Source of the DNA: a virus
Reading direction: 5' to 3' (one strand)
IMG/VR virus record: IMGVR_UViG_3300030043_000002
Length of the DNA stretch: 40,438 nucleotides
The translations under genes and the position numbers were made by a program. Shown piece after piece: positions 1-40,438 of this stretch; position 1 is the stretch's first letter; every line of letters starts with the position of its first letter. The notes beneath the pieces were generated by a model. It was given only the letters and a program-made list of their open reading frames with translations. It was not told where the DNA came from and did no database searches.

Positions 1-127
1 GATTTTGAAAAAATATTCATCAACTATTGTAAATATAATAATTTCAAATTAGAAGAGATTCAATATTTGATGACGATGATGAACACATTTGTATATTTGA
101 ATAAGCCTACGATGTAAAACCGCTTTA
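1..127. repeat. terminal overlap, left copy (circular assembly overlap or short direct terminal repeat)
   Basis: By my count 9..127 is identical to 40320..40438 (119 bp). Homology continues back to base 1 versus 40313, except that the A-run is 6 A here (8..13) and 5 A at 40320..40324. Confidence 0.9.
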
Positions 128-130
128 CAT
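112..130 (+). repeat. 19-bp palindromic motif, copy 1 (ATGTAAA-ACCGC-TTTACAT)
   Basis: Sequence atgtaaaaccgctttacat has 7-bp inverted arms around an asymmetric 5-nt centre. It lies in the terL-to-portal intergenic region; a truncated duplicate at 40423..40438 belongs to the terminal overlap. Confidence 0.85.
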
Positions 131-293
131 CATCCAGATTGCATAATTAAAGCTTTAATGATAATGTTTCGATCAAGTAATTCTTATTGATTTAGAGGTT
201 ATTATCGGCTTATATATCGCTCCATGGCAAAACAATGTAGAGCCCAATCAAGGCAATGTCAGGCACTGGCTGGATAATCTCTATGCTAAGTTT

Positions 294-2369
294 ATGCCTT
301 TGGAACAAGCGCGTTGGAATCAGGCGAACATTGACACTTTATTCTACGCCGGTGCACAGACATTTGTTAATCGACACTTTAACGTAAGTCAAAGTACTAA
401 TCAAAAGTATTACTTCAATTTGGTCCAACAACCTATCAACATGGTTACTGGCTATCAACGTCAACATCGTAAGTCTATTAAGTACCAAGCTACAGATGGC
501 GCAGATCCTCACACTACAGATCAATACACACGACTGATAATGAATGTGGCCCAGAAAGAGGGAATCAACGAGACATATTCTAAGTCTTGCGAATTAGCTG
601 CCGTGGCTGGTATGAATTTGATGCAACCATATTTAGATTATACTGGTGATGATCCAGCTCAAGGCCAACTTAAAGTTAAAGTATGGGAATACAACTCGTT
701 TCTTATAGATCCTTACTTCCGCAATCCTGATATGTCCGATGCTCAGTTTGTTTGGTGTCAGGAATATATAAGTAAGAATGAAGCAGAGAGTCGTTTTCCT
801 GATAAGATACAGCAAGTAAAGCCGATGGCAGGGAGTCCACAAAGATATGGATCATTCTATTTCCTCCCGGAAAATTACAATATGGCCCGAAATGACCTCA
901 TGGTTTTATCCTACGTCTGGTATAAGTGGAAAAAGAAAAAAAAGCGCCTATATAGTCGCAAACGCAATCAGTTTTTTGATTATGCCGGAGGAGATGAGAA
1001 CTTAGAACAAATCCTGTATGCTATCGATGATATGGAAGAAGTCACCGTTGAAATACCATGCTGGAAACTAGCAACAGTGCTCAATGATCAACTAATGTAC
1101 ATTGGTGAAAACCCTCTTTGGGATGGTCCAGAGTGCCCTTTTATTCCAAATTATTGGAACTACGACCCTCACATTAATTACTATGACCTTCGCTCACGCT
1201 CTTTGACATATACCATGCGTTCACCTCAATACTTATTTAACCATAAGATAATCAACAATTTAGATATATCTGAAGCTACTATTAACGCTGGATGGATGCG
1301 TAAGATCGGTGCTGTAGCTAATGAGGATAATCTCAAGAAAGCTGGACAAGGTTGGGATGTCATTATCAATGAAGGTTACGAGTTAACAGATGTCCAAAAG
1401 ATTATTCCTAGCGCTGTTCCTGAATCTGATCTAGCTTTAGCACAACAATTATCAGACTTAATATTCAAAACGTCTGGTATAGACATGGAGAATTGGTCAG
1501 GTCAGCAGGATAAACAAATCTCATCCCTTACAATGCTGTTGAAACAAGCCTCAAACTTGATGGTATTCCAGAAATACTTCGATCAATGGGATTATTCATT
1601 AAAACTACTTGGAGAGAGACTACTACAAATCGTACTGTACAATTGGAATGCAGAGAAAGTTGGCATGATGATTGGCGAAGAGCCTTCACCGCATTTCTAC
1701 TCTAGAGTGTTTGCTAAGTATCATACGATAGTCGAAGAAGGACTACTAACTTCAACTCAACGTAATATACAAGCTCAGCAGATGCTCGATATCAACACTA
1801 CATTTGGGCGCGAAGTAATACCGCCTAGTATGATTATTAAAGACATGAATATACAAGGTAAAGCGGAGATTCTTGAGTTCCTACAACAACAAGAACAACA
1901 AGCACAAGAAATGCAGCAAGAAGACTATACGCTCAAACATGCATTTGAGAATGCTAAACTTAAAGAACTATATTCTAAAGCTACTGCAAACATTGCTAGA
2001 GCACGTGAAGATCATAGCCGTAGTGAATCCAATTTAGGACTCTATGAAGAGCGTCTAAGCATGATTGAACGCAACAGAGCTCTTTCACTCAAAGAGAAAC
2101 AAGCTGCACTAACATCCCTTCTTGATAATATGCAGCGATTTGGTCAGATTGAAACAGAGTATGCAGACAATAAACTAACAGTTGATGAGTACAATATTAG
2201 ATCAGAAGAAGAGAAAGAGAAAGATGATGTCCAAAGACGCACTGAATCTAATAAATTCATGGAACAAATATTAAATCTGGGTATGGATACGCTGCAAGAA
2301 GCTGAACGAAATCAACAGCAGCAACCACAAGAACAAGAATCTGGACAACAAAGTCAGGAAATGGTTTAG
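294..2369 (+). CDS. portal protein (putative)
   Basis: This 691-aa ORF is the first large gene after terL on the circular map, the canonical terL-portal order. It has a long C-terminal coiled-coil and a Q/E-rich tail, as in portals with a helical barrel extension. The frame is open upstream to 165 with no canonical start, so the N-terminus is uncertain. Confidence 0.7.
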   Translation: MPLEQARWNQANIDTLFYAGAQTFVNRHFNVSQSTNQKYYFNLVQQPINMVTGYQRQHRKSIKYQATDGADPHTTDQYTRLIMNVAQKEGINETYSKSCELAAVAGMNLMQPYLDYTGDDPAQGQLKVKVWEYNSFLIDPYFRNPDMSDAQFVWCQEYISKNEAESRFPDKIQQVKPMAGSPQRYGSFYFLPENYNMARNDLMVLSYVWYKWKKKKKRLYSRKRNQFFDYAGGDENLEQILYAIDDMEEVTVEIPCWKLATVLNDQLMYIGENPLWDGPECPFIPNYWNYDPHINYYDLRSRSLTYTMRSPQYLFNHKIINNLDISEATINAGWMRKIGAVANEDNLKKAGQGWDVIINEGYELTDVQKIIPSAVPESDLALAQQLSDLIFKTSGIDMENWSGQQDKQISSLTMLLKQASNLMVFQKYFDQWDYSLKLLGERLLQIVLYNWNAEKVGMMIGEEPSPHFYSRVFAKYHTIVEEGLLTSTQRNIQAQQMLDINTTFGREVIPPSMIIKDMNIQGKAEILEFLQQQEQQAQEMQQEDYTLKHAFENAKLKELYSKATANIARAREDHSRSESNLGLYEERLSMIERNRALSLKEKQAALTSLLDNMQRFGQIETEYADNKLTVDEYNIRSEEEKEKDDVQRRTESNKFMEQILNLGMDTLQEAERNQQQQPQEQESGQQSQEMV

Positions 2370-2420
2370 TTATATTAAATAAATAGTTGTCACTAAAGAC
2401 ACAAAACAATGTAGGTTTAT

Positions 2421-2672
2421 ATGGCAGGCAGCGGTCAAAGAATGGATAAAGAGAAGTCAGGTGGAATGAGAATTGATGACCATGCGTTTTTCGCGGGTAA
2501 GGGTTCTCCAACATTTCCTAAAGGCGTTCATACTAAAGATGAATCTAGTGCAGAAGGCGCAGGCGAAGTCATGAAGTATGAAGATACATCAGCAGCGATC
2601 AAAGCTGGTCAGGTTGAAGGCACAAAGAAAGTTAAACAGCATCCAATGAAGCAGCCAAATTACAGAAACTAA
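2421..2672 (+). CDS. hypothetical small basic protein
   Basis: 83-aa ORF downstream of the portal on the same strand, followed by a hairpin at 2689..2706. Confidence 0.5.
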   Translation: MAGSGQRMDKEKSGGMRIDDHAFFAGKGSPTFPKGVHTKDESSAEGAGEVMKYEDTSAAIKAGQVEGTKKVKQHPMKQPNYRN

Positions 2673-2688
2673 TTCGTGTAAGGGAAAG

Positions 2689-2709
2689 GCTTATAGCATT
2701 ATAAGCTTT
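2689..2709 (+). terminator. hairpin, possible weak terminator
   Basis: Stem gcttata and tataagc (7 bp) around loop gcat, followed by ttt. Confidence 0.35.
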
Positions 2710-2744
2710 CGAAAGGGCCTTCTCTTCACTTTTAAAGGATTACT

Positions 2745-3029
2745 ATGAAAGAAAAAAGCCAACGCATCAATTCTAAATCTCACTTTTCCGATCCTATCAA
2801 GATCAAGACACAGAGAGAGGAAGATAAGCCAAAAGATGGCAAGAATTCTCCGTGGGATTATAGATGTCCTCAATATGACCAACGTTCAAGTAATTTCATC
2901 AATGCAGGTACTAATTACGGCGTGGGTCAAGCTTCTCCTATTGGGCATAAAGGCAATCCAAAAAGAACAGTTTCAACATTGCCTATGACTAGCGATTTTG
3001 AGACTATGAGGGTAGATGAAACCCGTTAA
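2745..3029 (+). CDS. hypothetical protein
   Basis: 94-aa ORF containing an AGTNYGVG motif similar to the next small ORF. Confidence 0.5.
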   Translation: MKEKSQRINSKSHFSDPIKIKTQREEDKPKDGKNSPWDYRCPQYDQRSSNFINAGTNYGVGQASPIGHKGNPKRTVSTLPMTSDFETMRVDETR

Positions 3030-3189
3030 GAAGACCAAAGAATGGCATTCGTCGCCCTCTAAAATTGGCATGGGAGATTACTACGGTACTGCAATCAAGC
3101 AAAAGACTGCAAGATTGCGTGATTCTTATAGTGAAATTCCTACCATGACTAACAAAAAGATGGGAACTCCTCCAAAGAGTTTGGCTTAA
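3016..3189 (+). CDS. hypothetical small protein (57 aa, below ORF-track cutoff)
   Basis: The ATG at 3016 overlaps the end of the previous ORF, and the stop TAA is at 3187..3189. Product is MKPVKKTKEWHSSPSKIGMGDYYGTAIKQK...; its GMGDYYGTA motif parallels AGTNYGVGQA in the upstream ORF. Confidence 0.45.
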   Translation: MKPVKKTKEWHSSPSKIGMGDYYGTAIKQKTARLRDSYSEIPTMTNKKMGTPPKSLA

Positions 3190-3262
3190 TCTTTTTTTAT
3201 TTCATTAATTAAAACAATACCTTATCTTAATAATCATATAAAAATAAACAAAAGGAAAAAGC

Positions 3263-3487
3263 ATGGATTTTTTTGAAGCAATGAAAGAAATGAGCGAAGG
3301 ACAAAAAGTAAGGTTAAAATCTTGGCCTAACGAAAAATATATCGGAATCAAAGAAGAAGAAGTAAAACTCTTTGGAAAAAGAAAAACTAGATATACCGTA
3401 ATAAATTCCGATGAATCAGAACTATCACCTCTAATCCCATTTTCAGTTTTAGTTACTGCTGATTGGGATTATCACATTGAAGATTAG
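3263..3487 (+). CDS. DUF2829-like small protein (Tad2-type candidate anti-Thoeris sponge family)
   Basis: 74 aa. The N-terminus MDFFEAMKEMSEGQKVRLKSWP and the C-terminus LVTADWDY match my memory of the DUF2829 pattern (F.EAl.alk.GkkvrR.gW ... dllAeDW). It has its own AT-rich upstream region and an SD-like aaagga. Confidence 0.55.
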   Translation: MDFFEAMKEMSEGQKVRLKSWPNEKYIGIKEEEVKLFGKRKTRYTVINSDESELSPLIPFSVLVTADWDYHIED

Positions 3488-3773
3488 ATCCTTTTTTAGT
3501 TGATTCTTCTATATTGTCTTCACAGAAATATAGAAGAAGACTTTTTACTTGACTTAGTCGAACTTTTATGCTAAAACCTTGCTCCCAATTGCTATTAAAC
3601 TTAGTTTTATCAATAAAATCAATTAAATCATTTATCAATTCCAGGGTTGCTTTTAGCGGTATTTCTTTGTGATTACAATCATGTTTTGCTGCAATTTCTG
3701 AAATCCATTTTTGATCTTCAAACTTTTTTAAAAAAGAAAACTTTTCAATAAGAATTTTAGGCGATAATTTCAT
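3453..3773 (-). CDS. hypothetical protein
   Basis: 106-aa ORF, last gene of a three-gene minus-strand cassette. Its 3' end overlaps the convergent 3263..3487 gene by 35 nt. Confidence 0.5.
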   Translation of the reverse strand: MKLSPKILIEKFSFLKKFEDQKWISEIAAKHDCNHKEIPLKATLELINDLIDFIDKTKFNSNWEQGFSIKVRLSQVKSLLLYFCEDNIEESTKKGSNLQCDNPNQQ

Positions 3774-3962
3774 TTAAATATTTCCTTTGGTAAATTTATT
3801 TATTGCTTTATGTTTATCCAAAGGAATCAATAATATTTTTGCTATAACGAGCAATAGATTCTTTTGTCTATTTGCATATTCAATGGGATCACAAATCATA
3901 GTGGCTTGAAAATAAACTCTATTCAATTCTTCCAATATATTTACTTCTTCTTCATTTAACAT
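3774..3962 (-). CDS. hypothetical protein
   Basis: 62-aa ORF, tightly packed with both neighbours. Confidence 0.5.
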   Translation of the reverse strand: MLNEEEVNILEELNRVYFQATMICDPIEYANRQKNLLLVIAKILLIPLDKHKAINKFTKGNI

Positions 3963-4467
3963 ATATATTTTCCATCATTTTCTTATTCCTAACATCAGCT
4001 AGTTTCTCATCAATAATAGCTTGCAAGATCATTTTTTGTCGATCTTCTGGCATATCATCTGGATGAGGTTTCTCAAGTTCCTCTTTGTTATGTAAGAATT
4101 GGTTGATAGACCAAAGTGATAGATTATCTTCAGTTACTTTTCCCTTCTGATACTGTTTCCACATGGCTTTATCAGGAATGATCCAAACGATTTCTATCAT
4201 ATCTGTTTTAGAAATAGCCCTGAATAGGTAAGAGTTATCCGATGCTTCTGGAATAGATAATCGAGGTTGCCAATATAAAGCTTTATTGACCCCGTCCTCA
4301 GCAGTTCTTGGATGAGCGTAAAGATAAATATACTCCGACTTTTCTTGAATAGCTAATGACAAGGGATTATTTTTTAAACAATCCTCAGCGCCTTGGAATA
4401 CATTGGCAGACTGATCTTTGATCAAATGCTCTTTTCTATCGTGTGTTTCTAGTAGTTGTATTTTCAT
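3952..4467 (-). CDS. hypothetical protein
   Basis: 171 aa from the ATG at 4467 (MKIQLLETHDRKEHL...). The ORF track extends it to a TTG at 4482. No motif recognised. Confidence 0.6.
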   Translation of the reverse strand: MKIQLLETHDRKEHLIKDQSANVFQGAEDCLKNNPLSLAIQEKSEYIYLYAHPRTAEDGVNKALYWQPRLSIPEASDNSYLFRAISKTDMIEIVWIIPDKAMWKQYQKGKVTEDNLSLWSINQFLHNKEELEKPHPDDMPEDRQKMILQAIIDEKLADVRNKKMMENIYVK

Positions 4468-4554
4468 TATTGTTGCCGTCAAATTATAATTTAAGTTATC
4501 TATATCTCAAACACTAACCGCAGTCCAGCGTTAAAGGCACAAGGTATATAATAT

Positions 4555-5202
4555 ATGACAGTTCCGACACAAGAAAATCAAACACAGGCTAACCAGCCTA
4601 CCGACAAAGAGCTAAATTTTCGTGCGCTAGAAAACAGATACAAGGCACAACTCGAACAAGAACGTCAAGCACGTTTAGAAGCAGAACAAAAGATTCAACA
4701 ATACTCACAGAGACCACAAGACGAAGAAGAAGACACAGAGCCGTATGTAGACCACAAAAAACTTAATAGAACCCTTGCAAAGCATGGTCAAACTACTCAA
4801 AGCGAAATCCAAAAAGCCATGGAATATGCAAAGCAAGCAGCTAAAGAGGAGTTAAAACAAGAGATGTGGCTAGAAAACAATCCAGACTTCTACGAGGTTC
4901 TTAAACATGCAGACAAATTTGCAGACAGATCTCCAAAACTTGCGAACAGCATTCTTAGAATGCCTGAAGGATTCGAGAGACAAAAACTTGTCTACGAGAA
5001 TATCAAAGAACTTGGAATTGATAAGCCAGCTGCAAAAATCCCTACAATCCAAGACAAAATAGATTCCAATCGTAGAAGTCCATACTATCAGCCATCTGGC
5101 GTAGGAACCTCACCGTATTCCTCGCAATCAGATTTTAGCGCATCTGGACAGAAGACAGCCTATGAAAAAATGAAAGCATTACAAAAAAACCTAAATATTT
5201 AA
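4555..5202 (+). CDS. scaffolding protein (putative)
   Basis: 215 aa, Q/E/K-rich with predicted coiled-coil (QLEQERQARLEAEQKIQQ), positioned between portal and capsid genes. Confidence 0.5.
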   Translation: MTVPTQENQTQANQPTDKELNFRALENRYKAQLEQERQARLEAEQKIQQYSQRPQDEEEDTEPYVDHKKLNRTLAKHGQTTQSEIQKAMEYAKQAAKEELKQEMWLENNPDFYEVLKHADKFADRSPKLANSILRMPEGFERQKLVYENIKELGIDKPAAKIPTIQDKIDSNRRSPYYQPSGVGTSPYSSQSDFSASGQKTAYEKMKALQKNLNI

Positions 5203-5441
5203 TGAAAAAAGAAATGGCAATGTTACCTAACGGTAATTACGAACAAATTACAAGTCCGATTCAGCATAATTGTAAATCCACATGTTCTCAATGGACATGT
5301 GTTGAATATGGTTGGGAAAAGGGTAGGTTGCGTCTCCAAATAGAAGATGGAGATCCCTATGAAGATGGCTATAGTTATGAAATAGATATTATGTATTGCC
5401 CTTTTTGCGGATACAAATCAACAGAAAACAAAAAAAACTAA
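5202..5441 (+). CDS. small Cys-rich zinc-ribbon-like protein
   Basis: 79 aa with C..C...C and CPFCGY motifs; its start overlaps the upstream stop (TAATG). Confidence 0.55.
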   Translation: MKKEMAMLPNGNYEQITSPIQHNCKSTCSQWTCVEYGWEKGRLRLQIEDGDPYEDGYSYEIDIMYCPFCGYKSTENKKN

Positions 5442-5451
5442 GGAAAAAAAA

Positions 5452-5592
5452 ATGTCTCACAAGAAAGAAGAAAAACACGAAAAGAAAAAAGAAATGCCTA
5501 AAAAGAAAGAATCACATAAAGAAAAAATGTCTTGCAAGGGTATGAAAGAGCCTAAAGGCATGAAAGAAAAAGAAATGAAAAAAAAGAAATAA
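5452..5592 (+). CDS. lysine-rich 46-aa protein (below ORF-track cutoff)
   Basis: SD aagga lies upstream of the ATG at 5452. Product is MSHKKEEKHEKKKEMPKKKESHKEK...; stop at 5590..5592 is followed by a terminator. Confidence 0.4.
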   Translation: MSHKKEEKHEKKKEMPKKKESHKEKMSCKGMKEPKGMKEKEMKKKK

Positions 5593-5602
5593 TTTTTAAT
5601 TC

Positions 5603-5640
5603 AGTCGGTTACATTTATGTAACCGACTCGATTTTATTTT
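5603..5640. terminator. bidirectional rho-independent terminator
   Basis: Perfect 11-bp stem agtcggttaca and tgtaaccgact with loop ttta, then attttatttt. It sits between convergent genes. Confidence 0.7.
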
Positions 5641-5885
5641 GGAATTTTAACACTAGATGGATATGCCCAATAATCACAACATTTGATATCAAATTGAATA
5701 TCTTCCAATGGATTATCTGTGTAAAAATCTACTGGATAATATTCACCATGATCTATTTTATCAGTGACAAGATTGTGAGCATGACAATCAAAGTTAATAA
5801 TTCCAACGGCCTTGTCTGAAGTATTAATAACAAGAATATTTGCTCCTACGATAGGCATTTTATCTTCAAATCTATGCCATTTCAT
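5634..5885 (-). CDS. DUF551-like protein
   Basis: 83 aa from the ATG at 5885, which forms an ATGA overlap with the upstream stop. MKWHRFEDKMP...ILV...DYWAYP fits the DUF551 outline (W..v.d.lP...vlv...W.P.P). Confidence 0.55.
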   Translation of the reverse strand: MKWHRFEDKMPIVGANILVINTSDKAVGIINFDCHAHNLVTDKIDHGEYYPVDFYTDNPLEDIQFDIKCCDYWAYPSSVKIPK

Positions 5886-6931
5886 ATATGTTTCCACGTT
5901 TTTTTATTTATTATATTCATTACAGCTTCTTTTTTTAATCCAAAAATTTTCATTAACTCATCGATTGAGTATATATCTTCATAATAAAATTCTCTCAAAG
6001 ATAAAACATCGCAATTCTTTAATCTTGTAAAATGTGATAATTCTCCTTTTGGCACGTTTTCATAACGTTTACATCCACATGATGAAGTTTTAAATTCATT
6101 TCCATTCATTCTTTTGATTTTTTTTTTACATATACATGTAAGCTCTAAATACAAATGTTTTTTTTTAAAACCGACTATACCACTAATTTTTAAATATTTA
6201 TATTTAATACCTATTTTTTTGTGTGCTTTTGAAATTATTAAACTTCTTTTATCACAACCACAAGAAAAATTATTATTCTTTATTTCACTGGCACTTCTAG
6301 AAAATTCTTTTCCGCATTCACATAACAAATTCCATAAACTGTCACCTTTCCTTTCCAGAAAAGTTATCATTCCAATTTTTTTCCCGGGATAATTCCCTTT
6401 AATACAATTTTTGCACCACTTACGAGAAGATGAAATGCAAGATTTTGTTATTGAAAACTCATAATTACATACAATGCATCTAACTATTAACTTTGTCTTA
6501 TTTTTAATACCGTTAATATCCAAAACTTCCAAATTTTGATATGTTTTTCCTATATGATATTTTGTTTTTTTTCTTAAAGAACATCGTTGGCAACCTGGTT
6601 TTTTTATTGCATAAAATTGCCTTTTAGAAATCTTACCACATTTACATTCGCATACATATTTATTACGTTTAGAATTATAATCTATTTCTATAACCTTACG
6701 ATCGCAAAATATATCACCGATATTACATAAGGGAACAAACCTAGTTTTTCTTGGATATTTGCTAATACATTGCTTACAACATTTATTTTTAATGGGGGCG
6801 TCTTTATCTTTTAATATTCCGCAACTACATTGGCATATATATGGCCTACGTCTTCCGTGAATAATATCTTTGACAATCCAATCATTAATCTTATCGCCAA
6901 TTTTATATTTACTTGGAGTGCTCATCTTCAA
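5882..6931 (-). CDS. multi-zinc-ribbon DNA-binding protein, homing-endonuclease-like but lacking a nuclease domain
   Basis: 349 aa with five tandem modules of the form IG....V....Y.C.C.CG...(12-16)...C..C, the same module as the N-terminus of the HNH protein at 7798..8448. The C-terminus IDELMKIFGLKKEAVMNIINKKTWKHI resembles the HTH tail of HNH and GIY-YIG homing endonucleases. I found no HNH, GIY-YIG or LAGLIDADG motif. Confidence 0.6.
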   Translation of the reverse strand: MKMSTPSKYKIGDKINDWIVKDIIHGRRRPYICQCSCGILKDKDAPIKNKCCKQCISKYPRKTRFVPLCNIGDIFCDRKVIEIDYNSKRNKYVCECKCGKISKRQFYAIKKPGCQRCSLRKKTKYHIGKTYQNLEVLDINGIKNKTKLIVRCIVCNYEFSITKSCISSSRKWCKNCIKGNYPGKKIGMITFLERKGDSLWNLLCECGKEFSRSASEIKNNNFSCGCDKRSLIISKAHKKIGIKYKYLKISGIVGFKKKHLYLELTCICKKKIKRMNGNEFKTSSCGCKRYENVPKGELSHFTRLKNCDVLSLREFYYEDIYSIDELMKIFGLKKEAVMNIINKKTWKHI

Positions 6932-7652
6932 TCCTATTATGATTTTTAAAGTTATAGATTGAGATGAGAAGTGAATACCAATCTTCGGATGTTCTTTGAG
7001 GTTTTAAATCAAACCATCTAAGATCAAGTTTCTTGAAAAATAATGCTGAATCGAATCCAGTCGTTTTTAAAAGCCAACGTAAAGCCCGTGTAAAGTTATG
7101 ATTTGTAAACATGCTATGTGGTTTGATTCTTTTGTCTTTGGTATAGGAAACAAAATCGAAGAAAAAACACATCACATTTTCTGAATCGTGATTTTGAGGA
7201 AATTTAAACTTACCTGTTTTTAAGAATTCCAATATATTAGAACTTACCACTCCTAGAATTAGGGTTAAAAGCGCTTTAGGCTTCAATCCAGAGGATTTCA
7301 ACATATCCTTAAGCTGAATATACTCAACCTTCTTTTCTTTCACTGCAAAGTAATTTATATAGTTTTCGACTTCAAAAGACTTTTGGTTGACATTGCAATC
7401 AATAAGGTGATCTTCAGCCACAACATCAGATTTTATATAGAATATTTCACATGCAAGTTCTTTGGCAGCTTGTAATCTATGTTGTCCGTCTATCACTTCA
7501 AAGTTTTGATTCACTATAATTGGATGTAAATTGAGATGATTACTTTTTTCGATAGATTGCTTTAATTTCTTCAAATGATATTTATCAATAGGCCTATTAC
7601 CACTCAATATGTTAAATATATTGTAATCATTTGTTTTTTGAACTTGTTCCAT
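6909..7652 (-). CDS. ParB/Srx-fold N-terminal domain protein (DGQHR type)
   Basis: 247 aa. The stretch FNILSGNRPIDKYHLKKLKQSIEKSNHLNLHPIIVNQNFEVIDGQHRLQAAKEL matches the ParB-like nuclease domain pattern (NR...L..si...g...Pi.v....iDG.HRl.Aa). Confidence 0.65.
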   Translation of the reverse strand: MEQVQKTNDYNIFNILSGNRPIDKYHLKKLKQSIEKSNHLNLHPIIVNQNFEVIDGQHRLQAAKELACEIFYIKSDVVAEDHLIDCNVNQKSFEVENYINYFAVKEKKVEYIQLKDMLKSSGLKPKALLTLILGVVSSNILEFLKTGKFKFPQNHDSENVMCFFFDFVSYTKDKRIKPHSMFTNHNFTRALRWLLKTTGFDSALFFKKLDLRWFDLKPQRTSEDWYSLLISIYNFKNHNRIEDEHSK

Positions 7653-7681
7653 TTCGTATTCCTTTTTTGTTTAGATAAACC

Positions 7682-7711
7682 ATTATAAAAATGTTCAAAG
7701 ATTTTTGTCCA
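7682..7711 (-). promoter_or_regulatory. candidate sigma70-like promoter for the ParB-like operon
   Basis: On the minus strand, TGGACA is followed by an 18-nt spacer and TATAAT, about 30 nt upstream of the ATG at 7652. Confidence 0.3.
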
Positions 7712-7797
7712 TGTGAAATAAAGATTATGTTGACAATATAAACATTTAATTTGATATATTGAAATCACGTAAGTACAAACGTTATGTGCGCTTCGCG

Positions 7798-8448
7798 TTA
7801 AACATCCTCTAACTGTAGATATAAGTTATAAATAAACTCTATCCCTTTTCTTTCCTCAACTTTTCTGAATTTATCCCTATTCATTCCTAGAACTTCCATT
7901 AAATGTGTGTTCTTAATCTTCTTACCGTTTATTTCGTGAAAACGCACAGAACGCCGATTATTCGCCTGCGTTTTAATATCAGTCCATCTGCAATTTTCTT
8001 TGCAGTAGTTGCCGTCATTATCAATTCTATCTAATTGCATGCCGTCAGGTCTTTCTCCCATATCTTTAAGAAAAACATCAAATTCATTCCATTCAACACA
8101 AACAGAGATTCCTCTTCCACCATAGTTATGGTAATTGACATCATTAGGATCATTGCATCTTTGTCGCATTGCAACCCATATAGCATATATTCTATCTCTT
8201 CCCTTTGTTCTAGATGCCATACCATGTTTATAGGCCCAATGATCTTTGCCTTTCTTGGTATGTGCTTTAGCAGAACAGCATTTACATGGATTATTTCTAG
8301 TTCTCAAATAAGAACCGTTCAGAACAACAATATCACCACAATCACATTGAACTTTGTACATAATGTAACCATTTTTTCTTTCTGCAAGTTCTTTTACTAC
8401 AGTTCTTGTTCCGAAACGGGAACCGATTTCAATTTTTTTAATATACAT
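7798..8448 (-). CDS. free-standing HNH-family homing endonuclease
   Basis: 216 aa with an N-terminal zinc ribbon (YKVQCDCG...CKCC), IYAIWVAMRQRC...YGGRGISVCVEW, and LDRIDNDGNYCKENCRWTDIKTQANNRR. This is the common phage IDR-type HNH signature. Confidence 0.8.
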   Translation of the reverse strand: MYIKKIEIGSRFGTRTVVKELAERKNGYIMYKVQCDCGDIVVLNGSYLRTRNNPCKCCSAKAHTKKGKDHWAYKHGMASRTKGRDRIYAIWVAMRQRCNDPNDVNYHNYGGRGISVCVEWNEFDVFLKDMGERPDGMQLDRIDNDGNYCKENCRWTDIKTQANNRRSVRFHEINGKKIKNTHLMEVLGMNRDKFRKVEERKGIEFIYNLYLQLEDV

Positions 8449-8650
8449 AAATAAATTCCTTTAATATTATTAAGATTCGTTAGCTAAACGTTAAATAGCA
8501 TTGCGTCAATATGGTTTCGCAGACCAGTTATTCGGGTTATTCGGATAGAAAAACAACGTACAAAAGGTTCGTTACCATTCAACAACGAATATCTCTATTG
8601 TATAGAACTGCATATTATTATGCAATTCAAAACTTTAAGAGGTTATCTAA

Positions 8651-8743
8651 ATGAGTATAACAACAACAGGCCAGTTAGGACCAATGATCCTACAGTCTCT
8701 TGCTCCTGCTATGCTTTACGTGCCTACACCAATGATGAACTAT
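8651..8743 (+). CDS. major capsid protein, exon 1 (31 codons)
   Basis: SD aagagg lies upstream of the ATG at 8651. Product is MSITTTGQLGPMILQSLAPAMLYVPTPMMNY. The unspliced frame stops at TAG 8747..8749, and the rest of the capsid ORF resumes about 200 nt downstream. Confidence 0.65.
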
Positions 8744-8954
8744 AAATAGATGTAGTTATAAAACCGTCGCTGATTGACTCGGAAGCCCGACAGGGTAACG
8801 AGGGGCAAGTTTAAATACAGCCTGAACGACTGAGCGCGATGGGCTCGAAAGAGTATGCAACAGTCTGAACCGTAAAAATAAATAAAATTACGGAGGAGAA
8901 TCCGAAGAGGTTTTCCCGCTTATAATATATTGTAAGTCATAAAGTAACAGAAAG
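8744..8954 (+). mobile_element. putative ORF-less group I intron interrupting the capsid gene
   Basis: - P1: exon end aactat (8738..8743) pairs with gtagtt (8752..8757), ending in a U8743.G8752 wobble at the proposed 5' splice site.
- 3' splice site: G8954 precedes in-frame exon 2, and a short P10 is possible (att 8955..8957 with gat 8749..8751).
- Structure: the interior is visibly GC-richer than its flanks and contains a GAAA-tetraloop hairpin (8843..8854), a gactg/cagtc stem (8828..8832 with 8861..8865) and a ccgtaa/ttacgg hairpin (8870..8893).
- Caveat: I could not assign the P3/P7 catalytic core by eye. Confidence 0.55.
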
Positions 8955-9830
8955 ATTACGGTATGTGATAAAATATCCATGCCTCCAAATGGTGGAACAA
9001 CAGCACGTTTTATGCGTCCAAGAGCACTAACACCCCCAACGGTTCAACTTGGTAATTCAGGCATTGATCCGCCTGCGCAAGTACCTCAAAGGGACATAAT
9101 CGATGCGCAAATGGCTTTTTTTGGAACAGGCTGTATTATAAACGAACAAGTAATACTGCAAGATCAAGAAGGCGTTTTGGCATGGGTGTCAGAGCGTTTA
9201 GCAGTAGCGATGCGCCAAGCAGAGGATTTGATTTTACGGGACTATATTGTTTCCGCAGCATCAGAAATTAACGCTGGTGGTGGTTCTAATGGCGACAATC
9301 CAACAAACTTAGGTTTGTCAGATTTCTCATTAGTAGCTACTACACTTGATACTAACAATGCCTACAAGTTTATGACAGGTATTGAAGGTATGGATAGATT
9401 CGGTACAGGTCCAGTAAGAAGCTCATATTTTATGTTGTCTTCTACTGAACTACAAACCGATTTTGATAGTTTAGTTGGTCAAGGTGTTTTGAACAACTGG
9501 AACTATCCAACAAATTCCTCTGCATTGCCTTCTGAGTGGGGTTCCGTGTTTAATACACGTATCCTAACAAGCTCTGAAGCTCCAGTTGCTAGAGGTGTTA
9601 GTGCTAACGGTCAAGACGTTTATTACAACACTGTGTTGGGTAAACAAGGGATCACACACATTAACCAAGATGGATTCTCAATGAATCTAATTTACCGTGA
9701 CCCATACTACAGTGGTATGTTGGCCCAAAATGCCACTCTTGCTGTTAAGTTTGCTCAAGCGCAAGCCCTAACACAAGATACAGCTATCAGAAACCTTTTA
9801 TGTACTCGTTTGAGTTCATTAAACTACTAG
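8955..9830 (+). CDS. major capsid protein, exon 2 (HK97-fold type)
   Basis: The frame is open from 8943. The ORF-track start at ATG 8979 has no SD and would remove the conserved N-terminal region. The stretch ...KISMPPNGGTTARFMRPRAL fits the p.nsG.t..f.R motif of podovirus-type capsid proteins. The spliced product would be 322 aa. Confidence 0.75.
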   Translation: MTVCDKISMPPNGGTTARFMRPRALTPPTVQLGNSGIDPPAQVPQRDIIDAQMAFFGTGCIINEQVILQDQEGVLAWVSERLAVAMRQAEDLILRDYIVSAASEINAGGGSNGDNPTNLGLSDFSLVATTLDTNNAYKFMTGIEGMDRFGTGPVRSSYFMLSSTELQTDFDSLVGQGVLNNWNYPTNSSALPSEWGSVFNTRILTSSEAPVARGVSANGQDVYYNTVLGKQGITHINQDGFSMNLIYRDPYYSGMLAQNATLAVKFAQAQALTQDTAIRNLLCTRLSSLNY

Positions 9831-9840
9831 GAGATTTCTC

Positions 9841-10992
9841 ATGGCTGAATATTCAAGATTAGCAACAGGTATGGTAACATCAACGGGTGGAAACACTGCT
9901 GTTGTATTGCCTTTTATTCCTGATTTTATTGAGATTTACAACTCGACGCGTGCAACGGCAGCTTCTGGCGTAACACGTGCTTGGTGGACATCTAATATGG
10001 GCGAAGGAGCTGCATTTTTAACAACTACTGGCGCAGGTCCAGCGGATGGAACAAGTTTTGTGACTGCAACAACAGGAACAGGATTTTCAACATTCCGTGC
10101 TGCATTAGCTTTGCAATATGGTCCAACTGTATTGCTTGGTGCTTCTGGTGGTATAACTAAGAATGCCGGAGCTCCGGTTATTACAACAACTGCTGCCCAT
10201 GGTCTAGTTCCAGGTAATGTAGTAGTATTTTCGAACCTTTATGAAACCACTACTACAGGTATGCAACAAATTGCTGGTATTCCTTTCGTAGTTGTAACGG
10301 TTCCAAGTACAACAACATTTACAATTAACTGGGATACAAGCGGTACTAATTACACTGCTATTGCAACTGGTGGTTTGAATACTAATGCTTCATTTAAGAA
10401 AGTATTGTATCCATTCCTTTACGCACCAAGTGCGACATATATTAGCGGTTTGGCTGCTGGTTCAGGTGTATTTTCTAATGCAACTGTAGTTACAACAACT
10501 GCTCCGCATAATTTCAAAATTGGTCAAGAAGTAGGATTTCATATCCCTGCTATTTGGGGTCCAGTTCAGTTAAATGAATTGCCAAATCTGGTTAGACCAG
10601 GTTCACCAATCTATCATTATGTACGTGCAGTAACTGAGACAACATTTACTATTGATGTGGTATTTTCAACACTTACAGCTTACGTGGCTAATCAGCCATT
10701 TGGAAGCTTTATAGGTCAGAAATTCCCTGTCGTTGTACCTGCTGGAGACGTTAACACTGGTGGAGATCAGATCTTCGCTAATTCTGTGTTGTATCCTTCA
10801 CCGCAACTGTACAATGGTTTTAGTAATGCCCTTACTTCAACTATTAATGGTCCTGCGATTCAGGGTGCATTTGTGAATAATACTTTAATGGGATTTGTAA
10901 TAGGTGCTGCTGCCGCTGGAACAGCTGCGGACACCATTTATTGGAGAGCCCAGATGAGTGATATTGTGTTACCTGTAACACAGTACAGATAG
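9841..10992 (+). CDS. virion structural protein with two FCCH-like beta-barrel modules (decoration or tail component)
   Basis: 383 aa, immediately after the capsid gene, with SD aggag. Modules lie at about 10153..10374 and 10474..10686. A strong hairpin follows. Confidence 0.6.
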   Translation: MAEYSRLATGMVTSTGGNTAVVLPFIPDFIEIYNSTRATAASGVTRAWWTSNMGEGAAFLTTTGAGPADGTSFVTATTGTGFSTFRAALALQYGPTVLLGASGGITKNAGAPVITTTAAHGLVPGNVVVFSNLYETTTTGMQQIAGIPFVVVTVPSTTTFTINWDTSGTNYTAIATGGLNTNASFKKVLYPFLYAPSATYISGLAAGSGVFSNATVVTTTAPHNFKIGQEVGFHIPAIWGPVQLNELPNLVRPGSPIYHYVRAVTETTFTIDVVFSTLTAYVANQPFGSFIGQKFPVVVPAGDVNTGGDQIFANSVLYPSPQLYNGFSNALTSTINGPAIQGAFVNNTLMGFVIGAAAAGTAADTIYWRAQMSDIVLPVTQYR

Positions 10993-11003
10993 TCTATAAA
11001 TTT

Positions 11004-11027
11004 GGGTGGGGATTAAAATCCTCACCC
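11004..11027 (+). terminator. strong intergenic hairpin (partial terminator or attenuator?)
   Basis: Stem gggtgggga and tcctcaccc (9 bp with one G.U) around loop ttaaaa. There is no clear U-tract. Confidence 0.4.
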
Positions 11028-11042
11028 TTAAATTGAGGTAAA

Positions 11043-11498
11043 ATGGTTCGTTTAAATACTGTAATTAGTGCTCCTGTACCTGCATATCAAAACTTGCCTA
11101 TAGAACCACAGTGGTATAAACCTAGACGATATATAATCACAGCAATTGATGAAGGACTTACTACTATAGTTACAACTGATTACGACAACTTCTACTCCAT
11201 TGGTCAGGAAGTAAGATTGATTATTCAAATAGGTAATGGATGTAGGCAACTTAATGGACGGACAGGATTCGTAATATCTATTCCTGCAACAAATCAAGTG
11301 GAAATTGACATCAATTCGTTAGGAATAGACCCATTTAAAACATCAAATCAAACAACACAACCACAGATATTAGCTATAGGCGACGTAAATACAGGGCATA
11401 TCAACCCTTGCGGTCCATATCATACACACCCTCATATCCCAGGAAGTTTTAGAAACATTTCTCCTAATCCTTTCAATAGAGAGTTTGACATTCTTTAA
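11043..11498 (+). CDS. virion structural protein with one FCCH-like module
   Basis: 151 aa with SD gaggt. The module lies at about 11133..11336 (IITAIDEGLTTIVTT...IGQEVRL...LNGRTGFVISI...VEIDINS). Confidence 0.55.
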   Translation: MVRLNTVISAPVPAYQNLPIEPQWYKPRRYIITAIDEGLTTIVTTDYDNFYSIGQEVRLIIQIGNGCRQLNGRTGFVISIPATNQVEIDINSLGIDPFKTSNQTTQPQILAIGDVNTGHINPCGPYHTHPHIPGSFRNISPNPFNREFDIL

Positions 11499-11538
11499 AC
11501 AACAAGTTATAAATCAAATTAAAAATTTAAGGTAACAC

Positions 11539-12120
11539 ATGGCAAAAACAAATACTCCTCCTCCGTCAATCGAACAAGAAGAAATGGTTAAATTAGAACA
11601 GCAATTTGATAAGTTTGATAATGAAGTAAAGTCTATGACAATGGATAGAATGAAAACTGCTCCAAGCGAAGATAGGGAGCAACAAACTAAGTTATCACAA
11701 AAAGAAATTGAGAAGTCTAAAGATATTTATATTAAAGCTCATAGAACTATTGGTTGTCAGGAGAAATTCAACGAGAAATATCGTGATGATTATGAATTTT
11801 CTAAAGAGTATGTACATTTCACTGCTGAAAATCTTGAGATAATCGGAGAAGAGTTAGACTTTTGGACTAAACCTTTTCCTGGCGTTCCTGCGCAAGAATG
11901 GAAGATACCTGTTAATAAGCCAGTATGGTGTCATAGATTCGTTGCGGAGCGTATCAAAGGTTGCAAATACCATGTAATGAGCATGCAAAATACATTAACA
12001 GATTCATCTAGTTCTGGACAATTCTATGGAACAATGGTAGTAGACAAAACAAAACAAAGATTAGATGCAACTCCAGTTAGTCAACGTAAATCAGTATTTA
12101 TGGGAGCTGGAACATTTTAA
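11539..12120 (+). CDS. hypothetical structural-module protein
   Basis: 193-aa ORF in the late operon. Confidence 0.55.
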   Translation: MAKTNTPPPSIEQEEMVKLEQQFDKFDNEVKSMTMDRMKTAPSEDREQQTKLSQKEIEKSKDIYIKAHRTIGCQEKFNEKYRDDYEFSKEYVHFTAENLEIIGEELDFWTKPFPGVPAQEWKIPVNKPVWCHRFVAERIKGCKYHVMSMQNTLTDSSSSGQFYGTMVVDKTKQRLDATPVSQRKSVFMGAGTF

Positions 12121-12371
12121 TGAGAAAGTATTTTGGCGAGATTGCTACTTATCCTGAAAATGATGAAGAAGAAAAAAAAGAAGCTAAAAAATATTTAGAG
12201 TCTTGGAAAAAATTTCTTCTTAGGCGTCTTAAAAGAGATTCATTTGATGTAATGATAGTGGATGAACAATGGGGAATACGTGAAGCGCATTTATCAGGAA
12301 TGCTAGCACAAAATGAATCTATGTATTTGAAATTGTGTTTGGAATCAGAATTTAATTACGAATTGAGATAA
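12120..12371 (+). CDS. hypothetical protein
   Basis: 83 aa; TAATG overlap with the upstream gene. Confidence 0.5.
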   Translation: MRKYFGEIATYPENDEEEKKEAKKYLESWKKFLLRRLKRDSFDVMIVDEQWGIREAHLSGMLAQNESMYLKLCLESEFNYELR

Positions 12372-12374
12372 AAA

Positions 12375-12560
12375 ATGGCAAAAGAAAAGTGGATTGCATC
12401 TGCAATCAAAAAACCTGGTGCATTACATAAAGAATTAGGCGTTAAAGAAGGTAAAAAGATTCCTACAAGCAAACTTAAAAAAGCTGAACATAGTAAGAAT
12501 CCTACGGAACGTAAGCGTGCGAATCTAGCTAAAACACTAAAAGGTTTCAATAAACAATGA
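12375..12560 (+). CDS. conserved small basic protein
   Basis: 61 aa. MAKEKWIASAIKKPGALHKELGVKEGKKIPTSKLKKA... resembles a widespread small bacterial and phage family (KKPGALhk.LGvk.g.kIP..kL). Confidence 0.55.
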   Translation: MAKEKWIASAIKKPGALHKELGVKEGKKIPTSKLKKAEHSKNPTERKRANLAKTLKGFNKQ

Positions 12561-13999
12561 ACATGCTTAGTGATGTCATTACATATGTACGTAGGATTAT
12601 AAAAAGTCCTTCCAATGCTGTTATTACTGATGCATTGATAATTGATTATATTAATCGATTTTGGATTATGGATGTTGATGCTCGCATGCAATTATTTGAT
12701 TTAAAGACAACTTATCAGTTTCAGACTCAACCTGCCGTTGATAAATATAATATGCCATTATATAGCATCCAGTCCGAAACACCTAATAATCCTGGTTCAC
12801 AAGATATTGCAATGTATCCTGTATATCAGGGTTTTCTAAGCCCAGCTTATATTAATGGCGTAGAAATATTCTTTGAGACTCAAGAACATGAATTCTATAG
12901 AAAGTGGCCTAAATGGGTACAAAATAATAGAATTGTAGGTATTGGTAATGGAACTCCAGGACCTTACTTTTTAAAACTTCCTGTGTTGCCTGAATTCTAC
13001 TTCCATCATACTCCACCTCTTCAAGGCATATTGCGTGGACATATTGATATTGCAGGTATTATAAGTACTGGTTTTAATCAAGACCCTCCTTTAATTGGCA
13101 GTACACAATTACTTAATAATAATTTCATACAACCAATGAATACTACTTCTGTACATTCTCAGTTTTATTTAACGTCAACTGATAATACAGGTGCTAATGT
13201 TATAGTCGCTGACAGTGGTCAGTTTCTTCAACAAGATGTCAATCTAGGTATCTTAATGCAGCCAGGAAATGCACCATTTGGTAACCTTCCTTTACCTGGT
13301 GGATATGCTAATTCATTTACAATTACAGGTATTTCTGCGCCAGGTAATCCAACAGTTTTAACTGCAACTACAACGTTTTTTGCAGGTCAGATTGTAATTA
13401 TTAATGGTGTAGTCGGTATGACTCAACTTAATAATAATAAATATAAAATACTTGCAGTGACATCAACAACAGTTACAATAGATGTCGACTCAACAGATTT
13501 CGATACATATGTAAGTGGTGGAACAGTCTTTACGATTCAAAATGTAGTTAACTATCTTACTGGATTTGTTGATCAAGTATTTTTTCCATCTGCAATACCT
13601 TTGGGACAAAACATTCATGCTCAGTATCTATATTTCCAAACAGGTTTGCCAAGAGCAATGTTGTATTATAATAATACAATTACACTTCGTTCACCTCCAG
13701 ATCGACAATATTTAGTGGAAATAGAGGCGTATTTAACACCGGCAGCATTCTTCAGCACCTCACAAGCTTTGCCATTCGCTTATATGGCAGAATATATAGC
13801 ACGTGGAGCAGCTAGAAAGATCCTTTCAGATACAGGGGATGTAGAACAATTCCAATTCTACGAGCCATTATTTAGAGAGCAAGAGAATCTGGTTTGGAAA
13901 CGTAGTCAGAGACAATGGACAGCCACGAGGACTCAAACGATTTATAGTCACGGTCACGGTGGAACACAAAATACAGGAATTAACGGAGCAGCAACATGA
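12557..13999 (+). CDS. tail or virion structural protein with one FCCH-like module
   Basis: 480 aa; module at about 13313..13522. Overlapping start and stop with neighbours. Confidence 0.6.
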   Translation: MNMLSDVITYVRRIIKSPSNAVITDALIIDYINRFWIMDVDARMQLFDLKTTYQFQTQPAVDKYNMPLYSIQSETPNNPGSQDIAMYPVYQGFLSPAYINGVEIFFETQEHEFYRKWPKWVQNNRIVGIGNGTPGPYFLKLPVLPEFYFHHTPPLQGILRGHIDIAGIISTGFNQDPPLIGSTQLLNNNFIQPMNTTSVHSQFYLTSTDNTGANVIVADSGQFLQQDVNLGILMQPGNAPFGNLPLPGGYANSFTITGISAPGNPTVLTATTTFFAGQIVIINGVVGMTQLNNNKYKILAVTSTTVTIDVDSTDFDTYVSGGTVFTIQNVVNYLTGFVDQVFFPSAIPLGQNIHAQYLYFQTGLPRAMLYYNNTITLRSPPDRQYLVEIEAYLTPAAFFSTSQALPFAYMAEYIARGAARKILSDTGDVEQFQFYEPLFREQENLVWKRSQRQWTATRTQTIYSHGHGGTQNTGINGAAT

Positions 14000-14631
14000 C
14001 AATGATTACATATAACAATAATGTTCCGTTTGGCCCAGACAATCCTTCGGCTGATCAACCAAAAATGCTAACTAATACTCAACATATCGCAGATTATGTT
14101 GCAGTCGACCATGTTCCTTTCAATGTTAACGGAAGTGGATGGCATAATAAATCTACTTATGTCAATCAATCAAGTGTTCCTACAACAGCAGCTGGTCAAG
14201 TAGCATTATTTTCAGCAGCTGGCATTTCAGGTTCAGAATTACATATGACTAGAGACGCAACATCGGGTGTAAATGTTATTATGACTACGTCGGCATTTGG
14301 TGTACCTGTGGCAGCAAATAATGGTTATACGTTTTTACCAGGACCTTCAGGTGGAGCAAGAGTTGGCGCAATTATTCTCCAGTGGGGAATAATACCAGTA
14401 GGCCCTTCTGGAGATACTGTTACAACTGTTTTGTTTGCTACAGTTAATCAGAATTTTAAAAATGCTTGTTATAATGTTCAATTAACAGTAATTGCACAAA
14501 ATACTGATGAAGATCCATCAGCAAATAACGTTTTCATTGTTCCTGGTTCAGTTAACGCAACTGGATTTCAAATATCTAATTCATCATCATCATCAGAACA
14601 ACAAGTATATTGGTTAGCTATAGGAAATTAA
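13996..14631 (+). CDS. tail-fibre-like protein
   Basis: 211 aa. The C-terminal part (ILQWG...VLFATVNQNFKNACYNV...TGFQI...VYWLAIGN) resembles the common tail-fibre C-terminal domain that ends in WIAIG. Confidence 0.55.
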   Translation: MTMITYNNNVPFGPDNPSADQPKMLTNTQHIADYVAVDHVPFNVNGSGWHNKSTYVNQSSVPTTAAGQVALFSAAGISGSELHMTRDATSGVNVIMTTSAFGVPVAANNGYTFLPGPSGGARVGAIILQWGIIPVGPSGDTVTTVLFATVNQNFKNACYNVQLTVIAQNTDEDPSANNVFIVPGSVNATGFQISNSSSSSEQQVYWLAIGN

Positions 14632-17600
14632 ATGGGTCAAAAAATAGTTGTAGGTCCTTTTAATGATAAAGGTTTTAGAAATGACGTTACCCCATTTAAC
14701 GTTGATAATACCTCTTTTCCTTCTTTAGTTAATGCTTATCAATGGCGTGGACGCGTCAAACGTAAACGTGGAACTTCTCTTCTAGGCAGGTTAACACGAT
14801 TTTTTAGTTCTCTTGTTCCTTCTCTTAATACTGGTATTACTACTATTACATTAGATGGAAGTGGAAACGGAAATTTAATCACGGGATTCAATCTGAATTC
14901 TACCCTTCCGAATGTTACAATCGCACCAGGAAATACCACTATAACAGGAACGTTGATATATGAAGATCCCAATAAAGATGGGACTTTAGAAGTATCTGCT
15001 GTAATCACAGGAATTACATTAGGTAACCCAACGGTATTAACAGCAGTTAATACATTTTCATCAGGTGATTCAGTACTAATAACAGCTGTCCAAGGTACTG
15101 TAGAACTTAATAATAATATCTATACGATAATATCAGTGACAGGAACTACAATAACTATAGATGTAGACTCTACTACATTTACAGCATATGATATGGGTGG
15201 TTTTGCTACAGATCTAGTTCCAGAAGGAACGATTAATTATGTGACTGGAGCGATTAATATACCTGCACAAGCGGGATTGGCCGTTTCCGCATCCTTTAAC
15301 TATTATCCACTACTTCCTGCAATGGGAGAAAGAGATCTTCAATTATTACCAACGCAGTTTCCAGGAACAATAGCATTTGATATAACGAAAGCCTATAATG
15401 TTGTAACAGCTATTCCATATCCAAATTACAATATAAGTTTTTATAAAAATCCCGCAGCAAATGTTGATCTTTATCCAGGATACACACCCAAGACCAATGC
15501 AACACCAGTACAATGGAACGGACAAAACTACCAGCAATTTTGGACGACTAATTACGAAAATGCCTTCTGGGCTACTAATGGCATTCCTATACCTTTTAAT
15601 ATTACTAATATTGGCATGCAATTTACGTTAGTTACTGGAGCAACAATTGTTGCTGCCGGACCTCCTGCAATTGTGACAATAGCAATTGCTGCAAGTCCTG
15701 CTGTAGTTGGTGATTTCGTCTTTATAAACGAAGTTGTGGGAATAACAGGAATAAACTTCCAGACTGGATATGTAATATCAATTGTTGCAGGTGTTAGCAT
15801 TACAGTAGAGTTTCCTAATGCAACGATAGCTGGTACTTATGGAGGCGGTGGAATAGTCCAGTACTTAACAAATAATGTTGATCCAACTAAGGATTGTTTA
15901 AGATGGTACGATGGCGATCCAACAGATGGAGTAGTAAATAATCCCGTGCCAACTCCTGGATTCGGTTGGGTTAACTTTTGTCCTCCATTGTCGCAAGATT
16001 TCTATCCCATAGCAGATTTGCCAGCAGCGAAATACTATTTGGTTAATGCTCGCATGATTGTTCCCTTTAAAGACCGTTTGTTGTTCCTTGGTGCCGTTGT
16101 TCAGAGCTCAGGAGGCACACCCATCTATCTTCAAGATACAATTGTTTACAGTCAAAATGGCACGCCTTATTACAACGTTTCTTTTTCTGCTACACCAAAC
16201 TATCCGTTACCACCAGTTACCACACCTCCAGGTTATGTAACAATGTTAGCTCCACAACAACAAACGGCCACACCTTCAGCTTTCTTTGAAGATCAAACAG
16301 GATTTGGAGGTTTTGTATCGGCAGGATTGCCTCAACCCATAACAACGTCAGCCCCTAACCAAGATGTGTTAATCGTAGGATTTTCCAGCCTAAAAACTAA
16401 ATTGGTATATAGTGGGAATGATTTAGTACCTTTCAATTTCTTTATCATTAACTCAGAACTGGGTGATGCAAGCACATTCTCAACTATTACACTTGATAAA
16501 GGCGTATTATCCCGTGGAACGCGTGGATATACAATGACAGGTCAAACAGACTCCCAGCGTATAGATCTTGATATTCCAGATCAAGTTTTCCAAATGAATC
16601 TAACAAACAACGGAAACGAAAGATTTTGTGCTTCAAGAGATTTCATCAACGAGTGGATTTATTTTACTTATAACGCGAACAATGAAAATGATGAAACTCC
16701 AACTGCCATTTTCCCAAATCAAACATTACTTTATAACTATAGAGATAATTCTTGGGCGTTATTTAATGAATCTTATACGAGTTACGGAGCATTTAGAAGA
16801 CAAACAGGTTTTACATGGCAAACTGTAGGATTGGTTTATAATACATGGGAAGCGTGGAACGATCCTTGGAATGCGGGTAATTCAACTGTTCTTCAACAAG
16901 AAGTTATCGGTGGAAATTCGCAGGGATTTCTAATATTCCGTGATGAAGGAACAGATGAAGCTGAGTCTCTAGCTATTATTTCATTTAATGGTACAACAAA
17001 TACCGTAACAGTTCCAAATCATAATCTAACAGAAGATAGTTACATACAAATCACTGGATGCTTAGGAACTGTTGGTAATTTCGTTAACAATGCAATATTT
17101 TCTGTATTTAATGTGACTCAGAACACGTTTCAACTTGATCCAGACCCAATGCTTGGATCAGCAACTTATATCGGTGGAGGGTTAATCACATTAATATATG
17201 TTCCATTCATTCAATCTAAGCAATTCCCTCTTGCATGGGATACAGGACGTAAAACTCGTATTGGAGTTCAACAATATCTATTAACTACTACACCTAGATC
17301 AGAAATTACACTACAGATGTTTTTGAGTCAGGATGCAGCTAATCCGTATAACAATCCTCCAATTGTTCCTAGTACATCATCAACAAATAACTCATTACTT
17401 TACTCACAGGTACTTTATACTTGTCCAGAAAGTACAAATTTAGGTCTGACGCCATTTAATGCTAGCCAGATGATGATAAATGATCCTAGTAGTGGTACAA
17501 GTCCTCAAGAACAAATATGGCATCGAATTAATACATCCCTGATAGGTGATACCGTTCAAGTCGGACTAACAATGTCAGATGAACAAATTAGGTATTTACA

Positions 17601-17916
17601 TCCATCTTCGATTGTTTCTCCAATAACAGGGATTACATTAGGTAATCCAACTATAATAATGACAACGGCCAATTCAACAGTTCAACAGCAAGTCAGAATC
17701 GAAGGTGTTGTCGGTACGGTTCAATTGAATGGAAATAACTATCATGTGATTGCATCGGATTCCACTACAGTAACGATTAATGTAGATTCTTCAATGGGAT
17801 ATGAACCATATATTTCAGGTGGTAGAATAGCTGAAGTTGATGCACTCAATGCTTTTGCAGAGATTGAACTACATGGTATCATAATGGATTGCTCAACCTC
17901 ATCACTACTGGTCTAA
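14632..17916 (+). CDS. large tail or fibre structural protein (1094 aa) with four FCCH-like modules
   Basis: The largest ORF. Modules lie at about 15001..15201, 15625..15852, 16981..17181 and 17620..17823. Confidence 0.65.
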   Translation: MGQKIVVGPFNDKGFRNDVTPFNVDNTSFPSLVNAYQWRGRVKRKRGTSLLGRLTRFFSSLVPSLNTGITTITLDGSGNGNLITGFNLNSTLPNVTIAPGNTTITGTLIYEDPNKDGTLEVSAVITGITLGNPTVLTAVNTFSSGDSVLITAVQGTVELNNNIYTIISVTGTTITIDVDSTTFTAYDMGGFATDLVPEGTINYVTGAINIPAQAGLAVSASFNYYPLLPAMGERDLQLLPTQFPGTIAFDITKAYNVVTAIPYPNYNISFYKNPAANVDLYPGYTPKTNATPVQWNGQNYQQFWTTNYENAFWATNGIPIPFNITNIGMQFTLVTGATIVAAGPPAIVTIAIAASPAVVGDFVFINEVVGITGINFQTGYVISIVAGVSITVEFPNATIAGTYGGGGIVQYLTNNVDPTKDCLRWYDGDPTDGVVNNPVPTPGFGWVNFCPPLSQDFYPIADLPAAKYYLVNARMIVPFKDRLLFLGAVVQSSGGTPIYLQDTIVYSQNGTPYYNVSFSATPNYPLPPVTTPPGYVTMLAPQQQTATPSAFFEDQTGFGGFVSAGLPQPITTSAPNQDVLIVGFSSLKTKLVYSGNDLVPFNFFIINSELGDASTFSTITLDKGVLSRGTRGYTMTGQTDSQRIDLDIPDQVFQMNLTNNGNERFCASRDFINEWIYFTYNANNENDETPTAIFPNQTLLYNYRDNSWALFNESYTSYGAFRRQTGFTWQTVGLVYNTWEAWNDPWNAGNSTVLQQEVIGGNSQGFLIFRDEGTDEAESLAIISFNGTTNTVTVPNHNLTEDSYIQITGCLGTVGNFVNNAIFSVFNVTQNTFQLDPDPMLGSATYIGGGLITLIYVPFIQSKQFPLAWDTGRKTRIGVQQYLLTTTPRSEITLQMFLSQDAANPYNNPPIVPSTSSTNNSLLYSQVLYTCPESTNLGLTPFNASQMMINDPSSGTSPQEQIWHRINTSLIGDTVQVGLTMSDEQIRYLHPSSIVSPITGITLGNPTIIMTTANSTVQQQVRIEGVVGTVQLNGNNYHVIASDSTTVTINVDSSMGYEPYISGGRIAEVDALNAFAEIELHGIIMDCSTSSLLV

Positions 17917-17917
17917 T

Positions 17918-18400
17918 ATGTCATTATCATCAAATATTGTTAATAATGTTACGTTCTTAAGAACTACAAGGGAATTTCCAACAGAATCCGATCAATTATC
18001 GGTTGAACTTAATAAAGCTTATCTCGATATAGCCAATGTTGTTAATTCAAGAATTATAGGTATATTCCCAAAGAATAAGATGGCAATTACAGGAGAGAGT
18101 TATTTCTTAACTAATAATAGACAGCAGACATTAAGACAAGTCTACACTGGTACTTCGACTGCTGCAATACCCCATGGACTTACAAATATCTATAATGCTA
18201 TACCTTTTTTTACAAGGATGTGGGGACAGTATACAGATTCTACGGGTAGATGGTTTGGTTTAATACCAGCAAGTACGGTTGCTATAGCTGGACAAGTTAC
18301 TTTCTATATAGATAATACTAGTATAAACTTTGTCTCTGGTGATGATGCACCTACGCCCACGTCATTAATCGTAATAATCGAATGGATGTCTAATGCTTAA
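17918..18400 (+). CDS. structural-module protein
   Basis: 160-aa ORF directly after the large tail gene. Confidence 0.5.
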   Translation: MSLSSNIVNNVTFLRTTREFPTESDQLSVELNKAYLDIANVVNSRIIGIFPKNKMAITGESYFLTNNRQQTLRQVYTGTSTAAIPHGLTNIYNAIPFFTRMWGQYTDSTGRWFGLIPASTVAIAGQVTFYIDNTSINFVSGDDAPTPTSLIVIIEWMSNA

Positions 18401-18415
18401 TCTAGGAGTAATTTT

Positions 18416-19120
18416 ATGAGTTCAATGTCAGGATCAACAGGTAAAGCACCTCCTCAGATTAAAGAAAAGATTCCATCAGGATTGCGCCAGTTCAACAAAC
18501 AATCTCCTGAACAACAAGCTCTAATGGCTCAGGAATTGCAAGGGGTTGGGCCTGATAGTTATTTATACAAGTTGGCTAATGGCGATCAATCTACCTTTAA
18601 TGAAATGGAAGCACCGGCACATAGACAATTTAATGAAAAGACTGGTGAATTTGCCTCTAGATTTAGTGCTGGAGGTGGTCAAGGATCATTGAGTGCACGC
18701 AGAAGTAGTGGGTTTCAAAACTTTATGGGTGCGCAAGCATCAAACTTTGCTCAAGATTTACAAGCTAAGCGTGGAGATCTTCGCAATCAAGCCATAAGAG
18801 ATCTCCACAACATGAGTACTGATCTTCTTAATATCGATCCTTACGAGCGTTATATGAAGCCCGAGAAAGAAGGAACGAATTGGGGCGGATTAATTGGTGG
18901 TGGCGTAGGTGCTGTAGGTGGATTCTTTGCAGGTGGACCTATGGGAGCTGTATCAGGTGCTCAAGCTGGTTATAGTGCAGGATCAAGCCTAAGTGGTCGA
19001 GGTGGTGGTGGAGGAGGCGGTGGCTGGCAAGGTTCTCCTGGATGGAAACCAAGTTGGAATGGTCAAGGTAGTGGCGGTGGTCAAGCAACAGTTGCGCAAG
19101 CGCAAGGAATATACGCATAG
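18416..19120 (+). CDS. internal virion or ejection protein candidate with glycine-zipper C-terminus
   Basis: 234 aa containing GGLIGGGVGAVGGFFAGGPMGAVSGAQAG followed by a poly-Gly tract. Confidence 0.5.
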   Translation: MSSMSGSTGKAPPQIKEKIPSGLRQFNKQSPEQQALMAQELQGVGPDSYLYKLANGDQSTFNEMEAPAHRQFNEKTGEFASRFSAGGGQGSLSARRSSGFQNFMGAQASNFAQDLQAKRGDLRNQAIRDLHNMSTDLLNIDPYERYMKPEKEGTNWGGLIGGGVGAVGGFFAGGPMGAVSGAQAGYSAGSSLSGRGGGGGGGGWQGSPGWKPSWNGQGSGGGQATVAQAQGIYA

Positions 19121-19128
19121 GATAAATC

Positions 19129-20406
19129 ATGGTAATACAAACTTTAGGACGGTCTAGACCTAATAAACTGAATCAGGCACTTAGTGGAGTCATGGGTGGT
19201 GCTCAATCTTTTTCAGAGGCTATGGGTGTTCAAAAACAAGAACAACAGCGTTTAGAAGAAAATCAAGCTATTAAAAGAGAAACTGGCCAAGATCTCTCTG
19301 GAATCCGTGATGAAAGAACAAGAGAAATGCTACTTTCAGATAAACTGACATCTGGACGAAAGATGAATCAAGCTAATGCAGGTTCTGGAATTAATCCTTT
19401 TTCGCCAAATAGTCCCAAGAATAATACTACAAATCCTACGAAAAAAAATACTGTAAATAATCCAACTGCTTCTCAAGAAAAATTGCCTGTTTTATCTCCT
19501 GAAGAAGTTTGGGCAAAAGGTCAGCAGACGGCACAACAATATAGAGATAATAATGTTCCAATGACTGATGAACAAGGTTTTGAATTACAAAATAGTTTAA
19601 ACACAGAAAATATTAATCATAATAACAGGGTTGAAGCACAAACTGAAGCTTATGGTAATCTCGGTCAAGAAGCTATTGGGCAAGTCATGCCGGATGCTTC
19701 GCCAGAATTAACAGCTATTTTTAGAGGTTATGGAGAAGAGGAAAAGAATAAATTAAGTCCAGCGGAAGCAAGAAAAAGCCTAGCTAAAAAAGCAGCTCAA
19801 TTTAAAAACAAAGTTTCAGCTATAGAAAATAGTATAGGTCCAAGAAGGTTATTTTCAGGAATCGTTCAGGATATATCTGGAACAGGACGCGAAGAAGAAA
19901 AAGTAAATAGAGCAATGAGAGAAAAACTCAAGTTTTTACATGACCAAGGTTTATTCGACACTGAAAGAAAACTTTTAAGTGGATTAGGCTATTATCCTGA
20001 AGAAGTGGAATCATTGGTTAGCAATCTCCCAGAAAATACACAAAAAACTATAGCCCAACTACCAGAGTTTAAAAAAGAATATACAGAGAAACCAAAGTTA
20101 TCAGCTGCTAGGGCAGGAAAGTTGCCTAAACTTATTCATAAGCCAGAAGACTTAGAAAAAATAAAAGGATCTATCGAAAATATACTAACTTCAGATCCAA
20201 ATACTAATTTAATTCTTTTAAGAAAAGAACTAGAGAAAAAAAATGTAGATTGGGAAACATATAAAGACATATTAGATGATATGGTTATAAATGGAAAAAT
20301 CAAATTAAATCCGGATCAAGATTTGGCTTTTACCGATACATTAGATCAACCTCCCTTAACAACACTTGGTAAAATCCTTAAGAAATTTAATTTAGGTGGT
20401 AGTTAA
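19129..20406 (+). CDS. internal virion protein candidate
   Basis: 425 aa, hydrophilic and low-complexity, located between the tail genes and the next internal protein. Confidence 0.45.
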   Translation: MVIQTLGRSRPNKLNQALSGVMGGAQSFSEAMGVQKQEQQRLEENQAIKRETGQDLSGIRDERTREMLLSDKLTSGRKMNQANAGSGINPFSPNSPKNNTTNPTKKNTVNNPTASQEKLPVLSPEEVWAKGQQTAQQYRDNNVPMTDEQGFELQNSLNTENINHNNRVEAQTEAYGNLGQEAIGQVMPDASPELTAIFRGYGEEEKNKLSPAEARKSLAKKAAQFKNKVSAIENSIGPRRLFSGIVQDISGTGREEEKVNRAMREKLKFLHDQGLFDTERKLLSGLGYYPEEVESLVSNLPENTQKTIAQLPEFKKEYTEKPKLSAARAGKLPKLIHKPEDLEKIKGSIENILTSDPNTNLILLRKELEKKNVDWETYKDILDDMVINGKIKLNPDQDLAFTDTLDQPPLTTLGKILKKFNLGGS

Positions 20407-22007
20407 TGGCTGCCGTTATTGCCAGTGCTATAAGTAGAGGATATACAGCTAGAACAATTGTTAATCAATTGGCTAAATTATCACCAAAAGCTGCGAATAT
20501 TATTAACACATTGGGAATCGCAGGATATACTTCAAGTACGATTTTAAGTGTTCTTTCGAAATCAAAATCAAATGATCCCGATCAATATCTAACCGAACGT
20601 GAAAAATATCATAAGAATGTCTCTGCAAATAAGAGAAAAGCAGCTTTGGAAGGTTTAGGGTTATTGGGAACTGTTGGAGCTGTTGCAGCTGGAGGACTTG
20701 CCTTAGCCAATCGGGGAAGAGCTATTCAACCAAGTGATATATTACCTGCTATTAGAGGACAGGCACAAGGGACAGGAAGGGGAGCGACTACTATTCCAGT
20801 CGGACCAAGAGGCTTGCCAAATAGACAACAAATAGGCGATCCTCAGCAAGGAAGAGGCAATCCACCTAAAAATCCTCAATCGCCTAGAGGCTTGGCACAT
20901 ATGATGCCACAACCTCCTATGAATGGAAACCCGAACCAACCCCAACAACCACCACCTTCTCAAGGACTTTCACCGCAAGCACCTCAAGAAACTCCTCAAC
21001 GTGATATTATGAAAAGCGTTGATCTTGCTAGAAGTCTTAAACAAGATACACGCTTTGAAATGGCAATAAGGAGTGGTAAAAACCCTCTCGAAACTTCACT
21101 AATATTACGTTCTGTATTACCTAAGAATGTTGTTGCATTATTTGATAAATCACCACAAGGTTTAGATGGTGCCGTTGAAGATTATAAAAGTTTTCTTGAA
21201 CAAGAAGCACAAAATAAACAACAAGTTCAACAAGAACAACCTCATCCTAATTCAGCTAAAGGAAAACAAGAGGCTAGAGAACAATCACCAGATCTTAAAA
21301 ATGAAAATCCATTGTTGCCAAAAAATGAACCTGTTCAAAATAAAGTTTCAGAACCTGTAATAAATCCTCAAACTCAAACTCAAATTCAACAGCCAATCGA
21401 ACAAAAACCAATCGAAACAGAACCCTTTAGAAAACTTGCAATGTTACCTAAAGGTCAAATTGGAGAGGTTGAATCAATCAATAAGGGAATTGCTAAGATT
21501 AATGTAGAAGGTAAAACTCAAAATGTTAAAGTTAGTGAAATCAAAAATGAGCCTGAAGACGTTGAAGATGCTGTAAGACAGATTGTAAATAGCATTCCTG
21601 AAAATATGAAATCTACAGCTTTGCAAAGTATGGTTCATGTGCCCGGAATGAATTTACTGATAACACAGTTTTATGATGGAAAGTTTGCGTGGTATAAAGA
21701 TGTTCCTGAAGATCTTTATAAGAATATTGCTCTAGGATTATATGAACCAAAAGGACAAGGCAAAACAGGTATTGGGGAATACAAGCCAGGCGTTATGGAT
21801 TCAAGAGGTGCAGGATTTCATAGTCAAATTAAAATAAACCCAAATTATTCCAAAGAAAATAAAGGGATCACGTGGGGATACGCCACTAACGAATATAACC
21901 TATTACATACAATTCAAAAATCTTTACATAAAATTTCTAAGGAAAAATATGATCAAAAAGGAAATCTCAGTACCCCAAAAAAAAGAACAAAACCCAACGC
22001 TGAATGA
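20406..22007 (+). CDS. internal virion protein candidate with C-terminal KTSC-like domain
   Basis: 533 aa with hydrophobic N-terminal segments and a P/Q-rich linker. The stretch STALQSMVHVPGMNLLITQFYDGKFAWYKDVPEDLYKNI fits the KTSC pattern (s..i.sv.y.....L.v.F..G..Y.Y.dVP...y). Confidence 0.5.
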   Translation: MAAVIASAISRGYTARTIVNQLAKLSPKAANIINTLGIAGYTSSTILSVLSKSKSNDPDQYLTEREKYHKNVSANKRKAALEGLGLLGTVGAVAAGGLALANRGRAIQPSDILPAIRGQAQGTGRGATTIPVGPRGLPNRQQIGDPQQGRGNPPKNPQSPRGLAHMMPQPPMNGNPNQPQQPPPSQGLSPQAPQETPQRDIMKSVDLARSLKQDTRFEMAIRSGKNPLETSLILRSVLPKNVVALFDKSPQGLDGAVEDYKSFLEQEAQNKQQVQQEQPHPNSAKGKQEAREQSPDLKNENPLLPKNEPVQNKVSEPVINPQTQTQIQQPIEQKPIETEPFRKLAMLPKGQIGEVESINKGIAKINVEGKTQNVKVSEIKNEPEDVEDAVRQIVNSIPENMKSTALQSMVHVPGMNLLITQFYDGKFAWYKDVPEDLYKNIALGLYEPKGQGKTGIGEYKPGVMDSRGAGFHSQIKINPNYSKENKGITWGYATNEYNLLHTIQKSLHKISKEKYDQKGNLSTPKKRTKPNAE

Positions 22008-22089
22008 AGCCGTAAATGGTCTGAAATTTTTTGACAACCGTTTGAGAAAAGAGTTAAAAAACAGACCAAAAGAACAAAAAAAACCTTAG
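21949..22089 (+). CDS. small 46-aa ORF overlapping the end of the previous gene
   Basis: SD aagga lies 6 nt before the ATG at 21949. Product is MIKKEISVPQKKEQNPTLNEAVNGLKFFDNRLRKELKNRPKEQKKP. Confidence 0.3.
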   Translation: MIKKEISVPQKKEQNPTLNEAVNGLKFFDNRLRKELKNRPKEQKKP

Positions 22090-22244
22090 TGGTATCTTCT
22101 GTCTCTTTTCATAAAATCTATTTCTTCTTTCAATCTTTGAACTTCCATTCGAGTTTGAAGTTTTTCTTCTGACTCCAATTTATCATTATGATTAAGCAAA
22201 AGAAACATTGGAATTGCTATTAACGCAAATATTAACATAAACAT
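22086..22244 (-). CDS. small membrane protein (one TM plus coiled-coil; 52 aa, below cutoff)
   Basis: Product is MFMLIFALIAIPMFLLLNHNDKLESEEKLQTRMEVQRLKEEIDFMKRDRRYH. SD aagga is present, and the start lies 1 nt after the upstream stop. Confidence 0.5.
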   Translation of the reverse strand: MFMLIFALIAIPMFLLLNHNDKLESEEKLQTRMEVQRLKEEIDFMKRDRRYH

Positions 22245-22245
22245 T

Positions 22246-22500
22246 TTACTTTCCTTTATTTCTTTCTTCTATAGAGCAAAGTCTCATCTTAAATTCGCAA
22301 TCCATTCTTTCTAGTCTTCCGTGAAAATCTTTTGATTCTTTATTGATTTCTTCTTTCCAACTTTCGACTTTTATTTCAAAGGATTTCATATCAGCACGTA
22401 ACCATGAAATTAATGCAATGTTCGATCCTATTATTGCAAGTCCAGTACCAATACCAGTCAATATTACTGATGTTTCCATAAAATAATTCCTATAAGTCAT
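22246..22500 (-). CDS. small membrane protein (one TM plus coiled-coil); holin or spanin-like candidate
   Basis: 84 aa (alternative start at Met8, preceded by agga). Contains TSVILTGIGTGLAIIGSNIALISWL followed by a charged helix. Confidence 0.5.
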   Translation of the reverse strand: MTYRNYFMETSVILTGIGTGLAIIGSNIALISWLRADMKSFEIKVESWKEEINKESKDFHGRLERMDCEFKMRLCSIEERNKGK

Positions 22501-22614
22501 TCATTTCCATAAGATTATATCATAACATTGGATATAACACAACATTAAAGATTTCCCTACACAATTAATACATATAGGATTAAATTTAAACTTAACACTA
22601 AATTGAGGTTCATT

Positions 22615-23304
22615 ATGAGTTCACATTTCCAGCCTGGCGCTAATCTCTACGGAATTGCCGTTGGCAGTCGTCCTGAAAATATAGAAGTTCCTCACATTGA
22701 TGTGAGAGTTCCTACTACATTAGATGTAGTATATCCAACCGGGAAATGGTGGCTATTTGTAGGTAATTCTCTTTGGTATTTACTTAATAAGTCGACTATA
22801 GCGGGCCAATTAACAGCAAACTGGGTTGAAGTAGTTGGTGCTTCTGGTGCTATTACAAGCGTTGTAGAAACTACAAATCAGATCACAGTATCTCCTCCCG
22901 TTGGCGGAGTCGTTACATTATCTATCCCAACTACATTTATTGCTCCAGGTACAATTGCAGCTACAGGAACAGTTACGGCCAGTGGTTTTGTAGCCACTAC
23001 AGGAAACTATACTGCAACTTTAGGTAATCTTGTTTTAAGTGGTGCAGGTTCCAAAGTTGATATTAGTGCAGCAACACCAGCTACTGCTTCAGTAGGAACA
23101 GCAACATTAGCAGGTGGTACAATTGTAGTTGCAACTACAGCAGTAACAGCTTCTTCCTTAATATTTGTATCTAGAAACACAGCTGCGGGTACAACAGGTG
23201 AACTATCAGCCCCGGAAGCTTCAATTGTTGCAGGAACAAGTTTCACTATAGATTCCACAAGTGGTACGGATACTTCTACTGTAAATTATTGGATCATAAA
23301 CTAA
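22615..23304 (+). CDS. tail fibre-like protein
   Basis: 229 aa from the ATG at 22615 (SD gagg 6 nt upstream). T/A/G/V-rich beta-type repeats. Confidence 0.55.
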   Translation: MSSHFQPGANLYGIAVGSRPENIEVPHIDVRVPTTLDVVYPTGKWWLFVGNSLWYLLNKSTIAGQLTANWVEVVGASGAITSVVETTNQITVSPPVGGVVTLSIPTTFIAPGTIAATGTVTASGFVATTGNYTATLGNLVLSGAGSKVDISAATPATASVGTATLAGGTIVVATTAVTASSLIFVSRNTAAGTTGELSAPEASIVAGTSFTIDSTSGTDTSTVNYWIIN

Positions 23305-23311
23305 GGATTAT

Positions 23312-23635
23312 ATGGCAATTAACTTTAGTCAAAACGCTTTAGCAGCACCAGAACTAACAGCAACGATGACAGGTACTTTCACCCAAATAGGTACTTTGAT
23401 CGCAAGCCCTGTGATTATCATATTCGATAATCAGGGTACCGTAGCAGTTGCCATCTCCTTAGATGGTGGAACGACTACCTGGAGAACTTTTCCAGCGGGA
23501 GAAGCTGTTCTATTAGACATGAGAGCCAATCATGGAATAGCTCCCAACTATACATTTGCACAAGGGACGTCCTTTTCTGGAAACGGTGCATCAGGCACAT
23601 TTTCGATTTCATATCTTTACGCACAAAACCAATAG
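23312..23635 (+). CDS. hypothetical tail-associated protein
   Basis: 107-aa ORF between two fibre genes. Confidence 0.5.
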   Translation: MAINFSQNALAAPELTATMTGTFTQIGTLIASPVIIIFDNQGTVAVAISLDGGTTTWRTFPAGEAVLLDMRANHGIAPNYTFAQGTSFSGNGASGTFSISYLYAQNQ

Positions 23636-23641
23636 GTATCA

Positions 23642-24811
23642 ATGTCACAAATATACAAACAGGGTACAGGCGGCGGCGGCGGTGGTGGAATCACAACAAT
23701 CGCTGGAGACGTAGGTTCTATATCAGGATCAGCGGTCACCATCTTCGCTAATAATGCTAGTAACGGCTCTGGTTCTTCTGTAAAATTTGTTAATGGCGGA
23801 ACTGTTTCAACTTTGGAAGTCACCGATGCGAGTTTTAATACTGTAATTGGTCAGGGTTCAGGAAATTTATCCCTTCCTACAACATCTCCAGAAAATACGA
23901 TATTCGGGGCGTATAACGCTCCTCTTTTAACGACGGGTTCTAGTTCAAATGTGATTTTGGGATTCAATAATGCTTTAGCTGCAACGACTGCTTCAAATAA
24001 TGTAATTGTTTCCTATGATGGTTTTCAGGTAGCGACATCGGCTTCTTTTTGCACTGGAATTGGACAAAGTACACTTGCTACGTTAACAACAGGAACTTTT
24101 GATTTAGCTTTGGGATCTAGTGCAGGTGATGCATTAACGGGAAGTGATTCATTTAATATCGATATAGCTCATCCAGGTGTTAGTGGCGACAATAATGTTA
24201 TGAGACTGGGGCAGCAATTCCCTCAAAGTGGTGGTGCAGGAATCGCGACCACTTATATTGCTGGAATTAACGGCAACACGATTACAAGTCCCAATATGGT
24301 AACCATAGATCCAACTACAGGCCAGTTAGGTACGCAAGCTATCCCTGGCGCAACAGGTGTTTGGTTTCAAGCTTATTTAACATCACCTCTTACTGTAACA
24401 GCTGGAACTCCAACGACTGTTGTTTATGATACAATAACTAACCCAAGTTCTGGAACAGCTTATAATAATACTACAGGAGTTTTTACAGCTCCAGTAACTG
24501 GTTTTTATGGATTCTCAACAGTAAATTATTATTACAACTTAAACAACCTTATATCAAATCTATTTTCAGAATTATCATATGCTGGAAGTGTACAATCACT
24601 TCGTTTAGAATATGTCGGTATTGGCGCCTATGTTAATACAAATTCATTAATTATGAGTAGTGCGTGGTCGATGCCAATGTCGGCTGGTGATACGGTTCAG
24701 ATACTTGTTGATGCAGACGGAACAGGCATGTATGGTATATTTGGAGAACCTCTTCAAAGTACAGTTCTACCAGCTGCTTCAACTTTTTCGGGAATCTTAT
24801 TATCTACTTAA
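23642..24811 (+). CDS. tail fibre with C-terminal C1q/TNF-like globular domain
   Basis: 389 aa with an N-terminal poly-Gly tract and repetitive N.v.G stretches. C-terminal aa ~239-389 contain FQAYL...VVYDTITN...YNNTTGVFTAPVTGFYGFS...AGDTVQILV...STFSGILL, close to the gC1q signature (F.a....v.FD.v..N....Y...tG.F.cpvpG.Y.F...GD.V.v....s.FSGfLl). Confidence 0.75.
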   Translation: MSQIYKQGTGGGGGGGITTIAGDVGSISGSAVTIFANNASNGSGSSVKFVNGGTVSTLEVTDASFNTVIGQGSGNLSLPTTSPENTIFGAYNAPLLTTGSSSNVILGFNNALAATTASNNVIVSYDGFQVATSASFCTGIGQSTLATLTTGTFDLALGSSAGDALTGSDSFNIDIAHPGVSGDNNVMRLGQQFPQSGGAGIATTYIAGINGNTITSPNMVTIDPTTGQLGTQAIPGATGVWFQAYLTSPLTVTAGTPTTVVYDTITNPSSGTAYNNTTGVFTAPVTGFYGFSTVNYYYNLNNLISNLFSELSYAGSVQSLRLEYVGIGAYVNTNSLIMSSAWSMPMSAGDTVQILVDADGTGMYGIFGEPLQSTVLPAASTFSGILLST

Positions 24812-24824
24812 AAAGAGGTAATGT

Positions 24825-25034
24825 ATGTCTTTTTGCTGCATACCATCAGATGATAAGCCACAAGTCGAAATTGAAATTGATGTCTCGGGGAGCTGCAATT
24901 GCTGCACGCCACCGAGGCATAAAAAACATAAAACACATAATATAAAGAATGTTGAACAGACACGGGAAGTTGAGATGACCGATAAGAAGATCCCTAAACT
25001 TCCTGTTAAGCATCAGGGATGCAACGAGGATTGA
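24825..25034 (+). CDS. small Cys-rich protein
   Basis: 69 aa with SD agagg; last gene of the rightward late block. Confidence 0.45.
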   Translation: MSFCCIPSDDKPQVEIEIDVSGSCNCCTPPRHKKHKTHNIKNVEQTREVEMTDKKIPKLPVKHQGCNED

Positions 25035-25137
25035 TGATTCTTAATCTATGTCCTTTTTCAATCTCATAGAAATCTGAGCATCTATTGCCATCGATAACAG
25101 GTTCACAGTATGTCTGATATTGGCACGGAATCGCCAT
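25006..25137 (-). CDS. small Cys-rich protein, start uncertain
   Basis: 43 aa from the ATG at 25137. The frame stays open up to the stop of the upstream gene at 25201, and the upstream residues (SLCRNEVCPSKLKCYRF) look like part of the same Cys-rich domain. Confidence 0.3.
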   Translation of the reverse strand: MAIPCQYQTYCEPVIDGNRCSDFYEIEKGHRLRIINPRCIPDA

Positions 25138-25200
25138 AAATCGATAACATTTTAGTTTTGACGGGCAAACCTCGTTTCTACATAGTGATATATCAGGAAT

Positions 25201-25761
25201 TTAAAACTCCTCATCATGTTGGCAACAATTGAATACGAATATCCCACGTTTTCTCCAAGCCCTTATAACTTTAGGTCGGTCATCGAATACAAAATATATC
25301 TCTTCGCAACCTTTGGCAATGTGATCATCTAGCCATCTCATCTTAAGTTCATCGTCTGGTGTTGAATCGCCTATAGGACGCATTTTTAGGACTTTGCAAT
25401 TCATCCTTCCAAATGATGTATATTTTTTAAGCCAAGTTTCTGTTTTTTCTCTAACAGATTCGCATCGACCAGACCAAACTTGAACTTCTGTTGAGTGATA
25501 TTCATCATCAATAAAATCACTGAGTATATTTATCACAGGACCAATTGGCTCATCCTGATCACAAGCTTCGTAAAAGGATTTCCAGTCGGGTTTCCATAAT
25601 TCACCTGTAGTCTTATGATAATCACGCATAATCATAACTCCACCAGTTCTTTCGTTGGGCGGAATTCCATGAACCACATCAGGATTTTTATTAGGATCAA
25701 CAAAATGCCTTCGGTGCTCGCAATTAGCTAGTGTCCCATCAAGAACGAACAATATGACCAT
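25201..25761 (-). CDS. HAD-superfamily phosphatase-like protein (phage Pnkp-phosphatase or nucleotidase type)
   Basis: 186 aa containing LFVLDGTLANCEHRRHF, VWSGRCESVREKTETWL, LKMRP..DSTPDDELK and FVFDDRPKVIRAWRKRGI. Motif I reads V-L-D-G-T where D-x-D-G-T is expected. Confidence 0.6.
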   Translation of the reverse strand: MVILFVLDGTLANCEHRRHFVDPNKNPDVVHGIPPNERTGGVMIMRDYHKTTGELWKPDWKSFYEACDQDEPIGPVINILSDFIDDEYHSTEVQVWSGRCESVREKTETWLKKYTSFGRMNCKVLKMRPIGDSTPDDELKMRWLDDHIAKGCEEIYFVFDDRPKVIRAWRKRGIFVFNCCQHDEEF

Positions 25762-25956
25762 TTACTTCCCCTTGTAATCCGTTTCGTAGAATCCTGATCC
25801 TTTGAAGTGAACTGCAGATCCTCCAGTAATAACTTTTTTCATATATACACCTTTTACACTGCATTTAATGCACAACGGTCTACAAGGTTCATTAGATCTG
25901 TGATTATATGTTTCAATCACATTGCAATCGGGGCACTTGTATTCGTAGTTTGGCAT
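25762..25956 (-). CDS. FmdB-family zinc-ribbon protein
   Basis: MPNYEYKCPDC...CIKC...HFKGSGFYETDYKG matches the FmdB family pattern (MP.YEY.C..C...C..C....kGsGFY.tDy). Confidence 0.75.
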   Translation of the reverse strand: MPNYEYKCPDCNVIETYNHRSNEPCRPLCIKCSVKGVYMKKVITGGSAVHFKGSGFYETDYKGK

Positions 25957-26222
25957 TAGTTTTTCTCATAATAGTAAGGACGATTTTTCATTTTACAAAT
26001 GAAATCTTCGACTTTTTTACAATCATTGTAATCTCCCTTGAAAAATACTACTGCACATCCTAAGTGTGGAGCGTCAGCGGTAAAAGTTAATCTTTTCATC
26101 TCATGAAATGACTCTATAGATAGTTTTATAGGATTATCCTTCATTTTTTCTGCATCCACCCAAATTCCGCAGTCGCATCGATTATTTTCTATTTTTGATC
26201 CACACATATCACAGTTTTTCAT
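25956..26222 (-). CDS. hypothetical protein with N-terminal zinc ribbon
   Basis: 88 aa containing CDMCGSKIENNRCDC. Confidence 0.5.
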   Translation of the reverse strand: MKNCDMCGSKIENNRCDCGIWVDAEKMKDNPIKLSIESFHEMKRLTFTADAPHLGCAVVFFKGDYNDCKKVEDFICKMKNRPYYYEKN

Positions 26223-26437
26223 CTAAAAATTCCTGATATGTACTCAGATTTAATCTTATCCATAACCTCATCAGCTGTTTTTCTATCCACAGCAAAAAGA
26301 CTACGTATCTCGTTGGCTGAAAGCGCCCCATAATTTAGGAATGTGCGTTTAGCTGCATCATATACCGAATCAAAGTCACGTTCTAGATCTTCATCCATCA
26401 AAAATACTTGATTGGGCATTAGTCTTACTGGTTCCAT
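26219..26437 (-). CDS. hypothetical protein
   Basis: 72 aa; overlapping start and stop within the operon. Confidence 0.5.
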   Translation of the reverse strand: MEPVRLMPNQVFLMDEDLERDFDSVYDAAKRTFLNYGALSANEIRSLFAVDRKTADEVMDKIKSEYISGIFR

Positions 26438-26671
26438 TTATTCTGTTTCCTCAGTGTCATTTAAAATTTCATCCATCGAGATTTCTTTTTGTCTCATCAT
26501 TTTCATCAATTCTAGAGCAATAAATTTAGGTGAAAATTTGGATTGGATCAAGTAATTATATTTGTCTTCATCGGGCATATTGGGATTTATTAAGATAACC
26601 CTTAAAAATTGGTTCCTACGCAAAGTGTATTCTTCGTCGCCTATGCAAAATGTGATGTATTTATCTTTCAT
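26438..26671 (-). CDS. hypothetical protein
   Basis: 77 aa. Its start is only 3 nt from palindromic motif copy 2. Confidence 0.5.
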   Translation of the reverse strand: MKDKYITFCIGDEEYTLRRNQFLRVILINPNMPDEDKYNYLIQSKFSPKFIALELMKMMRQKEISMDEILNDTEETE

Positions 26672-26673
26672 TC

Positions 26674-26692
26674 GTGTAAATCCGCTTTACAT
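26674..26692 (+). repeat. 19-bp palindromic motif, copy 2
   Basis: Sequence gtgtaaatccgctttacat fills the entire 20-nt gap between two minus-strand genes. Confidence 0.85.
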
Positions 26693-27225
26693 TAACCTTT
26701 AATCAACACAGTTTCGTAAAATTCTTTCATTTCGTAATGGTATTGGCTACGTAGTAACAATTGATTGATGTTATTCCATTCATAGAGGCAATCAAGACCG
26801 TAGTTGGTCAGCATGCTGATGAGAGCATGAATACACTTAGACATGGGCGTGGATGCCGCTAACGTTGCCATGAACGAATTAAAACAATACTGCGCTCTAT
26901 TTCTATCGGACAGATCAGGTAGCCACCAACACTTAATCTTTGCTTGATCGTAGCACGCTATTGCTTGTTGTTCATTGTAATTTATTGCGTCTACATAACG
27001 GGCTCTTTCATTGGGTGACAAAGTCCCTTCATACTTATTAAGGTCGAATGCAAAGACCCCAGGAGCTATTTCTATTGCCTGTGCTTTATCAGACAAAGCC
27101 CATAGAGTTGCTAATGACATCAGAAAGTAAACGAAGTACCGCCAGAATGCACGTAGCGAGCTAAATGTAATATCAACGACCATTATTGCAGAAGTCGTTA
27201 TCAATGAAATCAAAAGTTCTCTCAT
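26692..27225 (-). CDS. membrane protein (two N-terminal TM segments, Cys-containing C-terminal domain)
   Basis: 177 aa containing LLISLITTSAIMVVDITF and YFVYFLMSLATLWAL. Confidence 0.55.
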   Translation of the reverse strand: MRELLISLITTSAIMVVDITFSSLRAFWRYFVYFLMSLATLWALSDKAQAIEIAPGVFAFDLNKYEGTLSPNERARYVDAINYNEQQAIACYDQAKIKCWWLPDLSDRNRAQYCFNSFMATLAASTPMSKCIHALISMLTNYGLDCLYEWNNINQLLLRSQYHYEMKEFYETVLIKG

Positions 27226-27452
27226 TACAAATCCTTTTGGATGTTTTTAATTGTTCCTAATATTTCGAACTGATTTTCTGAATCATAACCAGTATTTTTT
27301 GGAAAAGGAAATGATCTCAAAGGTTTTGTGTTAATAATATCTTCTGTAATAAGCAAAAAAACAAATCCATGATCTGTGTAATAACCTATACCAAAAAATT
27401 CTTGATCACTTTTTGGTATTTTAGGTAATTTCACCAGTAAAAGTTCTCTCAT
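27225..27452 (-). CDS. hypothetical protein
   Basis: 75 aa. It shares its first 14 coding nt plus 1 upstream nt with the downstream gene (MRELL...). Confidence 0.5.
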   Translation of the reverse strand: MRELLLVKLPKIPKSDQEFFGIGYYTDHGFVFLLITEDIINTKPLRSFPFPKNTGYDSENQFEILGTIKNIQKDL

Positions 27453-27727
27453 TCTATTTCCTTTTTAGGCTTACCCCAATGAGTGACATCATATATGGGC
27501 TCGCCTGTTTGTTTATTCCACCAATACGATGCAGCAGCTTTATAATATGAAATTAATCCAATACACATATCATGACAAAAGTAAGCTGTCGTTTGATCGT
27601 TATTACTAAGTTTAACTTTGTAGATATTTTTAATTTCATCAGGAAGATTTTTTACATCAACCCACTCATCAACTTCTTTCAAATATTCATCATGAAAAAT
27701 ATCCATCACTTTAAAACGCTTGAACAT
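27449..27727 (-). CDS. DUF551-like protein (divergent)
   Basis: 92 aa containing WVDVKNLPDE...VTHWGKPKKE. Confidence 0.45.
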   Translation of the reverse strand: MFKRFKVMDIFHDEYLKEVDEWVDVKNLPDEIKNIYKVKLSNNDQTTAYFCHDMCIGLISYYKAAASYWWNKQTGEPIYDVTHWGKPKKEIE

Positions 27728-27733
27728 TATCCC

Positions 27734-27910
27734 TCAATTAACAGGTAAAACAAATTCTATGTATTTTCCGCATTGGCATTCTAAATATATTTCGGTATCA
27801 TATTCCGGGAAATTATTTGCTTGCGTCAGAATTTTTTGTTTTAGACCACATACAGCACACTCTTTTTCATATTCAAATCTATAAGATTTTCTTATTTCTT
27901 CAATATCCAT
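27734..27910 (-). CDS. small zinc-ribbon protein (58 aa, below cutoff)
   Basis: Product is MDIEEIRKSYRFEYEKECAVCGLKQ...LECQCGKYIEFVLPVN; TAATG overlap with the upstream gene. Confidence 0.45.
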   Translation of the reverse strand: MDIEEIRKSYRFEYEKECAVCGLKQKILTQANNFPEYDTEIYLECQCGKYIEFVLPVN

Positions 27911-28113
27911 TATTCCTCAGGTGGTTTTGGCAAAGGCATCCAGTGAGTAATTACAGAATCTATTTCTATGTTATCTATAAGCATCAAATCAAATTCATTT
28001 TCATCATCCACGTCTACATATCTTCCGAGTGAAATAAATGTATTGTACATATCACAACAAAGAACAATACTACCTATTTCCGGTTGATCCTCTTCCATTT
28101 TGATCCAGTTCAT
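27910..28113 (-). CDS. DUF551 protein
   Basis: 67 aa: MNWIKMEEDQPE...IVLC...VITHWMPLPKPPEE. Confidence 0.7.
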   Translation of the reverse strand: MNWIKMEEDQPEIGSIVLCCDMYNTFISLGRYVDVDDENEFDLMLIDNIEIDSVITHWMPLPKPPEE

Positions 28114-28334
28114 TTTTTTTCCTCAGGTGGGTTTGGTAACGGCATCCAGAATTTACATGTTGCCAATTCACATTGTAAAGTGTCGTTAAAATAAATTGAA
28201 TAATCGGAAGCCCAAATGTCATTACCAGGCTCATAAGGCATCAAACTTCCCACTGAAACTTCATTTTTACCATTAACAAATAAGACTTCATGGTTCTTTT
28301 TAGGAATCTTATCCTTAACGCTGACCCAGTTCAT
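28110..28334 (-). CDS. DUF551 protein
   Basis: 74 aa: MNWVSVKDKIPKKNHEVLFV...CKFWMPLPNPPEE. Confidence 0.7.
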   Translation of the reverse strand: MNWVSVKDKIPKKNHEVLFVNGKNEVSVGSLMPYEPGNDIWASDYSIYFNDTLQCELATCKFWMPLPNPPEEKK

Positions 28335-28534
28335 GGCGCTATGCCTTCATCCCATTTGCTATATTCAGGATCTGAATTAAATTCTTTCATTTCTTTTTTA
28401 TAATTTTGTCTGAATAAAATTCTTAGAACTTGATCTAAAACCCATTGCTTATGATGACTACCATCAATCTCACCAAATCTTAAAATTAACTTAACTGCTT
28501 CTTGTTCGTCGGGGTTTAATTCTTTTTTCTTCAT
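28331..28534 (-). CDS. hypothetical protein
   Basis: 67-aa ORF within the operon. Confidence 0.5.
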   Translation of the reverse strand: MKKKELNPDEQEAVKLILRFGEIDGSHHKQWVLDQVLRILFRQNYKKEMKEFNSDPEYSKWDEGIAP

Positions 28535-28543
28535 TTTACGTCC

Positions 28544-28858
28544 TCATGTCTGATTCTTTATTTTCCCTTTTCGTAGAGGATGATTTATCCATTTCTCTTT
28601 TGTTCTTAGAAGAGTTTTATCAATAAAATCTTCATCATATCCATTTAAACAAAGTTGTCCTAGATATGTTGCAGATAGAAATGCCATAATATCAGCAGGA
28701 TCTTTATCTCTTTCTGCAAACCAATTAATCATCATCGTATGCAATTCATATATTTCGGATTGCTCTAGTGCCATTTTACGTCCTGATTGTCTGATACGCA
28801 TAATTATGTTGCTTTTGGTTTTAGAACATGCCCTTTCAGGTACTTCTAAGGCTATCAT
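28544..28858 (-). CDS. hypothetical protein (more likely start at 28774)
   Basis: The ORF track gives 104 aa. Met29 (ATG at 28774) is preceded by agga at 7 nt, whereas the first ATG has no SD. Confidence 0.5.
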   Translation of the reverse strand: MIALEVPERACSKTKSNIIMRIRQSGRKMALEQSEIYELHTMMINWFAERDKDPADIMAFLSATYLGQLCLNGYDEDFIDKTLLRTKEKWINHPLRKGKIKNQT

Positions 28859-28887
28859 ATTTTAATTTTACGATATCGTTAAAAATA

Positions 28888-29088
28888 TCACTTGAAATAC
28901 TTGTCATTAATACCAGTTCTAAGGAAAAACTTTTCCATTTCTTTCAAACATCCCTCGCAGAAAATTGATCGGGGAGCAAAACCAAATTTTCTTGTACCAT
29001 CTTTACAACATGCAGGAACAATATTCCCTGAGAAATAAGATTCATTATCTGGTATGTCTTTGTTGCATCTCGTACATTTCATAAACAT
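28888..29088 (-). CDS. zinc-ribbon protein
   Basis: 66 aa containing MKCTRCNK...CEGC. It is bracketed by exact 16-bp direct repeats. Confidence 0.55.
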   Translation of the reverse strand: MFMKCTRCNKDIPDNESYFSGNIVPACCKDGTRKFGFAPRSIFCEGCLKEMEKFFLRTGINDKYFK

Positions 29089-29109
29089 CACTTGAAATAC
29101 TTTACATTT

Positions 29110-29358
29110 TCATTTCTCACCACAAAAATAATTACAAATTCTATCAAACAAGCCTAACTTTTTAGGTTCATTCAATGAATAATAATTTTGTAGGACTAAA
29201 ACTCTATCAGTTAATTTATTTAAAATTTCAATTGTTCTACTGAGAGTTTTATCAATATCATTAAGTCTATCTTCTAGGTTAATTGCAGTCTTCACGGTGT
29301 CTTTAACCCCTTTAGGCCTTCCCACTTTCTTTTTTGTTTCCATTATTTCCTTTGTCAT
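29110..29358 (-). CDS. hypothetical protein with AT-hook-like GRPKG
   Basis: 82 aa containing KKKVGRPKGVK followed by a coiled-coil. Confidence 0.5.
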   Translation of the reverse strand: MTKEIMETKKKVGRPKGVKDTVKTAINLEDRLNDIDKTLSRTIEILNKLTDRVLVLQNYYSLNEPKKLGLFDRICNYFCGEK

Positions 29359-29543
29359 CTTTTACTTACGCTCACAATTTTACCTTCTTTATTTTTCGTC
29401 CAGCTATCAGCCAAATAAAAAAGCTCTTTCATATATTCGTAAGCTTTATCTTGAGTAATCTTATATTTCATCATTAAGTAAGGAACTGAACACACTTTCT
29501 TGTGAATAAATTCTATCCGTATGCGATATTCTTCGTCGCTCAT
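29355..29543 (-). CDS. hypothetical protein
   Basis: 62-aa ORF. Confidence 0.5.
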   Translation of the reverse strand: MSDEEYRIRIEFIHKKVCSVPYLMMKYKITQDKAYEYMKELFYLADSWTKNKEGKIVSVSKR

Positions 29544-29764
29544 TTAGGACCATCCTCTGGTATCACGAATCCTTGTTCATAGCATTCCTGACCAACCCTA
29601 AAGCCGTCCAGCCAAACATATTGAACAATATCCATACTGTAAACATTCGACTCTTTAAACTGTCGGGGATTTAAGGATATTTCAACTTTTCTTAGTGGTG
29701 GCAGATAACTTGCTATCAGTAATCCATAGGAAATAAACGCCAAAACATATAAAAACTTACTCAT
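29540..29764 (-). CDS. small protein with N-terminal signal or anchor
   Basis: 74 aa beginning MSKFLYVLAFISYGLLIASYL. Confidence 0.5.
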   Translation of the reverse strand: MSKFLYVLAFISYGLLIASYLPPLRKVEISLNPRQFKESNVYSMDIVQYVWLDGFRVGQECYEQGFVIPEDGPK

Positions 29765-29825
29765 TTATTATCCTTTTAGATATATTGTAGACCAATTAGT
29801 TCATTTCAACAATATGGTTGTAGAA

Positions 29826-30023
29826 CTATCTTCGACATACAAAACGTTCTAATATTTTCACCCTTTCTTCCAGTTCATCAAGTCTGAAATCTTGTTTTCC
29901 ATCGCGTGCAAACACAGCTCGACGTACCTTGTTTTGAGATACTTCCATTTTATCTATACGTTCGATCAATTGCTCTTGAAAACATTCTTCTGGAGTCTTA
30001 AAAAACTCAAGTTGGACTAACAT
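29826..30023 (-). CDS. hypothetical protein
   Basis: 65-aa ORF. Confidence 0.5.
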   Translation of the reverse strand: MLVQLEFFKTPEECFQEQLIERIDKMEVSQNKVRRAVFARDGKQDFRLDELEERVKILERFVCRR

Positions 30024-30048
30024 TATTTTAATCCTTGAAAATCTTCAT

Positions 30049-30612
30049 CTAGCATTTAATATTTTCCATTAACAAATTATAAAACTCTTTTTCTTTTACG
30101 ATCATATCATTCATAAAAGCGTCATCCCTATCAAACTCTATCAACACGTGTTTTCCTTCCCAGTAAGAGAAAAAACTAATCCTATATATATCTAGAACAG
30201 ATAATTGATGTTGCATTTGTGCATAATAAATTGGGTCTACGATGCCCTTCAGCGCCTTTTCGTAAATTTTAAGAGAACATTTTATCTCAACTGCGTGCCT
30301 ATTGCAAGCAGAAACACCGTCAAATGATGCTGCCATCCAATGTCGTATCTTGCTTATACCTACTTTTGGAACTACATTTAATCCAGTAATTTCATTAAAC
30401 TTTTCTCTAGCTATGGGCTCAAGAAAGTTTCCCATAGCCATTTTATCATTTGTTTCTGTTCGAGGTTTTTGACCCAATTTCTGTCCCAACAGTTCCGCGG
30501 GGTTTTTGAAAGGGGAGATACCCAAAATCACTGCACTGTCTGTTGCAGTTATTACAGTATCTCTCCATGCTTTCCACTCGTTACTACCCTGTGTTAGTGG
30601 TAATTCTATCAT
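30049..30612 (-). CDS. YqaJ/lambda-Exo-like recombination exonuclease (PD-(D/E)xK)
   Basis: 187 aa from the ATG at 30612 (ATGA overlap). Contains QGSNEWKAWRDTVITATDSAVILG...ASFDG...VEIKC...YYAQMQHQL, typical of YqaJ viral recombinase domains. Confidence 0.75.
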   Translation of the reverse strand: MIELPLTQGSNEWKAWRDTVITATDSAVILGISPFKNPAELLGQKLGQKPRTETNDKMAMGNFLEPIAREKFNEITGLNVVPKVGISKIRHWMAASFDGVSACNRHAVEIKCSLKIYEKALKGIVDPIYYAQMQHQLSVLDIYRISFFSYWEGKHVLIEFDRDDAFMNDMIVKEKEFYNLLMENIKC

Positions 30613-30803
30613 GAATTTAACCTTATCTTTTCGCACTTGTGATTATCAAACATCTTCTTGTAAGTTTCTTTCTCGTCACGTTCTTTTACTACCATTTCGC
30701 ACAAGAGTTGTATTAATAGTCCTGACTGTTCATCAGGATCTACCATTTCCAAATATTCACCGCATCGATCAACTATCTCGTCAAAAATTAGAGCAGCGCT
30801 CAT
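30609..30803 (-). CDS. hypothetical protein
   Basis: 64 aa from the ATG at 30803 (SD aaggag), just after the RecT stop. Confidence 0.5.
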   Translation of the reverse strand: MSAALIFDEIVDRCGEYLEMVDPDEQSGLLIQLLCEMVVKERDEKETYKKMFDNHKCEKIRLNS

Positions 30804-30804
30804 G

Positions 30805-31653
30805 TTATTCTCCTTCTTCAGTAATTGCAGATTCTTCATTAGCGTAAACTATCGTATTCAAATGTGCTGCATATTCAGCTTTACGTTTGATAGCCACTAA
30901 CTTCAATGTCTCATAATTAGCAGTAGGAATATCACTATAAGCTTTGTATCCCGAGTCTACCATCAATTGCTTGAACTTCTTTTGCTCTTCTTCTGAGCAC
31001 TCATCAATCAATGTTTTAAGTTCTAAAGCTTGTTCTTTGCTTATGTTTTTAGATTCTTGTTTTTCTTCCGCTTCAGTCAAATACCTAGACTTTTGAGTTA
31101 GTTCTATTTCATTTGCTTCATAAACTACGGGTTGATTGAATGGTATGGCATCCGCAATTTCCCCTTGTACGTAAATACCTTTTATCACGTCGCTAAAAAG
31201 AAATCTTGCCAACTGTGATACACAACGCCACATACACATAACTTTAGGCATTTTTATCCACTGATTTTGATATATTCCTTGTGCTTTTGCGTCTTCGATT
31301 GAAAATTCAACTCTCCACGAATCGTTATTGTCGCAACGTTTACCATACATAATTACTTTTGTATCTGTAGATTTAGGATCCATCGATACGCTGTGGCCTT
31401 TAGATCGGATTATAGCTAGCATAGATTGACCGCTCATTTCGACTTTTCCTTTAACAAAGTACATCCCACCATTAAGAGCGTCCAATGGACTCATTCCAAT
31501 GCTTTTAGCTTTCTGGGTTATTGCAAAAATTCCTTCAGCACCCATTTTGGCGTAGTGTGGAGTTTTCATTAATTGTGCGCACAAGTTTTGAGTTTGTGCA
31601 ATTTCATTTAATACTGGATCTTGATCTTGATTATTTTGTAATTGTAATGTCAT
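30805..31653 (-). CDS. recT: RecT/Bet-family single-strand annealing protein
   Basis: 282 aa containing AKSIGMSPLDALNGGMYFVKGKVEMSGQSMLAIIRSKGH and ...EDAKAQGIYQNQWIKMPKVMCMWRCVSQLARFLFSDV. It is paired with the YqaJ exonuclease. Confidence 0.65.
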   Translation of the reverse strand: MTLQLQNNQDQDPVLNEIAQTQNLCAQLMKTPHYAKMGAEGIFAITQKAKSIGMSPLDALNGGMYFVKGKVEMSGQSMLAIIRSKGHSVSMDPKSTDTKVIMYGKRCDNNDSWRVEFSIEDAKAQGIYQNQWIKMPKVMCMWRCVSQLARFLFSDVIKGIYVQGEIADAIPFNQPVVYEANEIELTQKSRYLTEAEEKQESKNISKEQALELKTLIDECSEEEQKKFKQLMVDSGYKAYSDIPTANYETLKLVAIKRKAEYAAHLNTIVYANEESAITEEGE

Positions 31654-31700
31654 GATAATTATTCCTTAATGATATTTTATTGTTATTGTTGTTTTATTTT

Positions 31701-32006
31701 TTAATCGCACATTGCGTATTGATACCTAGCCACGAATTCATCATCCCAGTGATTTTTTATCAGTGCGTCAACATTTCCTGTTATTGCTTCGTAATGTTTT
31801 TGAGTGAATCCTAATTTTCTAAATTCTGATACTACCGAAATATCTTCTTCATTCCAAGCTTCGCACATCATTTCAAGATATTTCTTTCTAATTTCAGCGT
31901 TAGGAATTGCTTCAACATAATAATCTTCAATCTCGTGATATAATTCCTTTGCCCATTTAGAAACGAATTCGTATTCACCATCGTAATCTTTGTCGTAATC
32001 GTACAT
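31701..32006 (-). CDS. acidic protein upstream of recT
   Basis: 101 aa from the ATG at 32006 (MYDYDKDYDGEYEF...), rich in D/E. The ORF-track N-terminal extension overlaps the small ORF 32008..32163. Confidence 0.55.
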   Translation of the reverse strand: MYDYDKDYDGEYEFVSKWAKELYHEIEDYYVEAIPNAEIRKKYLEMMCEAWNEEDISVVSEFRKLGFTQKHYEAITGNVDALIKNHWDDEFVARYQYAMCD

Positions 32007-32007
32007 T

Positions 32008-32163
32008 TTAACTCTCCATCGCATTGTATGTTTTTTTAACCATCGCAACTAATTTACCTTGATTCTCCCAAGATAACCGTTGTTTATCAGCGTATTTGTA
32101 AGCCAATATTTCATTAACTCTTTGTACTAAACTTGTATCCATCATCAATATGAAGTACTCCAT
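32008..32163 (-). CDS. small 51-aa protein (below cutoff)
   Basis: Product is MEYFILMMDTSLVQRVNEILAYKYADKQRLSWENQGKLVAMVKKTYNAMES; TAATG overlap with the upstream gene. Confidence 0.45.
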   Translation of the reverse strand: MEYFILMMDTSLVQRVNEILAYKYADKQRLSWENQGKLVAMVKKTYNAMES

Positions 32164-32363
32164 TATTTGTTCAGCAAGCATCTTTCACCTCGATGTTTTT
32201 CTACTATTTCTCTTACCTCTTTCATTGTCTTGATTAGACCTAATGTCACTGATGTAAAGCCAGTCTTAGAGTAATTAAGCTCGTATACCTTTCGACCTCT
32301 CACTGTTTTCCTTATTACTGAGTATCCTTTTAACATTCCATTTCCTCTAAGTTTGAATCGCAC
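32163..32363 (-). CDS. hypothetical protein
   Basis: 66-aa ORF. Confidence 0.5.
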   Translation of the reverse strand: MRFKLRGNGMLKGYSVIRKTVRGRKVYELNYSKTGFTSVTLGLIKTMKEVREIVEKHRGERCLLNK

Positions 32364-32464
32364 TCATCGCAAATACATTCCATTTCATTCGAAGGATGTT
32401 CATTACAACCGCTAAAATCAGCATCTTTGTATTCCTCACATATTCCGCATTTGTAAACACTCAT
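32330..32464 (-). CDS. small zinc-ribbon protein
   Basis: 44 aa from the ATG at 32464 (ATGA overlap): MSVYKCGICEEYKD...CICDEC. Confidence 0.5.
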   Translation of the reverse strand: MSVYKCGICEEYKDADFSGCNEHPSNEMECICDECDSNLEEMEC

Positions 32465-32661
32465 GTTATTTCCTGTAAATTCGCAAACGTATAACCTTCG
32501 ATATATAATTTCATCAAAACCCAACGCTTTTTAAGCTTTTCTGTCTCAGAAAAACTACAGTTTTCAAGCGTATCCATAAACTCTTTATTCATGTATGGAG
32601 CTGAATTTAATCCTTTTAAAAAACCTTCAACACCTAATTTATAAGCTTTTTCTTTTTTCAT
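32461..32661 (-). CDS. first gene of the leftward early operon, hypothetical
   Basis: 66 aa with a strong SD gaggagg. Confidence 0.6.
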   Translation of the reverse strand: MKKEKAYKLGVEGFLKGLNSAPYMNKEFMDTLENCSFSETEKLKKRWVLMKLYIEGYTFANLQEIT

Positions 32662-32863
32662 TTTACCTCCTCTTTCGTATGTAAATCCGCTTTACATTGT
32701 ATTGATCAATCAACTGCTACGACCTACACCTTAAGGTTCTATCGGGAGACTTGTTGTTTGATAATGCAAATATAACACAATACGAAAATATAATGCAAAC
32801 GAAAAGTAAATATATACGAAAAAACTTTCGTAATGTATACTGTGACTTAAACATGAGGGGGAT
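32662..32863. promoter_or_regulatory. divergent early control region
   Basis: A 202-bp gap between divergent operons. It contains motif copy 3, two 10-bp direct repeats ataatgcaaa (32761..32770 and 32790..32799), several TACGAAA or TTTCGTA half-sites, and TATAAT at 32789..32794. Confidence 0.6.
32679..32697 (+). repeat. 19-bp palindromic motif, copy 3
   Basis: Sequence atgtaaatccgctttacat lies 18 nt upstream of the first leftward gene, adjacent to its SD. Confidence 0.85.
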
Positions 32864-33154
32864 ATGCAACTAAAACAATATTTATTTGAAAACATGCTTA
32901 CTCAAGAAGAGTTTGCAGAAAAGTTAGGATGCACTAGAAATTATATATCAATGATATGTAGAGGTGCGTGTTATCCGAGCCGTAGGATGGCAAAGAAAAT
33001 TTCTGAATTAACAAGAAAACTAGTGGTATTTAATGATTTTGCCATGTCTTCTAAAAAGATCGGAAGACCAAAGAAAGTTTGTCCACCTGATTTGCAGAAT
33101 ATGACGTGTGTTTGTCAAAATAGCGATGATATAGAGACTTGTGTGGATATGTAA
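32864..33154 (+). CDS. Cro/CI-type HTH transcriptional regulator
   Basis: 96 aa. LTQEEFAEKLGCTRNYISMICRG is an XRE-type helix-turn-helix. First gene of the rightward operon, with SD gagggg. Confidence 0.7.
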   Translation: MQLKQYLFENMLTQEEFAEKLGCTRNYISMICRGACYPSRRMAKKISELTRKLVVFNDFAMSSKKIGRPKKVCPPDLQNMTCVCQNSDDIETCVDM

Positions 33155-33163
33155 ATAAAAAGA

Positions 33164-33182
33164 CCCTAGAACAATTCTAGGG
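33164..33182. terminator. hairpin downstream of the HTH gene
   Basis: Stem ccctagaa and ttctaggg (8 bp) with a 3-nt loop; A-run before it, and a T-run on the opposite strand. Confidence 0.35.
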
Positions 33183-33287
33183 CCCTAAAGGAGGAAAATT
33201 AATGAAAAAACAATGCAGTCAGCGTCGAGACCTACTGGAATGTTAATGTCATATTATAAATTTAATGATTAAGTTCAAAGGAAAAAA

Positions 33288-33479
33288 ATGTTAAGAAGTT
33301 TTTATTTTTCTCAAGCCAAAACTCCCCTCATTGTGGTTATTGACACAGTATCCCATGTAAGTCAAAAAGAATGCGAGATAGCAATATCTGGAAGTGGTTT
33401 TAATGGTATTATAAAATACGATGATGCAAAAATAGCCACTAAGGCTATGGAAAATTTGAATGAATTTTTAAATGCATAA
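33288..33479 (+). CDS. hypothetical protein
   Basis: 63 aa with SD aagga. Confidence 0.5.
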   Translation: MLRSFYFSQAKTPLIVVIDTVSHVSQKECEIAISGSGFNGIIKYDDAKIATKAMENLNEFLNA

Positions 33480-33644
33480 AAAAACCCCATCAGCTTTACG
33501 GGGCCGACGAGGTTAACTCATGCTATAAAAAAATATACATATTTTACACTCATTGCATAGATAGCCCTTCGGTGCTCAAAGGCCCCGATAGTTTACGGAA
33601 CATGAAACTCAACTATACAATACGAAACGAAAAGGATTTTGACA

Positions 33645-33860
33645 ATGGATTTATACGAGTTTTTAAGAAACGATGGTACAAAAAATTCCTTTTCTAATGC
33701 GGAAGCAGTAAGAAAAGGGTACAATCCATACATTCCAGGGGATATTAGACACGATTTGGTTAACTCTCACAAAAATTATGCGAATGAAATTGTTATTGTT
33801 GAATTAAAAAAACTTCTTACAATAAACGACAAGGCCTCTAAAGATTCATCTTGCGATTAA
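33645..33860 (+). CDS. hypothetical protein
   Basis: 71 aa from the ATG at 33645 (SD aaagga). The ORF track starts at an upstream TTG. Confidence 0.5.
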   Translation: MDLYEFLRNDGTKNSFSNAEAVRKGYNPYIPGDIRHDLVNSHKNYANEIVIVELKKLLTINDKASKDSSCD

Positions 33861-34077
33861 TCATATAGAGGCCTATCTTAGGTTTTCTTTTCAAATATAT
33901 TGTTATGTTTTTAAAGAAACTAATGTGGATTCAGCACGTTAGTTAACATTAAATTTTAAATTACTTAATTAAATCAAGTAATTTGGTCGTTTCCCTGAAT
34001 AAGATACGTCCAGATTACACAAAGTGAACATTTATCGCAACACGGAAAGCGAAATAATTTCACAAAGGTGTAAAATT

Positions 34078-34986
34078 ATGTCAGAAACACAGTCTCAAAT
34101 CACATTCCGCAGAGCTAAACATGATAAACAAAATCCTTATGTAATGATTTCTCGCGAAATGTTGCATGACAAATCTATATCTCCAAAGGCAAAAGGAGTT
34201 CTTTGTTACCTTCTTTCACTTCCTAACGATTGGAAAATCTATCATACTCATTTAATGAACGCTCTCGACGTAGGTAAGGATTATCTAGATTCAGCGATAG
34301 ACGAACTTCTTGCGTCAGGTTACGCAACTAGAAGTCGAGAAAGAGTAAAAGGATTATTTCAACCTTATCAGTATGAAATTAGTGAATTTAAAATATTTAT
34401 TCCAGAGAGGGAAATCCCACTTGGTGAACTTAACAGAGACGAAATGCCTCCACAAGATAGTTTCAACCAAAGCGGGTTAACCGCAGCGGAAAACCCGCAC
34501 ATACTAAAGAAAGAACGTAGTTCTTTCTCCCCTCCCTCTCATCATCAAAAAAATACTACTACTAATACTACTAAAGAACAAAAGTCAGTAGTAGTATTTT
34601 CTTCTTTGAATAATCTTAAAATATCAAACGCTCTTAAAGAAAAAATTTCTTCTCAAAACTCCGAGGAATCTGTTAATCTAGCAGTAAAACGCTGTTTAGC
34701 GTGGTCAGCTAGAGCTAATGATGAAGCAGGAATCCTAACATGCCTAAAAAAAGCTTCGACATGGAATGATACAGTCTCAAAAGATGATAAAGTTATTAGT
34801 AATCAAGAATATCTGAAGTCTATAGCTCAACTCGATGGAAAAAAGATCGGTTTGACTCAAATTTGCATCGGAAATACCTACATTGAATTCGTTTGTGGCC
34901 CTAAAGTTGTTAATTTAAGCATCGATAATGTAAACTTTAAAAAAGCTGTAGAAGATTACATGGAATATTTAAGAAGGAACAAATAA
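34078..34986 (+). CDS. replication initiator or replisome-organiser protein (winged-helix N-terminal domain)
   Basis: 302 aa from the ATG at 34078 (SD aaaggtg). FRRAKHDKQNPYVMISREMLHDKSISPKAKGVLCYLLSLPNDWKIYHTHLMNALDVGKDYLDSAIDELLASGY resembles phage and plasmid initiator N-terminal domains. A low-complexity linker carries DNA repeats. Confidence 0.55.
   Translation: MSETQSQITFRRAKHDKQNPYVMISREMLHDKSISPKAKGVLCYLLSLPNDWKIYHTHLMNALDVGKDYLDSAIDELLASGYATRSRERVKGLFQPYQYEISEFKIFIPEREIPLGELNRDEMPPQDSFNQSGLTAAENPHILKKERSSFSPPSHHQKNTTTNTTKEQKSVVVFSSLNNLKISNALKEKISSQNSEESVNLAVKRCLAWSARANDEAGILTCLKKASTWNDTVSKDDKVISNQEYLKSIAQLDGKKIGLTQICIGNTYIEFVCGPKVVNLSIDNVNFKKAVEDYMEYLRRNK
34550..34600. repeat. candidate origin repeats inside the initiator gene
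   Basis: A perfect 14-bp inverted repeat aaaatactactact (34550..34563) and agtagtagtatttt (34587..34600). A third, direct copy aatactact lies in the spacer. Confidence 0.5.
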
Positions 34987-35222
34987 TGTCGGGTGAATGC
35001 GAAAAATGCAGCGAGCATTGTTTAGACTGCTCTTGTACTGATTGGAATCCGTATCACACTCCGACTGAATCCATTGATGATGATATGTTGGCCATCCCAG
35101 AAGAATATTGGGTTGAGAAACTTCAACCAATCTTCAACGATTGGTCTTATCATCTCGAAGCTGGTTTAACTCAAGAACAACGAAAACAATTCATGCAGGA
35201 AATTATTGATGCACTCAGCTAA
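34986..35222 (+). CDS. hypothetical Cys-rich protein
   Basis: 78 aa containing CEKCSEHCLDCSC. Confidence 0.5.
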   Translation: MSGECEKCSEHCLDCSCTDWNPYHTPTESIDDDMLAIPEEYWVEKLQPIFNDWSYHLEAGLTQEQRKQFMQEIIDALS

Positions 35223-35577
35223 AACGCTTACTATCGAAGAATATTTTGCAAGAGCATCAAAAAAGCCAATAAAACATAAGTACAATGCAAAACGGACAGA
35301 AGTCGACGGGATAAAATTTCCTAGCAAGTTAGAAGCTTCTTATTTTCGTAAACTAACTACATTGCAGGCTCAAGGAGATATTATCTTCTTCCTGAGGCAG
35401 GTTTCCTTCGATTTACCAGGGAAAACGCGATACGTGGCAGATTATGAGGTTTTTTGGACTAATGGCGATATCAGCTTTATCGATGTCAAAGGTCGCGATA
35501 CTCCAATGTCCATTCTCAAACGCAAACAAGTCGAAGCGATATATCCAATAAAAATAGAAGTTGTCACAAAAGTATAA
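35206..35577 (+). CDS. DUF1064 protein (RecU/Holliday-junction-resolvase-like nuclease fold)
   Basis: KYNAKRTEVDGIKFPSKLEASYFRKL...GDIIFFLRQVSFDL...RYVADYEVFW..G...FIDVKG matches the DUF1064 pattern. Confidence 0.7.
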   Translation: MMHSAKTLTIEEYFARASKKPIKHKYNAKRTEVDGIKFPSKLEASYFRKLTTLQAQGDIIFFLRQVSFDLPGKTRYVADYEVFWTNGDISFIDVKGRDTPMSILKRKQVEAIYPIKIEVVTKV

Positions 35578-35622
35578 AAAGGCTACATCTTGATTTCATC
35601 CATCATCTTAGGAGTGCAATAT

Positions 35623-35868
35623 ATGCTGCAGAATCCCAATCCAATTGTAAAGAATTTCTTGCTCGCTGCCACTTTTTGCTTCTTTTTTTCCATCTTCATT
35701 GGTATTGTTTTGTTTTTTACGGGATGCTCGTACATCCCTGATCTAGCTAAAGACGTAGAAGACTATGCAACAGATGACGCAATTAAAATCGAAGTGTCAC
35801 GCGAAGCTCTTAGCGAAAATCATAACATCGATATAGATATAAAAGTTAACAAAACGCAGGGAAAATAG
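35623..35868 (+). CDS. small lipoprotein
   Basis: 81 aa from the ATG at 35623 (SD aggag). It has a hydrophobic signal and the lipobox FFTGC (LFFTG-C). Confidence 0.55.
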   Translation: MLQNPNPIVKNFLLAATFCFFFSIFIGIVLFFTGCSYIPDLAKDVEDYATDDAIKIEVSREALSENHNIDIDIKVNKTQGK

Positions 35869-36032
35869 TGGATTCATACGAACTAGATGTACATTGTCCC
35901 GATGGGGATTTTACTGTAAAATGTGATAGCTACTCCGCGAAACTTATTTACAAACCACCAACAGAAGAAATAAAAAGCCATCCCAAATACAAATTTGCAA
36001 TGCATATATTGGAAAAAACATATGAACTTTAG
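35868..36032 (+). CDS. small 54-aa protein (GTG start, below cutoff)
   Basis: TAGTG overlap with the upstream stop. Product is VDSYELDVHCPDGDFTVKCDSYSAKLIYKPP... Confidence 0.35.
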   Translation: MDSYELDVHCPDGDFTVKCDSYSAKLIYKPPTEEIKSHPKYKFAMHILEKTYEL

Positions 36033-36309
36033 AGCCCTAGGCAAAAACGTTATACTTAAAAAAATACAGAAGATCAAAGATGATTCTAAAGTTGTTATTA
36101 TTCAAGTGCGTGAAGATAACGATCTGCCTCTCTACGAAATTCTTGAAATTGGCTATGAAGTTTCTGAAAATTACAGTCTTAGCATTGGTGATCATGTACA
36201 CATTCAAAATCATTCCGCTATGGTATTAAACGACAAAGAACAACTATTCATCGTTAACTACGAAAAGATCATCGTTGCTCTAAAAAAGGAAACTACAAAT
36301 GCCTCTTAA
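36022..36309 (+). CDS. GroES-like co-chaperonin
   Basis: 95 aa from the ATG at 36022. MNFRALGKNVILKK...YEILEIG...IGDHVHIQ...EQLFIVNYEKIIVAL parallels GroES (MNIRPLhDRVivK...GeVlAvG...vGD.V.f....e.lim.e.dIlAi). Confidence 0.65.
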   Translation: MNFRALGKNVILKKIQKIKDDSKVVIIQVREDNDLPLYEILEIGYEVSENYSLSIGDHVHIQNHSAMVLNDKEQLFIVNYEKIIVALKKETTNAS

Positions 36310-36439
36310 GAAATCAACTAGCAAAGAAGCTTTCAAATCCAACATTAAAGCAGAAATAGCTGCAAATAAACCACCGAAACAAGCAGTAGCCATAGCATAT
36401 AGCGAAAAACGACAAGCAGCAAAGAAAAAAGGTAAATAA
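36299..36439 (+). CDS. conserved small basic protein (46 aa, below cutoff)
   Basis: MPLKKSTSKEAFKSNIKAEIAANKPPKQAVAIAYSEKRQAAKKKGK resembles a widespread small family (...kp.kQAvAIAls..r). It overlaps both neighbouring genes. Confidence 0.5.
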   Translation: MPLKKSTSKEAFKSNIKAEIAANKPPKQAVAIAYSEKRQAAKKKGK

Positions 36440-36804
36440 TGAGAGCAGGAATGAAATTAAACGAACTTCTAGAACAACTATACGATAAAAAGATCGATGA
36501 ATTCATCGAAGGCTTTAAACACTCATGCTGCGAAAATCTATGTAAATCCGCTTTACATGAAAGGGAATCTGATGATGAAGAAGCAGAATTTCCCATCTAT
36601 GGAGATTATCTAAAAAATTTAAGAGGAGATTATTTAAAAATTTCTTATATTGATCTTTTCTGTATCGCTGATCGTAATACTATGAGACCTTATGTTACTG
36701 CTTATGTCGGTGATGACGACTTTAAAATAAAAGAATTCGACTGCAAAGAAAAAGCCCAAAATTATTTAGATCAACTTATAGGAGAAATTAACAATGCTAG
36801 ATAA
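36439..36804 (+). CDS. hypothetical protein
   Basis: 121 aa; contains motif copy 4 in its coding sequence (LCKSALHE). Confidence 0.55.
   Translation: MRAGMKLNELLEQLYDKKIDEFIEGFKHSCCENLCKSALHERESDDEEAEFPIYGDYLKNLRGDYLKISYIDLFCIADRNTMRPYVTAYVGDDDFKIKEFDCKEKAQNYLDQLIGEINNAR
36540..36558 (+). repeat. 19-bp palindromic motif, copy 4 (intragenic)
   Basis: Sequence atgtaaatccgctttacat, identical to copy 3. Confidence 0.85.
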
Positions 36805-37036
36805 ACTCAACTCAATCATGCGCTCAACTGCCCATTTTAGCCAACTACTTACTCCACTTACTAATCTAGTCGAGATGTACAAAGCTAACTACGCTAAAGA
36901 CGGCACTACATTGGAAGCTTATATCGATACTCTATGTGAGTTCCTACAAGCTCATAAATCGCCCGTTGCGCCCGTAGAACCTGTAGTTCCTGCTGCTCAG
37001 GCCCCAGTTCCTCCGGCTCCTACTGCAGCTCAGTGA
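36794..37036 (+). CDS. hypothetical protein with P/A-rich tail
   Basis: 80 aa; last gene before a strong terminator. Confidence 0.5.
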   Translation: MLDKLNSIMRSTAHFSQLLTPLTNLVEMYKANYAKDGTTLEAYIDTLCEFLQAHKSPVAPVEPVVPAAQAPVPPAPTAAQ

Positions 37037-37051
37037 AAGCAACGTATCATC

Positions 37052-37084
37052 GATCTTATCCCAGCGTGGATAAGGTCTTTTTTT
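37052..37084 (+). terminator. rho-independent terminator ending the rightward operon
   Basis: A 10-bp stem gatcttatcc and ggataaggtc (one G.U) with a 6-nt loop, followed by 7 T. Confidence 0.75.
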
Positions 37085-37098
37085 AAATAGGACACTCT

Positions 37099-37233
37099 AT
37101 GGACAAAAGTTATAAACTACTCATTAAAAAAGAGCAAAAGCTTGAAAAGGACACCAAAAAAGTCTTAGCTAAAGATAAAACTCGCGACAAAATAGTTGAT
37201 AAATCTAAAAAAAAACTGAAAGAGAAGTCTTAA
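37099..37233 (+). CDS. lysine-rich 44-aa ORF (below cutoff)
   Basis: Product is MDKSYKLLIKKEQKLEKDTKKVLAKDKTRDKIVDKSKKKLKEKS. No clear SD. Confidence 0.3.
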   Translation: MDKSYKLLIKKEQKLEKDTKKVLAKDKTRDKIVDKSKKKLKEKS

Positions 37234-37251
37234 CCTCTCCTTTCAGTGAAT

Positions 37252-37392
37252 TTAACGACTACTATGGCCCTTAACATACTGTTTAATAGCGTTTAGCAAA
37301 AATAATGTCATCGTTTTACTTTCTCTTTCAAGTTTTAACTTGAATTGCTTTAATAACTCTTCGTCCAATCTAACTATTATTTGCTTCCTCAT
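37252..37392 (-). CDS. ribbon-helix-helix (Arc/Mnt/CopG-like) DNA-binding protein, 46 aa, not in ORF track
   Basis: Hand translation gives MRKQIIVRLDEELLKQFKLKLERESKTMTLFLLNAIKQYVKGHSSR. This has the beta-strand (IIVRL), helix (DEELLKQFK) and second helix (SKTMTLFLLNAIKQYV) layout of RHH proteins. SD aagg lies 6 nt upstream. It overlaps the upstream ORF by 23 nt. Confidence 0.6.
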   Translation of the reverse strand: MRKQIIVRLDEELLKQFKLKLERESKTMTLFLLNAIKQYVKGHSSR

Positions 37393-37549
37393 TTAAAACC
37401 TTTCGTACAGTTAATTTGTATTTTTCTTGTCCATTCACTGTCCAATAAAAAGGACCTACTATTTTCAAAACCTCAACTTTTATTTGACCAAATGGTAATA
37501 TTTCACCGATTTTAACTTCTTTATTAGATGGATAATACATTGCGAACAT
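37370..37549 (-). CDS. small beta-rich protein co-transcribed with the RHH gene
   Basis: 59 aa from the ATG at 37549 (SD aaggg 7 nt upstream). The ORF track starts at 37579, where agga abuts the ATG. Confidence 0.5.
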   Translation of the reverse strand: MFAMYYPSNKEVKIGEILPFGQIKVEVLKIVGPFYWTVNGQEKYKLTVRKVLNEEANNS

Positions 37550-37579
37550 TTTATTTCCCTTTATTGTTTTGTTTTTCAT

Positions 37580-37766
37580 TCCTTTTTATCTCGCAATTTT
37601 CTTCTTTCACACTCTGCGATCTTATCCACACACTGCTAATCGTTACTCTTTTGCTTTGATAACTACAATATAGCACAAGATATCTATTTATAGCAAGCGC
37701 TTCTTTTCACTTTCACAATAAAAATAAATGTTATATGGTTTGTACAGAGATAAAATAAGGAAAATA
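37580..37766. promoter_or_regulatory. divergent control region between the RHH operon and terS
   Basis: The palindrome AGATATCT (37678..37685) is flanked by direct TATAGCA repeats at 37669..37675 and 37689..37695, 20 bp apart. Confidence 0.4.
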
Positions 37767-38282
37767 ATGCCAGCTGGTTGCCCTCGCACAGTTTCACTTT
37801 CACCAGATGAAATGATTTCTTTAGGTAAAGAAATGGTTAAATGGTGCTTAGAAAACCAAGAATCTATTCTGCATCTTTCTGATTGGTATACCATCTCTAA
37901 AGGCTTTACTTATAATGAGTGGAAAGCATTTATTCAACTTAAAGAATTCCTTCCCTATTACGAGCAAGCCCTTAAGATTGTGGGACGTAAGTATCTAGAT
38001 AAAGATTCTAATGTGCGCAATGGTATCTCTGAAAGATGGATGAGAGTCTACTATAAAGATCTCGTAGAGCAAGAAGATGCAGATGTTAAACAGAAAAGAA
38101 TTGATGAGTTAGAGATGAAAAAACTTCTGATCGAATATGAACTCAAACTCAAATCGGATGCCCTCGATACAGTTCCTGAAGAGATTAAACAACAATATCA
38201 CTCTTTGATATCACAGATTTCAGCTTTACAGTCTACTAGGAAGAGAGATTCGACTAATAAAAGCACCGACAACAAATCATAA
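37767..38282 (+). CDS. terS: terminase small subunit (putative)
   Basis: 171 aa from the ATG at 37767 (SD aagga). It lies upstream of terL, with an N-terminal HTH-like segment (GCPRTVSLSPDEMISLGKEMVKWC) and then a coiled-coil. Confidence 0.55.
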   Translation: MPAGCPRTVSLSPDEMISLGKEMVKWCLENQESILHLSDWYTISKGFTYNEWKAFIQLKEFLPYYEQALKIVGRKYLDKDSNVRNGISERWMRVYYKDLVEQEDADVKQKRIDELEMKKLLIEYELKLKSDALDTVPEEIKQQYHSLISQISALQSTRKRDSTNKSTDNKS

Positions 38283-38608
38283 TGATTAATGTAACCCGTC
38301 AAGGCATTCTGTGGTAGATTTTCCATGTTCGTTATCATGTCATGAAGGATGTCTAAAAGTTGTTTTTTCGTTGGTCTTTCTGCATATTCTGTTTGTAGCG
38401 ATAGTGTGGAGGAGGTATCTTTAATTGTCGGCACTATTGCGTTACCGATGTCATCCACACGAATAAAGTTGTTCCAGTCTTTTGCTGCGCAGTATAGAGC
38501 CTCTCCACAGCTTACTGATATCTCATCACATTTGCACGACACATAATCCGTTGAGTGAAAACTTTCAATGATTGATTCACACAATTTACATTTAGCTCGA
38601 TTTCTCAT
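38198..38608 (-). CDS. zinc-ribbon protein, antisense between terS and terL
   Basis: 136 aa. RAKCKLCESIIESFHSTDYVSCKCDEISVSCGEALYC resembles a conserved phage Zn-ribbon family. Its 3' end overlaps the terS 3' end by 85 nt. Confidence 0.55.
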   Translation of the reverse strand: MRNRAKCKLCESIIESFHSTDYVSCKCDEISVSCGEALYCAAKDWNNFIRVDDIGNAIVPTIKDTSSTLSLQTEYAERPTKKQLLDILHDMITNMENLPQNALTGYINHYDLLSVLLLVESLFLVDCKAEICDIKE

Positions 38609-38768
38609 TTTCTACTCTCCTAACTTGATCCACGAGACACTTTTCATAGTCTCTGTCGATGATATTTGTATAGGTAAGAGGCATATCAATGGGAACTTTT
38701 TGATATATTTTATCAAAATCTTTTCGAAGCTCCATATATTTTTCATTCAGTTGTTCTTTATTTAACAT
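38592..38768 (-). CDS. small 58-aa protein (below cutoff)
   Basis: SD gaggg lies 7 nt upstream of the ATG at 38768. Product is MLNKEQLNEKYMELRKDFDKIYQKVPIDMPLTY...; it overlaps the downstream gene by 17 nt. Confidence 0.45.
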   Translation of the reverse strand: MLNKEQLNEKYMELRKDFDKIYQKVPIDMPLTYTNIIDRDYEKCLVDQVRRVENEKSS

Positions 38769-38803
38769 TGAAATACCCTCAATAATATTGTAAGCTGTGC
38801 ATC

Positions 38804-40078
38804 ATGCAAGAACTACTATCAAAAAAGCAAGTTGAATTCATCGAGAATTGCACGGCGAAATGGAATATAGCGCATGGTTCAGTTCGTACAGGAAAGACCG
38901 TGGGGTCTATTTACGCATTTATGCACGCAGCGGAAACATGTCCCGATTCACAAATATTCATGGTCGGTCATTCTAGTGAAACTATCTATCAAAACGTGGT
39001 GCGTCTATTACTTGAAAGTGATCAGTTCATGGTGTTCAGACCATTCTGTACTTGGTATGCGGGTAAGCGTCAATTAAAGTTCAAAGACAAGTCTATACAG
39101 ACTCTTGGTGCAAAAGATGAAGGCGCAATAGGGCAATTTCAAGGTAAAACAATGTCCCTTGTTCTGTGCGATGAGATGACGCTTTATCCTGAATCTATCA
39201 TAGACATGATCGATACACGTCTTAGCAATCCACATTCGATGGGATTCGCCACAATGAATCCATCGCATCCGGAGCATAAAATCAAAAAATGGATTGATCT
39301 TGCAGAAGCAGGCGATCCTAATTACTACGCATTACATTTTACTCTAGAAGACAATCCATATGTCGATGATAACTATAAGCAGCGTATTAAAAATTCTCTT
39401 AGTGGTATATTCTATAAGCGTAATTATCTGGGTCTGTGGTGCATGGCCGAAGGGGCCATTTTCGACTTTTTCGACAAAGACATTCATACTGTTGCTATTC
39501 CTCCTCGTGCTGCTGAATATTGGGTTGCTGGTATTGATTACGGCGTTAGCAACGCTTTTGCCTGTGTTTTGGTAGGCGTAAGTACTGGTAAATATACGCA
39601 AACAGGTAAATGCATGTGGGTAGAAAAAGAATACTATTGGGACTGCAAGAAAACTGGTAAGCAAAAAACAAACTCAGAGTTCGCGGATGATATCGAAGCA
39701 TTCCTAGAGCCGTATGGTGTAAAGCAGATTTACATTGACCCAAGTGCTGCACATTTTAAAGTTGATATGGGGCGACGTGGATTACACACTATAGATGCAA
39801 ATAACGATGTTGTCCCGGGAATAGAAGCAATGACATCAGAAATGGCAAAGGGAAACCTATTCATTCTGCGTGACTGTAAGAACCTCATTAAAGAAATCCA
39901 GAATTACGTTTGGGATACGAAAAAGAGTGTGCAAGGTGAAGACGCCCCTGTCAAGAAAGGCGATCACGCGGTAGATGCTTTACGTTATGTAATGGCCACA
40001 CATAAAGTCCAAACGTACAACCCCTATAAACACAATCCTGAAGACTACAAACGAAAACGTTTTCAAAGTGATTTCTAG
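38804..40078 (+). CDS. terL: terminase large subunit
   Basis: 424 aa with Walker A GSVRTGKT, Walker B LVLCDE, and the nuclease-domain motif GDHAVDALRYV near the C-terminus. Confidence 0.9.
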   Translation: MQELLSKKQVEFIENCTAKWNIAHGSVRTGKTVGSIYAFMHAAETCPDSQIFMVGHSSETIYQNVVRLLLESDQFMVFRPFCTWYAGKRQLKFKDKSIQTLGAKDEGAIGQFQGKTMSLVLCDEMTLYPESIIDMIDTRLSNPHSMGFATMNPSHPEHKIKKWIDLAEAGDPNYYALHFTLEDNPYVDDNYKQRIKNSLSGIFYKRNYLGLWCMAEGAIFDFFDKDIHTVAIPPRAAEYWVAGIDYGVSNAFACVLVGVSTGKYTQTGKCMWVEKEYYWDCKKTGKQKTNSEFADDIEAFLEPYGVKQIYIDPSAAHFKVDMGRRGLHTIDANNDVVPGIEAMTSEMAKGNLFILRDCKNLIKEIQNYVWDTKKSVQGEDAPVKKGDHAVDALRYVMATHKVQTYNPYKHNPEDYKRKRFQSDF

Positions 40079-40079
40079 T

Positions 40080-40232
40080 ATGAAAAAGATGTCCAAAAAG
40101 AAATATATCAAATCTTCAAAAAGTAATTGTTGTTCACATAAAGCGCAATATTGCGTTTGTATCACTCAAGGACATAGATATTGGATTAGTAAAAAGTATT
40201 ATGGTTATGTGGAAGATGGTCAATTAATGTAA
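40080..40232 (+). CDS. small basic Cys-rich protein (50 aa, below cutoff)
   Basis: The ATG lies 1 nt after the terL stop. Product is MKKMSKKKYIKSSKSNCCSHKAQYCVCITQGHRYW... Confidence 0.35.
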   Translation: MKKMSKKKYIKSSKSNCCSHKAQYCVCITQGHRYWISKKYYGYVEDGQLM

Positions 40233-40312
40233 AAAAACGATTCACGAGTGATTTATAATGGAAAAATGGCCACCTTCTATGGAAAATCTTATAAAATCTA
40301 ATGGATTTAAAG

Positions 40313-40438
40313 ATTTTGAAAAAATATTCATCAACTATTGTAAATATAATAATTTCAAATTAGAAGAGATTCAATATTTGATGACGATGATGAACACATT
40401 TGTATATTTGAATAAGCCTACGATGTAAAACCGCTTTA
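40313..40438. repeat. terminal overlap, right copy
   Basis: Repeats bases 1..127 with one A fewer in the homopolymer. The window ends inside the 19-bp palindromic motif. Confidence 0.9.

Follow-up and report, generated by a model that had tools for sequence, protein, structure and literature searches.

The major capsid gene of the virus analysed here is very probably split by a group I intron of the self-splicing type, which would spread by homing in trans through an adjoining HNH endonuclease gene. This reading rests on comparative sequence analysis of a single stretch of 40,438 nt (IMG/VR record IMGVR_UViG_3300030043_000002), hereafter called the window. The predicted intron occupies positions 8744–8954 of the plus strand (211 nt), begins directly after U8743, ends with G8954 (omega G) and carries no ORF. 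DNA alignment with an uninterrupted capsid locus (L001) places the insert at exactly these positions; stop codons interrupt all of its frames, and its sense strand holds no ORF of at least 25 aa. Folding is strand-specific, with a z-score of -3.07 for the sense and -0.83 for the antisense strand. An initial annotation of this DNA had described the insert as GC-richer than its flanks, which does not apply to the coding flanks: its GC content (41.2%) exceeds that of the upstream intergenic region (30.7%) and the window average (35.9%) but not that of exon 1 (43.0%) or exon 2 (41.6%).

Exon 1 (8651–8743, plus strand; 31 codons, MSITTTGQLGPMILQSLAPAMLYVPTPMMNY) aligns with residues 1–31 of more than 100 uninterrupted homologs, and a Shine–Dalgarno (SD) sequence, AAGAGG, lies at 8637–8642 ahead of ATG 8651. 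The initial annotation was correct about the SD sequence and about the stop at TAG 8747–8749, but counted 31 codons in this ORF; there are 32, the last of which (Lys) lies inside the insert. Exon 2 (8955–9830, plus strand) encodes residues 32–322 plus the stop codon. As had also been stated, its frame is open only from 8943, after TAA 8940–8942, and no SD sequence precedes its first ATG, Met 8979. Joining 8743 to 8955 yields a 322-aa N4-gp56-type major capsid protein, and this earlier prediction is well borne out: the spliced product aligns without gaps to over 100 homologs that lack an interruption, ‘N4-gp56 family major capsid’ proteins of 321–325 aa (88–95% identity), the junction, ...PxMNY|ITVCDK..., is identical to the uninterrupted homolog sequence, and the match to the phrog_1357 major head protein spans the junction (residues 27–274).

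If the insert separated two genes, or had broken one, the capsid protein would start at Met 8979 (283 aa), the 32-codon ORF would be a remnant or a small gene, and the 211 nt would represent a structured intergenic or regulatory element or, in a defective phage, a dead insertion. Indeed, what gene callers annotate is 8979–9830 alone (P0116, 283 aa), with the 32-aa ORF added on one contig; the lack of a match to RF00028 or to any other Rfam family (see below) and the absence of a ligated junction from the contigs scanned would fit as well. We nevertheless consider such an arrangement very unlikely. The 283-aa protein would drop residues 13–39, which are conserved at 90–100% across homologs, and would have to be translated from a start codon that lacks an SD sequence. 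Moreover, because exon 1 has accumulated 17.2 synonymous versus 2.5 non-synonymous codon changes relative to 44 homologs, despite a nucleotide divergence of 28%, the case for purifying selection acting on it is strong. Copies of this interrupted gene that are 100% identical lie on 14 contigs, which stem from several independent samples and include genomes of ~40 kb; an assembly artefact can therefore be dismissed, and this recurrence of an identical arrangement argues for a viable, circulating phage, not a broken gene. Finally, as described below, the RNA family of which the insert is a member has guides specific to the splice site. Two scans of metagenome and metatranscriptome contigs did not recover the ligated-exon junction of this strain, and thus supply neither direct evidence of splicing nor an allele of the strain that lacks the intron, and the protein database searched held no 100%-identical full-length capsid protein. 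In 50,697 phage records, tblastn with the spliced protein gave no match, indicating that no close relative has been sequenced among isolates, and BLASTN with the insert gave short chance matches only.

The splice sites themselves conform to the rules of group I introns. P1 (8738–8757, plus strand) pairs the last six bases of exon 1, AACUAU (8738–8743), with the guide GUAGUU (8752–8757), which puts the U8743·G8752 wobble at the 5′ splice site, and the insert ends with the omega G, G8954. A 3-bp P10 is possible between GAU 8749–8751 and AUU 8955–8957. This pairing, the terminal G ahead of exon 2 and the short P10 had all been proposed in the initial annotation and are confirmed here. The L1 loop (8744–8751) contains the in-frame stop UAG 8747–8749. 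Altogether, six distinct copies of the insert were found in this and related phages, at four sites that all fall within 93 nt of the start of the capsid gene, namely after nt 30, 65, 86 and 93. In all six, the protein-optimal junction leaves a U at the end of the exon and a G at the end of the insert; the terminal G of the window insert is shared by L082, L078, L080, L084/85 and L074, with junctions fixed independently by protein homology. Five exon/guide pairs are distributed over the four sites (AACUAU/GUAGUU, CAACCAU/GUGGUUG, CAACGAU/GUCGUUG, CGAUGCU/GGUAUCG and CUUGGGU/GCUCAAG), and each guide complements its own exon while keeping the U·G wobble at the cut. P10 also varies with the insertion site (GAU/AUU, UUC/GAA, AUAU/AUAU). 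Across the family, the commonest P1 length is 7 bp, and a P1 of at least 6 bp is found in 86% of copies compared with 47% in shuffled controls.

These site-specific features bear on another way of joining the two parts of the protein, programmed translational bypassing of the T4 gene 60 type, in which ribosomes would take off at AAA 8744–8746, land at AAG 8952–8954 and resume at AUU 8955, with no RNA splicing. Features that would suit it can be read from the sequence: the codon directly before the stop encodes Lys, a nearly matching Lys codon stands just ahead of exon 2, and the gap contains hairpins. Yet the product would contain an extra Lys (NYK|ITV) that is found in no homolog, and the hop of 205 nt would be about four times the T4 gene 60 gap. 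At the three other insertion sites, the codons for take-off and landing do not correspond, and in L078 the hop would replace a conserved Met codon. Furthermore, bypassing would account neither for the conserved P3/P7 pseudoknot with its covariation nor for the exon-specific guides, the terminal G or the homing endonuclease ORFs carried by family members. We therefore regard it as extremely unlikely.

The insert has the core topology of a group I intron, consisting of P4–P6, a P3–P8 domain with a P3/P7 pseudoknot, and P9, all on the plus strand. P3 (CCGUCGC 8764–8770/GCGAUGG 8836–8842), in which six of the seven pairs show double compensatory changes, is separated from P1 by a spacer of 6 nt (AUAAAA) and is followed by an invariant 7-nt J3/4, UGAUUGA (8771–8777). 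The 4-bp P4 (8778–8781/8799–8802) has a double compensatory change in its third pair; such changes are found in two of four pairs of P5 (8785–8788/8793–8796) and in three of four pairs of P6 (8803–8806/8820–8823). The joining segments J4/5 (GAA), J5/4 (AA) and J6/7 (GAAC) also lie within the region enclosed by P3 (8764–8842). P7 (GACUG 8828–8832/CAGUC 8861–8865), which forms the pseudoknot with P3, is the predicted guanosine-binding site; its last pair is A-U in 45 copies and G-C in 30, and its core sequence, GAACGACUG ... CAGUCUGAAC, resembles that of proven introns. P7 encloses J7/3 (AGC), the 3′ strand of P3, P8 and J8/7 (AUGCAA, 8855–8860). P8 is a GAAA hairpin (GCUC-GAAA-GAGU, 8843–8854) with compensatory changes and directly abuts P3′, which ends at 8842. 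The peripheral 3′ domain (8870–8954) comprises P9 (CCGUAA 8870–8875/UUACGG 8888–8893; double changes in all six pairs), P9.1 (8895–8902/8909–8916, loop CGAAGA) and P9.2 (8918–8925/8930–8937), all three of which appear in the MFE fold, and the 3′ tail CAUAAAGUAACAGAAAG, which ends at omega G8954; every pair listed in this domain is canonical or G·U. The hairpins picked out by eye in the initial annotation, GAAA (8843–8854), gactg/cagtc and ccgtaa/ttacgg, are all present where it had put them. The helices that it had left unassigned can now be placed: P3 at 8764–8770/8836–8842, P7 as gactg/cagtc and P8 as the GAAA hairpin.

Environmental copies of the same phage are 100% identical and thus of no use for covariation, which was assessed in a structure-blind MAFFT alignment of 78 copies that are <80% identical. 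In this alignment, the P3–P9 model including the P3/P7 pseudoknot has 95.1% of cells paired, compared with 38–47% when the partners are slid; double changes occur in 23 of 34 pairs, and the covariation score is 0.537 versus about 0.1. Moreover, RNAalifold run on 55 non-capsid copies independently recovered P3, P4, P5, P6 and P8. Together with the exon-matched guides at four sites and the covariance-model match described below, this covariation supports the assignment of the capsid-gene insert to group I introns, as originally proposed from the window alone.

The intron is a member of a very large family, a point absent from the initial annotation. Its core 18-mer occurs on >120 viral contigs and in 66 bacterial genomes; the core motif is found only once in the window. 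The host genes include head-protein, RNR, terminase and portal genes, and in GenBank records of relatives, genes labelled ‘P22 coat protein’ and ‘ribonucleotide reductase’ appear in split form with the intron unmentioned. Other members of the family carry LAGLIDADG or HNH ORFs in L6, the HNH ORFs in sense and the LAGLIDADG ORFs in antisense orientation. A covariance model built from family members with all capsid-gene copies left out (R1) matches the window at 8758–8898 with 129.4 bits (E about 3e-28) and has no match on intron-less loci. A further R1 match in the window, at 35783–35854, scores 11 bits (E = 0.82) and was rejected as noise. R1 also detects the three Twort introns, with 23.4, 20.4 and 16.1 bits (E = 0.0015–0.07) at the positions found by RF00028, a homology signal to proven group I introns that is weak but position-specific.

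In Rfam 15, RF00028, the group I intron model, was absent from the results for the whole window at the gathering score and for positions 8600–9050 at E <= 10. No other Rfam family was found for the insert, the sole match being a chance snoRNA (E = 2.5), and relatives of the insert were missed by RF00028 as well, both at the gathering score and at E <= 1. The initial annotation had proposed a search with RF00028 and had named the lack of a covariance-model hit, together with only unspliced RNA, as grounds for refuting a group I intron; formally, as far as Rfam is concerned, that lack is what was found. We do not count it as a refutation, because R1, derived from relatives in other genes, matches the window strongly and cross-detects the Twort introns. 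Rather, the intron family is atypical, since RF00028 misses it yet scores the ORF-less Twort introns, our positive control, at 64–101 bits. The ORF-carrying T4 td intron is also missed by RF00028, making it a poor positive control, and the Twort introns were used in its place. The family lacks P2 and P7.1/P7.2, its P4 has only 4 bp, and its J3/4 is invariant and 7 nt long; the usual length of J3/4 is about 3 nt. Introns of the typical phage subgroup, IA2, have additional P7.1/P7.2 helices that lie between P3′ and P8, mostly along with a P2. We do not place the window family in this subgroup, given the missing P7.1/P7.2, a hallmark of IA introns (PMC3984707), and given that P3′ abuts P8, with a P1–P3 spacer of 6 nt. 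The incompleteness of RF00028 has been noted before (PMC11878797).

The failure of RF00028 is also the sole reason to raise other classes of element, among them group II introns, archaeal bulge-helix-bulge introns, inteins and DNA transposons of the MITE kind; nothing specific speaks for any of them, and their probability is practically negligible. With 211 nt and no Rfam family match, the insert falls far short of the size of a group II intron; stops in all frames are incompatible with an intein; and, in the alignment with L001, neither terminal inverted repeats nor a target-site duplication was seen at the junctions, as a transposon would leave. Furthermore, the structure is strand-specific, and both its topology and the rules followed at the splice sites correspond to a group I intron.

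Just upstream of the capsid gene and divergently oriented to it lies a free-standing HNH endonuclease gene (7798–8448, minus strand; 216 aa; phrog_374, E = 1.3e-57). A distance of 203 nt separates its start from the start codon of the capsid gene, and one of about 295 nt from the point where the intron is inserted. The ORF matched nothing in Pfam or NCBIfam and is named by PHROGs alone; its identity as an HNH gene and its co-occurrence with the intron are new here, the tight linkage having been missed in the initial annotation. Among 81 related capsid loci, 8 have both the HNH gene and the intron, 73 have neither and none is discordant, with the proviso that in a few of the 73 intron-less loci the upstream sequence is too short to exclude an HNH gene. 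The naive probability of this co-occurrence is about 3e-11, or about 5e-8 with near-identical loci collapsed; the 8 loci correspond to about 5–6 independent lineages, and the link is correlative. The same divergent layout is seen in L197 and L094. The similarity of the HNH proteins follows the site of the intron, with values of 71% and 63% for the same site, 68% between site A and site D, and 32–45% from one group to another. Intron similarity also follows the insertion site in part, and our claim is therefore limited to co-divergence of HNH–intron pairs, each bound to a site of its own; for the same reason, the stronger idea that HNH relatedness tracks the site independently of intron lineage was dropped.

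The window thus combines an ORF-less intron with a nearby, co-inherited free-standing endonuclease gene, and the co-occurrence (8 both, 73 neither) suggests that the latter is a putative trans-acting homing endonuclease engaged in collaborative homing, for which there is precedent (PMC3984707, PMC2790892). It is rather unlikely, but deserves to be taken seriously, that the HNH gene is an unrelated neighbour, a free-standing homing element of its own that favours a scaffold–capsid intergenic hot spot, and that a true group I intron spread in another way, for instance by reverse splicing or recombination. Indeed, the scaffold–capsid spacer is variable (168–1294 nt) and takes other cargo, e.g. 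ParB-like genes, homologs of this HNH are uncommon near intron loci outside the capsid gene (about 9 of about 120), and other family members use intron-encoded LAGLIDADG or HNH genes. An unrelated neighbour, by contrast, would not be expected to co-occur perfectly with the intron over 81 loci, to vary in similarity with the insertion site or to recur in the same divergent layout in L197 and L094. Overall, the HNH enzyme probably spreads the intron.

We infer that the intron is catalytic, and splicing would proceed as follows. In the pre-mRNA, P1 would form between AACUAU and its guide, and the core would fold into P3–P4–P5–P6 and P7–P3′–P8, joined in the P3/P7 pseudoknot, with P9, P9.1 and P9.2 coming after it. 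A free guanosine held in P7 would attack after U8743 at the U·G wobble, and the terminal G8954 would next fill the same P7 pocket. The 3′-OH of exon 1 would then attack after G8954, with the short P10 holding exon 2, and ligation would produce AAC-UAU|AUU-ACG and hence the continuous 322-aa capsid protein. In unspliced RNA, translation would halt at UAG 8747 in the P1 loop. The HNH enzyme, in turn, may cleave the capsid genes of co-infecting relatives near codons 10–31 where these lack the intron; repair off the intron-bearing genome would transfer both the HNH gene and the intron, while the intron would shield its own genome by disrupting the HNH target.

For annotation, the immediate consequence is that gene callers truncate the capsid protein to 283 aa, and a model like R1 would mend many virome calls. 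For RNA biology, a natural group I ribozyme family of roughly 210 nt with rich covariation, missed by the Rfam model, adds to the published concern that phage intron diversity extends beyond current models (PMC11878797) and offers a small scaffold for ribozyme studies. The strict intron–HNH linkage, the four sites with matched variants and the intron-encoded relatives make up a tractable system for collaborative homing, which is also usable for studying how endonuclease genes enter introns. If the gene is spliced as proposed, the most abundant virion protein depends on RNA catalysis. Tentatively, but quite possibly, the data can be read jointly as an uncatalogued minimal group I lineage (without P2 and P7.1/P7.2, with a 4-bp P4 and an invariant 7-nt J3/4, UGAUUGA) that is abundant in environmental phages and prophages and invisible to RF00028-seeded pipelines and databases, and in which, inside a single phage lineage, co-evolving pairs of ORF-less introns and free-standing HNH genes compete for four alternative sites spread over 65 nt in the capsid gene; together with sister introns carrying ORFs in L6, these pairs may form a natural series of the proposed steps to intron-borne endonucleases.

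Phage structural genes that contain introns have been described before. The ORF-less IA2 introns I1–I3 of orf142, a late gene of Staphylococcus phage Twort, and the T4 td intron are self-splicing and reside, like the intron of the window, in protein-coding genes of phages. The J6/7–P7 sequence is near-identical, AACGACUA in Twort and T4 td versus GAACGACUG here, and P7′–J7/9 is a close match (UAGUCUGAAC in Twort, UAGUCUG in T4 td and CAGUCUGAAC in the window; records L211, L210). The hairpins P9, P9.1 and P9.2 and the GUAACA-N4-5-G 3′ tail are further points of resemblance, the tail to Twort and td alike, whereas the absence of P2 and P7.1/P7.2, the 4-bp P4 and the invariant J3/4 UGAUUGA set the window family apart from both Twort and td introns, and at 211 nt the window intron is shorter than the Twort matches (about 225–290 nt). 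The cyanophage S-PM2 psbA intron with F-CphI and the T4 nrdB intron/I-TevIII with mobE provide ORF-less or ORF-defective introns in conserved phage genes close to a free-standing endonuclease, and in collaborative homing the endonuclease target lies at or near the insertion site, leading to co-inheritance (PMC3984707, PMC2790892, PMC6083498). The window resembles these systems in the short distance of its HNH gene from the insertion site (about 295 nt) and in the perfect co-occurrence with the intron. In the window, the enzyme is a phrog_374 HNH, not an Endo VII-like protein as F-CphI is, the host gene encodes the capsid, and the cleavage specificity is a predicted one. For the known cases of collaborative homing, we found no description of four alternative sites spread over 65 nt of one gene and each served by a matching HNH variant. 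Short group I introns (about 206 nt) have been reported in terL and nrdD of Jug jumbo phages, where splicing was confirmed by metatranscriptome reads (PMC12880540). Jug phages differ from the window phage in type and habitat, and their introns were found by existing subtype covariance models, whereas the window family escapes RF00028. Compared by description, the two nevertheless share compact introns, metagenome-assembled phage genomes, split essential genes and stand-alone HNH genes nearby, of which the Jug phages have many.

The capsid gene begins with a short plus-strand ORF that runs from an ATG at 8651 to a TAG at 8747–8749, with AAGAGG eight bases before the start, and the downstream capsid frame, also on the plus strand, is open from 8943 with its first ATG at 8979. 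The split ORF reported in the initial annotation is therefore present as described, except for the length of the short ORF, which comprises 32 codons and not 31, the last being a Lys codon inside the insert. Joined at 8743 and 8955, the two exons encode a 322-aa protein that matches phrog_1357 ('major head protein') over a region spanning the junction and aligns end to end, at 88–95% identity, with more than 100 uninterrupted proteins (321–325 aa), several of which are labelled 'N4-gp56 family major capsid protein'. The junction, P(T/M)MNY followed by ITVCDK, is gap-free in the alignment with these proteins. At the DNA level, comparison with an uninterrupted relative (L001) reveals a single clean insertion of 211 nt, 8744–8954, in which the sole ambiguity is one A; in one of the two possible registers, U is the last base of the exon and G that of the insert. 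Judged from these alignments, the capsid locus is one gene that has been interrupted. Selection on exon 1 (8651–8743), the conservation of residues 13–39 and the fact that the identical genome occurs widely all contradict a reading as two separate genes or a pseudogene. Of the 93 nucleotides in exon 1, 26 differ in the comparison with 44 uninterrupted homologs, with codon changes averaging 17.2 synonymous and 2.5 non-synonymous, and the constraint on exon 1 is at least as strong as that on the beginning of exon 2 (8955–9830), implying that exon 1 is still translated within a working protein. The interrupted gene is base-for-base identical on 14 contigs, some of ~40 kb, from several independent samples and thus is not an assembly artefact. 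The ligated exon junction of the window strain was not found in the metagenome collection searched, and the protein database holds no record of an identical full-length capsid protein. Directly 3' of the capsid gene lies a 383-aa ORF (9841–10992) that matches E1_FCCH and endosialidase beta-barrel domains only weakly and occupies the same position in relatives at 39–56% identity.

Scanning of IMG/VR with the capsid protein yielded 80 loci, at eight of which the same gene carries an insertion. The inserts have a conserved core in common with that of the window and occupy four distinct places in the gene: after nt 30 (site D, L074), after nt 65 (site A, L084–87), after nt 86 (site B, L078 and L080) and after nt 93 (site C, the window and L082). 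At every site, with junctions set by protein homology, the exon ends in U and the insert in G. Shortly before the core, each insert has a guide that can base-pair with its own exon, forming a U.G pair at the cut (exon/guide pairs AACUAU/GUAGUU, CAACCAU/GUGGUUG, CAACGAU/GUCGUUG, CGAUGCU/GGUAUCG and CUUGGGU/GCUCAAG). The short P10 formed with exon 2 likewise varies by site (GAU/AUU, UUC/GAA, AUAU/AUAU), being weak or absent in L082 and L074. Such site-matched guides and P10 pairings are what would be expected of P1 and P10 of group I introns, and we know of no alternative that accounts for these changes. Translational bypassing of the insert, without splicing, would entail an extra Lys that is absent from every homolog, and it leaves both the other three sites and the conserved ribozyme-like fold unexplained.

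The sense strand of the insert folds better than shuffled controls (z = -3.07), whereas the antisense strand does not (z = -0.83). A group II intron, BHB intron, intein or transposon does not fit the insert, considering the mismatches in size, stop codons, strand specificity and junctions. All hairpins named in the initial annotation were found in place. The insert had also been described as GC-richer than its flanks, which holds only relative to the AT-rich intergenic DNA upstream and not relative to the exons (41.2% versus 43.0% and 41.6%). The group I layout was drawn from the window copy only and then projected on a structure-blind MAFFT alignment of 78 copies less than 80% identical. The insert is predicted to take the canonical arrangement of P1, P3–P9, P9.1, P9.2 and omega G. 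On the plus strand, P3 pairs 8764–8770 with 8836–8842 and P7 pairs 8828–8832 with 8861–8865; P8 is the GAAA hairpin, and G8954 at the insert end corresponds to omega G. Across the 78 copies, standard pairs occupy 95.1% of cells, compared to 38–47% with partners slid by 1–3 columns, and 23 of the 34 pairs display changes on both sides. Double-change cells number 523 against 56–106 in the slid controls, with a covariation score of 0.537 as opposed to ~0.1. The alignment supports each arm of the P3/P7 pseudoknot; the last P7 pair, for example, is A-U in 45 copies but G-C in 30 others. When applied to 55 copies from non-capsid genes, RNAalifold independently recovered P3, P4, P5, P6 and P8. The commonest form of P1 across the family is 7 bp long with a loop of 9 nt. 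Overall, the original observation is real and its group I interpretation is supported.

The Rfam model, which had been proposed as a check on the insert, was of no help: Rfam 15 gave no match in the window, even at E <= 10 over 451 nt, and none in relatives of the insert. Since the same group I model (RF00028) scores three ORF-less Twort introns (L211) at 64–101 bits, this miss is a real property of the intron family rather than a general blind spot for phage introns. RF00028 did not match the ORF-bearing T4 td intron (L210). A covariance model trained only on family members in other genes, with no capsid copies (R1), matches the window at 8758–8898 (129.4 bits, E about 3e-28) and all other capsid copies at 70–128 bits, with no match in intron-less loci and weak matches at the right positions in the three Twort introns (E = 0.0015–0.07). 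A further R1 match at 35783–35854 (11 bits, E = 0.82) is regarded as noise, given that this stretch has no core motif. One sub-branch has a different P7 that includes a bulged base, G(C)AGUA/UACUC in L074 and G(U)AGCA/UGCUC in L080, with a compensatory change between the two and lower R1 scores (94 and 70 bits). The records of Twort and td contain nearly the same J6/7-P7 and P7'-J7/9 strings and a nearly identical GUAACA-N4-5-G tail. P2 is missing from the family, as are the P7.1/P7.2 helices that define IA, and its core combines a P4 of 4 bp with an invariant J3/4 of 7 nt, UGAUUGA; on account of these features, it is classed as a group I intron at the group level, without a subgroup. Phage introns are under-represented in RF00028 and GISSD-derived models (PMC11878797). 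The family is probably absent from the newest intron database as well, as expected from its seeding with RF00028 hits and GenBank annotation (PMC11835236).

Besides its single copy in the window, the core 18-mer CTGATTGACTYGGAAGCC is present in more than 120 IMG/VR contigs (a lower bound, among the matches listed), in a few GenBank phages and in 66 species-representative bacterial genomes or MAGs of many phyla (L212–L277), where the copies probably represent prophages or mis-binned phage contigs. These genomes include cultured Noviherbaspirillum, Paraburkholderia, Pandoraea, Pseudomonas karstica, Pectobacterium and Polaromonas JS666, as well as bins labelled Methanobacterium, Heimdallarchaeota and Parachlamydiaceae. 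In Roseobacter phage CRP-118 (L208, OR420741.1 35056–35455), a family intron splits ribonucleotide reductase (RNR) into two annotated CDSs, and in a spring-water podovirus (L209, MW202674.1 16872–17088) one lies between two 'P22 coat protein' CDSs; neither GenBank record has an annotated intron feature. Other copies reside in head-protein genes of three PHROG families, RNR genes, a terminase gene and a portal gene. Some members carry LAGLIDADG (often antisense to the intron) or HNH ORFs in the P6 loop. The P6-loop insertions of L091, L109, L156, L178, L181, L189 and L204 encode antisense LAGLIDADG-type proteins (...LAGI[IV]DGEG...), and that of L201 a sense-strand HNH protein instead. Two or three family copies lie close together in L197 (12800–14300), L207 (11019–12513), L139 (4741–5229), L170, L187 and L191. 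In L197 and L207, several copies fall within one capsid gene; the two copies of L139, 318 nt apart, are in another gene, since the capsid gene on the same contig (L023) is uninterrupted.

Just upstream of the capsid gene, on the minus strand, lies an ORF of 216 aa (7798–8448) that matches PHROG 374 'HNH endonuclease' (E = 1.3e-57) and has no match in Pfam or NCBIfam. The intron core and an HNH homolog in the same position and orientation occur together at 8 of 81 related capsid loci, and neither is present at the other 73 (a few with upstream sequence too short to judge), with no discordant locus; the naive probability of this co-occurrence is ~3e-11, or ~5e-8 with near-identical loci collapsed. 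The gene order is scaffold gene, HNH gene (minus strand) and capsid gene with the intron. The HNH proteins group by insertion site, with identities of 71% for the site C pair, 63% for the site B pair, 68% for site A versus D and 32–45% between groups. Much the same grouping is seen for the introns, so that intron and endonuclease diverge in pairs. The site-B proteins (minus strand, L078 933–1313 and L080 925–1332) have the HNH domain first and a Cys-rich 'FG.W.V...C.C.CG' domain last, the opposite of the order at sites A, C and D, including the window. Under the collaborative or trans homing model described for two phage systems, the endonuclease that targets the site of an ORF-less intron is encoded by a separate, free-standing gene (PMC3984707, PMC2790892). 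The intron–HNH pair fits this model, and the HNH protein would then cut near the insertion site. Three minus-strand genes (5882–8448) separate the scaffold-like gene (4555–5202) from the capsid gene: a 349-aa ORF, a 247-aa ORF that weakly matches GmrSD_N/ParB_N, and the HNH gene. Since intron-less relatives have only 168–1294 nt there, this spacer looks like a hot spot for inserted cargo. Related phages have tRNA genes close to the scaffold–HNH–capsid region (L074 310–382, L139 1501–1572); none was found in the window.

The insert is predicted to be catalytic and GTP-dependent. Its kind is not new: essential and late phage genes interrupted by group I introns have been described before, in Twort, the Jug phages and JCL1032, the last as cited in PMC6669764. 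What is new lies at the level of the family, namely, a large environmental lineage missed by Rfam, a minimal core architecture, and an intron that is strictly linked to a free-standing HNH gene and occupies four alternative sites within a single capsid gene.
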